DNA from: Sphagnum compactum
Lineage: Eukaryota
Direction of reading: 5' to 3'
DNA: 64,000 bases
Assembly (NCBI GenBank): GCA_965153455.1
Contig: OZ234493.1
Span: forward strand, 33,098,213-33,162,212
Shown here one piece after another: positions 1 to 64,000 of the stretch. Position 1 is the stretch's first letter, and every line of letters starts with the position of its first letter. Under the pieces are notes generated by a model. The model was not told the origin of the DNA. It ran no database searches and worked only from the letters and a program-made list of their open reading frames with translations. A program made the position numbers and the translations under genes.

Positions 1-808
1 GGATATCAATATTTCAAAAAATCATGAAAAATCTTCATAGTGCCATGTGTTAAATTTTGATGGATGGATGAAAAATGATGTCACCATGACATTATGATTG
101 TAGTCATAGGGGAGTTGCATAATAGCTTAAAAGGAGTTGTTGCAACAAAGTTGTAATTGAGTTGTAATGAGTTGCACCGTATATACGATGAATTGTAATT
201 CTTGCAACTTGTCCGATATCATTCACAACGTATAAGTATGGTGAGTTGCAAGTGTCCAATGCAACTCAAAAATTGAGTTGTAAGGCTAGTTGCAAAACAT
301 ACTTTTTTTCATAATGCCAACTAACTAGGTATGTAAGTTAGGCTAAGCTATCAATGTACATAAGCTTACTAAATTTAATTTAACCTATTAGGCTTACCTA
401 ACTTAGTTTACCTACTAAGTTATAATAGCCTCTTCTAGCAACCTATTAACTACTAAATTAATTTGTATAGTTGGAATTGCAAAAAGATGTCAGGTGTCAT
501 CTAATCATTTATGTATAGTTACAAATATAGTTGCAAAAACAACTTAGTTGTCAACCATCAATGGATGACATATGTTCAATTTTCATCAATATTTTTATTT
601 AAACTTATGGTAGGTCACACATTGTAGTTGCATATATGACTAAAATTTGGATTTGTGAAAGTTTAGTTGCATGTACAACTATGAACATTTGCAACTAAGG
701 TGCCACATAGGATTGATACAAATATAGTTGCAAATTGAGTTGCCTTGGACATTAATTGCACATTAGTCGCAAACATTTGGTCGAAATGGACAAGATTTCT
801 TTTAGTGT
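1..808 (-). mobile_element. CACTA-like transposon terminal remnant
   Basis: Ends tttcttttagtg (reverse complement CACTAAAAGAAA) at 808, preceded by many tgcaact/agttgca subterminal motifs. Confidence 0.55.
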
Positions 809-1464
809 TTTAGTTGAAATTTGTCAATGCAATTTGGACATCAATGTCTATATGAACAAAAAGTGATTTTCCATTAAAGTAATTACAATGTGTTTTTAAA
901 TTCAACGTTTAAAACCAAATCTAGTTCTAAAACCAAAACAAACTTGGTTTTGGAACTAAAATTAAAACCAAAATTTTTGAAAATAATTTTTTTGGGAGGA
1001 AAGTTTGGAACCAAATGTTAACGAACAATTAATTATTACTTTTGAAATTGAGTTATTCATAACCAAAACCGAGTTTGATTTCCAGAATCAAAACTTGAAT
1101 TTTCTTTTCAAAAACCAAATGAAAACTAGACCAAAGGTTCGATTTTTTTGAACCATTGGAACCATTTTTTTTTCTTAAGAACTAGAATTAGAGATTATTC
1201 ATAAAATCAAGAACCACCCAACATTGATGTGAACTACATTTAATTGAACATTTTGTTTGTAGTGAAAACTAGAAGATTATGAAAAACATTGTGTCCACTA
1301 TACCCTACAAACACCTTAGATACAAAATGTTGAGAGGGGCGAACATGATTTGAAGCAATTGTAATTAGAAGAACATTTTTAAAAGACAAGTTTTCCTTTA
1401 ATTTGTGAATTGTTAAGTACACATGTACACAACTGTGAGGCTCTCAAGGAACTTGTGTTTGGGA

Positions 1465-1530
1465 TGCTTCCAAAGTTTGCTAGGAATCTTGAAACATTGG
1501 ATCTAGCATCCCTAGCAAACTTTGGAAGTA
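1465..1530. repeat. Short perfect inverted repeat (18-bp stem, 26-nt loop)
   Basis: cttccaaagtttgctagg (1467-1484) pairs with cctagcaaactttggaag (1511-1528). Confidence 0.85.
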
Positions 1531-3102
1531 ATTAAACATCAAACCAATTTTCTATCTAAGTAACTCCTAAACGTTTATTGCTTATCCTTGTAGGTGAAAC
1601 TATACACCTCATTATACAATACAACTTTCAATACTGCAAATCTATTTTTTTCACATCCACTTTGTGGAGTTTAACTCAATAAAAATTGCATCATTTGAGT
1701 GTTGTTACTTTGCTAAGTATTTTGCCTTGGCAATGTACTAATTTGCATGGTGTAGTAATGTGTATCTAGTATAATATGAATACATATCTTGTATTCATAT
1801 AGGTGTATAAATTAGTGTATTAATATGCTTATGTGTAGACTACAAGGAATGAAAACTATTGTGAAAGGATGTAACTAGTTTCTTGAGATCTCATGGCAAT
1901 GCTTAATGTAAACTTGTGTAACAACATTTAAGAATGTGGCTAGTTCATGAGAAGGAATTAAATTGCTTATCTTGACTCTAATTTCTAACGAAACCTACAT
2001 GCCATGTCTTCTCACATGTATGACCAAATGTGAGAACATTTGGAGTTCTTACAAAATTTACATTGTATGTGTAATAGTTGATGAGTTGCGTGAAGCAACA
2101 ATGCCTTCAAAAAAAGGGATGACCTATGAACCATAATACTCATGTATGCAAGATATCTTTGCTCGGCCATGTGTTGAAATTTTTTGGTAATGTGGTGATG
2201 ATGGGTGCCTTTGCTTACAATTTGTATTATAATCTTATGGGCTATATGTGCTCTTATAAAAAAATACATATATGTTGTCGTTGTTGGCAAGTTTGACATT
2301 AGTGCAAACTTTCAAATACAGAGCATGGAAACATGGGATGTGATGTAACAATAAGAGGTTCACTTGAATTCACACGTAAATACATTCATGTTTCTATGTG
2401 AAAATTGAGTCATCCTCAAAAATGATTGAAAGTTGTTCACTTTTGAATTTTTTCAAGGCAAATGAACAATGTTGGACATGTGCCAACACCCTAAACCTTA
2501 TTTTGTGTTACATGATGTAGAAAAAGAAGTGAAAGTGTTTCATTTGTGTCTTCCAAAATAGAAGTTAGCCATTCCCTTGGGTTTATTTTTAGGTTGCCTT
2601 CCCATCTTCAATTTTATATATAGTTGGACGGATCTATGTTGGGACTTCTCATACCAAGTTCAAGGCAGGGTTGGTGGAGAGTGAGAATGCAATTGTAGTA
2701 CAAGGTTTGAATCAAAGAGGTGCATTATTGTGACAAGGATTCTAGTAATTGTTTACATGGTCTCAAGGGGCTAATGGAGGAAATGCATTGTATTTTATAC
2801 ATGTTTTATGTGTGTAGCAACTATGGGATGTATATGATTACATCAATTGAAATCAAAGCTAATATATTTTAGCAAGGTAGCAAATGATCTCAAACCAAAT
2901 GGTTAGTTCTGTACTATGATGGGTAACTTTCCGAAATTGCCCATTCATTTTATTGTATGGGGACTTCATTTATTTCCAACCCACCTTGCGGATCATTATT
3001 TTTATTCACTATTGTTGTGGTTTTTATTTCTTTAACAAGTTGGTAGATGTCATTCTTCCTTCCGAAAAGCTGGAGTTGGTGATTTGGCTTCAAACATAAT
3101 CT

Positions 3103-6100
3103 TCATGTTTGCACTTGTTCCTTTGAAGATGAAATAGATGTTCCAAATACTTGGTCAAGTTTGCAATTGCTCCTTTGCCATCCAATTCGGTGATGATCGT
3201 TGTCATATACCCATAAATGTCCTTTCATACTCATAGCTTTCATCATGCCACCCAAAAGGAACATGGAATTAATTTAACATGGGGTGGCGGCATGACATTA
3301 GATTAGGGATCTTTGTACCAATCTCTTTTTGTAAAACTTGCAATGTTATGGAGGTGGAGATCTTTGTTTTATTACCAAAGGCTTTCCAAATTTCGCAATG
3401 ATGCCTATCTTACGGAGTTGGAGAATATTTGTACCACCAAGGCTTCCATCGACATCATCATCCTCTGTCTCCATTACCATGTTGAAGCACACCTCCCATC
3501 GGCCTTTGGTAGCCTACCAACATCCAAAAACTAGTTTGTCATTGGTCAACAAATTGAACAATTGATGTTTAGAAACAATCTGAAACAAGAATTGCTTCTA
3601 GTTTTGTAACAAGATACAAACTCTATTACAGTTGCTACTACCTTAGTCCAAGCCCTAATTGGTGATATGGTGGTAGCCAGAGAGGATTGATAATCATTGG
3701 TGAATCATGATGGATGGATGGTAGGTGGATAGGAAACAATTTTTGATTGGGTTCAAATTCCCTAGCTAACCATGGGTAGTTAGTTCAATTTACGTTTTTA
3801 CTACCTACCTGTTAACAACCCACTTGCACTTACTTATATACTAACAAATTATGTGCATCTACTTACTTACTTAGTAGTCACCTACTTCCTTCATACTTAC
3901 CTACCTATGTTTAGGACCTATCTTTTATAGGTTAGGTCATCAAGGTGAAAACCCCAACATCATCTCAACCCTTAACTATATAATTAACCATCTACATGTT
4001 TCTACTTATTTGCCTACTAACTTATCTACCTACTTACCCCTAGGACCTAATCCTTTACATGATAGGTTATCTTTAGTTTGTAGTGTGTGGAAACTACCCG
4101 GGCATCTACAAAGGCAAGGTTATCCGAAAATGCTTACTTTCCAACTGAGATAATCCTTAGGGTTTATACGAAATTTTGCAGATGTATCTTGAAGGTTTGA
4201 TTTTGCTGAAGCTGATTCAAAAGTGAGCTCTAACGACTGAAAATCCTTCCATGGGGTAAATCTAATTGGTCCTGTTCTGACCCCAACATGAACAAGTTTT
4301 TTCCCAGTCAGTAGTAGGGTCAGACTTTTAAACACCCACTTGAGAAAAAAAAAAGAAATGGGAGATGTGCAAAAGAACTTTATTAGGGTTTTCTTTGAAG
4401 GATTTGTTTTGAAATTGGGACCTAGTTCAATGTGAACATGATTGCAATTTTTTGTGAATTTCGGGCCTTAATTTTCCTTGTGTGGCTATGGAGTCTCATC
4501 TTTGATGTTATGAGATTCAATAGCATTGTAAGTCTAGTGTGAGGCATAGTTGATATTAATTTTTCTTCTTTCATTGGGCTTGGGCTTGAATTCTTGCAAG
4601 TTTTGCAAGTATGCCGATCTAGTGGCACATGACAAGATAATTGCAAAGGGAAATTGTGTAAGTGAAATGTTTACTCATCATTTTCATGTCTTGCACGTCC
4701 TGGATGAGTCCAACATACTCGACTCTCCTTCTTTGTCCGTGCAAAAGAATCCCTAATCTCCAAATACCCTTTTCTAGTGGCATGCTCCTTCAGCTGCTCC
4801 CTAATCAAAACACTTTTTTTCCTTCCCTTTTTCTTCCTTCTTTCCAAGCAAACCAACATTAACCCACATCTTCATTTTGTTTACATTGCTATCTAACTAT
4901 TGAAAAAAGATTTTGAACTATTTTGGGTAGTCTACTAGTGTTTGTGACGCAAGCAACATATTGAGTGTGATTGTTTTGTTATTTATCATTTGTCATTGTG
5001 TGATGGCTCTACTAGTGAATTTTTTTTTAAACAATTTATGTTGTCCTCCAACCAAAAAAGAGGAAATTTTGGGAAATTGTGTTTGTCAAGTGTAAATTTT
5101 ATTAATAATATTAGTATTATTAGTATTATTTTTGCACAAAAACTATCAGATGTGCTTTGATTCTGAAATTTAAGAAAACAGAACCAGAGGTTATTATATT
5201 AAAAAAAGAAATCAATTCAAAGAACCACATAACATGGGTTCAAACAAGTGGCTCATCATGTAATGCTTTGCCCCTTGCACCACATTAGAATAGGAAATTT
5301 TCCATTAAATTCTGATGCAAAGTGTCTTCCTTCTGGGTAGTGCTAACAAAATCAATGTGAGCACACAAAAAAAATCCACATTATCTAGAATTGGGCACTT
5401 TATTATGACATGGGGATTCCAATATGGTGAATTAACATGAAGGAGGCAAAGATACTCACAATGTTTGTTAACTTCTTGTATGCAACTTTATTCAAATACA
5501 TAACATCTGCGGCCGTATCAAATCCTAGATGTATTCTTCGAGTCGTCCCTCCATAGAAGTTCAATTTTTCAAACCCAGGATACTCAATAGAGAGCAATCG
5601 TGCCATATATATGGACTCCCTTTTACATTTCATATTAAAAACAAAGCACACAACAAGTTGTAATTTCAAACACTTTACACAAAAGTCATGTGAGAGAAGA
5701 AAACTAATAAACAACGAAACAAATTCAAAGTACTTCAGAGCCCATCTGCTTAGAGCACATCTGCCCGTGCACCTGGAATGTGAGTTATGAGGTTCACTCA
5801 ACTGGCAACCAAGAAAGTGCAGAACTGGAATGTGAGTTATGAGGTTCAACTCAACTAGCAACCAAGAAAGTGCAGAACTGGAATGTGAATTATGAGGTTC
5901 ACTCAACTAGCAACCAAGAAAGTGCAGAACTGGAATGTGAATTATGAGGTTCACTCAACTAGCAACCAAGAAAGTGCAGAACTGGAATGTGAGTTATGAG
6001 GTTCACTCAACTAGCAACCAAGAAAGTGCAGAACTGGAATGTGAATTATGAGGTTCACTCAACTAGCAACTAAGAAAGTGCAGAACTGGAATGTGAATTA

Positions 6101-9100
6101 TGAGGTTCACTCAACTAGCAACCAAGAAAGTGCAGAACTGGAATGTGAATTATGAGGTTCAACTCAACTAGCAACCAAGAAAGTGCAGAACTGGAATGTG
6201 AGTTATGAGGTTCACTCAACTAGCAACCAAGAAAGTGCAGAACTGGAATGTGAATTATGAGGTTCAACTCAACTAGCAACCAAGAAAGTGCAGAAAGGTG
6301 TTCCGAAGGTACATATAGGCCTATATGTTGGAAGGCAACAAAATATGTAATATAATTAAGGAGGTCTTGTCCAATATTGTGCTGATGCTCCCTACAATCA
6401 GTTATGTATACACATATGAGGAGCATACTTTTTAGAGATTCACATACCCGTCTTTTGCTGGACGTGGAATCATAGCTGCCCATGTGAAAGGTTTAAAGTT
6501 CGGTATCATCTCTGACCCTAAAAAAACATATCCCGCACCATTGGCCTTGACCTGGTGTACAGCCGTCATGCACATCCCTATTACATCCCCATGGATTGTT
6601 CCCCGAGTTGCCAATTGTGCTGGGAATGTAGTTCCGACCGCCTTGCCCAGTGCAAGCAGTCCATCGGTTGCAAGCTTCGTTTTATGGCCCATTTTGCTGT
6701 CCCTTCTTGCGGTGTATGCACATCTGCTACGTACAAAAGTGGCAACCCAAAAACCCAATAATAATCAATTGCCAACTAACCTTGTGCTTGGATGGATATC
6801 TATTAAAAAAATGGATGATTTCTTCCATTTTGACAAGGGTTTGATTTTGTGCTTGCATTGCCAATTTTGGCTTTATGAATTTCATGAGATTTTAATTTCA
6901 AAATGGGGATCATAAAGCATGGTCCCCTTGCCTTTGAAATATGTAATTCAATGGAGGGATTAGGGTGAAACCATGTGTAACAAGTCCATCAAAATTTTCA
7001 CCCTTTTTGGTGAATTGTTGGAACTAAAGAAATTAAGGTAATGATAATGTGACTTAAATTGATGGATGATGTTTCCCCGATCTATTTCAATTTAGGCTCA
7101 CATTGTTAACTTAAATTAATTTCAAAATCATTAATTTCAAAATCATCATTTTAAGTTCATTTATAAAGGGCAATTCAAAACCTCTAGTTGGAAAAAATCT
7201 CCAATATAATAACAACTTAACTTTAAAACACTTCTATGGGCTCTAGACTATTCCACAATTTAAGTTTTAATTCAATTATGGTATAGTCTACAACAAATAC
7301 GATCTTTAGATAGCACATGAGGTTTCCAAACTTTAAGGGGGCCTATGTTTCGGTGGTGAATCCTAAACCCTAAACCCTAAATAAGAGTTTTTCATTACCC
7401 AAGAGTTTTTGGTGCAAATGAATTATACCCACCCAAATGCCAAATTTGTTTGCAAAGTACTTTGGTCATTCAACTCAAGAGTAACCGAGTCATTGACAAT
7501 CACACCCTTAAAGAGTGATTTATCAGCATATTCGATGGCAAATAGACAATGGTGTTTCCCGGCTGCATTACACTTCAACTTCTCCTCTTGAAATTGTCTA
7601 CATGCTTTCTTGTCTCTGCAATCCAGTATTGTCTGCACTTTAGGTTTGAACAACCCATTCACACCCTGCACATGCAAAAGAAATCATTTCACAAAGGGAT
7701 GCAATTCCAAGCCAAAATATTGGACCTGGTAGGTTTTGGATGCTACTCTGATAGGTAGGTAGGTAGGTAGGTAGGTAGGTAGGTGGGTGGGTGATCGATA
7801 AATCCACAAGGATTATTATTATCTAGGGGAAATAATTTCTTGAAAATTCAAAAAAGGAGTGATGTTTAAAAGAATAGTTAAATGCACGACCATCATGGTA
7901 TGTATGATGTGTAGACAGGTGTTACCCACAATCACTAAACTTGATGATTTTTCCACAAGTCCAAAAGTCGTTAGAATGAAGTCATTTGTGAAAATACACT
8001 CACCACACTCGGTGATGTGCTTGGCCACTCACAATTCACCCAAGTGATGTCACTTCCCGTATCTACATCCAAGTAAAACTCTTTCGGAGGATCACCCAAA
8101 CGTAATTTAATGTGATATGTGTCTCTGCAAATCAAGAAACTCAGTGTTATTGAATAAATTGGTTCCTTTTTCTGCACTTGTCAAGTTTCACTCAGTTGAT
8201 ATTCTTATATATAACTTTTTTTTCTAATTTTTTTACATTTATAAATATTTATATTCTAAATTTTGGGTTTGTTTTTTTAATTCATATTTATATTTATAGT
8301 TTTTGTAGAAATCATGAATGGATGGGGAATGATAGAATGTTGTGATGGAGTTTTACTATTTGGCTCGGTTTCTAATTTTTATTAGACCCGAGGCAATACC
8401 AACCTTGTCCCAATACCTGCATGGTTGGGACACAAGAGGCACTACCACTGGTTTCTACAAGTTTTGCTTCTTCATGATTCATTAGAGAAATCCACAAATT
8501 TGCCTGGTGTTCACCCTATCTTTGGGCCTCCTTTCACCCCCATAACCCCATTTCAAGTGGTATACGCAAAGTAAAGAAATTTTATTAAATCTCAGTACGA
8601 GTTTTGAATTGCTAAAACTCAGCATTTAATGCACAAAGTTCGGGAGGAATCAGAGAAACTGTACAAGTAGGAGCAATGAAATTATACATGTAGGAAGCAA
8701 TGGCGGAGGTGCTCAGGAAAAAAGAAAGATGGTGAAACTCAGAAAACCATCAAAGTAGTTTTTTGATGCTTTTCCGAGTCCTCCCACTCCCCTTAAATGC
8801 TAATGTATTCAGATTTTGTTTGAATCTAACCCTGTTTTAGAATCGGAGTATTTCCTTACTTTACAGAGATAACTCTATTAAGTCATAAAATTTGTGCGAA
8901 AAAGGATGAAGATGAGCCAACCTACACTTCATCACTACTGGACAATGGCATTCCTCCATCAACACTCCAGGTTGGTTGTGGTGCTCCCATAAGGTGTCTG
9001 CTAGAAGCCATTTCTATTGTCTCTGCAAACTCACTAAGCAATGGAATACTTCGATTACTAAGGATTTCACTCGTGTGATATAGTCTGAACACTAGTGTGG

Positions 9101-9227
9101 GCCGACTTGGTTGCACTTGCAATAAGTCTCCTGAAGCAGCTGGTACCATATTAGTCTTCATCGGCTCAGCTTCAAGTAATCGCCAACGAGGTAGGAAATT
9201 GATGGCTATGGAGATTAACATAAACAT
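3103..9227 (-). CDS. A1-family aspartic protease, nucellin/Asp1/APCB1-like, 9 exons, ~520 aa
   Basis: Exons assembled by hand with GT-AG junctions and matching phases: 9227-8926, 8124-8004, 7665-7433, 6723-6448, 5619-5460, 4793-4675, 4276-4138, 3513-3435, 3236-3103 (1563 nt, stop TGA 3105-3103). Motifs: YHIKLRLGDPPKEFYLDVDTGSDITWVNC, IEYAD flap, LAFGC, TDGLLALG, VIGMC, GYVFLG, FDTAADVMYL, VCW, INPKDYL, VCFNM...SLGAMSMKGHLWVYDNDHHRIGWQRSNC. The start codon and signal peptide (MFMLISIAINF...LEA) are less certain. Confidence 0.9.
5772..6296. repeat. Intronic minisatellite, ~10 copies of a 52-53 bp unit
   Basis: Near-identical unit GAACTGGAATGTGARTTATGAGGTTC(A)ACTCAACTAGCAACCAAGAAAGTGCA starting at 5822, 5875, 5927 and onwards, inside intron 4 of the protease. 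Confidence 0.95.
7752..7792. repeat. (TAGG)n microsatellite
   Basis: taggtaggtagg... run grading into (TGGG), in intron 2 of the protease. Confidence 0.9.
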
Positions 9228-9519
9228 GGCAGCCACTTTCCAGCTTGGCCCTAGTTGCCTTCCATCAAGTCCAAAATCCTGGTCCAGGCATTGCCCATCA
9301 AATTAGTGTTGAAAAATAGTTCTTGGACTGAAGCCCGGCCCGACATGAGGCAAGAGCTGAGCACAAGACCAGAATCCCCAGAACCGCTCCATTCAAAATC
9401 CTTACCAAGCATGTAAAGATCTAGTAGAATTTTCAATACCTCTGATTTTTGTTTGCCAAGGAGATTCAGAGGCACCTTACACATAAGGCTCCTCAACTGA
9501 AACAACAAATTCTTGTGAA

Positions 9520-9745
9520 AAAAAAATGCACCCAAGTCACCAGATTTCAAGGAAAGTTGTTTTTGCTGAAATTATTGCCATATTCAGACAATAGGTTCCA
9601 GCTGGTCTCACCAAAATAGAGCACGATTCTTTAAATTTTTCTACTTTCCTCTCTGATCTAACCTGTAGCCAAATAATTCTTTCTTGTGGATGATCACCAG
9701 TGTGGCTACATCACACAATTGAAGAAAGAAAAAGAAAAAACCCTA
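9520..9745 (+). mobile_element. Partial copy of the hAT-type MITE family also found at 47282-47561
   Basis: Shares aagtcaccagattt(c/g)aagga...tttcctctctga...cctgtagccaaa...ttcttgtggatgat and an aaaaaaccct(a)g end with the URGT intron element. Confidence 0.7.
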
Positions 9746-10290
9746 GGATTCAGTGATGATCCAAGGTGTTCTATGATCTGGATTTACGTAATCTGAAGCA
9801 ATGCAATCAGCAGTGTGACTACATCACACAATTGAAGAAAGGAAAAAGAAAGAACCCTAGGATTCAGTGATGATCCAAACAAAGTGCGTTTTATAATCTG
9901 GATTTATGTAATCTGAAGCAATGCAATCAACAGCTGTCTGGCTACATCACACAATTGAAGAAAGAAAAAAGAAAGAACCCTAGGATTCAGTGATGATCCA
10001 AACAAAGTGCGTTTTATAATTGGGATTTATGTAATCTGAAGCAATGCAATCAATAGCTGTGTGGCTACATCACACAATTGACGAAAGAAAAAAGCAAAAA
10101 CCCTAGGATTCAGTGATGATCCAAACAAAGTGTGTTTTATAATCTGGATTTATGTAATCTGAAGCAATGCAATCAATAGCTGTGTGGCTACATCACACAA
10201 TTGACGAAAGAAAAAAGCAAAAACCCTAGGATTCAGTGATGATCCAAACGACATGTGTTTTATAATCTGGATTTATGTAATCTGAAGCAA
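9700..10290. repeat. Tandem array, ~5 copies of a ~115-122 bp unit
   Basis: Unit gtggctacatcacacaattgaagaaagaaaaaag-aaaccctaggattcagtgatgatccaaacaaagtgygttttataatctggatttatgtaatctgaagcaatgcaatcaa at about 9700, 9814, 9937, 10059 and 10181. Confidence 0.93.
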
Positions 10291-11149
10291 TTTTATTTTT
10301 TGTGGATTCAGTAACCTAATAATGCATGTCAACATTAACAAGAGGACAATTGATTTGGTGATCCAGTAATTGGAGTTTAAAATGTTGCACATGGGTTGTT
10401 GTGTTGTACCTGTTCTGTATGCTCTGCCGCATGCTGTTCCATGAGCCCTTCAGCTAAGCATTCCATCCAGTTATGATTTGTGGCTTTACCTCCTCAAGAG
10501 CATAATACACATGGATTTCTAAATCTCATGTTCACAAGGCAGTCCGGTCTCTGCAACCCACTTGCAAGCTTTTCCTCTTGATTGGGTTGCAAGCGTTTTC
10601 CTTTTGATTCCGATCATGTGACTCCTCAACAAACCCAAAACGATTGATCATTTCATACAGAAGTTTTGCATATATGTGAATGGAGTTAACTCCAGGATCA
10701 AGGAGCAAATAATGTAACAAGTTTTAATTGTGTAATAACAATTTGTGCAAACCCCAAGTTATGGAAGTAGAAGGTCATTTGGGGTAAGTGTTCAGGCAGG
10801 AAGAATGGTCATGCAGCTCCACATTGTTTGCAGATGCAAAAAACCAGAAGAAAAAAAAAGCCAAAAAGTTGTTCACAACATCAACCCTTGAGATCTCAAA
10901 CCCTACAATTCTCTAACAAGCTCTGGCAGACTAATGCCCTAGTTTAGTGCATTAGACCTAATCCACCATTAACCCACCATCTACACTAATTGCCTCTACC
11001 TGGTAATCAATAAGTGGCTCAACCCTAGTACAGATTAAGCTTTGCTTGTAGTGTTGTGGTGAAATTTTTTGCAATAAAAACTTGACCTAAAATATATTAG
11101 AGCACAATCCACCCACACATATGTGGGTCTCTTCATGGTTAAGTAATTA

Positions 11150-11943
11150 ATTAACTAACTAGTTTGCGACTAAGTTGTTTAGCTGCAAATTAGGTTGCAA
11201 CTAAAAAATAATCCCATATGCTTTGTATTCCATTTCCATTTTGTAAACTATATAAGAAAAGGTGTTTTGTTTATATTTTCATATCAAAAAAATGTGCCAT
11301 TTGGAATAAGCCAATCAAAAAGGCTTAACCTTAAAAGCTAAATTCAAAATAAAATAAAAATATTTACATACCTATCCCCTAACTTATTTACATCCCTAAC
11401 CTAGGTAGGTAGGTAGATCTACCTAATGACCTACTTAGTCCTATTTACCTATTTACCTAGATATTGATTTAAATTTATTATGGCCAAAATTTAATTTAAT
11501 TTTCATGAATTTTGCCCAAATAATGCCATATGGCATAATCCCATTAAAGTAAATTTGCCACGTGGTAGAATTTCATTGCAACAAATTATGTCACATGGCA
11601 TAATTCCATTGAAAAATGTCATTACATAGTAAGTTTTTTAAAATAAATGATGAAGAGTTTTTAACATCTATTATCTTACTAATTGGTAATTAATGAATGA
11701 GTTATATATTAATTGCAAAAGTTGTGGACCAGTTGTAATTGCATATGGATAGTCAATAGATGAAAATGTGTGTATTGACCATATACATCATCCACATGAA
11801 ATGTGTTGACATTATTGTGAGGTGCAACTTCATGTTGAATGCAACATCACTTCAGCAATTAATATATTTTTAATTGTTGAATATTCATTACAAATTATTT
11901 ATAGTCACAAATTATAATCACAAATTAATTTTTTCTTTTAGTG
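11150..11943 (-). mobile_element. CACTA-like terminal fragment, homologous to 40817-41460
   Basis: Ends ttttcttttagtg. The reverse complement of ~11220-11330 (aggttaagcctttttgattggcttattccaaatggca) aligns with ~41290-41330 (gggttgagcctttttcattagcccatcccaaatagca). agttgc motifs are present. Confidence 0.6.
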
Positions 11944-14622
11944 ATAACCTATGGTGGCCCTTAGGTATTTACATAACTTTTAATAAGCCCTAAATAACCC
12001 ACATAGCCTCTAGGAAAACTTATGTTTTTCCTAGGTAAATGTTATAACACCTATGTAACCTCTAGGTAGACATTGGTCATTTGTGTAAACCTTAGGTAGG
12101 GTTTAGATTATTTTAATTTACCTTACTTTATTTAGGTTAAAGTAGGTTAATTAAAAAGGTTGAATAGGTTATTTAATAAAATAAAAAAACATGTTTATCA
12201 AAATGTGATGACATATTATTTTAGAATAAAAAAAGTTGGTGCAATGGTTAAAAAATTTGGAGGTGAAGGTGAATGGTTCAAATTCTCACACTTGTCATTT
12301 AGAAATCAATCTTGGGCAAATTTATCTTTGGGTGGTACCATTAGGAATGTCACACATCAAAATTTTGAAACCCACCCAACTTCAAAACAACATAGGACTC
12401 ACATAAAGAAAGCTTTTCATTCCAAATTATTTATCAAAAGGTTATTCAAGTCATGTAAAATTTACTTCGATTAAATTTATAAAAAAATGTGTTTTGATGT
12501 GGAAATGAATACATGAGCAAAAAGTTTCAAGAATGTAACATAAGGGATTTTTTTGATTAGGAACACAAAAAGAATCTATTTTTTGGGAATTTTTCTTGGA
12601 TGCTAATTTTTAAAAACATTTCAAATGCCAACCTACTTGATGTCTTTTATAGATAATTGATTGAATCAATTTTCATTTGGTTATGAATTCTTAAAATCAA
12701 GATCGTGAAGTCCTAAAGGGCCATTGATGTGAAGAACACAAATGATAACTATTTTTATTTTAATAACTAGTTTGGATCATTCCCTTGTCCATGTGTCAAA
12801 TAAACATGAAAAAATATCTAATGTGTAAATGCAAAAATATATATTTTTTAAAATCAAGAATTGGGTCAAGAATGGTTTAGGAATCAAAATGTTAATGCAT
12901 ACTATAGGTTTTTGGGTGTTCATTATTTTTCATGAGTGTGTGCATAGGTGGGGAAAACATAGCCCACCTAATCCAATCAAATAAGTCAATGTAAAAGTAG
13001 TTGGAATTTTATTTTTTATATTGGGTCTAGTTTTCTTGTGATTTTGGCAAGGTTGTTCCTAATGGTATTACCCAAGGGTATTTTCGCCTTCGTAGGCTAT
13101 TTAAATTCTTATTTTAGTTTGACTTTGTAAGTTAAGGCCCTAGGAAGTTTAAACTAATTTTTTTTTGCTATGCTTTTTAGGTTAAGTTTAAGTGGGCTTA
13201 ATATATAGGCTTCCTAGGTTATTTATCTAAATATATTGTATTCATTTATTGAATGACAAGTGTATTATAACAGTCATATCATAGTCATTTTTTTACAACA
13301 CGTGTATTTTGATAATCATAATTTAGTTATTTATTTCACTACGTGTCCTTTAATTGATCAAAATGATTGTCATGTGAACGTCCACTTAGGTGTCTTTTGC
13401 CATGTATGATTTAAATTGTCTTCCAAATAATTATATAATAATTTTTCCTTCTAAATTTTTCATTCAATGAACATTACATTAACAAAGACTATTGTTTATT
13501 AATAAATTGCATTGCATGTTATGATTTTCATAATCTTGTGATGGCCTGTGTCGATCTGATGTTACTCTCACTTTCATATTTTAGGATTTTTTTGCTTTTA
13601 ACATTAGATGTTATTTTAATCATGATATTATTATGGCCTTTGTAGATTTTGACATGCTATCATATTTCAATTTTTTGTGCATGATAAATTGCACATGTGA
13701 ATTAATGTCACTTGAACTTTTGAAAACCATGCATGCATGTTATGAAAAAAAATGTATGATGGTTGTTATGATAGGATAGTTTAATTACTTTTTTTTTATC
13801 CATTTTTTTCATTTGCACATATTTAAACAATTAGTTAATAAGCATGATGTAGAAAGAAAAATTCAAGAAGGATGTCTTTTATGACTCAAGTTGACAAGTT
13901 TATTATGAAGCACCTTCATCGACTTGTAATTTTTTTTAATTTTTTTATTTGTGAAACTATTTTGTCTATGTTTGAAATATCTTGTAAACATGTAGTTGAT
14001 TTTATAAATCATCATCACTAATTAGTGCAAGAAATGTAGTGAAACATATAATAAAGGTTTGAAGGATTAATATGCTTTTAAATCCAAAAGCTTGAAAGGA
14101 AATATTTGTTCAAGGTCAAAAAAACTTGTTAAATTGGAAAGTAATAATGCTAACAATGATGTTTACAAATCAAAAACACAATAGTAGCATACATAAAAGG
14201 TGAAAAAACTTTATAAAAGATAATGAACTAGAACTTGGAATTTTTTATTTCCATAATTGTGCACATAAACTTATTCATGGTCAAGATTTGCCACTGAAAC
14301 ATTGGATGGAAAAACAACTAATTAAACTATCTAAGTTTTCTAAACCAATTACTAAACTATTAGACAAGAATGTCTAACAACAAACTAACATTTCAAGAAA
14401 TGGCACAAATTAAACCAACTAACTACTATGAAAAAACATAATAATATTCTCAAGATTACATATCAAAAAAAATTCAACACTTGTAATGATAAAAATTCAA
14501 AACTTTTTGCAAATAACAATAATGAGTTAAGAGAGTGGTGGTTGGGTGGAAATTATTATAAATGTAATAATTAATTAGAATTTCCCAATGTTCAATTTGT
14601 TATAAGGGGGGACTCACTTCAA

Positions 14623-15822
14623 TCCTATATATAAAAGCTACAGTGATGTCTGTGTGTCCGTCTGTGTGTCACAAGACATTCTGCGTTTTAACATTACGGC
14701 GGAACCGGCGGCAGTTAGGGCAGTTGGGAAACATCTTTGAAAAGCAAATTCTTATAAATTGCCATGATGTCTCTGATCTTTGAAGAAATTGCCATGATGT
14801 TTCTGATCTCTGAAAAAGCTCCAAGAGATAGACAGATATATAAAAGCAAACGTTGTGTCTGTCTATCTATCTGTCGAGGTCCTGAAACCCAGATCCTGTC
14901 TGTCTGTCTGTCCGTCTGTCTTAAACCCCTAAACCACATCCCCAAGAAGAAGAAGAAAAACAAGACGAACTCCCGGGAGTCCGCCAGTTTTGACTCCCGA
15001 CCACTAAAAGTCGGGAATCGACCCGAAATACTTGGCTGCAGAAAACGTGCGACATACCGTTGGAAAGGTCTCGACGAGACCTACAACTTTGCTTCAGACG
15101 GCGAGTCGATCGGAGGTCTGATCCGATAGTTATGAAGCTTCAAAGTCGTGGGAGTCCCGAAAATGCGCGATTTCGGGACTCCCACGCGGGAGTCCCGGGA
15201 GTCCCGGGACAAAATGGCCATTTGGATGCCACCCCCGCGACGAGTCACAGAGTATACTATAGGGAGTAAGGTGGTGGCTTACTCCCGAGCCCGGGGTGTG
15301 GTGTGTCAAAGTGAGTCCGAGTTCACCCGTGGCTGTCCCAACACCAAAAGGACTCAGAATGAGTTCTAACCACTTTGTGTGGTTTCATGCAGGCCCGTGT
15401 GAGTGAGCAAAGCTTGTCAACTCTTCCTAGTCTTTCCCGGGACTTCTAGCACGCCCCTCTTACCCCCCCTCTAGTGCTGGAAGTCGGGATCGGGCTCCAA
15501 ATTCCAACTCCTTCCGCATTGCCATACACCTAGACCCTCGAGTGGGTCTACTAGGAACTTGGGAGCGCGACATTCGAGGACCCGAACCGAGGTGGCCAGT
15601 ACCCGGTCCAGACCTCGAGACGAACCTGAAACGAAATTCCCAGAAAGAAAACCCGTCGTTGGGGACCTGAAACAAGGTCTTTAGAAAGAAACCCATCGTT
15701 GGGGACCTGAAACGAGGTCCTCAGAGAGGCCAAAAAAAACAGCGGCCAGGGCAGCCGCTGCGGGGGGCCGGGCGAGGTGCCACGGGTGGCTGGAGTGGCG
15801 TAGCCACGGGTCACAACACTCG
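14623..15822 (+). mobile_element. Non-autonomous Helitron (~1.2 kb, GC-rich) containing an LTR-like fragment
   Basis: Inserted between A (14622) and T (15823). The 5' end is TCCTATATATAAAAGC...tgtctgtgtgtccgtctg. A 3' hairpin GTGGC-GTA-GCCAC lies 11 nt before the terminal CTCG (canonical CTRR). No TSD. Sharp GC contrast with the flanks. Confidence 0.75.
14968..15572. mobile_element. Truncated LTR-like repeat inside the Helitron
   Basis: GC-rich segment ...gactcccgaccactaaaagtcgggaatcgaccc...ctcgacgagacctacaactttgc...ttgggagcgcgaCA ending in CA. I recall it as an abundant Sphagnum LTR-type repeat; not verified by search. Confidence 0.55.
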
Positions 15823-16016
15823 TTTAAATTAATGGTCATATTACATTATGATTTTGTGCATAAAATATTCAATTAGTTACCTCATGCATCATATAACTTT
15901 TAATTCATATGCCCTTAATCTTTCATATTTTGCCCATTGTAACAATAATACTAAGATTGTGACAACAAATGTTAAATCATCCCATGGTTTTAAATGTGGC
16001 CAATATAAAAAGTCTT

Positions 16017-16230
16017 AACCATTTTTTTTTCGCTATTTAAGAAAAGGTTACATTAATTGTTAAATCCATCTCAAGATGCTATAATGCTCCCACTAACACC
16101 CACATTAGAAAACTTTTATAACCATTTCTTTTGCTACTTGAGAAATGGTTACATTAGTTGTTAAATCCATATTAGGATACTATAATGTTCCCACTAACAC
16201 CCACATTAGGAGACTTACAACCATTTTTTT
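16017..16230. repeat. Tandem duplication, 2 x ~103 bp
   Basis: aaccattt...ggttacatta.ttgttaaatccat...ctataatg.tcccactaacacccacattag occurs twice, and a third aaccattt start follows. Confidence 0.85.
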
Positions 16231-19200
16231 TCTTGCCCTTGGCTTATATAATAATCTCTAATATATATGGATCCACCCCCAAATTTAGATTGTTAAGAAA
16301 AAATTATACTACACCCAAAAATTACCATACAATATGCACCCAATAATTTTCTACACCTTTGAATATGATAAAAATAGATATATTACACCCCCTAATACCA
16401 ATATACCAACTTCAAATATTAATATATACCTCATTAAACCATTTAACATACCCTCAAACGATTATATTATACTTCATAGTAGCATTGTATACCCTTTAAA
16501 TATTATATTATATATGCTCCAACATGAAAATGACATCAAATCTTCATCCGCATTTTTAAAAATGAAAGATCAATGGATGACCCATAGTTGCATGTTTACC
16601 ATCAATCCCAAAAAATAAATAATAATAGCAAAATGGGTCAAAGTAGTCGCATTTAACAAATAATTGCAAGTTAGTTGGATGGTGCACGTCCCACTTTTTT
16701 TCTAGTGATAATCAAAAGTTATTAATTGAAAAAGGTTTTTGGTGAAATTACACAATATACTTTTATGTAAGTATTATGAAAAGCATACTAAGGTGATATT
16801 ACATTGCAAAAATAATGATGAAATTACTTTTGTGACCACCCTAATAATGATTGCAAAATTTCAATGATGTAAGTATTGCAAATTAAGGGTTGGAAAAAAA
16901 AATGGGGCATGCACATAGTCAATGTGGATCTTTCTATGAGGGTGATAGGTCTAACACTATACCCTAATGTGCACCCTCATTCAAAGAATAATCGAAAAAA
17001 ATGCCCATGTTTTTTCAATAAATGGTCGTAGTTTCTACAACATCTGTTACATGGTGATGGGTGAAAAATTATTGATGTTAAAGTGTGAGTTGGATTACAT
17101 TCGCCACAAAGGTTTCCTTTGTAATATCTTGAAACCTCACGATCAAAAAACAAATAGTGTCATAATTCAAATGCACAATGAAAAAAATTGTTAAAAAAAA
17201 GAATGATTATAATCAGCAATGAATCATTTCATATTCATGGAATTTGCAGATGACTTGAATTTATTTTTTCTCTTACCCTTGGTGGATTTTGAATTCCAAT
17301 TCAGCATCCCATGCAAGCCTAAAATACTTTACATAAATAACTTTACTCATCTGAAATACTTCAATAAAGTTATTATCCTTCTCAATCCATGACAAAACAC
17401 TACGAAGGATGAACCTTACGCCCCTTATAGGTATGCTAATGGTACCTAACAATTTGTCAAAGGTGAATTTTACCAATAAAGGTTGATGAACCTTTATGAG
17501 ACCTTGTGCTTTAAGTTGAACTCGATTCCATTTGGCTTCAATTTTTTTCTTGAATTAATCAATTGTTTTTTCCACATTCCATGTTTGTCATGCTTATGGG
17601 GTTGCTTAAAATACAAACATTCATGGCATGATGGTTTTGTTACTTTGGACTTCCACTTGCCCAAATCAATTAGCACGAATGAAAAACATTACACAACTAA
17701 TTAATGTCATGATCATGTTAATGTAGATTCTATATAAAATTGTTAGAAATTTTATTTAGAAATTTTTTTGTTTACAAATAAAACAATATAATCATATTCT
17801 CAAAAGTACTTTAAAGGTTTACAATATGTGGTTTTATTCATTCTGATTTTTTTATAGCCTATTTCCACACATTTTTCTCATTATAATTTTTTTTCCCCCC
17901 CCCCACATTTTCTATGACCATCAATAATAAAAATTTGTGGTTTAAATCTCACAATTTTATTTTAAAAACGCAACAATTTATAATAGTTTCATTTTTTTCA
18001 TCAATATATATATATATTTCAAATTGAATATATCAAACATTTGTAGTATTATAGAAATCTAAAATGGAAATCATTAAAACCTGTGATTTGAAACTTAATA
18101 GAACTCTAAACTATTCATTGTCTTTATTTTAATCTCTAACAACTATTTCAGTTTCTCTGTGTGTAAAAAAAAAAATCTTCCAAAAATTTTCAACCTTTAG
18201 AATTACATCTGAAATCCTTTTCCTCTAAAAGTAATTTGAATCTTTAAACTAATGAAATGTCTTCATCCTATCAACTCACTATTCATTTGCATTTTGCTTT
18301 ATTTAATCTCTACCATTCTTTTGATTATATTTTACTTTTTTTAATCACTGTTATACACCAAATATTAAACCTTCATGAAAAATTGAGTAAAGATAATATA
18401 GAACATGACATATTTCATTGCTTAAAACAATGCTTTCATAATGTATGTAATGTGCAATTTGTGTCATAATACATATAAACCAAACACAACAATATTAAAA
18501 CAATGAATAATAAAATTTTATTCAAAATATGAAGAATAAAAAAACAACTACAATTAAAAGTCAATGGCAATACAAACTAAAGTATGCAACTTATAACAAA
18601 ATGGGACCATCTAAACTCAATGCTTCGGTAATTATCAAGATGGATAAACTATTACATTCTTTCAATAAATCTACTTCAAACATTTATCACAACTTTCATT
18701 TAATGCGAACACGAAATTTTATAATTAATTTGTTAAAGCATTTGTTTGTGAAAAAAATCAATTAAAGGTTCTAATTAAGTTCAAAAATGATTTGTTGACA
18801 TATTAAAAATTGAATAAGAAAAATTTGATCATGACTTAACTAGTTACTTAAACACATAAATTTTTTTATTTGAAAAAAATGGTAAATGATATCATTATAT
18901 GTATGTATAAATGTTACGCATGTCTATAAATGAAATAAAAATGTAATTTGAACCTTTTTTATTAATGAAATTCCAAACTATGACATTTATGAAAATTTTA
19001 TATCATTTGTGATTATTTTATCATCTAATTTTTTTTTTGATGATAACATTTTTACATACAAAAGTTTATGAACCTCACGCACCTCTTCAAGACAATGTTT
19101 TTAAACAAATATGTTTTGCAATATTTTAGAAACAATTTAACGTTTTTATAAAAATTTACAAAAAGTAATTAGGTTTAAATCATTTTACATTGTAAAAATA

Positions 19201-20629
19201 ATTATTATGATTTTTTTAAATGTTTTGAAATATTTTTTATTAATTGAATTTATTTTTAAAATTTCAAGATTTGTATATCAATGTATTGAAAATACTTTTG
19301 TATGAAAAAATCTTTATTTATATTTTTTTCCCTTCAATTATTAAATACATAAAATAAATGGTGGTTTTAACTATTTCGGTATATGTTTACAAAATTGTAT
19401 CCAATTAAAAAATTGTTGACCAATTTGGATGTTTTGACCATTTTTTGGTTGTTTGTTATGTGGACAAATGGGTGCATTTTTGTAAATTTATCATTCTTTT
19501 ACAACATTGAAAATTTTCATTTTTTTGAAAGGGATTAATTAAACTTTAACCCATTGTTGTAAGAAAAACAACTATAGCTTTGAACTTTAAAAAGATGAAA
19601 TACCCAAGAATTTGTAATCAAATAATAAGTGGATTTCATTTAATGTTTCATGATTGCACACCTTACCCTAAGGTTAATGTTATTATTACATATCCCTCTC
19701 AATACAAAAACATTGATGTTTGTTTATTCATCTATATTGTTCACATTTACTTTATCATAAAATTTCAATATCACTAAATTTCAAGAAAATTCATATGAAA
19801 ATCATAAAATAATATATTCATGCAAAATTTGTGAGCTTTTAATTGTTAAAAATGGCACAAAAAATATACATATTGCTTCTATGTAAATGATATGTTTGTT
19901 TTACTTGTGATGTCTTGGCATGAAATATGTATGACTTAGATTTTAACTAAATTTTTGTAATTATTGTGATGTAATTTTGTACAAAAGTTATGCATTTTTT
20001 GTGTAAGAAACATGAACATCACGTTTGTCATTCAAAAAAAATCTTTCATTTGTTTAAATTTTTTTTAATATTTTATATTTATAAATATTATTCATATTAA
20101 CCATAACACAAATTTTATGCAATTTTTGTTCAAACTTATAAAAAATCAAATTTTGCACAAAATTTGTACGAACTTGTGAAGTTTAATAAGTTTGTGATGT
20201 TTGTTCAAGCTTAACTAGCTTCTTCCTTCCTCTTACCCACCTACATGGAAATAAATTAATAACCTACCTCTTTCAAGCCTATCTATTTAAACCCCTTTCC
20301 TTTCCATATGAAATATTTAACATAAATAAGGATGACTTATTGAAAATTATGTAAAAACATTAAAAAGAAAAAAGGGAAGAATTTTGTTCAATTTGGAACA
20401 AGGGTATAACACACATCCTTTCAATATTTTAACTAAGTTTGGTAAAAATATGAAAATAAGATGGTGAAAACTATCATAATTATCACAAGTTTTATTTTAA
20501 ATAACTTCATTCTTCATATTGACAATATCATACTAAATTATAATACATCATAAAAAAACAAATAACTTCAAAAAGTTTGGTTCCACATTGTTACACAGTA
20601 TGAATGATAATGAAATGATGAATAAAATG

Positions 20630-20890
20630 AATTAATTTTGTGAAAATTAAGTTTCAAGTATTGAATGACATTGCACGCAACTTGAATTGAATTTAAATTT
20701 CCTTGAATTCCTAAATTGAACTCAAATTCAATTAAATTTGATGTGAAAAGTTTATTGCATTGAACTCAAATTCAATTAAAGAAAAATGGGATGGAGACAC
20801 AAAATAATGAAAATATACTCATTGCTTCCATGACTATGGTGTTGAAATAAGAAACAACTCTAAGAAGACACCTTTCCATTACATTCCAAG
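20630..20890 (-). repeat. Dispersed repeat, inverted homolog of 37255-37560
   Basis: ttgaatgacattgcacgcaacttgaattgaattt...gacacctttcc matches the reverse complement of ggaaaggtgtc...ttcaagttacatgcaatatcattcaa. Confidence 0.7.
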
Positions 20891-21046
20891 CAAATTTGAA
20901 AAGGATGACACAATTATAAGAACCTAAACCTATCAGAGTTATATTAGCTTTCATGTTACCATTGTCACCAAAGTTTTAAACAAATCCCAATGATAAATAA
21001 TCAAAACTAGAATATGGAAGATTTTTGAAAATCCTCCATATCCACA

Positions 21047-21400
21047 GACCATTCCAAAGACAATTTTAAAAATAACTACCTCATTTCCAATCTTAATTCT
21101 TTCATTTAAAAATAATAATTACTTCCATTTCCTATTAACTTTCTTAGTAACTATTTCCCATCTTTCCTAATAACTACCTCTACTAAATAGTCACTCTTTT
21201 TCCCTATCCACCAACATGGATATGAGAAAACAAATTAACATGTGTCTTTTCATGTCCATGAAATGTATATTAATTTAAATTAAATGACATTGACATAAGT
21301 AATGATGAATTATTAAAAACCATATGAAAACTTTTTTTTTAAAAAAAAATGGTTGATCATCAATAGTAGTGCGCAACAACATAGTAGAGCTCAAATTGAT
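21047..21400 (+). repeat. Dispersed non-autonomous TE-like repeat, homolog of 44843-45218
   Basis: gaccattccaaagacaattt.aaaaataacta.ctcattt... through ...ttgatcatcaat...agagctcaaat is shared between the two loci. Confidence 0.8.
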
Positions 21401-24400
21401 TTTTTGAAAAAAATAATTATTTGTTTTGTTGTTGTTGAAGCCAACCCCAAGCTAGGGTACTTGGGCTAAGTAGTCGTGGCTAAACATGGATTCCGGATGG
21501 GAAAACGGTCGTCTCCCTTGAAAACCAAAGCCGTGCATAAAAACATGCAGCTCAATCTCAAGAACACTAAAAGCCACTCTAAAAAGGTCAGCTTTCAATA
21601 GAAAGCTTTGAAAGCTTTGGTTGCTTTCTATTAGCATGACCTTCTCAATCTGAAGTCTACCTACTATAACAAAGAATAATAGCATTCTTGAATTGCAAGG
21701 CTTCCTGAAACATAATGATTTTGCTAGCAAATCTACAAACAAACTTAAAATTGCAATGTTAGAATGTTGAACTAGAACAAATCAATAAGAAACAGAAAGA
21801 ACAATAGTTATGGAAAAAAATTGTAAAGGAAAAAAATTGCAATAGAATGAAGTTATTGATAAGAATCAATAACGAATCAATAAAAACCAGTTACTCTAAT
21901 TGAAAGTAACTGGTTTTGGGGTCCTATTTTGATGCTTTTCCAGGCTTTTTTTTTCGTTGGACATGGAACAATATGCTAGCTCTGCTTTTGGAGCCATCAG
22001 CGTCTAGTGTTTTTGTGAATGGACAACTAAGAACGCACTTGAAATGAAAATCGATGGTCAGAAAACTGGTTATGGTTTCAAACAGGACCTCGAAGAACCC
22101 ATTACCACCTAATGAAATGGTGGCTCACCCTACCATTCCTGTTCCATAGTAAATTAAATGCCCGTGCTGAAGGTTCCATAAATGCAAAGTCTTGCGAAGC
22201 TGAATTGCAAATCTGGAACAGCTGAAGTCAAAAGCAGGAAGGCAAACTTCCACACTTCAAGGTGCAGAAAATATGACTCCCCATAATTGAAACATGGCTT
22301 TTCCTAAAAATGGTTGACTCTACCAAATGCATTTTCAAAACAAGTACCAAATCTGAGCTGATCCAAAAGAAGTTTCAGCTTGGGTGCAGTCAGACGCATC
22401 ACATCCCATATGAACTTCACAGCTATAAAACCACCCAAGACTGAAAATTTTGCCTTGGGGATGGTAGGATAATCTCCCAGTCTTGCAAAGACACAAAGAA
22501 TTCACCTTCAAAATAAAAAGGCAAAATGCTAACCTGAAGTGCAAAGAAATGATGATATGAATTGATAACAAAACGATTATACATTAACACAAAATTCACA
22601 CTACTGTGATTCAGCAGGCAATCACCCTGAAAATCACAAAGAATTGGCAAATGGGTCAACAACTTTTTTCCAAGACAAGCAAGTTATGGTGTAAAATTGG
22701 GTGTTTTGCTTCTAAACCACAAAGCTCCATACATGCACCCACTCACTGTGTTTAACTAGGATTTTATCAAGCTGGTAGGTGACAGAGAGTACAGATAACA
22801 GTGACTGAGCATAGTAATTTTCCATCCTGCAGCTCACTTCCAGAATGGTACCACTGCATAAGATCTCATAAGGATTTGAGATCAGAAATTGAGCACACAA
22901 ATGGCACAAGAGTGCTGAAACATACCTGGTGACACCCCATGGAGAGATGGAGATGGCATTAGATCATGACTTCTAGGAACACTCTTCCAAAACTGCAGCA
23001 CCAAGTATCTTGGGCAAGATTTGTTTCCAATAGATGGTTGTTGTGCTCAAACCTGTGCACGTGGTGGCAAAAAGTCAGGAGTAAGGTTCTTTGCTTATAG
23101 TTGAATCTCAGAGAAACAGTTTCATGCGGACAAAATGCCAGTTCTAAAGATCAAGAAACTTATTTCTTCTGCTCAAAAGAACACACCACTCCAAATGAAT
23201 TTGTGGTAATTAGAGTGGGACACCCTCTCAAACATCCAAAGGTTACCCAATCTCAACAAACCAAGCAACTGTTAGGTGGCTTGCTGACTGGCTGCACAAT
23301 TGCTTGCATGCAGACAGGAAAATACCACCAAAGAAAATCAGTCAGTTTTCTGTTTTTGCAGTTATTGGAAACTCGCCAACCAACAAACCACTCAGAAACT
23401 GCAGTTCTTGCTTATTTGACACAGTCACAACAAGCTCTTGGCGGCAAGTTCACCGAATCCCAGCTGTTCCACGTAAGCTAAGCAATGGGAAATAGTGTCA
23501 TATCTGTGTGCAAGCAAGAATATTTGACAGTAAAAGCTTTCTATGTAATTCTATCTGGAACAGTCACCCACTTAAGAGTTCAAAGTTCAGACACATGTTC
23601 AAGAGGACGTGGAGTGAAGGTCATGAAAGGATGGGTACCTCCACAATGACCAGAAGATAACCATTGTCATACAAGTGTTTGATGGCGGTGCAGACATCTT
23701 CTTCCAATGCAAACATCCAACAGAATTGCTTCAGAAATCACCCCTACTGCAAAAAACCCACAACAAGAAACTTGAGAATGATATCATGAAGACTTTAGTG
23801 CAATGCATACGACAAGACTCAAAGCAATGACAGGCCCAGACTCTAGTTTTAGAAATGCAGAAACATTCACAAAACAGCTGAAGGCAGATGTCACCCAAGA
23901 GCTCAGCACATACTAGTATATGTGTGAATAGATATAGAAGTCCTCTCAATTCCTCAGAATGAAAAGATCTTCTCATGAAAAAACTCAGCAAGTTTGCAAA
24001 AGAAAAATTTCCACTTGAATTAAGATAATGTAGAAAGAAAACTTGCAGTCTCTTACCACCTTTGTCAAGTCAGGGACAAGAATGTACCCCAACAGCTATC
24101 CTTCTGAATGATGCACCTCATACAGTGTGGGTGTATCAATGGGTGATGTGAATCCAACGCCCATTACCACTGAGGTTGCCAGAAATGTGTGACAATCAAC
24201 AAATGCACACGCCCCCATGCCAGACACATACATGGAGTAAACCTACTTGCTTGCAGTCAAACCTAGCTTCTTCTTCTTGCTTTCAACTAAGGACCAACAG
24301 TGAAATCAGGACTACTACTACTACTACTACTAGAGTGTGTAAACAATCCACAAAGCAGACATCTGACAGTGTTGCAAAAGATTCATCATCCTGAAAACGG

Positions 24401-25158
24401 GGATCCCCTTCCCACCCCTGCTATTGCATCATCTACTTTCCAGTTCCTGAAGGATCATAGTTTCTTATCCTCAACAAAAATGCCTGCAGCCTGTAACAAT
24501 CTACAGGATGCACTGTCAAATTATCTATATCCTTCAGTAGCTCTCAAACTGAATTGAAATTGTTTTCAGTCTTATACAGGGGGATCCACATCCATTCTCA
24601 TCACCTGTTTAAACACACCCACTACCATTCTTGACATATCATAATACCAGCAACTGATTACGCAAATCTCACTGAAAAGAGCTTTGCTTTCCAGCCATCA
24701 TGGTATCATCATGCTTGGTATCTAAATTTTTCTGGATACAACAATTTTGATTTGCTTACAAAACCACATAAATAACTGTTAAAAAATGCTGTTTAAGAAT
24801 TCAAACTCTACTACCATCAGAGAAAACTCAGAATGAAGCCACAAACAAGTTCAAGACCTTGGAACAGTAAGTCTGATTGCACTCAGCTGCAAAGTTCAAC
24901 AAGAACTTGAACAGCAAGCCTCCATGCACTCAGCTGCAAAGTTGAACTTGATTGTATACACCTCTCAAGATCAGCACATCACCTGTTCTCCCAAAAACCC
25001 AACACCACTACTCAAAACCAGCAGCAAATTACATAATAGGACAAGAGATTTATAACCTGGTTTTTACTTCTATCCATACTGCGGTATCTTTTCTTCAAAG
25101 AAAACTGCAGTGCGTCACCTGTGCAAATGAATGTAACCAGTAAATAAACTTTTGATCC

Positions 25159-27444
25159 TCATCGAGAATAAGTAGCAGTGGAGGTGTAGTCCTTCTTGGG
25201 TCCTTTTACATGATACGAGATCTCCATCTTTTCAATGTGATTGCCTCGAAAACAAAACCGATACGACACATTGTACAGATCTTCACTGCACAGGTGCTCA
25301 CCCTCTGCCTTCCAACCCCCAGACATCTCATTTAACTCCCCCTTTTCTGGGCATTTAGGAGAGAGGAAGCGAAGAGAATGGAAAAAGGAGCCTCGGGTGC
25401 CTTCGTTTTCAAAAAAGACGTTGATCTGCTCAGTGTCTTTGTCGTACACATACACATACTTGCGATGCACTCGGAAGTGATGACCGCGCTGCATGGAAAG
25501 CTCCCCTATCTCACTGTAGAGATATTGATGGGACACATCTGTTACAGAGAAGGTTGCTGTCCCCTCAACTGTCCCAGACTGTGATGAATCCATCCGGTTT
25601 TCAATACAGCGATGAAGAATCCATGAACCAGCCAGTGAGCGGAACACTGAATATGGTACCATCTTACCATTCAAAAACTCCTCACATGCCTTCTCAAGAA
25701 TTTCTACAGCTTCGTTTGCTGCCACATCTCCTGTGTGAAAGTGGGCAGGGATGACTATATCATGCTTCTGACACCATTCCTTTGAAGGGAGAACATTAAG
25801 ATCTGCAGCAAATGCATCTGCAAAACCAACATAATCCCAATGAGGGAATTGGGGTTGTGGAGTTTGGATTCTGATCCGCTTCTCGAGGGCGATTCCTTCT
25901 TGCTGGACGGATTCTGGAACTGATGGTAAGACCCCCGAGAAAATGGCAGCTGCCCACCTTGCTTGCAATTCAATGACACCAAAGAAGGGTCCCCGATACA
26001 TACCCACAAAAGCTGATCTGGGAAGTGAGGGATGAAAGGTGGAACGGTGCAGAAGTAATGGCATAAACTGGTCGGCAGGGTCAAAGGATATACTGTCAAG
26101 CAATTCAGAGGAAAGGTAAGGCATCGAGCATAGGAAACCTGTGCAGAAGATGATGCAATCAACATCAGCAATTGTGGTGTGATCTTCAAGGATCAATGTC
26201 CGACCCTGCACCTCCTGCACCTTGCTGAGTCGAACTCTGATATGGTTCGAACGGACAAGCTCCAGGTACATATCAGAGATGGCAACGATGGGCGGATCAG
26301 TGTCATGTTCCAACTTGAGAATCCCTTGATCACCACACAACTTCATGAAGTACTCATTTGCCTTCTGAACCTCCTCCTCACTACGGAAGATATCTTCACT
26401 CTGTGACTTGTGTGTCGAGCGACGGAAAAAGACCAAGTCCAGAGGGAAGAAAGGTGTGGTATCTGAATCAGGATTCAGAGCAATGTAGCGTGGAACAACC
26501 CAGAATGGTCGACTCACCGTGTTGATGACTTCACTGGCAAATGCAGCAATGTCTGCTGCTATTTCTGCTGAACTAGCAGCTGCACCCACAACCACCACTC
26601 GCTTGCCTCTAAATCTCTCTGGCGATCGGTAATTGGAGCTGTGCATGACTTCACCCAGAAAGCCATCTAGTCCCGGAATGCTTGGAATGTGGGGGATGGA
26701 GAAAAACCCGGATGCAAACACCACAAAATCAAACATCTGCTCCTGAGATGATGACAGCAGTGCTGCTGCTGGAGGAGACCCCTGAATTGCCTTTGGCTCC
26801 TCCAAAGATGATGATGATGATGATGATGACCTCCACTGTACAACCCACTTCCCATTGTTGTTGTCGCTGCCGCCACTTCTTGCCACACTTGTGACTTCCG
26901 AGCTGAGAGAGAAGTGCACAGGTTGAAGGAATTTGCGGGCGTAGGCATAAATGTAGTCATTCATCTCATGCTGAGTGGGGTAAGTGGCAGCTTTGGAATC
27001 CCACGCGAAATCAGAAAAGCAGCAGGCATATCGTGACACATTGGTTCTCATTGAGGACCAGAAGGGATTCACTCTAGGATTCCATACTCCACCAAGCTCA
27101 GGTGCTTTGTCAAAGATTGTAGGAGAAAGACCCACCTCAAGCATGTATTTTGCAGTTACAAGACCTGATGGACCTGCCCCAATCACTGCTACAGTCTTTC
27201 CCCTTCTTCTACTATCATCTCCTGTTGCTGCTGCTGCTGTTGTTGTTGGTGTTTTCTCCATTGTTTCGATGTCTTCTCCTCCAAGTTGGTTGCAAGTTGG
27301 GTTTGCAACAAACACAGCCGCTGCTGTTGCTGCTGTTCTTACCTTCTGCTTCAAGATTCCAAGAAGACGGGACTCGCACTTGGAGGAAGAAGAAGGTGAT
27401 GGAACATTCCTGCAGATGAGAAAGCCAAGAAGAAGAGTCATCAC
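25159..27444 (-). CDS. Flavin-containing monooxygenase (class B FMO) fused to a C-terminal DUF6314-like domain
   Basis: 761-codon uninterrupted ORF. FAD motif VAVIGAGPSGL, GGVW, FMO signature FLGEVMHSSNYR, degenerate NADPH motif VVVVGAAASS, VFASG and FCTGF motifs, ELQARW. The last ~165 aa (FRSLAGSWILHRCI...EGTATF...YLYSEIG...RKYVY...FFHSL...HLCSEDLY...VKGPKKDY) match DUF6314 as I recall it. The true start is uncertain: an in-frame upstream segment begins at 27717, and there are internal Mets. Confidence 0.92.
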   Translation of the reverse strand: MMTLLLGFLICRNVPSPSSSSKCESRLLGILKQKVRTAATAAAVFVANPTCNQLGGEDIETMEKTPTTTAAAATGDDSRRRGKTVAVIGAGPSGLVTAKYMLEVGLSPTIFDKAPELGGVWNPRVNPFWSSMRTNVSRYACCFSDFAWDSKAATYPTQHEMNDYIYAYARKFLQPVHFSLSSEVTSVARSGGSDNNNGKWVVQWRSSSSSSSSLEEPKAIQGSPPAAALLSSSQEQMFDFVVFASGFFSIPHIPSIPGLDGFLGEVMHSSNYRSPERFRGKRVVVVGAAASSAEIAADIAAFASEVINTVSRPFWVVPRYIALNPDSDTTPFFPLDLVFFRRSTHKSQSEDIFRSEEEVQKANEYFMKLCGDQGILKLEHDTDPPIVAISDMYLELVRSNHIRVRLSKVQEVQGRTLILEDHTTIADVDCIIFCTGFLCSMPYLSSELLDSISFDPADQFMPLLLHRSTFHPSLPRSAFVGMYRGPFFGVIELQARWAAAIFSGVLPSVPESVQQEGIALEKRIRIQTPQPQFPHWDYVGFADAFAADLNVLPSKEWCQKHDIVIPAHFHTGDVAANEAVEILEKACEEFLNGKMVPYSVFRSLAGSWILHRCIENRMDSSQSGTVEGTATFSVTDVSHQYLYSEIGELSMQRGHHFRVHRKYVYVYDKDTEQINVFFENEGTRGSFFHSLRFLSPKCPEKGELNEMSGGWKAEGEHLCSEDLYNVSYRFCFRGNHIEKMEISYHVKGPKKDYTSTATYSR

Positions 27445-27717
27445 AGGAATCTAAGAAAACACATACACACACAAGAGGGGACATACAGACACACATACCA
27501 CAACATGATGATGATGATGATGGGAGTGAAGAGAAGAAAAAGACCTCAAGCAGAAGAAGAAGAAAATGCTCAAAGATCTCTCTTGTCGTCTCCTTCTCTG
27601 CACAAGCTTGGACGAGCTCCTCAAAGGAAGAGAACGACCACCCACAACACTAGCGCTGCTGCTACTGATTTGCTGCTGTGCAAAGGAGAAGAGTCCAGTA
27701 CCCATCATCGTCATCAT

Positions 27718-28074
27718 CTATATCCTCGTGGATCTTATGTGACAACGACACATGGAGCTGCCCTCCCACATGGATCCCGGATTTTTCCGTTATTTTGTCG
27801 CGACGAGGATGACCGCAACACGAGGCGGCTGCTATCGACATGACGACACTAAGAAACTAGGTACCCAAAAGCAAAGTTCTCGATCAGCTCCCACTCTTCT
27901 CCTTGCTTCTTCTTCTTCTTCTTCCTCTTCTGCTTCTTCCCCACTACGACTGTTCCTCACTGTGGGAGTGAGCTTTAGGGTTTAAGGAACCTAGACTCCT
28001 GCCAGGCGGGTGAAATCGCTAGCACAGACAGACGCAGAGAGAAGACAGACACAGACACACAGACACGGAGAGAG
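27718..28074. promoter_or_regulatory. Short divergent (bidirectional) promoter/5'UTR region between FMO and ARMC7
   Basis: About 360 bp separate the upstream ATG of the FMO (27717, -) and the ARMC7 ATG (28075, +). Relatively GC-rich, with CTT repeats and a telo-box-like TTAGGGTTT near 27975. Confidence 0.6.
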
Positions 28075-28215
28075 ATGTTTAGTAATGCGGAGCGGCAGAA
28101 GGAGAGAACTGGCAAGTATGGCACTTCTCGCGACGAATTCTTGCAGGTGCAATTCAAAGCCGCATGCTCTCCTCCTCTTCTTTTTTTTTGTTCTTGTATT
28201 GTTTGTTTGTTTTGG

Positions 28216-28294
<79 letters not shown>

Positions 28295-31200
28295 ATATTC
28301 GAAGAAGAGCTGTCAAGAGCACACATAAGACATGCATGTGTGGTGGGTCTTGGAAGGAATCCACCCAGTTGAGAATTTTGGTGCCTTCTTCCTCCCCATG
28401 CTTTTGTTCTTGGTTTTGGGGAGGGCTCCTCCTCCTCTTCCTCATGGCATTGCATTGACAGGGTTTTTTTCCACAACTCTTGCAAATGATTTCCCAGAAT
28501 TTTCCAAATGAATTCTGGGAGAGGAAAACTGTTTTGCAAAGATCGTAAAACTGTAGCTCTTGTGCAGGATTTGATTGCAATCTCAAAGCACCCAGAAATA
28601 TTGGGTTTTACAGTTTCTTACCTTATGAGTCCAATTCAGGATCAATTGTCCAAATCGGTCATGAATTTATTTTTTTTGGCATCAATCTATCACAACTCTG
28701 GTTTGACATTTTGTACATATATCAGACTCTCTGGTTTTGCAAAGGTCATAAAACCACATTTCTTTGGGCAGAGCAGTTTGTTCTCCCTGACAACCTCGGA
28801 TTTTAAGGGTTTTCAGAGAGATTCATTTGATATTATTCATTTTGCAGTTTGCACTGATTGAGAAAGTGTGCAGGATTTGATTCTCAACTCACAGCCCCCA
28901 AGAAAGTGTGCTGGGTTTTACAGTTTCTTACCTTCTGAGTCCAATTCAGGATCGATTGTGCAGATCAGTCATGGGTTTCTTTTTGGGTGCATCTATGAGA
29001 TTCCAATTCTGTGAATATTCGTAAAACCACAGTTCTTCAGGCAGTTTTTTGTGTCCCGTGACAACCTAGGGTTTTAGGGGTTTCCAAGATACTCATTTTG
29101 ATATTCATTAGCATTTTTTGCTGATTGAGGAAGTGTGCAGAAATCACTGTGATTCTGAAATCACAGTGCCCAGAACTGTTGGGTTTACAGTTTCTTACCT
29201 TCTGAGTTCAATTCAGGATCAATTGTGCAAATCAGTCATAGGTTTTTATGCATGTATTGGACTCCAGTTTTGCAAAATTCATTAAACCACAATTCTTCGT
29301 GTGGTTTGCCCATCTGACTACATAAAACTTTTAGGGTTTCAGAAAGAATAATTTGATATTGTGGGTGCTCAGGCTAACTTCAGAATTGATTCTATGCTGA
29401 TCAAGAAGCATGTAGGATTTTGATTTCGAAGTTCACAGATCCCAGACATGTTGGGTTTACAGTTTATGATTATAAATTTTTTGCACGAGTCTCTTGCCAA
29501 ACGTGTCGATGTTGTAGTTTCCATTTCCACTGAAAGGGCGATTGTGTGTTTCCTGATTTAGTGTTGAAGTCAGAGAGGTGTCAAGAAAAATCAGGTTACA
29601 GTTTAGGTTCAAGTTTGTTGAGGTTATCGAGAGACTCATCCAGATGCTTGACTCCCTTTTGCCATGTGCACTGATTGAGAGACATTTTGGCGCAGGAATT
29701 GGTGACACAGTTCCAACAGACTGTCAGTGAAGGTATGATTCCCATGTGCCTTCATATCAATTCTGCTGCACACTAAATTGTGCAGTATATATTTCTCTTC
29801 TAGTTCAGTTTTAAGCAGGATTCGTGGAAAATCACACATGCTCGTCAGTCATCCACTTTGGGGCCTTTTAGAGTTAAGACTTCCAGTCTACTTGGCTGCA
29901 GAGACAAAGGAGCAAGTGGTAGCACATTTGGCAAATTTTGCCTATGACCCTTTCAACTATGATATTCTTCGAAAGGTACACATTCCGAGCTCTCACACCA
30001 GTCTATTACAAAAGCCAGACATGTGAGGGGACCTGATCTATTGACTAATTGAGTGCACTCCAAGAGCTTTATAACAAAAAGATGAGCTAGGTGTAGGGAA
30101 CACCCCACCCTTGGTTGGCAGGTGTAATGCCCTGCAGCCAGGGCTTTACCCTGCATAAAAACCATGTCGTGGGCATTACAGAAAATGTATTACCTGCCAT
30201 ACACATTCTGGCCAATATGACAGGCATTACAGAAAACATATTGCCCACTGTACTGGTCGGAATGCTTGCGGTGCATTTTGAAAAAAGCAAATTCCTTCTT
30301 CTGCCCACCCGCCAGGTTTTTATGATGTAGGAATGCTTTTGGTAGACTATTAGGATAGGACATGAGGTAATAAAAGCCTCAGAGTTTCAAGGGGATTTCC
30401 AACCCTTTTTCAGTACTTTCTAATTTTCTTCATGATTTCCATAAGGGTCTCAAGTGCTTTTTTTTCAATCTTTCCACTTCTTCCTTGTACTCTAGATTTT
30501 GATTTTGTGAACAATGTCTGTCCTAATTTTGGTTTTTTTGTGTGGCGGTTTTGGCACTGTCAGCTCCATGTACTGGATCTGTTCATGGATTGCTTGACAG
30601 AAGCGAACGAAAAGCTCATTGAATTTGGTGTGGGTGGTCTTTGCAATTGCTCACCAGGTTTGTGCTGGCAAAGTCCAACCCCATTGAACTCCTCTCGTGT
30701 CAATGTGTGCACCACTTGCATCATCATGTCTTACTTATTCTGCAAAGAGATGATTTAACAGGAGACACTGAATTTATTCATGATATCGAATAGCAACAAA
30801 CATGTTTTCACAGTCCAAAATTTTTGCTACCTTGATGTCATGATTTTTATATGTTTGCACCCTCAAGAATCACCACAAACTTTTCATAATACTTGAAGGA
30901 TGAAAATTTACCATCTCTAGAAGGTACTGATGGATGACTCCGAGTTGACTTGCTTGTAGTGCAGATCCTGCAAACACAGATGTCATTGTGAAGAATGGGG
31001 GCATTCCTTTAATAATTTCTTGCTTATCAAGTCCTGTTGAGAATACGGTAACAAAGTCTGCTGTTTTTCCAAGTTCCTTTTCTCAACGTGTTATTGCATA
31101 AATGGATGAGTTCTAGCTGGTGCTTGGAAATTCTCCATCACATTTCACAAACAACCATCGACTTTTTGAAATACTCTCAGGCTGTAAGTTCTGGCTGCTT

Positions 31201-31692
31201 ACTGACCTCGAAGTTGGGTTGCATGTAATGCAGGTATTGTCAGCAATTGCAACTTTGTATTATCTCTGCACTCCCTTGACAAAGAAAGGTGATCCAACTC
31301 TGCACTGTCTTTAACCCAGGGTTTCTGATTCATGAACATACTCCATCTAGTATCAGTCACCTCAGTAGCTATCTGTTTCACATCTGGATACTGAGCTGCA
31401 TTCTTTGTATATTGTTTATTTTGCAAGTTTTATCAGATTCCATTCATCACAATCCCCCACCCCCACCCCTCTAGTGGTCCCAGTTCCAGTTGTTCAAACA
31501 GCTGATCATCCAGTAGTTCAAGCAGCTGATCATTCAGTAAGTACCACTGTCGGATTTGTTGCAGATATATTGACTCCTGAGGTGGTGGAGTGTATGAAGA
31601 AGTATGCGAGCATAGCGGATGTCAATGTGCGTTTCAGTAATTTAGCACAAGCCTTCCTTGACAAACATGTAAATACAAGGACTAGATCATGA
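28075..31692 (+). CDS. ARMC7: Armadillo repeat-containing protein 7, 7 exons, 180 aa
   Basis: Exons 28075-28146, 29696-29732, 29902-29975, 30564-30657, 30965-31047, 31234-31288, 31565-31692 (543 nt, all GT-AG). Protein: [31 protein letters not shown]...[34 protein letters not shown]...EFGVGGLCN...[13 protein letters not shown]...AIATLYYLC...[13 protein letters not shown]. Confidence 0.95.
28218..28289. repeat. (CT)n microsatellite, ~36 units
   Basis: Pure tc run in ARMC7 intron 1. Confidence 0.97.
28555..29470. repeat. Diverged tandem repeat in ARMC7 intron 1 (~270-305 bp unit, 3 copies plus a partial)
   Basis: tgtgcag...tgggttt(t)acagtttcttacctt.tgagt.caattcaggatc.attgt at about 28561, 28868 and 29133, and a partial copy near 29410. 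Confidence 0.85.
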
Positions 31693-33313
31693 CCTGTATG
31701 TTCCATTGTTGAGGGACTGGCTCATCAATGAGATCAAAGTAAAATCAATTTTGTCCGGTACATCTTCAGCACCACTTGTCGATTGAAGGTGACTATTACA
31801 TGCCTTTCAACAAATCTGTAAGTAGCCCCATTGCAGAGTAAAAAAGTGCAGATTACATTACTGGGCGCGTTGTTGCAAAGCATAGGAGATGATTGAAGTA
31901 ATTGGGTTGGCAGTCCCTTCACAACATTCTCTGTTTAAGTCTCGAAGTCAATCACAAAAACACACTGTGAGAACTTTCTATGAATTCAGTCAACAAAATC
32001 TAGTTTCTAGGTCAAGTCTACAACAGTGATTCTTCAGAAAATAACAACAATTGTGTTCTTCTCATCTCATTGCCTGTCTACTCACCCTTATGACAATCCT
32101 CTGCCAAAGACAACTCATGTAGCCTGCATTCACAAGGTGAAGGCATATGTCAGACCACATGCATCTTGTATGTCTCTATATCTGTTCTCACTCTCCTGAA
32201 TCTCATCTTGCACAACCGCCCAACTCTTTGTCTGAAGACATGCCACCTTCGTAACAAACACTATATTCTGCAACTGCACTACTCTTGCATTTTCCAGCTC
32301 TTCAGCCAATTCTGCTTCTAACCTTTAATTTTCTCGTTTGCCCTACCTTAAAATCTGTGAATATTCAACATTATAAAATGAGCAGATCAGTAACAAACCT
32401 GCTTTCTTAATTAAGACTGATAGTACAGGCAAGATTCAACTTTGTGCACCCATCAGAAGCTGGCTTTCAAGTTTGTAAAACCATGGAACGAAATACCTCA
32501 ATGTCTCTGGAAACCTGAAAAGGATAGGAATGTATACTACTCGCCTCCAAACCTGTAGTGCCTATCCCTGTACTATAGAGACAAAGGAAACAAGGATGGC
32601 AGCTAGAGGAATTGTAAGGAATTATCCTTCACAGAGACATCCTGATAAGCAGCAAGTGTCTTAAAGAAGAGGGTGTTCACCAGAAGGTATGAGATTCTTG
32701 CAGGTTGAAGCTTTCAACATCTGCAAAGTGCAATTGATCCCTGTTACATAGACATTATGCACGAGCAGAAGAAAACAAGAGAGGATTATGTAAACCAGGA
32801 ACGGGAGACAGTACAGGAAATCAATGAAAGAGCCAACTGTTGCCCTCCTGACTTCTTCAAAGGCTGCCGTCTCTTCAAGTAAAAGCTCATTGCAAAGTAT
32901 TATTACCAATGCTAGCAGGAAATGAAGTAATTACTCAAATTGCAGAACCATAATACAAGACATGGAACTTGCAAACCCAGATGGTCATCCATAGAAGAAC
33001 GTGAGTCAAAATCTCACAACAAAGGGTAACCAAGATCAATGTAAGTAGTGGTAGATATCAAACATTGCCCATGCCTGGGGGTCTTGCATCTATTTTAGAT
33101 CAATTTACAATCCACAACCTTATGAAGAAGCACCAATGTTTGCTCACAAGAGCCAAAGCAAACTCTTACAAATGGAACTCTTCGATGTGATGCTACAATA
33201 TTGGAAGAAACTAGCACCCTAGAATGTTGAATTATTGGCACAGCATCCAAAAGGTGATACTAAGAATGATCTGCATTTGTCAGAGAATTTAGGGCGCTGA
33301 AATGAACTGAAGG

Positions 33314-35970
33314 CTAGCTTGCAGACAAGACTAAGGAGATGAGGTGTAGTATGTACGCTATCAAGGATCCCAACAAAGCTCCCGCTGCTACCTGCAACAT
33401 TCACAGTAATTCTTCTACTGCATCAGAACAGATTCCAGACAGTTGAATACAACAGTCCAATGTACCTTCCCTCTCAGCACTCCAAAACTCTCAAGTCAGC
33501 AACACTACCCTATGACAAAGCAGGACACAATGAAGAATCAACCTCTACTAAAACTAAGATACACCCAAGAACTGTCAGTTGTGCAGCTCCATGTTGCCAA
33601 CACCAAAGACTACCACACAGGCTTGGTAATGTAGTTGGACCATATAGTTAAGAACATTGACATCTTTCACTTGCAACAGTGATCACATGGGACTGGATAT
33701 CCTGAGTGGACCACAAAGCCAGAACTAGCCAATGTCAATCTTCAATATCATCACCCTGTTGAACTGTCAGAAAGTATTTGACAGTTCTCACTTCATTGAT
33801 CATTGGTAGTCTATTCTGCTCTTCCTCCTATGTCGCAAGTGATCAAAATAACAGATTGGGCTTCCAGAGATTTCCCAAGTCCCTTCAAATCAAGGCTAGA
33901 AAATGCCAGAAAGGGAAAGGATACCTGGGGAGGTGTATGCCCCAGGAATTCTCTAAGAGGCCGAGTATCAGCAAGTGGGTGCTCAGGTGGAAGCTCAAAC
34001 ACAATTTGATTCAGAACCTGCACCCATGCCATTGTGCATCCCTTCTCTCAATCATCATTCCCTGAGACAATTAAAATTCATGAAATGCCGATAGAGGATA
34101 TCCTACCATGTGGCTCTAGGAATTATCCAGCTTCTAGAAAGAACAGTCCAAATGATCTACTATGTAAATGTTAAGCTTGAAGTGTGACCCACTTCATTCC
34201 TTTCATTGGGTGGTTGAAAAAGTAATGGAGGAGCATAGATCTGAGAGCTTGCTCAACCATCAAAATGAGGTACAGCATTCTAGCATGAGCTCTTTCTATA
34301 GCAGTGACAATTGAAACTTTGAGCACTGCTCACTCATTTGCTTCAGGTAATTAGAAGGTTTCAAAAGACTACAGACTTCTTAACCTAAACCTGTCATGAG
34401 TTTGCAAGCTAAAGGCCAAGTTATGTCCAAGTGCGCAAGGAAATGAACTTGATAAAAAGCAGGTCAACTTGATTGCAAAAAGCTCACAAATCTCAACTCA
34501 AAGAGAAGAACAAAGGATCATGTGATAAACCTCAGCTTGTCGACCGGCTTGCAGCCTGACACCTGAAGCATCATACATGACCTGCAAAGCCCCCCAAATA
34601 ATTCAGCTTGACACTTCCTTCACAACCCTACCTAAAAGAGGACCTGTTTCCTCCATTCTTCTCTCCCTTTCTTGATACTAATCTAATTGCTCTGACTATC
34701 CAAGGATGTCACTCTTTATACTCTTCTGTCCATGGGCTTTCCCAAGCTGACAACATTACATTCATCAAAATTCAAAACCACTGCCTGCTAGTTTGTCATA
34801 GCCACCTGTAAATCTCATGGAAAATGCCAACAATTCTGCGCCAAAAGCCTTCTTCCCTGAGCATCTGCAATCCCCATTCTTTCAAAGCTAAAACCAAAGA
34901 AGCTACAGAAAATTTGACAGGCTTCTTACAATGCTGGCAAGAACCAAGGCAATTGCAAAAAGGGGTGATGCAGGGCCTTCACGAAGGCCAATGGCACAAG
35001 CAAGCCCCATGACAGTGGAGGAGTGAGAGGATGGCATGCCCCCTGACCCATACAACCTCTTCAAATCCCACCGCTTCTCCTTATACCTGTCCACCTACCC
35101 TTCTTCTTCTTCAGCACATTCCTCCATCACTTTTCAACAAAATCCCACTAAGGTCATGAAAGGCAACATTAGAAAGCAGTTTTGACACATATCCTGCAAT
35201 CAAAGGTTTAAACCAAAAACCCTCCTCAACAGAGTACGTATACACGTCAGCATCATGTAGAAACCCTAGCAGTTGACAAGCTTATCAACCATAGCTATAC
35301 AGTATGAATCCAAACTATGCGCAGAAAGTCAGGACAGATCTAAATGAGCTACAACATAACTCCACTCATGTTTAAATCCAAAAATCCCATCAGTTTCATG
35401 CTCAAATATTGGAGCTCTTGCTTGCAAACAATGTATGTGACTGGAACTGGCAGAAACCCTAGCAGATGACTATGTGCAGGCTCCACAGAAGGCAGCCATG
35501 CTAATGTGCAATTACCTCAAAACCACACAACCAGAGAGAGGGAGAGAGAGAAATGCAAGATATTATGCACCGCTTGTGCAATTCAAAGTCTACCAAAGCA
35601 CAGAAAAACAAAATAAGTCTTCTGGGATTAAAACCCTAATCATGGAGAGAATGTCTCTTCATGCAACGTCAGCCCAGCAATGGACATCTGGTTTTATAGT
35701 TTGAAAGCAAACAAGAGAGGGACAGAAGCAACAGAAGAGACATGAAACAAGAAAGGCGAAAATTCTGTTTTTTTTCTTTTTTTTTAGTTTTTTAATTTTT
35801 TTTTACCAAGTGGTCAACACCTTGAGCGACTGTGCCACAGCAAAGGCCACAAATGCCGCAACCAGGGGGAGATTAGTAACTGCCTCGTACTGCGACTTCA
35901 CCATCTTTGCTGCATTGGCGGCTGCGACTGCACGTGCTATGTCTGCTGCAGCAGCTCCTGTTGCCACCAT
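33314..35970 (-). CDS. Acid phosphatase/vanadium-dependent haloperoxidase-related protein (DUF212, YuiD-like), 5 exons, 180 aa
   Basis: Exons 35970-35807, 35086-34930, 34581-34531, 34017-33925, 33391-33314 (543 nt). Protein: NLPLVAAFVAFAVAQSLKVLTTWYKEKRWDLKRLYGSGGMPSSHSS...VMYDASGVRLQAGRQAEVLNQIV...LREFLGHTPPQVAAGALLG. Confidence 0.95.
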
Positions 35971-37254
35971 CTCTCGCTACGGTTGTTGCTGCTGCACTCA
36001 AATCTGAATTATTCCCAAACCCTAAAACCCACTTCTCCCTGGAAACTTGCCGGCGATGAAAACTCCAGCATACATAGATCCCATACAGAAACTATATCTG
36101 TGTCTTCAGTCTGTGTGCGTCTCTCAGCTACATTGCCATGGAGAATTGTAGATTGCAGATTGAATGTCCGGGCAACGCGAGCGAGGATGGATCGGAGCTT
36201 GGAATTTTGCAGCGATGGCGAGAGAAGATCACTGCGTTGCGTGCGCGTTTCCCGACCGGTTCCGGTTTTCTTTCTCACAAAGACCTAAGTAAAAGAAACT
36301 GCTGCGTAAAATGAAATTTCTCAAAGTAAGAGATTACTGCGTAAAAGAGATTACCGAAAGTAAAGAGACTGCTGCGTAAAAGAAATCCTTTGACTTATGG
36401 TGAAGAAGAAGCTATTGAATATTGGAACAATTTTTTTCACTAAATTTTAATTTAAAAATCAAAAAAAAATTACAGGGGAATTTGGGCACACTCTTGACGA
36501 GATATTGAATTTTGAATTACAAGTTTTGTAATTCAAAATTCAATTAAATTACAATGAATGGTTTTAGGTAACCAAATTCACACTTGGAGCAATAATAGCA
36601 CATCTTACACTATAGTAGTAATTCCAATAGGATGGATTGGCATTCATTCATAAGAGGGTTTAGGGTTACCATTAAACCCTAGTTACCATTAAAAGAATGG
36701 ATTGGCACTCATTCATAAGAGGAATGAGTTTGAATTTGGTTAAAGGTTTAGCCAACAAAGTAGAAATTTTTTTTCAATTTTTTTTTAATTTCATTTTTTG
36801 GCAAATTTTCATTAGTAAAAAAATGTCTTATGGAATTGGTTCTAGAATTCTAAATATGCACATGGTGCAATGATCTTTAAAAGGATGAAGTATAGGCCTT
36901 ATGTTCCCTAATACCTTATCAATTTTGACATTAATTTCATTATTTGCAAAAATGTTGTATATATATATATATATATAGTATGTGCAAGCTTTCCAAAGAA
37001 GAAATTGTGAAGGAAATACAAATTTTTTTGAAATATTTTTAAATATTTTACTTTCAACATGGAATCTTTCAAAATCAATTAATTATTGGACATACATGTG
37101 TTGAAGTTACCCTTTGTTACAAATAACAAAAAATTCCAATGACAATGATTTATTGAAGGTGGTTTATGTCAGACAACTTTAGGTTCTATAAGTAATAAGA
37201 TGTAATCTAAATAGTTCCAAACTAGAATTTGTTTTGCCCATTCCCAAGTAAAGA

Positions 37255-37612
37255 GGCATGGAAAGGTGTCTTTTCAAATGTACATCTTTTTAAAGTTTTT
37301 TTTTCCGATGCCATATTCACCAAAAAAATAATTCAATGTCTTTTCCACCAATTTGCATCTCATTTCTTTTCAATTGAATTCGAATTCAATTTAATTGAAC
37401 TTTAATCCAGTTGTTGAATTGAATTTAGTTTAATTGGATTCAATTCAATTAAATATATGTATCCAATCAATAAAATTTGAGTTCAATTCAAGTTACATGC
37501 AATATCATTCAATATTTTCATTCAAATGGAACTTAATTTTCACAAAATCAACTCATTTTCTTCATCAATTGATCATCACTAGTAATGCACAACAACACAA
37601 AGTGCAAGTAAT
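37255..37612 (+). repeat. Dispersed repeat (homolog of 20630-20890; 3' end resembles the 21047/44843 family)
   Basis: Shared sequence blocks with 20630-20890. Ends ttgatcatcactagtaatgcacaacaac, similar to ttgatcatcaatagtagtgcgcaacaac near 21355. Confidence 0.65.
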
Positions 37613-40406
37613 TGGTTTTGACCTTTTAATTATGCATGTGGTATAATCTTGTTTACAAGTGTGAATTACAACAACCTTTGAGTGATGTGAAATTGGGTTT
37701 GAAGTTTGGATAAATCTTGGGAAATTCTCAGTTTTTGGACTTGGAACAGGTAGAATAAGGTATATGCATACTTATGATTAACGAATTTCAAAAATCAAAT
37801 AACTAGTTTTCACCTTTAACAATAATTCTTGAAATAAAACCCATTTTAACCTTTAACTTGCATTCAAAACAATCAAATAATTGGGTCAAAGACTACACTA
37901 AACTAAATTATTAGATTTATGTGAGTAATTTCATAAGAACCATCAATTTATTAAGAAAATCAAAAACAAAAAATTGAAAGTTCTTTTGATTCTAAAAATA
38001 TTGATGGTAGGAATGAAAGATATTGAAATTGTGAGAATTTTGAAAAAAATTAAAACTAAAAATTCTTAACAAAATCAACATGTTTTCTCTTGCATAATAT
38101 GTTTAAATTTAAAAACGAATCTAACATTCAAAGGTTGATGTGAATCATTATAGTAAATACTACTCATTTGGATTCATAAGAACTAAACATGGTGAACAAG
38201 TCCATTGAAGGTGGTGATGAACAAACATTTAATTCAATGAAACATTGTTTGGGGACTTTAACAATTATTTTGGGTGACAAAAAAAAGGATCTTGATGAAT
38301 AAAGAAATAATATATCCTTCAGTCGTCCTCCTAAATCAATTTTTTTTTTACCACAATTGTGTTGTTGTTGTATTACATAGTCAATTATCATTATGTGAAG
38401 TAGGTTTGAACACCATATTGACTAATCATTTTCAAACGTACTTTTAATTTACTTTTATGATACCAAAGTTATTCAAATTTTGCACGTAAACTACCATAAA
38501 TTAAATGCAATGACATGTTTTTTCATATTTCTATTTACATATATTTTGAATCTACTTTGTTGTGTTTATATTAAAATTTTGTTTCATTTTAAAACTAGAT
38601 TTGGGTGAATTACTTTTTTGTTTACTTTAACTTGCCAACACCCTGCAATTCGTTTCACAACCTTAATGAAAAAGTGCAAATGCAAAAGAAATGGTGTAAC
38701 AAGTGTATGACCACTTTGTGCATTATTCAAGCACATCCAGTTCTTAGCATCATCTAGAATTTGAGTTCCAATCCATGACTTTGCTCATGAACCCATTTCA
38801 GACATTGGTTGTGTCTTTTGAAGTCAAGCCAATGGGCTTGTAACATTGTTTAAATCATTCATAAAGTTGTGAACATGAGGTGGATGGAATACCTATTGGC
38901 CTGTTTTCCATGAATTTTAAAATCAAATCATACATGTTCTTGTTGAAAAACTAGGGTCAATGCAACCCAACCTTATCTTGTAGATTCATTAACCAATCAT
39001 TTTCATTTTGCCTAGTTCCAAAGATGTAATTGAATATTTTTTGAACTTCCCAAAATTTGTTCCCCATTTATTATTGCATGTAAGCCCATTTTTCAAATGT
39101 TGAAAAAAACATGCAATCACAATAGAAACATAAGGGTCCAACCATGCTATAAAAAACCACACATGCCCCCTTAGACCACTACTTTGTTTGAAGAATATTT
39201 TTAAAATATTTGAATACATCTTTCAAAAAAACATTAATTTAAAAAAAAATTATTGATATTATTATGTTAAGGTGTATATTTTTAAAAATCTCAAAATATG
39301 TCATAAAAAATATTTTCAAATTGTGCTTTTAGTGTCAAAATTATTTTTAAATTGCTTTTAGGCAACTTTTAAGCGAATGGTTACATATGTTTTAAATCCT
39401 TATACGTATTTTTCCCTCATTAGCTTGATTCCAAATTTTTATGATATGTACATAATGTATTCACAATAAAATTTTATTTATAAATTTTTTTATTTAATTA
39501 ATTTTTATTATTATTATTAATCCAAAGTTGAGAAAACTTTTAAATGGTTATGACTACTAATGGTACATGTTTGTATGACTACACCCATAAATATGAAAGA
39601 CCCAACATTGGTTACACTTATTGTGGTTTTAATTAATGTGAATGCACCTTGTCGAGTGTAACAATGTGTTCCTTTGTCTTGGCCTTGATGAAAACCATAA
39701 TTTCATTGTGCTTTTAAATGAATTGAGCCATGATTTTTTTTAAATGCAATTCAACACATGTTCATCTAAACTTTTATTGACAATTTTTTTCTTCCTTTTT
39801 TTGTGTTTTAATTCATCAATGTTCATCAATACATTTATATGCAAACTCATATTAACAATTGGATATGGTTTGATTTGTACTTGAAAATTCCAACCAAAAT
39901 TTAAAACTTGTGTAATTGATTCAAGAATAGATTGTAACAAGATGCTTACTTATTTCAAGATATTTCGTACAATCATCAGCTTCCAAATTTGTTCCATCTT
40001 CTATAAAATAAATAAAATTTTCATGCTATAGATTACAAATGCATAAAGACTTGACCTTGCATAATAAAAAATGCATATGCATAATGTTTTACATTTATAA
40101 AGATGAATAATGGGGGGAGTTGAAGAGACCTTAAATAAGGTACGTAGCATCAACTTATTGAGCCACTTGAAACCCTATGTAATATCAATTTTTTAGTTCT
40201 ATCTGTTCAATTTTATAAAATTTTGTTGTTATCAAATGTTCACCTTAACTTTAAACTAGCATTGGTCAACAACTAGATCTTTTGCCTCATTTTTTGTATA
40301 TTAATTATGTTTTTAATACATGAATAGTCTCTTTGCCACCTCATTCTCAACACTTATTTGTTTGCAACCTTTAACTCCAAATATGATGGGTACTTAAATG
40401 GAGTAA

Positions 40407-40614
40407 TGGTACATTCACACTTGATGTTAAAATGATGTTAATTGAAAATCTAGGTGGCATCCTAGGTAGCAACCAATGTTAAATGGGCAATAGCTTAATG
40501 TTAAGTGAATATAGTTTAACATAAAATTTTCACAATAAGTAAAAGTCTTAAATGACTAGTATGGTGTTAAAGAACTCAACACTAGAGTCCCTAACACCAA
40601 GTGTGAATGCACCT
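40407..40614. mobile_element. Tourist-like (PIF/Harbinger) MITE, 208 bp
   Basis: TIRs ggtacattcacacttgatgtta / taacaccaagtgtgaatgcacc (20 of 22 match), flanked on both sides by TAA (40404-40406 and 40615-40617). Confidence 0.85.
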
Positions 40615-40816
40615 TAAATACGGTAATCATCACATTTGAGAAAGTAACATGAACATCATCAAAAAAGAAAGAGAAAAATCAAATGCTAGAAAGAAAAAGA
40701 GGCCAAATGATTGTAAAAAAGTAGCCCAATTTCAAAAAATAGGATAAAAAATTTGATCACATAAGATCAAGGAAACAAAAGAAAGGATTGATGATGAGTA
40801 AAAAAAATGAACAATC

Positions 40817-41460
40817 ACTAAAAGAAACTTATCATTTTGTAACTGTCGTATGCAACTAATTTTCAGTTACATGCGATGCATGCAACTACTAGACCCCATA
40901 GTTGCATAAAACAAGTTGTCCATGACTAGCAGTTGCATACGACAGTATGTATATGGATAATATATATGGTATGAATTTATATTTTACACATTTACATTAT
41001 TCTACAAGGGTTGCCCATGGTGACACGTGTTCATTTGTGAAGCTCAATTATATGGTGACATGTGGCATTTAAACAATATTTCAATATTCATCATTATTAA
41101 TAAATCAATAATATCTTGGCCATCCAATAAAATGTGAATTTGATTTTGACATTTGTCCATTTGTGAAAGCCAATTATGTGGTGACACGTGGCAATAAAAA
41201 ACCCATTGATTAATTTTTTAGTTAATTAAATAAGTAAATCATAGATAGGTAGGTTGGGAGGTAGGTGGTAGGTAGGTAGGGAGCCTTTAGGGTTGAGCCT
41301 TTTTCATTAGCCCATCCCAAATAGCATTTGGTACTTGGTTTGTGAACAAGCCAAATGCACTTGCTTATATAGAGTGCACATTTGGAATCCATGGCGAAAA
41401 ATATGAAATAAAAAATTCAGTTGCAAATGCAACCAATGTAGTTGCAATTGTATGCAAGTA
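40817..41460 (+). mobile_element. CACTA-like element 5' terminus
   Basis: Starts CACTAAAAGAAA and is followed by repeated tgcaacta/agttgca subterminal motifs. Homologous to 11150-11943. The right boundary is not defined; it continues into extremely AT-rich low-complexity DNA. Confidence 0.6.
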
Positions 41461-44400
41461 ACCATATTAACCTAGTTTACCTACTAGTTAAATTACTTAT
41501 ATTACAAGTATTAAAACTTAATAGGTAATAATAATAATAATACAATGATAATATTATGACTTGGTTAATATATATTAATTTTAATATTTATAATTATAAG
41601 AAAATTTTAATAATTATGATTATTTATAATATTAATGATAAATAATATAATATTATTATTACTTAATTTAAATTAATAGATAAATTAGGTTAGTAATTAA
41701 CCTAGGTTAAAGTACTTATAGGCAAATTAATGTAGCCTATTAGCCATATATATTACCATAATTAATACTATTGTTTAAATTAAAATTATAATTATTGAAA
41801 AATTTATTATTAACAACCAAGGACGATAATAATTATCATAGTAAAAATAAATATTCAATAATAATAATAATAATAATAATAATATTTCAAAAAATAATAA
41901 GATAATAATTATATAATAATCAATATTAAAAATTAATTATACTATTTATAACCAATTAATAACACTATAATATTATTACATAACCTAGGTTTAAAAATTT
42001 GTAAGTTAGTATGTGTAATTAACTTACTAGAAATAAGTATATTATCATAATTAATAACAATATAATAATATTAAAATACTAATTATTGAAGAACCAAAAT
42101 GATAGTATTATTTATAATACTATTATAATTAAATACTGATTAATAATAGTCGTGTCATTAGTAAATAATAATATTATTAATTATAAGTATAATTATAATA
42201 TTTTTTAATCATTATATGTGATTAACTATAATGATTAAAAATATAATAACCTTTTTTGGGCTAAACTAATTTTGATTCAATTAACCACATGGTTAAATTA
42301 ACTTTGACTAAATAATTTTGGCTAAATTAACCATGACTAAACTAATTATAAGGCTAAATTAATGATGGATAAATTAATTATTTTTTAAATTAATAAATTA
42401 AATAAAAAATGGTAAATCAATTTTGGATCAACTAACCATGGTTGAATTAACTACAAGGTTAAATTTACTAATTAATTTAGCCATGTTTAATTTAATCATT
42501 TTAGTTTAACCATTATTAGTTTAATTTAGCCTCCTAATTAATTTCATTTTAAAGTTAGTTTAACCAACGATATTTTAACCAATGTTGTTTTAGCCAAAAT
42601 TAGTTTATTGATGATTAGTTTAATCAAAGTTAATTTAACCAAAATTAATTTATCCATGGTTAGTTTAACCTCATAGTTATTTTAGCCAAAATTAATTTAT
42701 CCATGATTAGTTTAGCCAAAATTAGTTTAATCATGGCTGGTTTAACTTTGATTAATGTGAGTCTAGCCTAAATTTAACCAATGTTTTGACTTGGATAACA
42801 TTAGTTAACATGAGTTTAGTTTTAGTATTGAAGTTATAAGACTACTATATATAGCGTAAGTAAAAATATTTAATATGTTAACGTAAGTATGTATTAACTT
42901 AAGTCATGATTTTTATGACACATGTCCATTTTGTCCACTACTAGTGTTGGAGTTTCATGACCCTTGGGTGCATCATTGCATGTCGAGTTTTCCCATTGGT
43001 TGCTTGAAATTTCTATTCCTAAAACTATATTTTTCATCAATTTTGGCATGTGCTCATACCATACCAAGGGTTGGTTTTCCACATTGAAAAAACGAATAAT
43101 AATTATTTTCCAAAAAATGAAGTCATATTTTTAATTTTTGAAATTATATAATTTTCCATCATCTACTATAATATTGTGATATGAATAGTGAAATTATTTA
43201 GAGTGTAACCTACGATAATTATGATGATTTTCAACATGTCAATTTCATATTTTCACAAAATTTCATTTCACTATTTTGAAAATTATATAATGATGAAACT
43301 AACCTTAGGGTAAGGTAATACCTCATCCTAAGACATGTTTACACTGAAAGAAAGGTTTTATTAGTGATTTTTTTTGTGACTTGATTATTTCCCCCAATTT
43401 GTATTACCACAATGAAAATTAACTATTTATTGGATTTTTTAATCATTTTCATAAACATATTTAATTTTAGATAAACTGTGAGATTTAAATGCAAACCAAC
43501 AACCAAACAACACTTAATAGATGTGATGGGAAAATGGTTCAATTTATTTGTAAATCAAAACCATTATCAAATAATGAACTCATATAAGTGTGTTGAAATT
43601 TTTTTTAATTCAATATATGTTTGCAAAGCTTGTCCCATTTATTTATTGTTTATTTTTTAAAAAATATGTTATTTTAAATATTAAGTCTTTGTCCCCATTT
43701 TCCTAATGAAAACTTTTGCTATCTCTCATTTAATTATAAAGGATTATCGATGGAGAAACATGGTTTTTATTGAATTTCTTGTTCTTGTCTATATTGGTTT
43801 TTAACATAGAATTCAAATATGATAAAAATTTCTTGGGTGGTTTTTATATACATATACATTTACCCATGCACACTAATGTATGAAAACATATATACATACA
43901 TATATAGACACATCCATGCACACAAACATATATATTTTTATAGACACGTTTTAAATACATTTACAAAATATCATCTATAAGTAGGGCATGCGTGTTTGTG
44001 ATGCCTTGTTTTTTTTCCAAAGAACTATATATTTGAAGGAAAATATATAAATCTTTTGAAATCTTCTAGGTTTTTCATATGGAATTTTCAAAATAAAATA
44101 TTTATTCAACACTAAAATGTCAAACTTGGCCCCCATGGCACAATAGGCAATGTTTTGTTTGGTAAGGGGACAATTTTTTTGTACTTTTTTTCAATCATGA
44201 AATGGGAAATTTTGGGAATTCAATTAATTTTGTTATTTTGTGGGGGGGGGGGGGGGGGGGATCACCAAAAAAATTTACATCAAAAAATTGAAAAATAAAA
44301 ACCTTGAATATGTGTAGTATAAAAAAAAAATGTTCTTTTTATGTAGTACTTACGTGATAGAAGATTGATGTGAAACAAATTTTTGAATGGCGAAAAAAAA

Positions 44401-44842
44401 TAAAGCAAATTCAAACACACCCAAACCCAACAAAAATTAGTTGTGTTTGCCCTCATTTATGTTTGGTAAAACCTAAAATCATACATGCATGTCTATTATT
44501 TTAGGGCAATAATAAATTTTGTATAACATAAAAGGCAACAACAATACAAACAAAATAATCAATTAAAAATTAATTTCATTACGATTTTTGTTATTAAATC
44601 TTCATCAAAATCCTTATTGAAGTTTTAAAATAACTTCAAATTAATTAAAAACATTTATGGTTCAAAAAAATTATTTATTTAACAATCGACATGTTTCATT
44701 TTAATCAAATTTTGCATAATTTTTCAAATCAACTTTTAAAGTCTCATTTTAATAAAAATTTAAAGGAATTGAAGCTAATTATTTGTATGTTTATCAAAAA
44801 AAATTCATTTAAAAAAATTAGTCATATGATTGTTTTTCACTG

Positions 44843-45218
44843 GACCATTCCAAAGACAATTTCAAAAATAACTATCTCATTTTCAAACTTAACTATTTCA
44901 AATTTTCTTCAATAACTACTTCCTTCTCCTAAGAATTGTCTTAATAACTATTTCTCACCTTTCTTAATAAATACCTTCATTTTATAACTATCTCCCTTTT
45001 TTCCCCTATTCACTAGCAACATAAATATTTTAAAAACAAATTAACATTTATCTTTTCATGTGCATGAAATGTACATTAATGTAAATGAAATTTGACATTT
45101 ACATAAATAATGATGAAATATTGAAAACCATATGAAGACATAAGAAAATAATAATAATAAATAAATAATAGTTGATCATCAATCACTAGCAATGCTAAGC
45201 AATGCAGAGCTCAAATGA
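44843..45218 (+). repeat. Dispersed repeat, homolog of 21047-21400
   Basis: Collinear similarity over ~350 bp with 21047-21400. Confidence 0.8.
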
Positions 45219-46239
45219 TATAAAGGTATGATTAAATCAGTTACCCAACATTCATATTTTGGAGAAGAAACTCGACAAGTAGATGGGTAGACTTCAAAAC
45301 AACCCATCAATTGGATGGGTAGACTTCAAAACAACCCATCCATTGGATGGGTGCCACCCAAAATCTACACATGCATGTCCAATAGCTTGGGGCAATAAAA
45401 AAAAAAGGGGAAAAAGAAAAGAAAAAAAGTAAAATGCTCATAACTTAGTCATAGATATAGAGGAGAAAAGGAATGGGGAAAAAGTTAAAGAACAAAGGGA
45501 AAGAAGGAAAGGGGGCACACACAAGAGAAGAGAAGAGAAGAGAAGAGAAGGGAAGAGAAAGAAGAGGAGAGAGACAAAAGAGAGACTAGAGAGAAGAAAG
45601 AGATTGAGGTTTTTTGGGTTTGGGGGAAGAGAAGAAAGCAGACAATGGGGTTTTTGTGATTGTTGTTGCAACAACAAAATCTGGAGCTCTTTTCCTTCAC
45701 TCATGGAAGCCACACTTGTGTTGTTGTTGTTGTAATAGTAATATCATTTTTTCTTTTCCTGTTCTGGCAGCAAAGCTCACACTTTTGCAAGATCACACTT
45801 TGGCAAGCTTTGGGTTTTTCTTGTTTGCAGATCTAGCCACCAGATCTAGCCACTGGCACACTGAGTAGATCAGGAAGCTTTTTTGGTAAGTAGACTTGAG
45901 GTAGCAATAAAGGGGGGGGGGGAGGGATCCATCCAAGTTTTCATCTTTTGTGGGAATCCTCTTAAGAAGAAGAAGTAGAAGAAGGAGACAACAACTAAAG
46001 GTTTTGGTGTTTTAGAAAAGGAGAGAAATTTTTGGAGTTTTGAAGCTCATTTGAAGAGCTCCCCTAAGAAGAGCAAAGATTTTTTGCTTGTGTTTTGTTT
46101 TTTGATGAAGGGTAGGAGTTAGGGAGGTAGTAGTGGTGCTGGTTGTGGTTGTGGTTGTGGTCCATGGTAGTAGTGACAAGAGGCTTGGTAGCTTGAGCAA
46201 CTTGGAGAGTTGCTGCATTGGTTGGGGGGGGAGTAGGAG

Positions 46240-48948
46240 ATGGCACCCTCTATTATTGGGAAGGCGGATCGGAACCCAACAAGCAAAGCAGACAGGAAAG
46301 CAGCTCTGGATGTTGGAGCATGGCTTTTCAATGTCACTACCTCTGTGGGGATCATCATGGTTAACAAGCAGCTGATGGCGGTCTATGGCTTCAGCTTTGG
46401 TATGTATCCCTCCTCCTCTTCCTCCTCCTCTCCTTTCTCCTTCTCCTACTCTTCTCCCCTGGTTGTTCACATCAACCCTAGCTTCACAACAAACCTTGGT
46501 GTTCCACATTTTCTCTGAAAATCCAAGCTTCAATCTTACATCCTGATCTCAAGATTCTTGTCACAACTTGAGGAAGACACAGTTGCAACATTGTAGTTTT
46601 GTTTTCTCTGTCACCCTCTGTCTCTATCTCTCTGTGACTGTCTGTCTCTGTCTCTGTCTCCGTCTCTCTTGGGTAGAACTCACTGTGGCATGGTGTCCTT
46701 CTTTGTGTTGTTTTATCTTCAAATGGTTGTTCTTGTGAAGAGATTTCTCTGTGATTTCATGGATAAAATGTTTGTTGATCCTGTTCCATCGTGAATATGT
46801 CACAAAGACAAAAGAGCCCGTAGCAATTTTCAATGGAGAAAAAAATTTCCAATTGATGTGGGGTGTGTATATATAATGAGGGTTTGTAATGGATTGCAGC
46901 CACGACATTGACGGGCCTGCATTTTTCAATGACAACACTCATGACACTCGTGCTGCGGTGTATGGGCTACATTCAGCCCTCACATCTGCCGGTCATTGAC
47001 CTTATTAAGTTTGCCCTATGTGCAAATTTCTCCATTGTTGGCATGAATGTCAGCCTGATGTGGAATTCTGTTGGCTTCTATCAGGTAATAACTTCCCCCA
47101 TTTGAATCTTACTTGGACCTGTGTTCACCAGTTTTTAGGGTTTTGTATGCTTAAGTGAATCCTGCACGTGCATTGTGCCAATACCTCAGAAGAATGGTCA
47201 GATGCAAAACACAACAAAATCACATGTTTTTCTTAAACCTAAACTTTCATTCTTTAATTCTTTAGTACCAAGACCCATGGCCAGCATTTCTTTCACATCC
47301 TGGCAACAAAAGAATAGACAGTGTGATTCATACAAAGGATTTTTTTTTTTTAAAAACGGCCCAAAGTCACCAGATTTGAAGGAATTGTTTTTTTGGCTAT
47401 CGCCAGATTTAGGCAAAAGGTGCCTGCATGTTGCCAAAATGTAGCAGGATTCCTAACTTTTTCTGCTTTCCTCTCTGACCTGTAGCCAAATTTGGCGAAG
47501 TCTTCTTGTGGATGATTGCCAGACCATCTACCTCACAAAACTGTCAAAAAAAAAGACCCTGCCCATGGAATGTATTAAATAATTATTTAATTAATGAATT
47601 ATTGTTGTCCCAAATGTCGTGATATGTTGTGCATTGGGATTGATCTGAAACTATTTTTCGTTAAATTGAGTTTGTGTTGGAATTGGTGCAGATTGCAAAG
47701 CTGAGCATGATACCTGTGTCTTGCTTGTTTGAGGTGGTGTTTGATAAAATCGGGTACTCAAGAGACACAAAGCTGAGTATCATGGTGGTACTGGCGGGTG
47801 TTGCAATCTGCACTGTTAGTGATGTGAGTGTAAACACAAAGGGCTTCATTGCAGCAGTTGTAGCTGTCTGGAGTACTGCGATGCAGCAATATGTATGGGG
47901 ACTTAACCCTACTGATCACATCTGCATAACGTACTTGCATGAAACAGTACAGAGTCTTCTTCATATTGGACCGACTGTTGGATATTATCACTTTGCTCTT
48001 TTCTTTCTCATGGTTTTCATGATTACTTAACGAACTTGGTCGCCTGACAAGAGTTTTGGGGTGGGTGGAATGTGGGTGTAGTATGTTCACAATCTACAAA
48101 AGAAGTACTCTTTGAGCTCATTCGACCTTCTTGGGCACACTGCTCCTGTACAAGCTGCATCACTCATTGTGCTTGGGCCTTTGATTGACTATTGGTTGTC
48201 GGGTCTGAGAGTCGACCTTTTCGACTATAGCCTTCCTTCAGTAGTAAGCTGCTGTCATCTCTTCAGCCACTTGAGTATACTCCTATTGTCTTATGCTATG
48301 CGATTGATGCTTTTCTTCCCAGGGTTCATCACTTCTAGATTGCTTAGAAATGATGGTCAAGTCTGTAGTGGTTTTGCTCGTGGCTTGAGGTAGTGTGCAA
48401 TGTCTATTGAATTCCATATTAGATATGATTCTTGGTTATGAAAATAGTACTTTGCTGAAGCTAGAGTTTGTTGTACGCTGGCACAGTATCTGTCCTTGAG
48501 GAAAAGACAGTTGTTTGGTAGAGCTCAAAGCTGTAGGGCTGGTGGTATGTATGTAAGGGATGGATTGAACTTCTGTTGCTAACTGAGTGGAGCTTGTGTC
48601 ATTGTCTGTGGCCAAAATGTGCAGTTCTTCATTGTTTTGTCCTGCATAATTGCAGTGGGTACAAACTTGAGCCAGTTCATTTGTATCGGGCGATTCAGTG
48701 CTGTCTCATTCCAGGTGCTCGGGCACATGAAGACAGTACTGGTGCTCATTATGGGTTTCTTCCTATTCGGCAAACAGGGACTGAACATCCAGGTTGTTCT
48801 TGGAATGCTTTTGGCGATTTGTGGCATGATTTGGTATGGAAATGCATCATCAAAGCCTGGTGGCAAAGAAAAACATGCCTATTCTCTTGTTAGTGACCGG
48901 GTTTCCAAGGCTGGAGCTGCTGACGAAGAACTTGGTATAAAAAGCTGA
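46240..48948 (+). CDS. URGT: UDP-rhamnose/UDP-galactose transporter (nucleotide-sugar transporter, TPT family), 5 coding exons, 343 aa
   Basis: Exons 46240-46399, 46900-47084, 47692-47892, 48082-48243, 48625-48948 (1032 nt). Protein: [26 protein letters not shown]...ATTLTGLHF...[25 protein letters not shown]...[10 protein letters not shown]...[24 protein letters not shown]...[12 protein letters not shown]. Confidence 0.95.
47282..47561 (+). mobile_element. hAT-type MITE (280 bp) in URGT intron 2
   Basis: Flanked by 8-bp direct repeats CCCATGGC (47274-47281) and CCCATGGA (47562-47569). Termini CAG...CTG. The body is homologous to 9520-9745. Confidence 0.75.
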
Positions 48949-49385
48949 GCAACACAAACCCTGTGAACCTCAAGCCACCGGGTGACACCAGGTGACACTT
49001 TCAAGATGTGTTCATCATGGTAGCCTAGTATCTAACAAAGCCCGTATGTGGCTTTTATTCTTTTAGCTCAAGGATGGCCCAGTCAGTCTGTCAGTCTCTC
49101 ATCTGGAGGGAGGAAAGGCTACCCATCTCTTTAAAGAGCTACTTAGAAGTTGTAAACAATTTGTTATTGAAGTTTCTCTCATTCTCAGCACAGTGCTTTG
49201 CAGCTGCAAAAGTTTTGTCATAGTTTTTTGTCCATCCTACTACTACAATTTCTGTGGCTCCTTGCACTCCATTTTTTTTTTTAAATTTAATTTTTAAGTT
49301 TTAATTAATTAATTAATTTATTTATTTATTTTAGCCCCATTTCCCATTCTGAGAACTGCCCCAGTTTTCAGAATTTAAAAAAAAA

Positions 49386-52300
49386 AATTGTTAGGCGGTT
49401 TTCAGGGTTGGTGGGTCTCACAGAAATTTCAAACTGCTGGTTTTCAAGGGTGGTTCTCACAACTCAGTTCTCATAAATCAAGGTTTTTTGCTTTTTATAT
49501 ATTTTTTTAAACTTTTTTTGGGGTTTATTTTGTGTTTCTTTTATTATAATCATAATAAATGATGAACTATGTAAATTAGAAAATAATTTGTTTTAATATT
49601 AAGAGTTCATATCTACAATTTTCTTCCTTTCAAACTCCCCTTCAAATTTCTCCAACTCCTCTATAATTTCATCCTTCTCTATGAACTCCACCAAGGTTAT
49701 GGCATATTATGTCCTATCTTAGGATTGTTGGGTCAATTTTGATTAGTAAAAATTTATTTATTTAAACTTTTAGATTGTAATCGACATTTCCTAAAGCTTG
49801 TCAAAATTTCAGCAAGAGAAAAAATGCATTTGCTTCAATTTGGGAATCTTCAATTCTTAAGATTTGTTTTGCAAGAAAGTCATCTACATGGAATCTAAAC
49901 TCAAGTTTTTCCCACCATTGGAGAGGGTTTTTTATATCTTTCACATCCACATGAAACCTTATGAAATCCAACAACTCTCTTGTTACATTTTCATTTGTAG
50001 TTTCAATGTTGTTGCTGGTCATCTAAAAAATATCTAGTCCACAATCCTTATCAACATCCTAATCTACAAAACTAGAAGCAACATTTCCAACAACACGTAA
50101 ATGATTGTATGACTTGACCAACATAGGATACAATGCTTTCCTATCATGTTGCTACACAATAGACATTCCTTGCTTTTTACCAACGTATGAAGAAATAAGA
50201 TGAAAACTCTTGAACCTAAGGCCTAAATCAAAGCTAGCATGTTATGTAATTTCTTCTTTTCATGTCCTCAAGAATGAAAGGAAAGAATCTAAAACCCAAA
50301 CACTTTTTATTTATGTTAGAGGCAAGAATTGCTAACTCTAAGAGAGTCCAACGTTATCATCCATGAAGGACTCAAAAGAAGGTTTCAAATGCATCCATTT
50401 GTGGCTTTAAAACTCATGGTGATGGCATAATTCGAGGCATTTGATAATAACTAATGTCTAGCAAATTAGTTCAAAACATAAGCGAAACAACAGGGCTCAA
50501 ACAATCAACTATTGTTTAACAAATGAACCATGTAATAGGAGGAACATGACTAGACATTAGAACATTAAATAATCAGCAAAAATTCTAGAAATATTAATTA
50601 CTCAAAAATACAAAGTAATCAACATAAAAAAATGAATAAAGAGACATTTGCCTTGTCTTAACATGTGTATTCAATTTCTTTGGTTGAATTCTAAACTCAA
50701 TACAAGCTTCCATCCATTCTTGTCTTCCTTTTCTAGATTTCTTTGGTCACATTATACACTTACAGATATCAAACTACAAAGATTTCATTGAGACAAACTT
50801 AAAATTTTTGCATACCCTCTCTTCAGCAATAGCATACTAATAGGTTTTGGAAAATGCATGACCAAAACAAATGCCATTCAAATTCTTTTCCAACCCCAAA
50901 ACCTCACAATTAACAACAGATTTGAAAGTTGTGGTCATAAAGTTTAAGTTTGCCCCTTCATCTTTTACATAAACAATGATCTTTTTGCTTAATCCATAAG
51001 AATCCAAAAGCTCTCTCAAATTTTTAGCTAAGACTTGACCTATAGTTTCTATTGCTTCAAAGAAACCAATTGTCACCTTCTTGGGTTGCTAATTTTTATC
51101 CAAAAAGTTAATGACCAAGGCAAAAATGTCATAAGCACCTTTTGACATCCACAAATCAAAACTTACAATAAATGACATACATCAAGAAAGTTCTAGTAAA
51201 ACATAAACATTTTTTATTTTCTAAACCAAGTCTAGCAAAATGTCCTATGAAAATTTTTTGTTGGAAGGAAAGACAATGGGAGGATTCAATTGCAAAGCAA
51301 ATTGCTTCAACCACGAACTTTCCAAAAAGTGTATAGGCAAATGACTCTTAACAATCAACAAGTCTAGATCTTTAAGAAATTGTTTCTATTGCACTTCATC
51401 CTTCTTGTAAAGAAGTTTTGCATAGAAGAATTCATAAATCTTAGATGAAGATACATTTTGCTTCTTCTTAATGGTTGTCTTTCAAGTTGAGTTCTCACTT
51501 AAGTATTCACTTCCTCATCAAGTTTTTTTGTAAGTAGATCGTGTTTTACATCCATATGTTTTTAAAAGTTGATATCCCATTAGTCTTATAATATGAAATT
51601 AGTCCCTTCCCTAGTTTTATTCTTGGATTATATAGCACAGGTTTTTTGTGACACAAATGACATCTCATGACTTGGGGAATTCTACCATCAATTGGTTAAT
51701 TATCATTCACCACATGGAAATCCCAACAAATGGCATTTCTTCCTTTAGGCTTTTAGAACAATCTTTGAGCATGCAATTTTTGTAAGTTTAAAATGAATAT
51801 TTCATCATTACTTTCAAAAGCCTTACTTGCTTCAATTTCCAAGATCAAATTGTCAATTGAAGTTTTTGTTATAGGTATATCATCCATCATTTTTTCATTT
51901 TGAAAAGGTCCAATCTCAATTTCCTTTCTAGTATTCTCATTTGCACTTGATTGTTCCATTAGAAATAATGTCAAAAATAACAACAAGCAATGCAATTTTC
52001 AACTCCCAACAACCATAATCTAAAAAAGTACAAGTTATTTCCTTCAAATCAAAAGGTTTTTGTAACCTTTTTAGATATGTGTTTTATTTGCAAATTATAA
52101 AATTAATGAGCAAAAGGGTAGAGGTAAAGAGAAAAGTCAAGGGTCAAGGGCAGAGAACATTTACAAAGATAACAATAATTCACTTTTAGGCCTAATGCAA
52201 AGAATCAAAACTAAATGGAAACTATGATTGCCCCCTCAAACAAACACCAATCTCCTTCCAACAATCAAGACTAACATGTAAATAAAATAACTGATATGTT

Positions 52301-53618
52301 AAAAATAAGTTTAAACAAATTAATAAAACAAACTTTATCTACAAAACTACAAATCAAATACAAGAGAATGTTTTAAAAAATGAAATCAAATAGAAAAAAG
52401 GAGGATTACTTAATGGAATAATTTTTTTATAGATAATATTTTTTTTTTAAAAAAAACTTATAAGTTTTAAAGACAATTCCTTATTTTCTTTCCCTTTCCT
52501 GCAAAATCAAAACAAAAAAAAATTGTATTGTATTGTACAAAAAATTTGAGAAATTAAAGCTAAAAGCAAAAAACTTCAGAAATGATCAAATAAAAAATGA
52601 AAATTTCTTTTTTTAAAAACTTACCTTGTTGTTTGTTGGTTTTTTACTTGTTGCTTGTAGCTCCAAAGACTACCTACAAAATGCAAAGAGGGGGGAAGGA
52701 ATACCATCCAGGTAAACACAAGTAGGGAGTAGTAGTGGGCAAGTGGGAATAACAATAACAAGGGGGGGTAGAGGTACCTTAAAAAAGCGAGGAATAACAA
52801 TGAGAATAACAACGGGTGAAGAAAACAACAAGCGGGGAATAACAATAGGGAACAATGACAAGCGGGGAACAACAACAAATGAAGAGTGGCCACACGTAAA
52901 CGAGAACAACCATGGGTAAACAAAAGCAGGAGCAAGAATAGCGGCATGTAAATGGGAATAGGAGCAACGACGTGCAAGCCAGAGCAAAAACGACACGCTA
53001 GTGGGAGTAGAAATAGTTGCACACAAGAGGGAGCAACTATGTGTAAATGTGAACAAAAACACACAAGCTAAAGTAGCAACACAAGCAAGAGCAAGCGCAA
53101 AAGAAAAAACACACACACACACACACACGCAACTCACAAATTACAAACCTTTCAAAACAAAACGAAAAACCAAACTAGAACTAAAAATAACACAAAACAT
53201 AAAATAATTAAAAATATTTTTAAAACGAGCAAATAATAATAGAGAATAATTTGTAAATGTAATAGTGAGTAGGAGCAAAGTGGAACCAAGAGAGAGCTTG
53301 GAACCGTTTTATACGTAAACTTAAACTCTAACCCTTAATGTGATGGCCACCTCTTAATTCTTACTTACAATTTAACTAAAATTTTTTGTTCTTACTCTTG
53401 CTTCTTACTTACTATTTGTTAGTATTATTTACTTTTTATTTTTTATTTTTTTACTTTTTACCATGAAAATTGGACCTTTCTCAAAATGTGAGAACCTATT
53501 TGGTTTTCAGATTTGATACCCAGTGAGAACTACCAAGTAGGTTTTAATGATGGTTGTCAATAGTTGATTATCATTGAAAACCAAACTAAAAACTGGTAGG
53601 TGAAACCGCCCAACACTG
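49386..53618 (-). mobile_element. Decayed hAT DNA transposon with pseudogenised transposase (~49720-51960)
   Basis: Minus-strand fragments: BED-like MRCHLCHK...YYKTNGIST, FDLWMSKGAYDIFAL, KIIVYVKDEGANL, CFGHAFSK, KLNTHVKTR, and the hAT dimerisation region NPLQWWEK...LAKQILRI...SQIE. Many stops and frameshifts. Right terminus gaaaccgcccaacactg, left end ttgttaggcggttttc. No TSD found. Confidence 0.85.
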
Positions 53619-54083
53619 GTTATGTCCATTTATGTACTTAACGAGTAATCATCATTTGTGTATGAAGTGTAAAAGAATGTGAACTTCAGGTGTTGTAGCA
53701 ACTCATTTACCTAAATTAAACCAACACAAAAATGATTGAACTTTCCCAATTAGTTCCAATTTTCATCCATTGTCACTAGTGTGGCTACTAGCCCAAATGT
53801 GAACACAACCTTGACAATAATAGAGCTCAATTGTGAAAAATAACAACCAATTATTCTTGAATCAATTTCGAGTGGTGAAAATTATTCAAACTTCAGTATC
53901 TTTCCTCACCTTAGGTCTAAAAATTAGAAAATCGCCTCTAAGAAAATCTCATTCATTGAAAACTTTCAAACAGTTACAAACACTTGCTCCAATTTTTTAA
54001 AATATTTAGTTTTGATTTTGTTGAATTTTTTTGGGGACAAAAATTGTTCAATATTCAATAATGTTTACATTGTAGGTTTAAAC

Positions 54084-57000
54084 CAATGGGGGGCGGGTGC
54101 CAAAAAAATCTCCAAACCCTTGTCGGGTATCAACCCGAGTATGCATAGGTAGAATTGGCGGATGTGAATTTATCAAATAACTACCCCCACCTCATACCCT
54201 AAATTAATCTATGTTAACATACTTGCCCTTGCCTCATACTCGTCATCAATATATGATCTTTCTATATATACCCATACTCGACCCGTGAGGTAAATAAAAG
54301 AAAAGGTATTTGCCAAATACCCAAGTACTTTTGTAGCGTATACTTAGCGGTGGTATATTTTAGGGTTAGGGTTTTAAAAGTTGTGTATTTTACGTTTAGG
54401 GTTAAGTTAGTTTTGTGTTTCATTTTGCATTTCCCCATTCATTTATTCGTTTGTGGTTTTTTAAATCTTGTATCTTATCACCTTCAACAAGCATTTTTGC
54501 AACTTGGCACTTCTAAACGTTGTGTGGTGGATGTTGCGGCACCATCTTATTGATTGCTCAAGGTCTTGCAATCATCAATGTGAGTTTATGAGTTTTCTGG
54601 CAGTGAAAAACAAAAGCTATGTAGCTAGTAGTCAACAATGCAAAAGAAGGTAAGCTTTTCAACCTTCATGCTTGCATTTTATAAAGCTTGTGGGATTAAT
54701 GTAGAGAGTCCCTTTATGTTGTGAAAAAGTAATCTTCAACTTGCTTTTGTTGTGAAAGAACAATCCTCGACTTACTTTTGTTGTGAAAGAACAATCTTCA
54801 ACTTCCTTCAAATCTACGTTGGTTGGTCACGGTTTCTCTTCGGAATGTTGCTAAGGATGATGTTGAGGATGATCCTAGTGTTGATGCATACATATCAAAG
54901 TTGCATTCGACAAATTTGGAGAAACAACATGTAACTTAGAAGCTTTACAATCACAATTTGCCAACGTGGGTTTTTTTTTAGGTGAACAACAACCAACCCA
55001 TAAACCTTTCTCAAAACCAGATACTGCGGTGCATAATATGCCATATTAATGTTGTTGGTCCTGAAATTTTGGCATTACACACCAAGTTACGGAAAGGTTT
55101 TATTCTTTACCACAAGTCAAATGGCATAACATCCATGAAAAAAATGTAAATCTTGAGCACAACACCTTAATTAAGATGTTTTGTCAAAAACAATCTGATG
55201 TGGCTGCCATTATTTCATTGTCCCATGAGCCAGCCAAGAAGCAAATGCATGTGATTCCAAATGCCATATTTGGTTTTTTTTCTTTTACAACCCAATTATA
55301 AAAAAAATGAAACCCAAGTTTGTTTCTTGGAGGATGTGATGTTATTTGTGATCAAGCGTTATTTGCCCATGAAGATTGTTGAGTCCATCTAATTACAGGG
55401 AATGGCATACAGGTTATGCCCAAGAGTGGTTTTTCCTAATTGAAAGTTATTTGTTGATGAGGTGCTTTTTGGATTGGTGGAAAAAACCATGTTTACTTAT
55501 GTGCATCCTGCACTTGCAAATTGTATTTCAGCCACTTGCACCTTTGACTTATGGATGTCAAAAGGTGCGCATAATGTGTTTGCTATTGTTGTTAACTTTT
55601 GGTCCAACAAATGGGAAGCCAAGCACATCACTATCAAACTATTTGAAATGTCTGACACTAGTGGTGCAATTGTGGCTCCAAGGTTATAACAACTTCTAGA
55701 TAAGTTTTCTCTTACCCAAAAGATCCTTGCTTATGTTAAGGATGAGGGTTCTAATATATAGACCTATGCAAACGCTTTGAACTCTGTTGTTTTGTGTGTT
55801 AGCTTGGCTATGTTGGACACTTTTGATGGGTTGTGTTTTGGGCATGCCTTATCAAAGCTTTGCCAATATGCCACTATAGATGAAAAGGTTGCCCAAGGAC
55901 TATCCTATGCATCTATAAAAACTGCCCAAGTTGACATTTAGAAGTGAATTACTTGGCCAAAAAAGTTTGGGAAGGGGAAACTCACATGGGATAAAACTTG
56001 CGTGGATTTTGGCTTGAGGCCCAAAAAACTAAACACACATGTGAAAACAAGGTATGAAAATTGTTTCATGTGTTATTTTTGTTAAATTCATGGGCTGTAA
56101 AAATGGCAAAGATATGAGATCAAAGTATCTAATATAATTGTGTTGTTGCTTACATGTTTGCAAGCCTTGTTTTATTGTTCTAAAATGCACTGACTTTCTG
56201 GAGTGCCATTGCACTCTATTACAATTGGTAGACTATTGCATTATAGAGCCACATATCCTCTCCTTGAACTTGGGTTGTTTGCGAATCTATTGTGAAAGTT
56301 TTTTCACCCATTGTGAGAAGGTGTGTTTTGAACCAAAGTTGAGGGCATTGGCTCATTGGGGATGCCGTCCATTTTATTCTAACTACATGCCGGGAACTTT
56401 GTGATGAACTTTCACATTAGAAGGTGTCCGACAACCTTGCTAAAGAGGAGACAAATGTATTTAATTATGAACTGGAGGAGCTTATTTTTTGTATGAAGCG
56501 CCAAGTGCAAAGGTCTTTCTGCCCTTTATTTCTTTTATGCGTGGTTTTCAAAAAATAAAAGGCCATAACATGTTGGTTTTTATGTTGGATCCTAGGTGCA
56601 AAAATATGCATTTGGTGATTATTTATTTGGGTCGTGAAGCTACTACCACTCTAGTGGCAGATTATGATGAATAGTTGTTGTTGCCTCTACTGTTGGAAGC
56701 TTACAAAGGTTTGTTGCCAAATAAAGGGGATTGTTTGGATGAGTTTGCCTCACTTGTGGATTCTCAGGATCTATTCCAATAGACTAACACAATTGTAAAT
56801 ACCTACAAGGATATTGTATGCCAAAAACTCGATTCGTTCCATTGGTATCCTGTTGATGTAAAAATTTGTTCATGTGTTTTGACATGGTGGCGGGTAGAAG
56901 AGCAAAAGTTTCCAACAATGGTTGCACTTGTAAGATAGATTTTGGGAATCCCAACTAACTAGATTGAGACTCAAAGAATTTTTTCCATTGCTAGAGTCCT

Positions 57001-58545
57001 CACAACACTTAGGATATGTCAAATTCAAATTAACAATTTGGATAAACCAATCTTTGTCCACAAAAATTAGCCATTTAATCCTCCTGTTGGTTGTTTAAAA
57101 CCATCTGATTTGGTAATTGTTTGTGAAGCAAAATCTGACTTGATAGATGAGTTGGATGCTAAATTCATGGATGGAGTGGAACATGAAGAATATGCAAATG
57201 GGGATTTGTAGCTACCAAAAATCTTTCTTTACATGTGAGGACTAGCTGAATAAGAAAATGATGAATTGATTAGATGTGTTAGGGTTTTGTGTAAGCTTTT
57301 CCATGTTTTTAGATTTTGAGGTCCTTAATCTTCATTATCTTTCAATGTGAAACATGGATAGTTTGAAGATTTTGGATTCATGGTTTTTGAGGTTCAATTT
57401 GTGTTGGTTTGCAAAGTTTATAAGTTCTAAACTCTGAACTATTTTGAAAGGTTGTTTGTGTCTTTGAAGATGTGTTGTATGTTGTTTAGTTGTCTTTTTG
57501 TTTGTGTCTTTCAAGGTTACTTTGTGTCTTCCTTTTTAGAGTATGTATGTTTGGGATATTTAGGGTCTGTGTTTTGCTTAGATTAGTCTTTTAGAGTCTA
57601 TATGCAATGACTATGTAGGTATGTTGTTTGTTTTTCTTTCAAGGTCCACTTATTGTTTATATTTTGAGGACTGTTATTTACTATCTGTTTATTTTGAGGA
57701 GTAGATATTTGTTGATTACTTGTTTATCTATTTGTCTTTGAGGGTATATGTATAATATATGTCTATTGTTTGCTTATTTGTTTATTGTCTTTGAAAGTTT
57801 GTTGTATGTTTATTTATTTCTTTACATCATTTAGGGTTATAGGTCGTGTCTATCTTTGAAAGTTAGTATGTGTCTTTGTTTTTGAGGGACTAAGTGAAGG
57901 TGTTAGTCTTTGAGGTCAGTTGGATCAAGCTTTTGATTTTTGGAGCATGTTAGATGAAAGGAACATGGAATACTTTGATACAAAAAATCATATCTAACAA
58001 AACAAACAATCGTTCTAGTTCATGCATGTTGGTTGGACAATAGGATGAGTTCTTATAATTAGGTTTCGAATTTAGAAATATAGAAAAAATCAATGTTATG
58101 CCTTTCCAAATCTCTTTGTTGATAAATTTCTTTCTTTGAACTTTGGATTGTAGTTTCAGAATCCATGAACCCTAAACCCTAAATGTCAATAGGTTTTGTG
58201 AAAGTAAAAAAAATTGAATAGTTCATTTCTAAGAACTAGGTGAAAAATCAAGAGTGATTGTGAGGGTTTTTGTCAAAGAGCTGGAATAATTTAAAAAACT
58301 CAATAGGATATTGGGCAAGATTTTTGATAAAGACCCAAAATTGTATACCTGCCTTCAAATGCATTGAATCCTTTGGACCCGCCTCACACTTGTTGCTCAC
58401 TTACATTTAAAAAACTCGAATTCAACCTATCATTTGAAATTTCTAATTTCTATGGACTTGGACCCGTTGTGGATTTTTTTTTAAATTTTTTTATGAAACC
58501 CGGACTCAACTATTATAAACAAATTTACATACCTACCCCCCACTG
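54084..58545 (+). mobile_element. Full-length but decayed hAT transposon with an 8-bp TSD
   Basis: TIRs CAATGGGGGGCGGGT / ACCTACCCCCCACTG (12 of 15 match) and perfect TSD GTTTAAAC at 54076-54083 and 58546-58553. Transposase remnants at ~54870-57200: RCIICH...YHKSNGITSMKK, CTFDLWMSKGAHNVFA, KILAYVKDEGSN, CFGHALSK, TWPKK, LDPR, WWRVEEQKFP...IETQRIFSIA. In-frame stops and frameshifts. Confidence 0.92.
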
Positions 58546-59555
58546 GTTTAAACATTACCAAACCACCTTGGTGCATTGCTATTCATCAAGGGCTTGTCAA
58601 TGGTATGTAAAGCATTGCTACAAAAAATTTCATAGTGTATTTGAAGGTTCCAATGTAATAATGAGATGAGCATTTCATTTTATGAAATGTTTACCCTTGA
58701 TTTCTAGAAATAAAAATTGGTTGTTCTTTACATTGGGCAACATCCATGGAGTGTTACATTACATGAAAAGCACAATAAGAGGTGTCATGGTTTGGGAAAT
58801 CTCATAGTGACAAACAAACAAACAAAACAAACAAACAACCTTTTCTCAATAGACAAATACCATAGTACCTTTTAAAGTTCAACAATTAAAAAATATTCAA
58901 CAATGGTCTTGAAATTGCTTAAAATACATGCAATAATATACATACTAAAACCCTAAAACTATCTTGTAACAACTTCTTGAATCTTATGAAATTTTGGCAT
59001 CGATAAATAATAGTTTTAAAAAGAAAATTCAGCAAGAAAGGATCTTAATTTTCTAAAATTTTGACATTTAAAAAAATAATATAATTTTTGCCGAACCTAA
59101 AAAGGTACTACAATAGTTTCTTGACTTTTTCCTGAATTTGTTTTTTTGCCTAACTTTTTCCACATACTACTTCCATTTTCATCCATTCTTCAACTTTCCA
59201 AAAAATATAACACATTCAAAAAAAGTTCGTGTTGGATGAAGTTTCCATAAGGGGAAGAAAAGAGCAAGTCACAAAATTTCAAGGATTCTAATGCCAATCA
59301 TAAGTTTTTCTACATCAACAAAATTGAAATTAAAAATTAAAAATTAAAAAAAAATAAAGGAAAAAAGAAAAAACCAATCACCACATATCCTTCATTGAAA
59401 GGCATTTTAATTTCCTGCAAAATTTTAAATTATTATCACATAAAATAATAATAAAATCATGTGTGTTAATGAAAAGCTTTCATGAGGGGCGAAAACTTTT
59501 CCATGTGGGGCACCTTGTCCTTTAACTAGTTGCACCTGTTTGGTGCTTGCCCAAC

Positions 59556-59865
59556 GGGCAGCAGTCGTGTTAGGCATGTACCCGATTTAATGTGGGGTGG
59601 GCAGCAGTCGTGTTTGGCCTCTACCCAATTTTAATGGCGGGTGGGCAGTAGTCGTGTTGGGCATCTACCCGATTTAATGTCGGGTAGGCAGCAGTTAAGT
59701 TATGGGTTCACCGGATTCAATGGCGGGTGGGCAGCAGTCGTGTTGGGCATCCACCCGATTCAATGGCGGGTGGGCAGCAGTCGTGTTAGACATCTACCCG
59801 ATTTAATATCGGGTAGGCAGCAGTTAGGTAAGGGGTTTACCCGATTTAATGGCAGGTGACCCGAT
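59556..59865. repeat. GC-rich minisatellite, 7 copies of a ~43-bp unit
   Basis: gggcagcagtcgtgttgggcatctacccgatttaatggcgggt at about 59556, 59599, 59643, 59686, 59729, 59772 and 59815. Units 4 and 7 are a variant type. Confidence 0.92.
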
Positions 59866-60647
59866 CTAGGGTTTGGCGCTCATCTTCTTCATCTTTCCCC
59901 TAGATGCGCTTTGTTGTCGTCGCAAGGGTATAGATCCATTTCTGCTTCGCTCCCGACGGTGGCTGATTCGTTGGAACTTCTGGCAAGTTATGTTGCGTAT
60001 TGAATTGAGGTATCTTAGTGTTTTTTCTTTTTCTTTTTTCCAGTCACTGTCAATTTGTGCTTTGCAAGAATTTTTTTGAAGCAAACCAGCGAGCGAAGAG
60101 AGAGAGAGGGAAACAAGAGATTTTTGTAAATCCTGGTTGCGTACATTGCACTCATGGCTTACAAGAGATAGCTCATGGTCTCATGTCGGTACAGGAACGA
60201 GAATGGATACGTGATGTTTTTTTTTAATAAAGGGATTGGAAGTTCTGTAGACAAGAGTCTGTATTCGAGCTATTAGGGTTTCGTCTGTGTATGTCCTTCG
60301 CTGTGAGGATTTTTTCTGCGCAGGGTGTGTGTACAGTTCCTGCAGTTTTTGAGGGAAGTTAGAATTAGGATTTGGAAAACTGAGTGAGTGCATACAGAGA
60401 CTTCCAGATTGTGTAGATTTTGGCGACATAGGATTTCAGATGAAGTGAATGAGGGTGTTGAGCATGGGGGGAAAATCTTGTCTTTGTTTGGCTGGAACTG
60501 ACAGAAGGGGTTATATTTGACAGTGTTATTGTAGGATCTTTCCACTGCAATCTCATAATAGAGATGTATTGACATCATGGCTAAGAGTAACAAGTGTGTT
60601 TTGCAATTAGGGCAAGGTGATTTGAGGACTTGAAGAAGACAGCAATC

Positions 60648-61241
60648 ATGATTTCTGCAAGATGGAACTTGGCATTTGGTCCTGTGCTAATGCTGGGAGG
60701 TGCCTTTGTGACAGTGGTTGGTTTGACACTATTATGGGAAGTATGTTTTCTCCTCTTTTTCCCTCCTGAATTCTTCCTCTGGCTTGTAATGGTGAACGTA
60801 AGGTCTACAAGATGAGCAAAATGTGATGATCACAGCTGATATTGCTGTTGGTCATCATCCAATGTGTTTACTCTTACAGAGTGTCACCTCATGTATAGCT
60901 GTAACAACAACATTTTTCCACCTTCTAAACCTTGTCCTGATCTTGGTGTTCACTTCTCCAGCAGCTATCACATCTTAATGAATGTTCCATCTTGCAGAGT
61001 TCATCAACAGCAGAAAAGTGAAGGAACTCAGAGTCATGTGAAGCAGAAATGTGCAGAACTCATTGGGCTTTGGTGCTTGATCTTTTGGTCTAAATCAAGT
61101 ATTAGCAATTGCAGTCTTTTGACTAAGTGTTCACCTTAAGTATTGAGCTGAGTTCACCACCTCAGGTGTCTTTTTTCATTTGACGTTGTGCAGAAAAATT
61201 CCTCCAAGCCGCAAAAGGAAGCACCACAGCAGAGGAAATAA
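60648..61241 (+). CDS. Candidate spliced small membrane protein, 46 aa (MISARWNLAFGPVLMLGGAFVTVVGLTLLWE/KNSSKPQKEAPQQRK)
   Basis: Acceptor ttgcaattag precedes a short leader. ATG 60648 in gcaatcATGa context, exon to 60740 then donor GTATGT, acceptor gttgtgcag, exon 61194-61241 ending TAA. One hydrophobic helix. A telo-box TAGGGTTT near 59867 and a probable 5'UTR intron lie upstream. Confidence 0.6.
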
Positions 61242-63591
61242 TGAATAAAGACAGGCTTAAGATGTGTTTTGGCATCTGCTGAATGTGGTGAACTGGGTTA
61301 GTAAATTATGTTTTCAGTTTTGTTTGAACACCACAGTGTGCATGCCAATTCAACCATGTCCTGTAACAAGTGTCAATTGTTGTCTTTTACAATGTATTTG
61401 ATTGTCCTTGAGGTTCTGTCTTAATGATATCTTGGCTTCCGATATACAGTGTAATTGATGCAAAAAACCAATATGTATGTGATTTACTGTGTGAATATAT
61501 GAAACAGAGGCTAAGATATGGTCTTGAAGAAATTCTGATCTTTGGAAGATGCACACATTGTGGGTCGAGGAGATTTCAGTCTTGTGAGTGGTATTGAATG
61601 CTTTCTCTTACTTATTATCGTCAACATCAGAACTGAGTCTTCCCATTGCTTCTAGAACTGTGACAACCCCAGCACACAGATTTCTATGATTGTATGCTCT
61701 AAGTTTTGAATGGCGGATGATACTGTTCTCTACACTGTGTAAGGAGAGATCAGCTCTAATTGATATGCTTTATGTAATAGTAAAGCACACTGATGGTATT
61801 TTCTACTGTAGTTGCAGGTCACCTTGAATGGGTGAACCTGCCTTGCACAAGGTGGCCCCCATATGGAGGCACCTGATTATGCACAGACGGGGCTGCCTCA
61901 TTCTTTACACATGGTAGTGCAATAACAGTAGGGCATTACAACCTGGATCTTGGGCTCTGCCCTCAGTTCACTGGGTGTAATGTCCTGCTGTAATGTCAGG
62001 GCATTACCCTACACAATGGTGGTGTAACAAGGATCACACCTTACACATCAGGCTCATGCATATGAGGAGCATTATGATTTGTAAGCTATTTTCTAGTGTC
62101 AATTTGTATCCAAATCTTCATACCATACCCAACACCGAGGCATCTACAAGATTGTCATAGGAACTTGCAGATTTACTAAGGTCCCCATACCCAGGATGTG
62201 GCATAGGTACTTATAAGATCCCTATGCTAACTTTGTGTTGTGGGACCTTCAGATCTCAAAATCAGGTGCTTGCAATGTTGAAAGTTTTGGAAATTTGGTT
62301 GACATTATTATTGGTTGCTTTGCCCTAAAGCTTTGGTGGTGCAGTGTGCCTAAGAAGTACAAAATTAATTGGCATTTTTTTGCCCATTTCAATTGTGAGA
62401 ATTTTAGGAAATTTTTATGTTTACTACTGAATTGAAAAAACAATAATAATAATAATAGTATCATCAAGAATGTGTTGGAATGGTAAGGTACTATGATAAT
62501 GATTATTTAAAGTTCAATTATGTTGTTGATTATATGATTGTTGAGGGTGAAACTTCAAACACCCCAATTTGGTTTTGTTGTGTATTTCATGATAACTTTG
62601 CCAATTATTATCCCATGGTGAATCCATGCAAAAAGCATCACAATTTGACATGTGTACACATTATTATCACTCTTATAAGAACCACACATAAACACAACTT
62701 TCCTCCATTAAAAAATAACCAAATCCTTCAAAACAATGTTCATCTCTCTTTCAAAACATTCACTGTTGCACAAAAGTTCTCTCGCAAACCACCCGACTCC
62801 TTTTTCAAAGCATCATCTTTTTCCTTCAAGTCATTTGACATTAAGAAGTTGTGGGTTGAACATTTTGGGTCACGGAAAATTAAGGGTCAAAACCTAACCT
62901 TGCCTCCATTTATTACTAACATCATGTATACTCAAAGGTGAAAAAGTGTTAATAAAAATATCTCTTAATCAACGATGATTCAAGATAATCAATCCACCAA
63001 CCAAGTGGATATTTGAGATAATTGATTATTGTAAGTAGATAATTGAAAGATAATCAACTTTTGAACCCCCTATTGTCGATTACAAAACAAAAATGATCCT
63101 TCAAACTTTGTGTCTGAAGCTTAGCACCAATAGATAGAGAAATAAAGAACAACACAAAACAAGGTGAAAGAAAAGGATGCATTAAAACTACCTCTCTTAC
63201 CAAAAGAGGAGAGAGCTCAACGCAATTCTTGAAAATTTGCATTTTGGTACTTTGATAATGGCATTGTTCAATAAGGCTCAAGAAGGGACTGTGTCATCCC
63301 TGTTGTAGTATCATGGTGGATAAAAGGAAAGAACATTACCATTTGATGCACCAATATCATAATCATTAGGGTAGAACCGCCCTTCACTACACACATACCT
63401 ATCACCAAAAACTTTCCAATATTTTCCTAATTGATTAGCCAAATTGAGCAATTTTTGTGTCATTGGATGCACAGACTGGAGAGCTACAAAAGGAGGAACA
63501 CAGAAAACACAGGAAGAGGATGCGTGTTAGTATGCTTCAATTTTTTTGGAAAAAAAAAAGTTCTAAATCCCTCTCTAGTTCCAGCCCCAAT

Positions 63592-63773
63592 ATTAGAGGT
63601 GGATCAGTTTTAGCTAAAATACATCTGGAACGGATTGGAAGTTTTGTATGAGGTCATGGAACAAGCTGCTGACTCCACTTCTTTTGACTGTAAACACTTC
63701 CAGGTTTTTTCTCTAGTTTTGGCCCCATACCCAGTCCCACATGTATTTCAGCTAAAACTGATCCTCATCTAAT
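63592..63773 (-). ncRNA. MIRNA-like or MITE-derived foldback hairpin
   Basis: Arms 63592-63631 and 63734-63773 are reverse complements at 35 of 40 positions. Two of the mismatches become G:U pairs on the minus strand. Loop ~100 nt. Confidence 0.4.
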
Positions 63774-64000
63774 GTCCTGCTGATTGTACTCCTCTCACTT
63801 GTGTTGCAACTTTAAGTAAAAACATGTAGGAAGAAAGTGACAAAGTCTTACAGCTTAGTGCTCAGTTAACCTTTCGGTTTTCCTTCCTCACTGAGCCGAT
63901 GACTCTCACAAATAACTCTTTTCTTCTCCCAGAATTGCTCAAACATGATGCATAAATATAACAACAGAAACAAGTTAGTAGTGGCAGACCTTGGCCACAA

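What the first reader, a model, noticed from the sequence alone, without database searches (positions are those of the whole stretch)
25159..27444. Intronless FMO-DUF6314 fusion in an intron-rich plant locus: horizontal gene transfer candidate
Seen: a 2.3-kb uninterrupted ORF, while the four neighbouring multi-exon genes have 4-8 introns each. The FMO core is followed by ~165 aa (25159-25653) of predicted beta-rich sequence. Known: plant FMOs (YUCCA, FMO1, GS-OX) are ~400-530 aa and lack such a C-terminal domain. From recall, DUF6314 is stand-alone in bacteria and fused behind FMOs in fungi. Inference: a microbial two-domain oxygenase acquired by a bryophyte, possibly acting in specialised or defence chemistry, with the extra domain binding a ligand or catalysing a second step.
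Basis: partly seen in the sequence, partly recalled or inferred. Interest (0 to 1): 0.8.

Follow-up and report, generated by a model that had tools for sequence, protein, structure and literature searches.

The report
Peat-moss FMO fused to DUF6314 barrel
This is an expressed, spliced Sphagnum gene for a flavin monooxygenase with an extra beta-barrel domain; it belongs to an old family found across algae, bryophytes, fungi and diatoms, and it does not look like a recent microbial acquisition.

Summary
The long ORF and both domains are real: FMO-like E 2.6e-50 and DUF6314 E 1.6e-29. The gene is not intronless. RNA reads confirm a 135-nt GT..AG intron in the 5' coding region, so the protein is 807 aa, and a 136-nt intron in the 3' UTR. 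The window is Sphagnum, which carries two paralogues with the same exon plan. The same fusion occurs in the liverwort Calypogeia, Closterium, Chlamydomonas/Volvox, diatoms, fungi and a rotifer. In ML trees moss+liverwort form a 100/100 clade outside a 100/99 fungal clade. AU tests reject bryophytes+Cantharellales (p 0.00013) and bryophytes+all fungi (p 0.0097). They do not reject Streptophyta (p 0.23) or Viridiplantae (p 0.06). The extra domain models as a 10-stranded calycin barrel with invariant polar residues, predicted to dock on the FMO. Plant J. 2026 (PMC13557801) already describes these Sphagnum FMOs ("S-Ox-like 2", C-terminal beta-barrel, algal relatives). Verdict: a real gene that is already in print; HGT from fungi or bacteria is not supported; function is unknown.

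The parts
27718..27900 (-). 5' UTR (at least this far; upstream limit not determined)
   Evidence: Strand-specific poly-A RNA-seq depth of 3.7-8.5 upstream of the ATG. An in-frame TAG at 27720-27718 sits directly before the ATG.
27545..27717 (-). Exon 1, coding part (173 nt, 57 codons + 2 nt): Ser/Thr/Arg-rich presequence MMTMMGTGLFSFAQQQ...FFFFCL
   Evidence: It matches the N-termini of the annotated Sphagnum models. The first 60 aa have 14 S+T, 9 R+K and 1 D+E. The transit-peptide reading is inference; no predictor was run.
27410..27544 (-). Intron 1 (135 nt, GT..AG, phase 2) with a (CAT)6 run
   Evidence: The joint 27408->27544 (cut +1) skips 135 nt, with ends CT..AC on the + strand. It is seen in 9 reads at 7 starts in X24 and in one contig each of X2, X3 and X1. 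Depth is 0.15 in bin 27425-27521. Sequence.
25159..27409 (-). Exon 2, coding part (2251 nt including the TGA stop at 25161-25159)
   Evidence: continuous RNA depth of about 5-25.
25762..27198 (-). Class B FMO core (P0001 residues 82-560): GAGPSG 88-93, N134, FLGEVMHSSNY 261-271, VVVVGAAASS 282-291, FCTGF 432-436
   Evidence: Pfam; motifs; PDB sequence and fold matches to ancestral FMO2/5/3-6, DiatB and AsFMO.
25636..25761 (-). Helical linker between the FMO core and the barrel (P0001 561-602)
   Evidence: DSSP on the two-domain model shows helices between the last FMO strand and the barrel.
25162..25635 (-). DUF6314 domain (P0001 603-760): 10-stranded antiparallel barrel; invariant W607 R611 G627 Y642 E644 Y662 F677 H716 C718 D721 Y723 V745 G747 P748 K750 D751 Y752
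   Evidence: Pfam; model with pLDDT 93.3; fold search; invariant columns in the 10-row alignment A4 (add 592 to the 168-aa numbering).
25119..25158 (-). 3' UTR, first 40 nt
24983..25118 (-). Intron 2 (136 nt, GT..AG) in the 3' UTR
   Evidence: The loose end at 25115 (5 reads in X24 and one X1 contig) continues exactly at 24949-24978. The splice sites and the 4-nt 'gtga' ambiguity are read.
24949..24982 (-). Start of the next 3' UTR exon (downstream end not determined)
   Evidence: The X1 contig runs on for about 1.5 kb beyond the joint (table 8).

Best explanation
This is a genuine, transcribed and spliced nuclear gene of a Sphagnum species. It is the chromosome-8 copy of a paralogue pair. It encodes an 807-aa protein with an N-terminal Ser/Arg-rich presequence, a class B flavin-containing monooxygenase and a C-terminal DUF6314 domain. 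It belongs to an old, mainly eukaryotic family in which FMO and DUF6314 were fused once and then inherited as one unit. The family is present in chlorophytes, Zygnematophyceae, mosses, a liverwort, diatoms, fungi and rotifers. The Sphagnum copy most likely descends from the gene already present in the moss+liverwort ancestor, and probably from a green-algal progenitor, with losses in most other land plants. It is not a recent capture from a fungus or bacterium. Mechanism, shown only by sequence and fold: FAD is bound at GAGPSG, NADPH at the GAAASS site, and a C4a-hydroperoxyflavin stabilised by N134 would oxygenate a soft nucleophile (S or N) or a carbonyl. Mechanism, inferred: the DUF6314 barrel docks by its N-terminal helix and one rim onto an extended loop of the NADPH-domain region. 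Its conserved polar interior (Y642, E644, Y662, H716-x-C718, D721-x-Y723, K750-D751-Y752) would form a second small-molecule pocket that holds the substrate or product or carries out a follow-up step. The substrate is unknown.
For: Plant nuclear gene: orthologues lie on 23-24 Mb scaffolds of S. fallax, S. troendelagicum and S. jensenii, and the paralogue on 30-36 Mb scaffolds. Of 255 laid poly-A RNA-seq reads, 229 are at least 99% alike; they are strand-specific and spliced at two GT..AG introns. The paralogue has the same plan, with one phase-2 intron of 147-150 nt after residue 12 and then a 694-codon exon, in 4 of 4 metagenome loci. Family range: named fused relatives include Calypogeia fissa (4 rows, scaffolds 1.6-47 Mb), Closterium spp., Chlamydomonas/Volvox, diatoms, Basidiomycota, Ascomycota and Rotaria (120 rows listed of 315 hits). 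Trees: the careful ML tree has 54 rows chosen by me from 251, over 667 columns. It gives the fused clade 99/97, bryophytes 100/100 and fungi 100/99, with bryophytes outside the fungi. A FastTree of all 251 rows shows the same groups. AU tests: bryophytes+Cantharellales subclade p 0.00013; bryophytes+all 19 fungal rows p 0.0097; bryophytes+Closterium p 0.23; Viridiplantae p 0.0615. The DUF6314-only tree recovers the same groups. Passages read in Plant J. 2026 (PMC13557801) place charophyte and chlorophyte sequences at the base of this family. Enzyme: Pfam; motifs intact; H267 and N134 align with the AncFMO2 residues; the fold matches ancestral FMO2 at E 7e-33 and FMO5/DiatB at TMt 0.83. Barrel: pLDDT 93.3, one helix plus 10 strands. 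The nearest solved folds are CpeS, BFA1, OlmO/OssO and nitrobindin, with TMq 0.50-0.58. There are 17 invariant columns, with i/i+2 spacing on strands. Docking: the single-chain model has pTM 0.90. The split-domain test scored 0.84 against a best of 3 controls of 0.55. That mark was reached by 51 of 78 solved complexes and 2 of 108 mismatched pairs (for eukaryotes, 39 of 65 and 2 of 126). The runs agree in at least 95% of contacts and the partner pLDDT is at least 84. The two chains are halves of one natural chain. No solved chain matched the C-terminal domain by sequence. The contacted loop is 3-9 residues longer in the fused rows that cover this region than in all 6 unfused rows.
Against: The base of the fused clade is an unresolved four-way split, and the ML tree does not itself recover Viridiplantae. 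That clade escapes rejection only narrowly (p 0.06). The root rests on 6 distant unfused FMOs. Groups for the AU tests were fixed by taxonomy, but after I had seen the first trees. Among land plants only Sphagnum and Calypogeia carry the gene in my searches (only about a quarter of database rows have names). The Plant J. survey of 78 Viridiplantae genomes found it only in S. fallax, so vertical descent needs many losses. One CDS intron in an intron-rich genome is also what an old transfer or a retrocopy would leave. In the 251-row tree, 10 fused rows fall among the unfused FMOs and 4 unfused rows fall on the fused side, so 'one fusion' is not strict; some of these may be partial gene models. 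The central residue of the NADPH motif is Ala here, where the family consensus is Ser. No member of the family has a measured activity, and bacterial DUF6314 genes show no informative neighbours. I had no access to model coordinates, so 'interior pocket' rests on strand periodicity only.
Confidence: 0.6

Rival explanations
1. Old eukaryote-to-plant transfer. The fused gene entered the common ancestor of mosses and liverworts, or moved between them, from a non-fungal eukaryote such as an alga or protist. It was then kept only in a few bryophyte lineages.
For: Land-plant distribution is patchy: Sphagnum and Calypogeia only, and S. fallax only among 78 Viridiplantae genomes according to passages in PMC13557801. 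The gene is intron-poor. The ML tree does not recover Viridiplantae, and that clade is close to rejection (p 0.0615). The family is also present in rotifers, where foreign genes are common (the last point is my own knowledge).
Against: A streptophyte clade (bryophytes + Closterium) is not rejected (p 0.23). No donor lineage encloses the bryophyte clade. Moss and liverwort copies are about 0.74 changes per site apart, so any transfer would be very old. The paper's passages place charophyte and chlorophyte sequences at the base of the family.
Confidence: 0.2
2. 2026 from a BLAST top hit): a fungal or bacterial two-domain oxygenase was acquired horizontally by a bryophyte.
For: The best named hit outside green plants is Botryobasidium botryosum (40% identity; 42.42% in the paper), level with the best Closterium hit. 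The fusion is most abundant in fungi. The main exon is uninterrupted for 2.25 kb.
Against: Closterium is equally similar at 40%. Fungi form their own 100/99 clade without bryophytes. Bryophytes+Cantharellales is rejected (dlnL 55.9, p 0.00013), as is bryophytes+all fungi (dlnL 12.9, p 0.0097). Bacterial relatives of the FMO are unfused and form the outgroup. Bacterial DUF6314 is stand-alone in 79 of 80 loci. The gene has two spliceosomal introns. Its G+C (0.48) lies within the range of the other open frames in the window (0.40-0.60).
Confidence: 0.05
3. Rival on function: the barrel is not a ligand or catalytic site but a structural, regulatory or oligomerisation module, comparable to the inactive SnoaL-like domain reported on 'Seedless' FMOs.
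For: The paper's passages describe another plant FMO family with an extra domain called catalytically inactive. Fold matches to ligand-binding barrels are only TMq 0.50-0.58 at 7-15% identity. No ligand is known.
Against: Seventeen invariant columns, mostly polar or aromatic, are shared from bacteria to plants and spaced i/i+2 on strands. These residues lie outside the predicted docking surface. Bacteria keep the domain as a free-standing ~150-aa protein, so it has a function of its own.
Confidence: 0.15
4. Contamination or an assembly artefact: a microbial gene mis-assembled into a plant scaffold.
For: None, beyond the long exon.
Against: The gene is present on chromosome-scale scaffolds of several Sphagnum species. 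It is spliced, polyadenylated and strand-specifically expressed, with reads at least 99% identical to the window. A paralogue has the same structure.
Confidence: 0.01

Closest known systems
'S-Ox-like 2' class B FMOs of Sphagnum fallax (Plant J. 2026;127:e71106, PMC13557801; preprint 10.1101/2025.09.16.676513)
   Same: Two S. fallax FMOs 'distinguished by a C-terminal beta-barrel', with Botryobasidium as the top BLAST hit and algal relatives at the base (passages). The window gene is 94% identical to S. fallax BDL97_08G012900.
   Different: The paper does not name the barrel as DUF6314 in the passages I saw. It lists the family as S. fallax-only among land plants, whereas Calypogeia has it. 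It keeps a fungal contribution open, which the AU tests here reject. It says the family lacks the central His of the FMO-ID motif, whereas H267 is present and aligned here. I could not see its supplements, so the gene identifiers are matched by description only.
Animal-type FMOs (reconstructed ancestral FMO2, FMO5, FMO3-6; PDB 6sem, 6sek, 6se3)
   Same: Nearest solved relatives by sequence (E 1.5e-44) and by fold (E 7e-33, TMt 0.76-0.83). They share the FAD, FMO-ID, NADPH and (F/A)xTG(Y/F) motifs and the active-site Asn.
   Different: Identity is 22-24%. From my own knowledge, the animal enzymes end in membrane-anchoring helices; this protein ends in a soluble-looking barrel and has a presequence.
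10-stranded calycin barrels: nitrobindin (At1g79260, 2a13), Rv2717c (2fr2), phycobilin lyase CpeS (4tq2), BFA1 (5yvf), spirocyclases OlmO/OssO (7sfn, 7sfp)
   Same: An N-terminal helix plus a 10-stranded antiparallel barrel; TMq 0.50-0.58, Foldseek E 1.5e-4 to 6e-3. These proteins bind heme, bilins or polyketide intermediates inside the barrel.
   Different: Identity is 10-15%. No Pfam family of these proteins is hit at E up to 1. The DUF6314 invariant residues are its own set. The likeness is one of fold, not of family.
Bacterial stand-alone DUF6314 proteins (e.g. Bradyrhizobium sp. CCBAU 51627, Pseudonocardiaceae MAG)
   Same: Same Pfam family and the same invariant motifs H-x-C-x-x-D-x-Y and G-P-x-K-D-Y.
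   Different: About 150 aa with no FMO attached. Only 1 of 80 loci has an FMO remnant in front of it. Identity to the window domain is 28-29% for the two named bacterial proteins.
'Seedless' plant FMOs with an N-terminal SnoaL-like domain
   Same: Another plant class B FMO family with an added small-molecule-type fold (passages).
   Different: The extra domain is N-terminal, has a different fold, and is reported as inactive.

Membership tests
Class B flavin-containing monooxygenase (Pfam PF00743) | Profile score above the curated cut-off | tested here: met
   171.8 bits against a cut-off of 22, E 2.6e-50.
Class B flavin-containing monooxygenase (Pfam PF00743) | FAD-binding GxGxxG | tested here: met
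   GAGPSG at residues 88-93.
Class B flavin-containing monooxygenase (Pfam PF00743) | FMO-identifying motif FxGxxxHxxxY/F | tested here: met
   FLGEVMHSSNY at 261-271, aligned to FKGQYFHSRQY of AncFMO2. The His is invariant in 45 of 45 rows of A3.
Class B flavin-containing monooxygenase (Pfam PF00743) | NADPH-binding motif GxGxxG/A, or the GxSxSA variant | tested here: inconclusive
   G286-A-A-A-S-S aligns to GIGNSA of AncFMO2. The central residue is Ala here, Ser in the family consensus and in the chr-2 paralogue.
Class B flavin-containing monooxygenase (Pfam PF00743) | Two-Rossmann-domain fold like solved FMOs | tested here: met
   Model pLDDT 91.4. Foldseek gives E 7e-33 to 6sem and TMt 0.83 to 6sek and 8z12.
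Class B flavin-containing monooxygenase (Pfam PF00743) | NADPH- and O2-dependent oxygenation of a substrate | not testable with these tools
   Needs an enzyme assay.
DUF6314 (Pfam PF19834) | Profile score above the cut-off over the whole profile | tested here: met
   103.4 bits against 23.1; profile positions 1-131 of 131; residues 603-760.
DUF6314 (Pfam PF19834) | Family-wide invariant residues shared with bacterial stand-alone members | tested here: met
   W, R, G, Y-x-E, H-x-C-x-x-D-x-Y and G-P-x-K-D-Y are invariant in A4 (10 rows) and also present in A5 (5 bacterial-type rows).
Nitrobindin / CpeS-type calycin barrels | N-terminal helix plus 10-stranded antiparallel barrel | tested here: met
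   DSSP on the model; TMq 0.50-0.58 to 4tq2, 2fr2, 2a13 and 7sfp.
Nitrobindin / CpeS-type calycin barrels | Sequence-level membership (their Pfam families) | tested here: not met
   None of the 16 Pfam families listed at E up to 1 is one of theirs; identity is 10-15%. This is likeness of fold only.
Horizontally acquired gene (fungal or bacterial donor) | Recipient sequences nest inside the donor clade | tested here: not met
   Bryophytes lie outside the fungal clade (100/99) and outside the unfused bacterial-type rows. AU p 0.00013 and 0.0097.
Horizontally acquired gene (fungal or bacterial donor) | Absent from the recipient's relatives | tested here: not met
   Present in Calypogeia, Closterium, Chlamydomonas and Volvox. 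However, absent from every other named land plant among the 120 rows listed.
Horizontally acquired gene (fungal or bacterial donor) | No spliceosomal introns, or foreign base composition | tested here: not met
   Two GT..AG introns are supported by RNA. G+C is 0.48, within the 0.40-0.60 range of other open frames.
S-Ox-like 2 FMO family (Plant J. 2026) | Sphagnum class B FMO with a C-terminal beta-barrel and Botryobasidium as top outside hit | tested here: met
   against the passages. The gene identifiers are in supplements that I could not see.

The most novel reading that the evidence does not exclude
DUF6314 is an uncharacterised small-molecule enzyme or carrier in its own right, free-standing in many soil and marine bacteria. 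In eukaryotes it has been welded to an FMO to form a two-site enzyme, in which the barrel's His/Cys/Asp/Tyr/Glu pocket holds or further converts the FMO's substrate or product. The family would then make or detoxify one conserved metabolite shared by fungi, diatoms, green algae and bryophytes. In Sphagnum the chromosome-8 copy would do this inside an organelle.
Probability: 0.25. Interest if true: 0.55.

Novelty: already known. Interest (0 to 1): 0.3.

Why it matters
The gene matters mainly as a caution. Splicing evidence, wider sampling and topology tests do not support a fungal or bacterial donor. The tests rule out a fungal sister or donor on this sample and fit an old gene with many losses. 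What remains open, and is worth an experiment, is the function of the FMO-DUF6314 architecture. It is conserved across very distant eukaryotes, has a sharply conserved polar pocket, and has no characterised member. A result in Chlamydomonas, a fungus or Sphagnum would annotate the fused family and probably the bacterial DUF6314 proteins too.

Tried and rejected
No genome is held for this window, so I could not search the rest of the assembly. The exact 760-aa ORF product is not in the protein collection, consistent with it not being the true gene model. A single-sequence search with the C-terminal domain at stand-alone lengths gave only 1 hit; the profile search gave 18 among 555 candidates. 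Ten of those 18 (P0283-P0292) nest inside the diatom fused clade on short contigs, so I treat them as probable fragments rather than free-standing genes. The search for related loci with the 45-row alignment A3 failed because no stretch was conserved enough; I used the 5-row bacterial alignment A5 instead. Bacterial neighbourhoods of DUF6314 are an adenylosuccinate-lyase-type gene in 32 loci, BioY in 31, FliG, an ABC transporter and a Tle1-like gene. They form no operon that hints at function, and no FMO partner appears except one remnant in L014. The long bacterial 'DUF6314 ORFs' of 416-585 aa carry no second Pfam domain and are over-extended ORFs. Pfam on 10 neighbour open frames of the window gave nothing, so ARMC7 and the neighbours' intron counts stay unverified. 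Paper searches: 'DUF6314' is in 0 papers. The search on FMO + beta-barrel + C-terminal domain + lipocalin found 100 papers holding at least 3 of the 4 terms; of the 12 listed, none is relevant by title or abstract start. In PMC7570161 the passages for six terms mention nothing about this family. Two RNA loose ends (at 25151 and 25713) match nothing in the window. Earlier notes of this scan: none for this genome. Contamination was considered and rejected.
Full report
**1. The observation**

Stop to stop it is 763 codons, against 178 for the next longest open frame in the 64 kb. Pfam finds FMO-like (E 2.6e-50, 171.8 bits, cut-off 22). It also finds DUF6314 (E 1.6e-29, 103.4 bits, cut-off 23.1) over residues 603-760, covering the whole 131-position profile.

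**2. The gene is not intronless**

The closest database proteins are Sphagnum gene models of 807-809 aa on 23-24 Mb scaffolds: S. fallax BDL97_08G012900, S. troendelagicum and S. jensenii. They carry about 48 extra N-terminal residues.

The window encodes these residues in an upstream exon (27717..27545). A 135-nt GT..AG phase-2 intron (27544..27410) joins that exon to the big exon at 27409. The spliced product is 807 aa and 94.4-94.9% identical to the three models from end to end.

The RNA data agree.
- In a raw poly-A RNA-seq run of the same species, 229 of 255 laid reads are at least 99% alike.
- Coverage is strand-specific at depth about 5-25 and falls to 0.15 in the intron bin.
- Nine reads from 7 start places show the exact 135-nt skip.
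- Contigs from X2, X3 and X1 show the same skip. X2 and X3 give identical numbers and probably are one data set filed twice.

A loose end at 25115 continues exactly at 24949-24978. The sequence there gives a second GT..AG intron (25118..24983, 136 nt), starting 40 nt after the TGA stop.

Sphagnum has a second copy, 71% identical, on the chromosome-2 scaffolds. In 4 of 4 metagenome contigs this copy has the same plan: one phase-2 intron of 147-150 nt after residue 12, containing an in-frame stop, followed by a single 694-codon exon. The gene is therefore intron-poor but not intronless, and this state predates the duplication.

**3. Who else has the fusion**

A search with residues 80-760 gave 315 hits among 8000 scored candidates, with 120 listed. 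Named fused relatives are:
- Calypogeia fissa, a leafy liverwort: 4 rows at 49-59% identity, on 1.6-47 Mb scaffolds.
- Closterium spp. (Zygnematophyceae), 38-40%.
- Botryobasidium and Clavulina (Cantharellales), 38-40%.
- Chlamydomonas and Volvox, 34-37%.
- Diatoms, 30-34%.
- Ascomycota, 29-32%.
- The rotifer Rotaria.

Unfused relatives at 36-37% over the FMO part are bacterial (a gammaproteobacterial MAG, Allokutzneria, Amycolatopsis). No listed row is named for a vascular plant, a hornwort or another moss, although only about a quarter of rows carry names. The full-library scan found 11,969 proteins at E up to 1e-3 and 673 at E up to 1e-30. Large Atlas clusters with this architecture are mostly fungal.

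**4. Trees**

I built an HMM of the C-terminal domain to mark fused proteins; 162 of 281 stored proteins have it.

The first tree was a FastTree of 251 rows. I dropped proteins under 400 aa and all Sphagnum cluster members except P0001, P0130 and P0140. It separates a 126-row, mostly fused side from a 125-row, mostly unfused bacterial-type side. Ten fused rows sit on the unfused side and four unfused rows on the fused side, which argues against a strictly single fusion; some of these may be partial models. Within the fused side, a 65-row clade (97*) is a polytomy of moss+liverwort (100*), Closterium (100*), chlorophytes (100*), a rotifer clade (100*) and fungi (99*).

The second was a careful IQ-TREE run (LG+C20+F+G4 PMSF) on 54 rows chosen from the 251 (48 fused, 6 unfused as outgroup), over 667 columns. 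It gives:
- the fused clade, 99/97;
- bryophytes, 100/100;
- Closterium with one unnamed row, 100/99;
- chlorophytes, 100/100;
- fungi, 100/99;
- fungi joined with a stramenopile+rotifer group, 84/91.

The four lineages at the base are unresolved.

AU tests gave the following.

| Constrained clade | dlnL | p-AU | Result |
|---|---|---|---|
| Bryophytes + Botryobasidium/Clavulina subclade | 55.9 | 0.00013 | rejected |
| Bryophytes + all 19 fungal rows | 12.9 | 0.0097 | rejected |
| Bryophytes + Closterium clade | 4.5 | 0.23 | not rejected |
| All green-lineage rows | 5.8 | 0.0615 | narrowly not rejected |

The groups are taxonomic, but I named them after seeing the first trees.

A tree of the DUF6314 domain alone (88 rows, 161 columns, quick search) recovers the same groups. 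It places the eukaryotic fused domains together (89), apart from most bacterial stand-alone proteins. The two domains therefore share one history.

**5. The domains**

*FMO.* The motifs GAGPSG (88-93), N134, FLGEVMHSSNY (261-271) and FCTGF (432-436) are intact. The NADPH motif reads G-A-A-A-S-S, with Ala where the family consensus has Ser. The nearest solved proteins are reconstructed animal FMO2/5/3-6, DiatB, garlic AsFMO and the LbmA Ox domain.

*DUF6314.* The AlphaFold model (pLDDT 93.3) has a short helix and ten antiparallel strands. The nearest solved folds are CpeS, BFA1, OlmO/OssO, nitrobindin and Rv2717c, at TMq 0.50-0.58 and 10-15% identity. This is a likeness of fold, not of family.

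A domain-only alignment of 10 rows has 17 invariant columns: W15, R19, G35, Y50, E52, Y70, F85, H124, C126, D129, Y131, V153, G155, P156, K158, D159 and Y160. Most of these recur in bacterial stand-alone proteins. Many are spaced i/i+2 on strands, which suggests one conserved face, probably the barrel interior. I had no coordinates to check this.

**6. Do the domains touch?**

The single-chain model of residues 80-760 has pLDDT 91.4 and pTM 0.90. I also folded the two domains as separate chains with controls.
- The score was 0.84, against a best of 3 controls of 0.55.
- That mark was reached by 51 of 78 solved complexes and 2 of 108 mismatched pairs. For eukaryotes the figures are 39 of 65 and 2 of 126.
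- The runs agree in at least 95% of contacts, and the partner pLDDT is at least 84.

This supports docking but does not show it. The chains are halves of one natural protein. No solved chain matched the C-terminal domain by sequence.

The contacts join the barrel's N-terminal helix and one rim to FMO residues about 275-278, 299-301, 316-332, 367-370, 390-400 and 588-591. The loop at 316-332 is 3-9 residues longer in the fused rows that cover this region than in all 6 unfused rows of the alignment.

**7. DUF6314 in bacteria**

The profile search found named stand-alone proteins in a Pseudonocardiaceae MAG and in Bradyrhizobium. The 80 kept loci are from Bradyrhizobium, Variovorax, Frankia, Acidobacteriota, many Rhodobacterales and others. 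All 80 encode the domain, with a median ORF of about 160 aa. Only L014 has an FMO remnant in front of it. The neighbours are housekeeping genes and say nothing about function.

**8. What is in print**

No paper in the library contains 'DUF6314'. However, a preprint (10.1101/2025.09.16.676513; I read passages and part 1 of the Discussion) covers this family. So does its published form, Plant J. 2026;127:e71106 (PMC13557801; passages only). They describe an 'S-Ox-like 2' family of two S. fallax FMOs 'distinguished by a C-terminal beta-barrel'. The family was found only in S. fallax among land plants in 78 Viridiplantae genomes. [quoted passage not shown] The published version adds charophyte and chlorophyte sequences at the base of the family.

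My results add several points:
- the barrel is DUF6314, a calycin fold;
- the family also occurs in Calypogeia, diatoms, many fungi and rotifers;
- bacteria have the barrel alone;
- topology tests reject a fungal sister or donor;
- the gene is spliced and expressed;
- the domains are predicted to dock.

One statement in the paper, that S-Ox-like 2 lacks the central His of the FMO-ID motif, does not fit what I see. H267 aligns with the AncFMO2 His, and that column is invariant in 45 of 45 rows. I could not see the supplements.

**9. Verdict**

The HGT reading is not supported for a fungal or bacterial donor. An old eukaryote-to-plant transfer cannot be excluded (about 0.2). The most likely history is an ancient fused gene retained in a few bryophytes and green algae. 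The function is unknown. The best-supported mechanism is a class B FMO reaction coupled to a second pocket in a docked DUF6314 barrel. Because the Sphagnum proteins and their barrel are already published, novelty is low and interest is modest.

Noticed in passing
window 25151-25713 (-): RNA reads of the same-species run carry loose ends at 25151 (9 reads, median 99 nt) and 25713 (5 reads) that match nothing in the 64-kb window. The stretch between them is almost exactly the DUF6314 part plus linker, so an expressed partial copy elsewhere in the genome is possible. Seventeen of the 255 laid reads were only 90-95% alike.
   Followed up: partly
window 27231-27900 (+ strand RNA): Low antisense coverage (first mate on the minus strand, depth 1.4-3.4) lies over exon 1, the intron and the 5' UTR of the FMO gene. 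It may be an upstream start of the divergent neighbour or a bidirectional promoter.
   Followed up: no
window 27592: A 3-nt insertion (CTT on the + strand) appears in the contigs of X1 and X2/X3. It corresponds to one more Arg in the RRRR run of the presequence, as in the S. troendelagicum and S. jensenii models. It is an in-frame length polymorphism between Sphagnum lineages.
   Followed up: partly
window ~28150-28290 (+) and 27505-27527: Simple repeats flank the gene. A CT-type dinucleotide run is read as (SL)n in an open frame upstream of the gene, and a (CAT)6 run lies inside intron 1.
   Followed up: no
P0148 (S. fallax chr-2 model) against P0140: The S. fallax model of the chromosome-2 paralogue diverges from the S. 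magellanicum model inside the DUF6314 domain (after FRVHR) and ends differently. This could be a mis-annotated intron, an alternative isoform or a decaying copy.
   Followed up: no
L014:5612-6453 (uncultured alphaproteobacterium MAG): This is the only one of 80 bacterial DUF6314 loci with an FMO piece directly in front of it. That piece matches residues 337-482 of the fused protein P0228. It may be a remnant of a bacterial FMO-DUF6314 fusion.
   Followed up: partly
PMC13557801, section on motifs: The paper states that S-Ox-like 2 FMOs lack the central histidine of FxGxxxHxxxY. In the window protein the motif FLGEVMHSSNY is intact, and the His column is invariant in my 45-row alignment.
   Followed up: partly
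L029 (Variovorax sp. Sphag1AA): One of the bacterial stand-alone DUF6314 genes comes from a Variovorax whose strain name suggests a Sphagnum origin. In the domain tree it sits with other Variovorax, far from the moss domain, so it is not a donor.
   Followed up: partly
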